From Chthonomonadales bacterium (GTDB lineage Bacteria; Armatimonadota; Chthonomonadetes; Chthonomonadales; Chthonomonadaceae): a stretch of 12,962 nucleotides of DNA. A program made the position numbers and the translations under genes. The DNA is taken from positions 1-12,962 of the forward strand of contig JBBQPO010000177.1 in assembly GCA_038217285.1 (NCBI GenBank), given 5' to 3'. Below the pieces are notes generated by a model that was given only the letters and a program-made list of their open reading frames with translations, did not search any database and had not been told where the DNA came from. Shown piece by piece: positions 1 to 12,962 of the stretch (within the stretch, counting starts at the first letter, position 1; the number at the start of each line of letters is the position of its first letter).

Positions 1-191
1 GATTCCGACGACGTCATAGTCTCCTCCTCTGGTTACGAACAGGCGCTATTTTCCGCAGCAAAATAGCTTGCATGAACACATCTGTAAGCTTACTCAAAGC
101 CACTAATAGATAAGGAAAGAGAACTTTCGTGCAACAGTGAAAGTAAGTTCCTTTCGTTTCCCGTTTTTCCCTTCCTACAGGAGACTGTCCC

Positions 192-764
192 ATGAATGAT
201 CAGACAGAAAAACTCTTCGAGCCTGCACCGATGCGCCTGTCGCGCCGCGCCTTGCTAACCGCGCTGGCTGCGGTGACCGCAACGCCGATGCTGACGAAGG
301 AGGCGCTGGCGACTCATCAGGCCGCTCCTTCCGTGCGCGAAGCAGCAGCCTCAGCGCTTCCACGGCGTATGCACACTGCGGTGGCGCTGAACAACGGACT
401 GGTGCTGGTAGCCGGCGGGTTCAACGAGGGCACCCTCGCCGACACCCAACTCTTCAATCCCACTACCGGCCTCTGGCATAACGCTAGGCCGATGCACACT
501 CCCCGCGCACAACACGCCGCCGTTCTGCTGGAGGATGATCGGGTGCTGGTGCTGGGCGGCTTCTACCAGGGCGCGCTGGCCGATGCCGAGATCTACTCGC
601 CTCATAACAACACCTGGACGCCTGCGCCGCAGATGGCAATACCGCGCTACGACCACACCGCTGTGCTCCTTGGCGACGGCAGCGTCCTGATCTACGGCGG
701 AACCTATCAGGGCACTCTGGACTCTCCGGAGATCTATTCCCTCGCTCACAGCGGCGGAAACTGA
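192..764 (+). CDS. Tat-exported Kelch-repeat (galactose-oxidase-type beta-propeller) protein, about 3 blades
   Basis: SRRALL twin-arginine motif, hydrophobic stretch and ALA cleavage site. Three Kelch repeats of the form R-x-x-H-x-A-V-x-L-x-x-x-x-V-L-(V/I)-x-G-G ... (F/Y)-x-P-x-x-x-x-W, the third truncated. RBS CAGGAGA at 178-184. Confidence 0.85.
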   Translation: MNDQTEKLFEPAPMRLSRRALLTALAAVTATPMLTKEALATHQAAPSVREAAASALPRRMHTAVALNNGLVLVAGGFNEGTLADTQLFNPTTGLWHNARPMHTPRAQHAAVLLEDDRVLVLGGFYQGALADAEIYSPHNNTWTPAPQMAIPRYDHTAVLLGDGSVLIYGGTYQGTLDSPEIYSLAHSGGN

Positions 765-875
765 TCCTGCCGCTGTCGTTTCTGTTGTTATCGACCCTCG
801 CCTGCCCTGGCAGGTCGTAGGAACATTCAAGCCGAATCGTTCCGCACCACGGATCGTTCTCAAAGGAGAAATATC

Positions 876-1280
876 ATGGCATTCGACGCTTTTATGAAGA
901 TCGAAGGTATCAAGGGAGAGAACCCTGATGGCACCATCGCCATCGAATCTTTTAGCTGGGGGGTGACATCACCGCGCGATTCGCAAACAGGCGCAGGTGT
1001 GGGCAAGGCGGTCTTCTCAGACCTGAACATCGTTAAACTGGTCGACACGACGTCGCCAAAACTGTTGGCTCTAGCGGCCGGTGGGACGCACCTGCCGGCC
1101 GTTCAGCTCACGTGCCGCAAAGCGAGTGGCGAACAGCACGTCGCGTCATACTTACTGGAGGGTGTTCTGATCGCCCTTCTACGCGATGGCGGCAACGTTC
1201 ACGGCGGCGAATTCCCGACCGAAGAAGTCTCGTTCAACTTCGCAAAGATTAAGATGAGCGTCAATCAGGGAAAGGCTTAG
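876..1280 (+). CDS. hcp: Hcp family type VI secretion tube protein (orphan, 134 aa)
   Basis: MAFDAFMKIEGIKGE, IESFSWGV, DLNIVKLVDTTSPKL, LTCRKASG and PTEEVSFNFAKI match Hcp1/DUF796 motifs. RBS AAGGAG upstream. Confidence 0.9.
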   Translation: MAFDAFMKIEGIKGENPDGTIAIESFSWGVTSPRDSQTGAGVGKAVFSDLNIVKLVDTTSPKLLALAAGGTHLPAVQLTCRKASGEQHVASYLLEGVLIALLRDGGNVHGGEFPTEEVSFNFAKIKMSVNQGKA

Positions 1281-1315
1281 CCGTCGTTTCCGGATCATAG
1301 AAATGGGAGTATACG

Positions 1316-1352
1316 AAGGGAGCCGGGTGCGATTGCCGCACCCGGCTCCCTT
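1316..1352. terminator. Perfect 16-bp inverted repeat, probable bidirectional terminator between convergent genes
   Basis: AAGGGAGCCGGGTGCG (1316-1331), 5-nt loop, CGCACCCGGCTCCCTT (1337-1352). Lies between hcp (+) and the protease (-). U-tracts are short on both strands. Confidence 0.7.
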
Positions 1353-1492
1353 GTCCGCCATCGCTCATAGGACCAAACCCAACCTTGACACTGTTGCTCC
1401 TTCGGTAGGAATAGCCGGGCTCCAGTCGCAGGGCGAAGCAGGGCAGCGTTGTCATGGGCGCTCCCCTCTCCCACGACGACGGCGGGCGCGGA

Positions 1493-2530
1493 TCAGGGCT
1501 GGGAGTTTGTGCCGCTCTCGGGCGCAAGAAACGGCAGGAACGCGACCTTTTTCGTGGTGAAGTTGAGCACGACGCGAAATCGGGCGAGGAAGTCGAGGCC
1601 AAGCACTGCGGTTTCCCGGCCGAAACCGGGCCTGGTATCGGCGGAGAGGTAGGCGACCCGCAGCGCTTTGCACTCCGCTTTGCCTACCGAGACCAGCGGA
1701 ACCTGAATCAGCGTCGCCTGGACCACTGCCCCCCCGGCCCCACCTAACTTCACGACCTCCAGCGGAAGCAGTTTCAGCTTTTCTCCGACGGACGCCGGGA
1801 TGAGCGTCAAGACGGTTCCTGTATCGAGCAGCGCCATAAAAGGTTTCGACTTCGGCAGCGACATCGCTACGTAGATGCGCCCATCGCGCAGAGTCATCGG
1901 GACGACGATGGCGCCTGCGGGCATTTTCACCTGCGGTTTGTCCAGCGAGCAAACATTGTGAGACACATCGAGCGTGACCTGAAACGCCGCCAGAAATGGG
2001 GTGCCCAGCCAGCCTACGGGGGCATCGGGATGGGGAGCGTGGGAGAGCAGCGAGACCACATCCACCTGCGCCATCGGAACGTCTTCCAGCTTCAACAGGC
2101 CGATCTGCAGACTCTTCAGCGTGGTTTCCGTCGCCTCTACCTCGCGGTCCAGAATATCGACACGTACTTTCGTCGTGCCTTCGGGGATCCTCAAACGCGC
2201 TATTGCGGCAGGACTGACGGTATTGGCGTTCATTCCCGTGGTAATTCCGAACCGCTCCGAGTTACCGTTAACCGTGATAATCGCGCTAGGGAACCCGAGC
2301 CAGGCACGCAGATTGAGGCTGACAGGCAGCACCGGACTCGCGGGCAGAACAATCGGGATCTGAAAAGGAGCCGTCGAAGGCGGTTGGGTAGCAGGCGTCG
2401 CAACCACAGGCGGCGGAATATTCGGAGGCTGTTGCCCCCACAGACCACAGACAGGAAAGCATAGCAACACTCCACAGAAGAGCGTGGCAGCGATGATATT
2501 TCCAGGCATAGGCGCCCCGTTCCATTTCAT
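1493..2530 (-). CDS. Secreted retropepsin-like aspartyl protease with two tandem domains
   Basis: N-terminal hydrophobic signal and Pro-rich linker. Domain 2 has ALLDTGT ... AVLGLDFL. Domain 1 has FGITTG ... GWLGTPFL. Confidence 0.8.
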   Translation of the reverse strand: MKWNGAPMPGNIIAATLFCGVLLCFPVCGLWGQQPPNIPPPVVATPATQPPSTAPFQIPIVLPASPVLPVSLNLRAWLGFPSAIITVNGNSERFGITTGMNANTVSPAAIARLRIPEGTTKVRVDILDREVEATETTLKSLQIGLLKLEDVPMAQVDVVSLLSHAPHPDAPVGWLGTPFLAAFQVTLDVSHNVCSLDKPQVKMPAGAIVVPMTLRDGRIYVAMSLPKSKPFMALLDTGTVLTLIPASVGEKLKLLPLEVVKLGGAGGAVVQATLIQVPLVSVGKAECKALRVAYLSADTRPGFGRETAVLGLDFLARFRVVLNFTTKKVAFLPFLAPESGTNSQP

Positions 2531-2542
2531 ATCGTCGGCCCT

Positions 2543-2989
2543 CTAGCGGTGATTCTGTTCGACGATCTGCTTGATCGCATCGAGGGCCAACAGATAGACC
2601 AGCGTCCCGAGCCCGACGATCTGCCCGGCCACAACAGGCGAGATAACGGAGCGATGCCGGAACTCCTCGCGGGCATGAACATTGGTCAAGTGTACTTCTA
2701 TGGTTGGAAGGCGAACTGCCGTGATGGCGTCGCGAATGGCATAGCTATAGTGCGTAAACGCGCCGGGATTGATGACAAGGCCGTCGGCGCTAGCCTTCGC
2801 CTCGTGGATGACATCGATGATCTCGCCTTCGTGGTTGGACTGGAAGATACGGACTTCCATTCCGTTGGCCTGCCCTCGCACCTTGATCTTCTTGTTGATA
2901 TCGTCGAACGAGTCGCGCCCATAAACCTCGGTTTCGCGGTTGCCGAGCAGATTCAGGTTCGGGCCATGGATCAGGGAAACTCGAATCAA
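2543..2989 (-). CDS. aroQ: Type II 3-dehydroquinate dehydratase
   Basis: [44 protein letters not shown] and [16 protein letters not shown] motifs. TTG start with GGAGG RBS at 2995-2999. Confidence 0.97.
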
Positions 2990-3003
2990 ATTTGCCTCCG
3001 AAT

Positions 3004-3276
3004 CTATTTAATCGCGATGCTTGCGGGGTCGGCATCGGCGTTTAGAACGGTCGCTTCGTCCACCAGCAGAATGGGGATGCCGTCCCGAATGGGGAAAGCG
3101 TAGCGTCCGCAGGCGCAGTTCAGGGTGTTCTGGGCGGTATCGAGGGTCACCGCGTGATGCTGGGTGCAGCCGGGACAGGCCAGCAGCTCCAGAAACCAGG
3201 GATCGAGGGTCTGCGGCGCGGCCTTTTCCGGACTGCTCCCGGCTGCCCGCGCAGCGGATTCTTCTTGGGTCCTCAT
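3004..3276 (-). CDS. Trm112/YcaR-family small zinc-binding protein
   Basis: [14 protein letters not shown] ... [24 protein letters not shown]. Start moved to the ATG at 3276, 7 nt after the GT4 stop; the ORF track's 3402 start overlaps GT4. Confidence 0.85.
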
Positions 3277-3283
3277 CTCTTCT

Positions 3284-4423
3284 CTATTTCCTGTCAATTG
3301 CTGCCTGGTAGACTTCGAGCGTGCGGTGCGCGGTCGTCTCCCAGGCGAAGCGCGCGGCACGCAGGGGGCCACGGAGGGCCAGTTCACGGCGCAGCGCCGC
3401 ATCGTCCACGATGCGAAACAGGGCTTCGGCCCACGCTTCCGTATCGGTCGCCGGGACGATGAGCGCGGCTTCCCCGACGACCTCCGGCAACGCGGGCCGA
3501 TCCGACACCACGACCGGCGTCCCGCAGGCCATCGCTTCGAGCGGCGGGAACCCGAACCCCTCGTAGAGGGCCGGGTGCGCGAGCGCGGCGCAGGCGCGGT
3601 AGAGCCTGGGAAGGTCGGCGTCGTCTACGTAGCCGGGAAAGCGCAGGGCCAGCACCGCGATGTCCTCGCCACCCGCTTCGGCTTCGTCCCGCAGCGCGTT
3701 CTCCTCCGTTCCCCACCCCGCTTTGCCGACAAAGGCCAGGGTATGCGGAATCTCGAACCTCTTTTTCGCCTGCCCGAACGCCCGCGCCAGCATCCGCAGA
3801 TTCTTGCGGGGCTGCATGACGCCGACCGCCAGCAGGAAGGGCTCTGTCAGGCCATACTTCTCCGCGACGAACTGCCGTGCTTCGTCCGGGTCCACGTCCG
3901 TCCCGAAGCCTTCCGGCAGCCCGAGCGGAATGGCGATGACCTTCTGTTCCGGCAGCTTGTAGAGGCGCAGAATATCGGCGCGCGAGCTTTCGGAATCGGT
4001 GATCACGCGGTCGGCCTGCCGCATGGAGGGCGGCACGGTCAGGTTCATCAGCAGCCGATGTTTGAGCGGGAACCAGTGCGGATAGAGCCGAAACGAAATG
4101 TCGTGCACGGTGGTGACGACCGGGCAGGGGCAGAGCCTGCGCGGCGGGATCGTATACTGCACATGGATCAGGTCCGCCCGGTCCTGTCGCGCCGCATTGG
4201 GCAGGGCGGTCAGCGTCCAGAGACGTTCGTTCCGCGCTTCTATGACACGGCGCTCCACGTTCGGCAGGTCCGGCAGTTCGCCCTCCGGGATCGGCGCGCG
4301 GCTATAGACCAGAAACGTATCGTCCGGCGCAAGTCGCGGCATCACGCTCAGCAGGCTGCGCCAGTACGTGCGATCCCCGGTAAACCGTCCCGTCAGCGTC
4401 CGCCCATCAATGGCTACGCGCAC
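3284..4423 (-). CDS. Glycosyltransferase family 4 (GT-B fold, MtfB/WbaZ-like)
   Basis: MRVAIDGR start, VVTTVHDISF, ITDSESSRADI, VGVMQPRKN and the signature YEGFGFPPLEAMACGTPVVVS. GTG start with AAGGAGG RBS at 4431-4437. Confidence 0.95.
   Translation of the reverse strand: MRVAIDGRTLTGRFTGDRTYWRSLLSVMPRLAPDDTFLVYSRAPIPEGELPDLPNVERRVIEARNERLWTLTALPNAARQDRADLIHVQYTIPPRRLCPCPVVTTVHDISFRLYPHWFPLKHRLLMNLTVPPSMRQADRVITDSESSRADILRLYKLPEQKVIAIPLGLPEGFGTDVDPDEARQFVAEKYGLTEPFLLAVGVMQPRKNLRMLARAFGQAKKRFEIPHTLAFVGKAGWGTEENALRDEAEAGGEDIAVLALRFPGYVDDADLPRLYRACAALAHPALYEGFGFPPLEAMACGTPVVVSDRPALPEVVGEAALIVPATDTEAWAEALFRIVDDAALRRELALRGPLRAARFAWETTAHRTLEVYQAAIDRK
4256..4301. repeat. Direct repeat copy A, inside the GT4 5' coding region
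   Basis: CACGTTCGGCAGGTCCGGCAGTTCGCCCTccgGGATCGGCGCGCGG; 44/46 identical to 4777-4822. Confidence 0.95.
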
Positions 4424-4435
4424 CCTACAGCCTCC

Positions 4436-4540
4436 TTACCCTTCATCAGCAAGAACGAGTGCAGGGCGCAGTTTTGTATCAGACAGGTCTGAAAACGGAA
4501 AAGTGACAAGAACTACTTGACCGGCTGCAAGTGCTGCCAC
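4436..4540 (-). pseudogene. Truncated PemK/MazF-family toxin (34-aa N-terminal remnant)
   Basis: Manual translation from GTG at 4540 gives MAALAAGQVVLVTFPFSDLSDTKLRPALVLADEG*. This matches the PemK/MazF N-terminal pattern G-x-V-V-L-V-x-F-P-F-S-D-L-S-x-x-K-x-R-P-A-L-V-L. It overlaps the upstream antitoxin-like gene by 28 nt. Full-length toxins are about 110 aa. Confidence 0.85.
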
Positions 4541-4731
4541 GCTTCTTCCTCCTCAGGTCGATCCCAGTCTTCTGCAAGTGCGGCCTCCGACAACAGCGCA
4601 AGTTCGTTTGCACGCAACGGAGGTTCTTCGAGTATCATGACGAGTGCTCGACGTGCCTGCGGTAATGTGAGATTTTCGATTAACCGCACTGTACCTGTCT
4701 CGTCCACAATGGCTTCCAGAGTGTGAATCAT
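4513..4731 (-). CDS. Putative type II antitoxin (acidic 72-aa protein, DUF2281-like C-terminus)
   Basis: AAGGAG RBS at 4741-4746. N-terminal EAIVDETGTVRL beta-hairpin and acidic C-terminus LLSEAALAEDWDRPEEEEAWQHL. Directly upstream of, and overlapping, a PemK/MazF-like ORF. Confidence 0.7.
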   Translation of the reverse strand: MIHTLEAIVDETGTVRLIENLTLPQARRALVMILEEPPLRANELALLSEAALAEDWDRPEEEEAWQHLQPVK

Positions 4732-4776
4732 CCTTTACGTCTCCTTATAAGCTTCCTTGATTGGCGTCTTTTGTTG

Positions 4777-4822
4777 CACGTTCGGCAGGTCCGGCAGTTC
4801 GCCCTGCAGGATCGGCGCGCGG
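4777..4822. repeat. Direct repeat copy B, a stray GT4 fragment abutting the ATPase stop codon
   Basis: CACGTTCGGCAGGTCCGGCAGTTCGCCCTgcaGGATCGGCGCGCGG. The first 29 nt are identical to copy A, with 2 mismatches in total. Weaker similarity continues to about 4831. Confidence 0.95.
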
Positions 4823-5962
4823 TTACACCAGGCGGGCGACCAGGCTCTCTGTCTCCGAGTGAAACTTATCCAAAAGAGAACGTTGGGTCACACCTTTGAT
4901 TCCCATACGCGATGCCGCGACGTTCAAAACGTCATAACTCTCAGTCACGCGTATATCACTCAGCGGATCGAGGGTTCCCGCTCGCCAGTTGACGGTTTCC
5001 GCTTCTGCTTTGGCGACAGCACGCTTCTCCTCAAGGTAAAAGCGGTAAAGCCTGAGCGCATCGTCAGGCGATTGAATGGGAGGCAAACTAATCGTCTGTT
5101 CCAGCCTGCCCGCCAGTGCTGGCAGCATTTGCGAATATCTTCTTCTCGCATCCGGTGTCATGGCGAGTAAGAGAAATAAATGTTTAGGCAGTGCGTCAAT
5201 TAACGCCCGAATAGCTGACAGATAACGCACAACAACCGTAAGAGATTGTGCTCCTTGCTTTTCGAGTTCGTCAAGAAAGAGAAAGAGAGCCTTAAAGCAA
5301 CCTACGTCCAGGCTAAGGTACACCAGATCATGCATGGCTTGGGTCTTAGATTCAGTGGTATCCAGCCGGAACTGAACCCCAGTCTCCTCGGTGTGGCGCT
5401 TGAAGACGCGAAGCCCCATCAGATATTCAAGTAACAGTTCTGCCCTATGTTCAAGGTCAACACTGGTATCCCTCGCTAGTCGTGCGAATGCGGCCCGTAA
5501 TTCTGGGTTTTGTACGTTCGCTAGTAAAGACGCACGTTCGGACTCAGGGTATACCGCGAGTGCTTTGGACACACGGACTAGATGCTGCACACCGAACTCC
5601 TGCATTATACGACGAACGACCGCACCAAAATCCGGTTCAGGGTCTGCATAATAACGTACAATGTAGACACCCTCGTCCGCTGAATATATCTCTGCCAGTT
5701 CCCTTTTGTAGTACTCAAGAAGATTGGTTTTGCCAGTACCTTGTGTACCCTCGACGACAATAGCTTGTGTATTATGGTCGCTTATGAACGCTTGAAGTCT
5801 CTCGATAGCGAGATTGTCGACATCGGTTACGAGATGCGGATGTCCCATTGGCTGACTCGCTGGGGGAAAAGGATTCTCCAGTACGCCAAAGCGCTGGTAT
5901 AGGGTTTGGCGTCTGTTCGGACTTTGGCCTTCAACAAGTCCAAGTCGATCACGAAGACTCAT
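4823..5962 (-). CDS. P-loop (AAA+-like) ATPase, BrxD/DUF2791-like
   Basis: N-terminal ENPF, Walker A GTQGTGKT (aa 72-79), Walker B LFLFLDELE (D231-E232) after a long helical insertion, and ALAGRL (possible Arg finger) followed by ISLPP. ATGA overlap with the upstream gene. The family call comes from motif resemblance, not a search. Confidence 0.8.
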   Translation of the reverse strand: MSLRDRLGLVEGQSPNRRQTLYQRFGVLENPFPPASQPMGHPHLVTDVDNLAIERLQAFISDHNTQAIVVEGTQGTGKTNLLEYYKRELAEIYSADEGVYIVRYYADPEPDFGAVVRRIMQEFGVQHLVRVSKALAVYPESERASLLANVQNPELRAAFARLARDTSVDLEHRAELLLEYLMGLRVFKRHTEETGVQFRLDTTESKTQAMHDLVYLSLDVGCFKALFLFLDELEKQGAQSLTVVVRYLSAIRALIDALPKHLFLLLAMTPDARRRYSQMLPALAGRLEQTISLPPIQSPDDALRLYRFYLEEKRAVAKAEAETVNWRAGTLDPLSDIRVTESYDVLNVAASRMGIKGVTQRSLLDKFHSETESLVARLV

Positions 5963-8031
5963 TGGCGTTTTCTCTCAATCTGAATTCTTACGCTTGCTCT
6001 ACCGCCATACAGAAAGTCGCCATGGTAGAGCCGGTATACGCGGACGGTCGGGCTGCCATCTTCATCTCTTTCAAGAACGGCTAGTTTGTGATCCTCAAAG
6101 CGGGTTTCAATAGTTGAACCTTCATAGTACCGTTCAACAAGTCCGCTCTCGTGCGCCCACTGAAGCATGTGACGAGTCGTCACCGGGTGGTACTCGAACC
6201 GAAGTGCTAATTCTTCGAGCCATGCTCCGGTTAAGACCCATTGGTCGCCTTGTGACAAGGTCTGGTAGGCAATGATAGCCTCATTAGAGAATTGCTCGAC
6301 TGTAGGATGAATTCCGGTTATACAGATGCCTTTACCAGGGATTGTAAGCGCCAATATCGATATTTCGGACAGTACTTTATAGGCGTTAAAGGTACTTCGC
6401 CGCATATACGGAGCAGAATCCCACTCAGGAACACGTTGGTGTCTTGTCAATAATTCCATAAACTCGATGAAAGTCGGAATTCGCATAAGTAGAAGAGCGA
6501 TTCCGGAAATATTCAAGGTTGTTATGGCGGTTTGAAGATCGTCAAGCAGCGGTTCCTTGACCAATTCCTCGCCTCTCTTAATTAGAAAGCCTCCGGATCG
6601 AAGAAAGCTGGCATACTCCGTCAACGACGTGATACCTAGATTTTCTTTCGCTGTAGCTATGTTCATGGTCCCGTTCCGTGATAACTGTTCAACAAAGCGC
6701 AATAGCATCGGCACGGAGATTACCAAGCTACTGATTCTTTTGAATGCCAATACACTATGGGAAGGCATCGATGGCTCGGATACTGTGGCCTCTGTCTCAA
6801 CTACTATGTCCTCTTCAGCGGTTGCATGAATAAAACCTTTTTCAGCAATCGAATGAGTGGGCACAACTGGTGCGGTCCATCGGCACCACAAGAGGTTTTC
6901 TCTCGATTGGTACGGAAACCAGTGCAGATCGTCCGCCATCGCAGTGACCTGAAATTCGCCATCCTTATGAACCAGGCGTGCGCTCCCAAAGCATGTCGCG
7001 AGTTCCCAAAGAACGTCTGTCAGAGAAACGGTATACAGTTGCGTGGTGAATGGGTGAAAGAGAGTGCCTGTTAATTTTTTCCCGATGGGATTGGCTGTTT
7101 TCCGCGCATCGAAATAGATGGGCACCATTCCTTCTGCCAGGACCATTCGTGCAAGCCCCTGGTCGCTTGTCAGAACGCAGACTTTATGGTCTGGGCTGAG
7201 TTGCGCCTTGTGTTCCCGTGCCGACTCGAATACGAGGCGATCCGCAAGACTGCGCTGGACGACCGACAGACTCGTCTCGGTGATCTCTGAATCAGGCTTA
7301 AATATCGCGCGCAATGGGTCTGGCCCTACCATCGGACGTTCCACCTCGATGTCGGAATGCCATTCGAGCCTAAGAAGTGCTCGTTGTGTCCCCTGACTGT
7401 CCAAATGTTCAGAGAGACTATTGACCACGGATTGAAACGTCGGGCTCGATTTTCGGCGTAGACTGAGAAAGCGATCAGCCATATTAAGAATTTCAACAGG
7501 TACAACGGCAGGAACCTTGATTCGTGCCATTGGGTAAAGAAACCGACAGGCGAAGTCGAGGGCGCCTTGCTTTACCGCACTTGTATCAAGAATGAGCGTT
7601 GATGGGGTTCGGAAAGGCATATCACAAATTATGCCTGGGTCGAATATAGGTAGAAGCAGCAATAGCCTTCGTGTAATATCTTGTAGTGCCTCGAACAGAG
7701 CTTTCTCGGCCTTCCCAATCGCTGCCAATTCTTTGTCTGTGAATTTGCGAGAGCTGTGGTACAAGCAAGTCTTCAGGTCAGAACTGAGTTGATCAGTCGA
7801 TGGTAAGGTCCAAGAAAACTGGCCCGATCGAATTGCAGTGATGATCGGATCAGATTGAGTAAGCTCCCCAATAGTGGATGGGTGTAAGTCTATCGTACCA
7901 ACCGGTAACCACGGCGAAGCAGCAAAGCATTTGTCTTCGCTTACTTCGAGACGCAGAGTGCGGCAGTCACCTATAGTTGCAGCCAAAAGTGGAAAAGCCT
8001 CGGTTGGATTGCTTAAGGTATATTCTGTCAT
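5959..8031 (-). CDS. Large PIN-domain nuclease with putative C-terminal winged-helix-like domains (690 aa)
   Basis: PIN acidic quartet in canonical contexts: LILDTS (D149), VPAVVPVEI (E180), ADRLV (D264), VLTSDQGLA (D290). The C-terminal helix-helix-GLV/GFL-strand patterns resemble wHTH domains (inference). Confidence 0.75.
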   Translation of the reverse strand: MTEYTLSNPTEAFPLLAATIGDCRTLRLEVSEDKCFAASPWLPVGTIDLHPSTIGELTQSDPIITAIRSGQFSWTLPSTDQLSSDLKTCLYHSSRKFTDKELAAIGKAEKALFEALQDITRRLLLLLPIFDPGIICDMPFRTPSTLILDTSAVKQGALDFACRFLYPMARIKVPAVVPVEILNMADRFLSLRRKSSPTFQSVVNSLSEHLDSQGTQRALLRLEWHSDIEVERPMVGPDPLRAIFKPDSEITETSLSVVQRSLADRLVFESAREHKAQLSPDHKVCVLTSDQGLARMVLAEGMVPIYFDARKTANPIGKKLTGTLFHPFTTQLYTVSLTDVLWELATCFGSARLVHKDGEFQVTAMADDLHWFPYQSRENLLWCRWTAPVVPTHSIAEKGFIHATAEEDIVVETEATVSEPSMPSHSVLAFKRISSLVISVPMLLRFVEQLSRNGTMNIATAKENLGITSLTEYASFLRSGGFLIKRGEELVKEPLLDDLQTAITTLNISGIALLLMRIPTFIEFMELLTRHQRVPEWDSAPYMRRSTFNAYKVLSEISILALTIPGKGICITGIHPTVEQFSNEAIIAYQTLSQGDQWVLTGAWLEELALRFEYHPVTTRHMLQWAHESGLVERYYEGSTIETRFEDHKLAVLERDEDGSPTVRVYRLYHGDFLYGGRASVRIQIERKRQ

Positions 8032-8038
8032 TTCGTCT

Positions 8039-8491
8039 TTATCGAATCATAACCGATAGGCCCGGAACATTTCCAAAGACCTCAAGCAGCCAGTGCAGAT
8101 GGTGATACAAGGCTATGGTAGGCGAGCAACGGAGCGAAGAATCTTCATCGAAGTTGTCCGTCTGCACAGTGTCTGTCCAGTTACATGCTGTCTCTTCGTT
8201 GGTCAGCTGTTCCAACCGTTCGATAACTTCTGCCAATTTCCCGAAGTTCCTCTGTTGCGGCGACAGGCTAGCGGCGAAGGATGAAAATAGTAATGTCCGA
8301 AGTTCTGCACGAAGGGGTTCGTCGGTAATCCCAGCCAATACGTCTTGCTCAGGCGACCAGGAGTAGACGACCTCCTGTAGTTTGGCAGAAATAAAAGTCT
8401 GGGGATCTTCAGTAGTACCTACGGTCATGGGGTAATGTAGATCCCGATCAGATCGGAAGGGGTGCCAGACAGTGAGACGGAATGTGTTCAT
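8039..8491 (-). CDS. Hypothetical protein (~150 aa), first gene of the low-GC operon
   Basis: Open frame ending 7 nt before the PIN gene start. The ATG at 8491 is preceded by GAGGTGG; an alternative ATG lies at 8512. No recognisable motif. Confidence 0.7.
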   Translation of the reverse strand: MNTFRLTVWHPFRSDRDLHYPMTVGTTEDPQTFISAKLQEVVYSWSPEQDVLAGITDEPLRAELRTLLFSSFAASLSPQQRNFGKLAEVIERLEQLTNEETACNWTDTVQTDNFDEDSSLRCSPTIALYHHLHWLLEVFGNVPGLSVMIR

Positions 8492-8654
8492 TACCACCTC
8501 GGTTAGGTCCATTTAGGACAGGATTAGCGTTGATGGATATACTTTTCGCGAGAAGGCAATTGAAATCCTGCTCAATCATGTGCTTTCAGATCAATGCAGT
8601 TCTTGATACTGCCATCCCGAACCAGATATTCAGGATATGAAAGGCGTAGAGAAT

Positions 8655-10604
8655 CTAGCCACCGCCGCCGAAATCGGGAGTGGGTTCGGTGTCGTGGAGG
8701 CGTTGATTGGCGGTATCGAATTCGGGAAAACCGGCACCTTTTTCAATAGCGTCGCGCCACTTCGCGCGGGCCCCTTGTAGGTCACCTTGCTTTCGAAGAT
8801 CATCGCCGTCCTGAATCAGGCGTTGGGCATCCTGACGCCGCTGGGCAAGGAACGCATTCGGATCCTGTGCAGGAGCGACGGGAGGCGCGAAAGCGGGGTT
8901 GATCGGCGCACGGCTGTCGAGCTTGGAGGGGGGCTCCGGACCGATAGGGGCCGAATCGACGGCGTTGCGCTCATCCTGGGCACCGCTCTTGTCGCCAAGG
9001 CTCTGTTTGACGTTGGCGAGCTCGATATGGGCGGTCTGGTAGTCCGGCTGATACTGCAGGGCTCTGGCAAAGTCGTCGCGGGCCTCGCTTAGTTTGCCAT
9101 TGGTGCGCGCGGCACGGCCCAACTGCGTGTAGGTGTAGGCCAGGTTGGAGTTGAGAAGGGCGCGCTGCGCTGGCGTCGGGGCTGCGGTCAGAGCCTGCTC
9201 GTAGTCTTTGGCGGCGGTGACATAGTCCTGCGTATTGTAAGCCTGTTCGCCCTGCGTCATCAGGGCAGCGACCTGCTGCACCTGCGCGGTCTCCGTATAG
9301 CGGTTGAAACTCTTGAGGAAGAGCAGGACTCCCCCGGCGAGCAGCCCGCCGAGCAGCACCGCGACCCCGACGGAGACCAAAAACTGACGCGTTCCAGGCG
9401 AGAGTGTAAAGGGTGGCGCCTGCGGTTGAGCGGGGAAATTGGGGGCGGCATAGTGCGGCGGCACGTTCGCGGGATAGATCGTCTGCGGATACCCCTGCAC
9501 GGCCTGCGTCTGCGGATAGTGCGTGCCGCCGGAAACCTGCCCTGGGGCAGGAGTGCCGCCGTTGTTCCAGCCCCAGGGCAAGTTTCCGGCGGGAGCCTGA
9601 GGCGCAGGCGCGCCAACCGGCGCGTAGCCCGGCAGCGGGGGCACCGCGCCGTAGCCGCCACTGTAGCCTCCCGAAGGCGGACCCGGGGGCGGATAGGGCG
9701 TAGAGTTGCCTCCTCCTCCTCCACCGGCCCCATAATAGCTTCCCATGCCCGTCTGCCCCATGTGAGTCGGCTGGCGCGGCAGAAAAATGGCGGGCGTCTG
9801 CTCGGCGGCGCGCAGGTCGCGCTTCATCTGGTCGGCGGAGGCGGGGCGTTGATTCGGGTTTTTTGACAGGGCGTTCCGAACGACCTGTTCGAGTGCCGAC
9901 GGAAGGCCCGCGAGCGGCGGCGGCTCGGCGTTCATAATGGCGTAGGTGATCGCCACGACGCCGTCCCCCACGAACGGCTTGCGCCCCGCCAGCATCTCGT
10001 AGAGCACCACGCCCAGCGAGAACAGATCGGAGCGATGGTCCAGCCCGCGCCCCTCGATCTGTTCGGGAGACATGTAGCTGGGCGTTCCGAAGATTTGGCC
10101 GTCCGCCGTCAGGGCCGATTCATCGGAGAGGCGGGCGATGCCGAAGTCGGTCAGTTTGATCTGCCCACCGGGCAGGACATGGATATTGTCGGGCTTGATG
10201 TCGCGGTGGATGACTTTTTTGGAGTGCGCGTAGGCGAGCGCATCGAGGATCTGGCAGACCACCTCGATGGCTTCGCGCAGAGGGTAGGAGCCGCGCACCT
10301 GCATGGCGTCCCGGAGCGACTGGCCCTCCAGGTACTCCATCGCGATGAAGTAGCGGCCGTTCTCCTCTCCGAAGTCGAAAACGGAGACGATGTTGGGGTG
10401 ATCGAGGCGACCGGCGGCGCGGGCCTCGCGGTTGAACCGTTCGACACGGTCGCGCCGCGCCTGACCGGTGAGGCCGGGCACGAGGTTCAACTCTTTGATG
10501 GCGATCCGACGCCCCAGCGTGACGTCTGTCGCCTCATAGACGATATCGTTGCTGCGTGCAATCTCCCGCACAATCCGATATTTGCCTTTGATCGTATCCA
10601 CCAC
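8655..10604 (-). CDS. Hanks-type Ser/Thr protein kinase with one transmembrane helix and a C-terminal TPR region
   Basis: IAIK, HRDIKPDN, DFG, GTPSYMSPEQ and SDLFSLG motifs; G/P/Q/Y-rich linker; TM segment FLVSVGVAVLLGGLLAGGVLLFL; TPR helices. Probable GTG start at 10604 (or 10601) after GGAG at 10611-10614; the ORF extends to 10655. Confidence 0.92.
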   Translation of the reverse strand: MVDTIKGKYRIVREIARSNDIVYEATDVTLGRRIAIKELNLVPGLTGQARRDRVERFNREARAAGRLDHPNIVSVFDFGEENGRYFIAMEYLEGQSLRDAMQVRGSYPLREAIEVVCQILDALAYAHSKKVIHRDIKPDNIHVLPGGQIKLTDFGIARLSDESALTADGQIFGTPSYMSPEQIEGRGLDHRSDLFSLGVVLYEMLAGRKPFVGDGVVAITYAIMNAEPPPLAGLPSALEQVVRNALSKNPNQRPASADQMKRDLRAAEQTPAIFLPRQPTHMGQTGMGSYYGAGGGGGGNSTPYPPPGPPSGGYSGGYGAVPPLPGYAPVGAPAPQAPAGNLPWGWNNGGTPAPGQVSGGTHYPQTQAVQGYPQTIYPANVPPHYAAPNFPAQPQAPPFTLSPGTRQFLVSVGVAVLLGGLLAGGVLLFLKSFNRYTETAQVQQVAALMTQGEQAYNTQDYVTAAKDYEQALTAAPTPAQRALLNSNLAYTYTQLGRAARTNGKLSEARDDFARALQYQPDYQTAHIELANVKQSLGDKSGAQDERNAVDSAPIGPEPPSKLDSRAPINPAFAPPVAPAQDPNAFLAQRRQDAQRLIQDGDDLRKQGDLQGARAKWRDAIEKGAGFPEFDTANQRLHDTEPTPDFGGGG

Positions 10605-10718
10605 GTCGGTCTCCGGTTCGGGGAAGGCACAACGGCGTGGAGCGATACGCAACACGGCCTGCGCTCAGTTCACGGCAACCCTGCCTATTATACGCGATGC
10701 GGTGCGGAAATTGCACCG

Positions 10719-11732
10719 TTAGCCTCGACCGAACAGTTTCCGGAAGCCGGTCGCCGGGGCAGCCGATTGCGGTGGTTCGGCGGCAGGCTGAGCGCTCCCG
10801 CCATGCGTCAGAGACGCTTCGACGCCGTTCAGGGCGGCCTGCGGGGGTTCCGCGGTGCAGGGGCGAAGCTCGCGCACCGCGATCACGAACGCCGTGATAT
10901 TGTCCCGTCCGCCCCGCGCGTTGGCGAGTTCCAGAAACTGCCGGGCGGCTTCGGAAGGCGCATGGTTTCCGGCGATCTCGCGGATCTCGTCGTCCGCCAC
11001 ATAGCCGGTTAGCCCGTCCGAACAGAGCACCCAGACATCGCCGACGCGGGCCTGCTCCTCGAAGAACTCCGGCTCGACATTCGGCATCGCCCCGATGGAG
11101 CGTGTGATCACGTTGCGAAACGGAGACATCTCGGCGGCCTGACGGGTCATCAGTCCGGCGCGCACCTGCTCCTCCACCCACGAGTGGTCGAGCGTCACTT
11201 GCCGTACCGCGCCGTCCCGGATCAAATAGGCGCGGCTGTCGCCCACCTGCGCCACGACGACGCGATCCTCGATGAAGACCACACCGGTCAGGGTGGTGCC
11301 CATGCCGTTGCGCTCCGGGATCATCTGCGCCAGGCTGAAGATATAGTCGTTCGTGGCGACGATGGCGTCGTAGAGAGCATTGACGAGATCAGGAGCCGCG
11401 CTGTCGTAGTAGTTGGCAATGAGCTTCTTGAGCATCGTTTCGCTGGCGATCTGACCGGCCTGCGCCCCTCCGATGCCGTCCGCCACCGCGTAGAAACAGC
11501 CGCGCGCCGCCAGAATCCCCGGCGCTTCCGGCTCATAGAACTCAAACTTGTCCTCGTTGTTTTCGCGCACCTGCCCCATGTCGGTCTTGGCCGCGAACTT
11601 GACCACCGGCACGCAGCGCGGTATCACCGGCTCGTACTCCCGCCAGCCGCGCACAAGCTCGGCCCGGTCGAACTTCGCGGTCGGCTCCTGCCCATTGGGG
11701 GTGGCGAGGCTATAAACGTCGGTATCGCTCAT
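10719..11732 (-). CDS. PP2C/PPM-family Ser/Thr phosphatase (PrpC/Stp1-like)
   Basis: TDMGQVRENNED, VADGIGG, MGTT, VGDSRAY, TLDHS, RNVITRSIG, LCSDGL and GGRDNIT motifs. ATGA overlap with the FHA gene. Confidence 0.95.
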   Translation of the reverse strand: MSDTDVYSLATPNGQEPTAKFDRAELVRGWREYEPVIPRCVPVVKFAAKTDMGQVRENNEDKFEFYEPEAPGILAARGCFYAVADGIGGAQAGQIASETMLKKLIANYYDSAAPDLVNALYDAIVATNDYIFSLAQMIPERNGMGTTLTGVVFIEDRVVVAQVGDSRAYLIRDGAVRQVTLDHSWVEEQVRAGLMTRQAAEMSPFRNVITRSIGAMPNVEPEFFEEQARVGDVWVLCSDGLTGYVADDEIREIAGNHAPSEAARQFLELANARGGRDNITAFVIAVRELRPCTAEPPQAALNGVEASLTHGGSAQPAAEPPQSAAPATGFRKLFGRG

Positions 11733-12817
11733 TCCGCGTGGTTCTCCGGCAGGACAGAGGTTTCCAGTCCGGCGCCTTCGGCATAGGTGTCCGCTTCGGC
11801 GGTAGGCGGCTCGGTGGAAGCCGCGACGGGCGTGAAGCGATAGCGGGTCTGTCCGAGCTGCACCTCGTCGCCTTCCAGCAGCAGTTGGCGCTCGTCGATG
11901 ACCAGCCGCTGTCCGTTGACGAAGGTGCCGTTGGTGCTGCCTGTGTCGGTCAGATAGGTTCCCGTCGGGTCCGTCGTAATCTCCGCATGCCGCCCCGAGA
12001 TATAGGCGTCGCTGGGGAAGACGAGCGTGTTTCCGGCTCGTCGGCCAATCGTGATGGTCGTCGCCGTGATCGTGATGTCCGGCGACGGCCCCTGCTCGTT
12101 GTGCAGCATCGCGACAACCGGGCCAGCCGCCTCCGGCTCCAGCGGAGGCGGCGCGGGAACAGCGCCCTCCGCTCCGACAGGCGGGATGCCGACGATGGAC
12201 CGATCCTCTGTCGCAGGCGTTCCGACAATCGTCCTGTCGCTGAGGACGACCGTTTTGTCCGCCTCGCCCGCCGCTCCGCCGCCGATCTCCAGACGCGCCT
12301 GCCAGTTGCCGAACTTCAGCACGGTTCCCGCCGGCGCGCTCGTCGGCTGGTTCGCGCTGAGGCGCAGATCTCCTACCTTCGTGCCGTTGCTGCTGCCGAG
12401 GTCTTCCACCGTGACGCCGCCATTTTCGAGGGTGATCTGGGCGTGATTGCGCGAGATCGTCGCGTCGGTAATGAGCACGTCGGTACCCTGCCGTCCGACC
12501 GTGTTGACGCCGACATGCAGTCGGAAGCGCCGTCCGTCGGCCAGATCGATCAGTTCGGCGGGCCCTGCCTCCTGCGGAGGCAGGGCCGTCTCTTCCGGCG
12601 GAGCGGAGGTCAGCAGAAATCCGCAGTCGCCGCAGAACGGCTCCATAAGCGGCGTGACCGATTTGCAGACCAGGCAGCTCGTCGTGCCGCCCATCTGCGT
12701 CCGCATCGGGTCGCCCCCCATCTGCTGGGTCGGCATGCCGCCCCCCGGCACGACCATCGTCCGATCAGGAGACGGCGCGACCGCGCCCATGACTCGTGTT
12801 GCCTCGATGTTGCTCAT
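11729..12817 (-). CDS. Zinc-ribbon plus double FHA-domain protein
   Basis: CLVC ... CGDC zinc ribbon. FHA1: VGR ... ISRNHA ... DLGSSNGT. FHA2: IGR ... ISGRHA ... DTGSTNGTFVNG. Confidence 0.92.
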   Translation of the reverse strand: MSNIEATRVMGAVAPSPDRTMVVPGGGMPTQQMGGDPMRTQMGGTTSCLVCKSVTPLMEPFCGDCGFLLTSAPPEETALPPQEAGPAELIDLADGRRFRLHVGVNTVGRQGTDVLITDATISRNHAQITLENGGVTVEDLGSSNGTKVGDLRLSANQPTSAPAGTVLKFGNWQARLEIGGGAAGEADKTVVLSDRTIVGTPATEDRSIVGIPPVGAEGAVPAPPPLEPEAAGPVVAMLHNEQGPSPDITITATTITIGRRAGNTLVFPSDAYISGRHAEITTDPTGTYLTDTGSTNGTFVNGQRLVIDERQLLLEGDEVQLGQTRYRFTPVAASTEPPTAEADTYAEGAGLETSVLPENHAE

Positions 12818-12829
12818 GGCTCTTCTCCC

Positions 12830-12962
12830 CTACCGCTTGCCCTGATCCAGGTTCAGCATGGTTCCCATCAGTGTCTTTTCCGCATTCCCACCCGACTGGA
12901 GCGCCTGGATCGCCAGTGTGACCTCCTGCGCTTTGCCGGACTGGCCCGCCTGCATCAGCACG
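12830..12962 (-). CDS. 3' end of an upstream gene (partial), possibly the helical C-terminus of a vWA-domain protein
   Basis: Frame 12961-12830 reads VLMQAGQSGKAQEVTLAIQALQSGGNAEKTLMGTMLNLDQGKR*, stopping 12 nt before the FHA gene start. The vWA identity is only a guess from its context with FHA/PP2C/kinase genes. Confidence 0.6.
   Translation of the reverse strand, partial: VLMQAGQSGKAQEVTLAIQALQSGGNAEKTLMGTMLNLDQGKR

Follow-up and report, generated by a model that had tools for sequence, protein, structure and literature searches.

ATPases of the ORC/Cdc6 clade of the BrxD kind oligomerise on nucleic acid or load partners onto it. Shango (SngABC) combines a TerB protein and helicase partners. 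BrxD has been described as an ORC-Cdc6 ATPase that stands alone and possibly loads a partner protein (PMC12839542), and MANTIS, or BREX-related type 2, as a system in which the ORC/Cdc6 ATPase MtsA and the small protein MtsB place an effector on DNA or switch it on there (10.64898/2026.09.23.753747). The Menshen (NsnA-NsnB-NsnC) report describes NsnA as a ParB-DUF262 protein and NsnC as an inactive PIN-like domain with separate nuclease domains (PMC12065111). Comparative-genomics work by the Aravind and Krishnan groups lists many ORC/Cdc6-centred neighbourhoods in its supplements (PMC10853773, PMC12839542). Known systems in which an ORC/Cdc6 ATPase works with a nuclease and with tandem winged helices that read nucleic acid have a logic in common with the three-gene cassette presented here, which differs from them in that its nuclease is a PIN domain that forms a single polypeptide with the winged-helix region, an extra cassette-specific small protein is present and there is no modification enzyme. 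The cassette was found in a window that comprises the whole 12,962-nucleotide stretch analysed from a Chthonomonadales bacterium. We lean, if only slightly, towards reading it as a self-contained, horizontally acquired anti-phage or anti-plasmid system built around an ATP-controlled nuclease.

The genes A (8039-8512, a 157-aa ORF), B (5959-8031, a 690-aa ORF) and C (4823-5962, a 379-aa ORF) are all located on the minus strand, as are the features within them described below. A and B are separated by 7 nt (A stop codon at 8039-8041, B ATG at 8031) and B and C overlap at the sequence ATGA (C ATG at 5962-5960, B TGA at 5961-5959), the tight coupling of co-oriented genes on which the original prediction was founded. 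Protein A may be 150 aa long if translation starts at the second ATG (8491), which is preceded by GAGGTGG. Reading of the sequence 5' of gene A defined a 142-nt leader (8513-8654, minus strand), the sole space for an operon promoter. Since a promoter scan of the leader strand gave a signal no higher than that of shuffled sequence, a promoter role for this segment is something we only infer.

Alignments with two congeneric genomes (G004:C409 and G003:C439) identified the empty site. The equivalents of window positions ~4734 and ~8652-8655 sit 63-98 bp apart in these genomes, which delimits an inserted segment of lower GC and ~3.9 kb (4736-8654). Because the congeners join ~4734 straight to ~8655, the insert consists of A, B and C and no other gene. 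The GC content in 500-nt windows from 4751 to 8500 was 0.446-0.536 versus 0.56-0.70 in the flanks, and overall it was ~49% in the insert and 57-70% in the surrounding DNA. The cassette was acquired horizontally as a discrete foreign piece. The low-GC insert proposed originally is thus borne out by both the GC profile and the empty site, but the "decayed toxin-antitoxin module" described next to it is not: the neighbouring 72-aa ORF (4513-4731, minus strand) has no Pfam match at E ≤ 1 and is resident DNA common to the congeners, outside the insert. No tRNA was found at the insert, no flanking or terminal repeats at its ends, and no transposase or integrase within it or at its ends.

From its sequence, protein C is best described as a standalone AAA+ ATPase of the ORC/Cdc6 clade (AAA_16/AAA_22) without extra domains. 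It includes an N-terminal NPFP motif (residues 30-33, 5864-5875; N30, P31 and P33 in 59/59 aligned copies, F32 in 58/59), the Walker A motif GTQGTGKT (residues 72-79, 5726-5749) and the Walker B motif LFLDE (residues 228-232, 5267-5281), both recognised by sequence and conservation. As anticipated, the Walker motifs are intact, with K78 and D231-E232 kept in all 59 copies, and G75, G77, K78, T79, D231, E232, R252, R275 and R286 are invariant. Matches to AAA_16, AAA_22 and NACHT were detected in 51, 48 and 35 of 56 family members, respectively, and the source names of C relatives include Orc1-like and Cdc6-like; the window's C scored 27.0 against the Pfam curated cut-off of 32.6 for AAA_16 and 26.2 against 27 for AAA_22. 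PF10923 (BrxC_BrxD, DUF2791) was matched by 28/56 members at E ≤ 0.01 (best 1e-9), although not by the window's own C at E ≤ 1, and the PADLOC models hit in the family were mad8 (16/56), PifA (10/56) and BrxD (1/56). The earlier label "BrxD-like/DUF2791" suits the family, which appears to be distantly related to BrxD/DUF2791, better than it suits the window's C, and is supported in part.

BrxD of type 2 BREX (PF10923, formerly DUF2791) is likewise a standalone ORC/Cdc6 AAA+ ATPase of similar size, but its partners are the BrxHI helicase, PglX, PglZ and PglW, while those of C are a PIN-winged-helix nuclease and A. None of PglX, PglZ, BrxC, PglW and BrxHI was present in the insert or conserved over 80 loci. 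At E ≤ 1, none of the three proteins had a Sng match in PADLOC, and in Pfam neither A nor B matched a helicase or TerB. It is highly improbable that the cassette is a piece or a satellite of some larger system already described (BREX type 2, BREX-related or Shango) and depends on those genes. The distant likeness of the C family to BrxD would fit such an origin, as would the PglZ (1/64 loci), DUF499 or DUF1156 genes that adjoin 4/64 loci (L061, L072, L074, L080), but no BREX or Shango partner is conserved, as the original prediction had noted for the window, the insert holds A, B and C alone, and PADLOC found no Sng or Brx match for A or B. In MANTIS, an ORC/Cdc6 AAA+ ATPase and a small accessory protein recall C and A, but MANTIS also has a methyltransferase and a PLD-helicase nuclease.

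Protein B is a predicted PIN nuclease with winged-helix domains, in keeping with the original assignment. The model and a fold match to SiRe_0806 delineate an N-terminal alpha/beta domain with a long helix (residues 1-125, 7657-8031), which is followed by the PIN nuclease domain (residues ~140-318, 7078-7614; fold matches and conservation), a beta-rich domain behind it (residues 319-390, 6862-7077; model, fold match and co-fold), a linker of variable length that is unalignable and has a pLDDT below 50 (residues 393-428, 6748-6855), and a winged-helix region (residues 439-690, 5962-6717; MarR-type fold matches and secondary structure). Residues ~142-317 adopt the Rossmann-like alpha/beta/alpha PIN fold in the model, and match 3i8o (Z 11.3, rmsd 2.8, 129 aligned), PINA 5f4h (Z 9.1), Rrp44 (Z 8.4-9.1), SMG6 (Z 8.8) and VapC15 (Z 7.5). 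The acidic residues that hold the metal in PIN nucleases are in place: D149, E180, D264 and D290 show no variation across 118 sequences and are kept in 59/59 cassette copies, as are T150 and T288, so the catalytic residues are as intact as first proposed. A few B homologues carry PF13638, and the window's B has no Pfam PIN match at E ≤ 1. The first winged-helix unit (439-510) matches MarR-type chains (Z 7-8.5, rmsd 1.2-3), and the secondary structure suggests two more helix-helix-helix-hairpin units after it, three in all. Among the matches listed for the fold search with B, DndG, SspB and FokI were absent, and unit 439-510, of MarR type, was the only one of the three matched.

B also resembles SiRe_0806 from Sulfolobus islandicus, a cA4-binding protein whose crystals contained cyclic tetra-adenylate (PDB 9jxx/9jxw) and on which the literature search found no paper. 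Its residues 151-401, the non-CARF part, superpose on B 1-389, that is, on the N-terminal, PIN and beta domains (Z 14.2, rmsd 3.6, 234 aligned, identity 12%). The first 150 residues of SiRe_0806 have no counterpart in B, whereas B has an added winged-helix tail and works beside an ATPase.

Protein A has no Pfam match and no detectable relative beyond the cassette family, and a search with its predicted structure (pLDDT 88.6) matched no known fold, including no known antitoxin DNA-binding fold. Its homologues (260 representatives) are almost all standalone, and W16, R88, W141 and P150 are invariant in 46 sequences. Judging from these sequence comparisons, the small subunit A occurs exclusively in the cassette. 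When A and B were co-folded the score was 0.87, while the best of three controls reached 0.00. In the calibration this mark was attained by 58/80 solved complexes and 2/110 mismatched pairs, counts that are valid only roughly because the co-fold used custom alignments. The runs shared at least 94% of contacts with a partner pLDDT of at least 73. On the B side, the predicted interface includes residues 50-73 and 318-334, and it uses the conserved residues P128, F130, D131, L320, G322, F325, P327 and F328 of B and Y50, W52, W141, F146 and P150 of A. The catalytic acids of B are not among these named residues, other interface residues being uncertain. The predicted docking site of A is next to the PIN domain, and the co-fold favours the earlier proposal of a small accessory protein that partners the nuclease.

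An upstream small protein that binds a PIN protein is reminiscent of VapBC pairs, and the cassette could be a three-part toxin-antitoxin or addiction module, with the PIN domain of B as the toxin, A as its bound inhibitor and C as a regulator or chaperone, that persists by post-segregational killing. As in VapBC, gene A precedes the gene for the PIN protein, with translational coupling between the two; the predicted binding site of A adjoins a PIN domain whose acidic residues are intact; and the cassette is patchy and selfish-like. However, VapBC is a two-gene module in which a small PIN toxin is paired with an antitoxin that has a DNA-binding domain. B is a 690-aa multidomain protein with additional nucleic-acid-binding domains, A lacks a known antitoxin DNA-binding fold, the named interface residues exclude the catalytic acids (with the others uncertain), an ATPase with invariant residues is retained as an obligatory third gene at 79/80 loci, and no copy was found among 72,556 plasmids. 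We consider this explanation unlikely. Many toxin-antitoxin modules serve defence too, and for this reason it overlaps with a defence function.

Almost all of the 80 loci, drawn from ten or more phyla, keep the order A-B-C; the phyla include Cyanobacteriota, Pseudomonadota, Acidobacteriota, Spirochaetota, Planctomycetota, Myxococcota and Nitrospinota. B is followed immediately downstream by a C homologue at 79/80 loci, and tblastn detected an A homologue at 73/80, with three more recovered through clustering. This synteny, a check named in the original prediction, is accompanied by correlated distance matrices of A, B and C (Spearman rho 0.81-0.83, with 0/499 permutations as high; 59 aligned copies, the same set used for the active-site counts). 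A, B and C form a single conserved, self-contained unit and evolve together. No conserved fourth gene was found across the 80 loci, and outside the Nostoc lineage no further gene cluster was recurrent. The B tree clusters mostly by phylum (11 label changes versus a minimum of 9), so transfer between phyla has been moderate, and searches of plasmids (72,556), phage records (50,697) and IMG/VR gave no match, so the usual carriage on mobile elements was not seen; both weigh against a defence reading.

The same data bear on the alternative that the cassette processes nucleic acid on behalf of the host or of a mobile element, for instance in replication, in the choice of transposition targets or in RNA turnover, and that C would act like TniB, TnsC or IstB. 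C does weakly match TniB and ORC, and relaxases, transposases or integrases adjoin some loci. We regard this alternative as quite unlikely in view of the insert being free of transposase, integrase, terminal repeat and tRNA, inside or at its ends, the lack of a conserved fourth gene, and the lack of matches in the plasmid, phage and viral-contig collections. The patchy spread (B was present in 1/40 other related genomes) argues against a housekeeping role.

The genomic context points to defence. Inspection of 6 kb around 64 loci yielded 227 ORFs, of which 89 had a Pfam match at E ≤ 1e-8; the ORF caller was crude, and some of the 138 without a match are probably spurious. Defence or mobile-element genes numbered 36 clear and 8 ambiguous cases among the 89, at 30/64 loci, counts that have no matched control. 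Restriction-modification, BREX-like, Abi, toxin-antitoxin and mobile-element genes were seen often, and they include Eco57I (four times), XamI, PglZ, DUF499, DUF1156 (twice), DndB, AbiEii, Abi_alpha, SNF2/ResIII, VapC-type PIN, Uma2, relaxases, transposases, an integrase and a reverse transcriptase. On the other side, many loci lie among housekeeping genes (argininosuccinate lyase, AlaRS, pyruvate kinase, NadA), and the cassette has no modification gene for self/non-self discrimination, both of which weigh against a defence role. The anti-phage role proposed originally therefore draws on this context (about 36-44 of the 89 annotated neighbours, with no formal control) and stands in part.

PADLOC 2.0.0, which includes Menshen models, has no model that matches A or B at E ≤ 1 and gave weak matches only for C. 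As in Menshen, there are three genes, an ATPase and a PIN-like domain, but, compared with the available part of its description, the cassette shows no ParB/DUF262 match and its PIN domain is intact. A full-text literature search found no named system with the A-B-C triad. The cassette is most likely uncatalogued as a defence system, as had been surmised. There is a fairly small chance that it has already been named in some catalogue or supplement: catalogues expanded fast after PADLOC-DB 2.0.0 (2023), and many ORC/Cdc6-centred neighbourhoods are listed in supplements related to PMC10853773 and PMC12839542. The full-text literature searched shows no such triad, though, and in source records the proteins related to B are labelled "hypothetical protein" or "PIN domain".

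If the cassette is a defence system, B would be the effector and probably also responsible for target recognition, with the PIN domain cleaving and, beyond a flexible linker, the tandem winged helices binding nucleic acid, and A would clamp the surface of B that adjoins the PIN domain. We infer the following order of events. The A-B complex would be held inactive in the uninfected cell; a cue from an invader, received through the winged-helix region or A, would recruit or switch C; and C would then spend ATP to license PIN cleavage of the nucleic acid of the invader, RNA or DNA, or of host RNA, the latter leading to aborted infection. We also put forward, tentatively and as a possibility short of probable, that the cassette represents a new immune family in which a BrxD-type ORC/Cdc6 ATPase, driven by ATP, loads or switches a PIN nuclease guided by winged helices, and A is an invader-sensitive latch of unseen fold bound next to the PIN domain. 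Its absence from the usual model hosts, plasmids and phages would be the reason why such a family has gone unnoticed.

With an empty site this clean and catalytic residues that do not vary, these predictions can be tested directly. Should the cassette protect against phages, a BREX-type ATPase would be tied directly to a nuclease in a compact system of three genes, and this would provide a simple handle on the immune role of BrxD-like ORC/Cdc6 ATPases, which is unclear even for BREX. Protein A would then represent a new fold class among nuclease regulators, the PIN-winged-helix protein would exemplify PIN cleavage guided by nucleic acid, and a compact nuclease system without a modification enzyme would be spread over at least ten phyla.

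The cassette consists of three minus-strand genes: A (8039-8512, a 157-aa ORF), B (5959-8031, a 690-aa ORF) and C (4823-5962, a 379-aa ORF). They lie in the window, which is one entire contig (12,962 bp) of a 459-contig, 6.2-Mb assembly. A and B are separated by 7 nt, B and C overlap by an ATGA, and the GC content is 0.45-0.54 over A-B-C as compared to 0.56-0.70 in both flanks. The original prediction of three coupled genes located in an insert was confirmed, and the coordinates, the coupling of the genes and the residue numbers that it gave (D149 in B and K78 in C) were all correct. Four congeneric genomes were searched with the DNA of the entire window. In one of them, G004 (contig C409), the regions corresponding to window positions 4440-4734 and 8652-10307 are separated by 63 bp, and in another, G003 (contig C439), those corresponding to 3339-4734 and 8655-8873 are separated by 98 bp. 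Since both genomes join the window flanks at about 4734 and about 8655, the segment comprising about 4736-8654 is an insertion. It is bounded by a small resident ORF on one side and by the stop codon of a Ser/Thr kinase gene on the other, and carries A, B and C alone. The ends of the insert have no tRNA and no persuasive direct or inverted repeats, no recombinase was found inside it, and scans for promoters and terminators scored no higher than in shuffled sequences. B was present in one of 40 other related genomes searched.

The starts of two of the genes deserve comment. The public gene call for C (P0273) is 341 aa long and starts 38 codons downstream of 5962. The MSLRDRL and NPFP motifs at the N-terminus are invariant in the homologues, which indicates that the real start is 5962 and the protein is 379 aa long. 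In the case of A, a second ATG at 8491 is preceded by the Shine-Dalgarno-like sequence GAGGTGG and the homologue alignments begin at about this point; therefore, A may be 150 rather than 157 aa long.

The small ORF immediately outside the insert (4513-4731, minus strand, 72 aa) is conserved in congeneric genomes at 67-88% DNA identity. It had been described as a decayed toxin-antitoxin module, a label for which no support was found, as the ORF had no Pfam match at E<=1. Farther along on this side are a family-4 glycosyltransferase (3284-4423, minus strand; Glycos_transf_1, E 2e-28; GT4-conflict, 2.6e-14), overlapped by a longer plus-strand ORF (3164-4492, 442 aa) that matched nothing and probably represents a shadow ORF of the kind that GC-rich DNA produces, as well as a type II dehydroquinase (2543-2989, minus strand), a 345-aa protein with retropepsin-like aspartyl protease domains (1493-2530, minus strand), a type VI secretion Hcp (876-1280) and a Kelch-repeat protein (192-764). 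On the other side there is an operon-like run of minus-strand signalling genes (8655-12817) that code for a double-FHA protein (11729-12817), a PP2C phosphatase (10719-11732) and the Ser/Thr kinase with TPR repeats (8655-10655); the insertion point immediately follows the stop codon of the kinase.

A scan of one genome per species identified 110 loci encoding B relatives, of which 80 were kept. They belong to Cyanobacteriota, Pseudomonadota, Acidobacteriota, Binatota, Spirochaetota, Planctomycetota, Myxococcota, Thermodesulfobacteriota, Nitrospinota and others. A homologue of C was located directly 3′ of B in 79 of the 80 loci, the exception being L066, where B is truncated. A homologue of A was detected by tblastn 5′ of B in 73 loci, and clustering added three more (L036, L040 and L075). 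Of the other four loci, in which A was not detected, L001 (located at a contig end) and L078 have an N-terminally cut B match, and L060 and L074 have a full-length one. When the 954 ORFs from the 80 loci were clustered, only A, B and C recurred across lineages; the remaining recurrent clusters reflected local synteny among Nostocaceae. The cassette thus lacks a conserved fourth gene and does not represent part of some larger operon, which argues against the rival explanation that it is a satellite of BREX-like systems.

Pairwise distances computed for the window and 58 loci gave matrices for A, B and C that were correlated with one another (Spearman rho 0.81-0.83), and none of 499 permutations reached values as high. 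Judging from these sequence comparisons, the three genes have been inherited together. A quick IQ-TREE tree of B was organized largely by phylum with some mixed clades: Binatota, Acidobacteriota and Spirochaetota rows are found within Pseudomonadota, an Acidobacteriota row adjoins Acetobacter, and a Nitrospinota row adjoins Thiomargarita. In four loci the cassette appears damaged. L040 and L070 have B as two separate ORFs, and L066 has a truncated B and lacks C. In L037, the A match lies about 1 kb upstream with IS-type transposase genes between A and B, the B match is broken, and C is about 1.4 kb beyond the best B segment.

Searches with B against Pfam, NCBIfam and PADLOC produced no match at E<=1; its sequence had no match in the PDB, and its profile retrieved only chance-level rows (E 0.5 or worse). 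Full-length relatives at E<=1e-3 numbered 282 among 8000 candidates examined, most of them named 'hypothetical' and a few 'PIN domain' in their source records, and no fused or longer forms turned up, a weak negative. In a model of B built from 118 sequences (mean pLDDT 90.1), residues ~142-317 form a PIN domain that matches 3i8o (Z 11.3, rmsd 2.8, 129 aligned residues), the archaeal PIN-ATPase 5f4h (Z 9.1), SMG6 (Z 8.8), Rrp44 and VapC (Z ~7.5). Residues D149, T150, E180, D264, T288 and D290 are invariant. The block spanning residues 1-389 can be superimposed on SiRe_0806 (residues 151-401; Z 14.2, rmsd 3.6, 234 aligned), which was crystallised together with cyclic tetra-adenylate. Residues 439-510 adopt a MarR-type winged-helix fold (Z about 8), and the predicted secondary structure suggests that two more helix-helix-helix-hairpin units may follow up to residue 690. 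DndG, SspB and FokI were absent from the fold lists obtained with the whole-B model.

Protein A had no family match in Pfam, NCBIfam or PADLOC. Comparisons of its fold by Foldseek against the PDB (top E 0.52), by VIA-align against 48,161 chains (top Z 6.2, generic helical bundles) and in the ESM Atlas (no usable match) did not identify a relative, a result that is not proof of a new fold. A profile search against 1.84 billion representatives recovered 260 proteins at E<=1e-3, 235 of them at E<=1e-10, and among the 150 matches listed nearly all were 100-200 aa long, with a few reaching 298 aa. The family is accordingly a small one with sharp limits, and fusions are not evident. Co-folding of A and B scored 0.87 in all three runs, while the best of three controls scored 0.00. 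The runs shared at least 94% of contacts and the partner pLDDT was at least 73. The mark used was attained by 58 of 80 solved complexes and by two of 110 mismatched pairs, a calibration that is only rough because our own alignments were used as the co-fold input. The predicted interface includes residues 49-56 and 104-152 of A and residues 50-73, 126-136 and 308-334 of B, segments that bracket the PIN domain. Several of its residues are invariant or nearly so, namely Y50, W52, W141, F146 and P150 in A, and P128, F130, D131, L320, G322, F325, P327 and F328 in B. The co-fold and the conserved interface support the predicted binding of A to B.

Protein C scored slightly below the curated cut-offs for AAA_16 and AAA_22, with weak TniB, NACHT and ORC1/Cdc6 matches. 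When 56 cassette homologues were scanned singly, Pfam matches were found to AAA_16 (51/56), AAA_22 (48/56), NACHT (35/56), ATPase_2 (28/56), KAP (18/56) and PF10923 (BrxC_BrxD, formerly DUF2791; 28/56, best 1e-9), and PADLOC matches to mad8 (16/56), PifA (10/56) and BrxD (1/56). The relatives carry source names such as 'Orc1-like', 'Cdc6-like' and 'DUF2791'. The sequence of C retrieved a single row from the PDB (E 0.78), and the top row for its profile was an NB-ARC protein (E 0.0097). Walker A (K78), Walker B (D231-E232), three arginines and the NPFP motif are invariant. The Pfam, PADLOC and name evidence indicates that the earlier designation of C as BrxD-like holds for family and clade, yet C is not a BrxD orthologue.

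The genomic neighbours were the closest two ORFs on each side that encode 100 aa or more, taken from 64 loci, with one representative for near-identical Nostoc neighbourhoods. This crude ORF calling yielded 227 ORFs, 89 of them with a Pfam match at E<=1e-8. Clear defence or mobile-element genes accounted for 36 of the 89, with eight more being ambiguous, and these genes are spread over 30 of the 64 loci; the others were ordinary metabolic or housekeeping genes. This share would probably lie well above the genome-wide background. The list includes restriction-modification and BREX-like genes (four Eco57I-type methylases, XamI, an N6_N4 methylase, PglZ, DUF499, two DUF1156 and DndB), abortive infection and toxin-antitoxin genes (AbiEii, Abi_alpha, three VapC-type PIN and RHS), and nucleases and helicases (three SNF2/ResIII helicases, a Helicase_C-only protein in L079, two Uma2 and PDDEXK_9). 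BREX-type or BREX-related genes are directly beside the cassette in four loci: AbiEii, an SNF2 helicase and PglZ adjoin it in L061:1923-11189, DUF1156 in L072:9260-12205 and L080:9176-9505, and DUF499 in L074:1726-4563. The mobile-element neighbours were TrwC/AAA_30, NikA plus relaxase (two), four transposases, an integrase, a resolvase and a reverse transcriptase; in this setting, another explanation to be weighed is that the cassette provides a mobile-element processing function. No match to B was found by tblastn in the PLSDB plasmids or the INPHARED phages, or in the IMG/VR viral contigs. Relaxase genes (TrwC, or NikA with a MobA/VirD2-like gene) adjoin the cassette in L052, L053, L056 and L068, which come from two Paraburkholderia genomes and two metagenome-assembled genomes, suggesting carriage by integrative or conjugative elements there.

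One rival explanation is that the cassette is a three-part addiction module, and another that it is an already named system. PADLOC-DB 2.0.0 holds nothing for A or B and full-text literature searches found no description of the triad, both of which speak against the latter, although supplementary material may still list the cassette. Menshen, DndFGH, BREX types 1-4, MANTIS and the DefensePredictor systems DS-3 and DS-5 were considered and rejected as its identity, as far as the consulted parts of their published descriptions go. Menshen differs in that its sensor is a ParB-DUF262 protein and its PIN-like domain is inactive (PMC12065111). BrxD is described as an ORC-Cdc6 AAA+ ATPase that stands alone and may load or activate a helicase (PMC12839542), ORC/Cdc6 ATPases are paired with triple-winged-helix recognition proteins, as in SspB-SspC, and also with DndG-like proteins and restriction-type nucleases (PMC10853773), and the ORC/Cdc6 ATPase of MANTIS requires a small protein of unknown function (10.64898/2026.09.23.753747).

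In combining an ORC/Cdc6 ATPase with a winged-helix reader and a nuclease, the cassette follows a general theme. Its own traits are the fusion of a PIN nuclease to the reader, a small subunit unique to it and the absence of a modification enzyme, and this composition appears to be uncatalogued. Thus, the architecture, the character as a unit and the lack of a name put forward in the original prediction were borne out, while the proposed anti-phage role and gating mechanism are inferred. The mechanism considered most likely, in which we place slightly more belief than doubt, is that of an ATP-gated PIN nuclease that would be guided by its winged helices, with A as a bound regulatory subunit, and that may act against phages.
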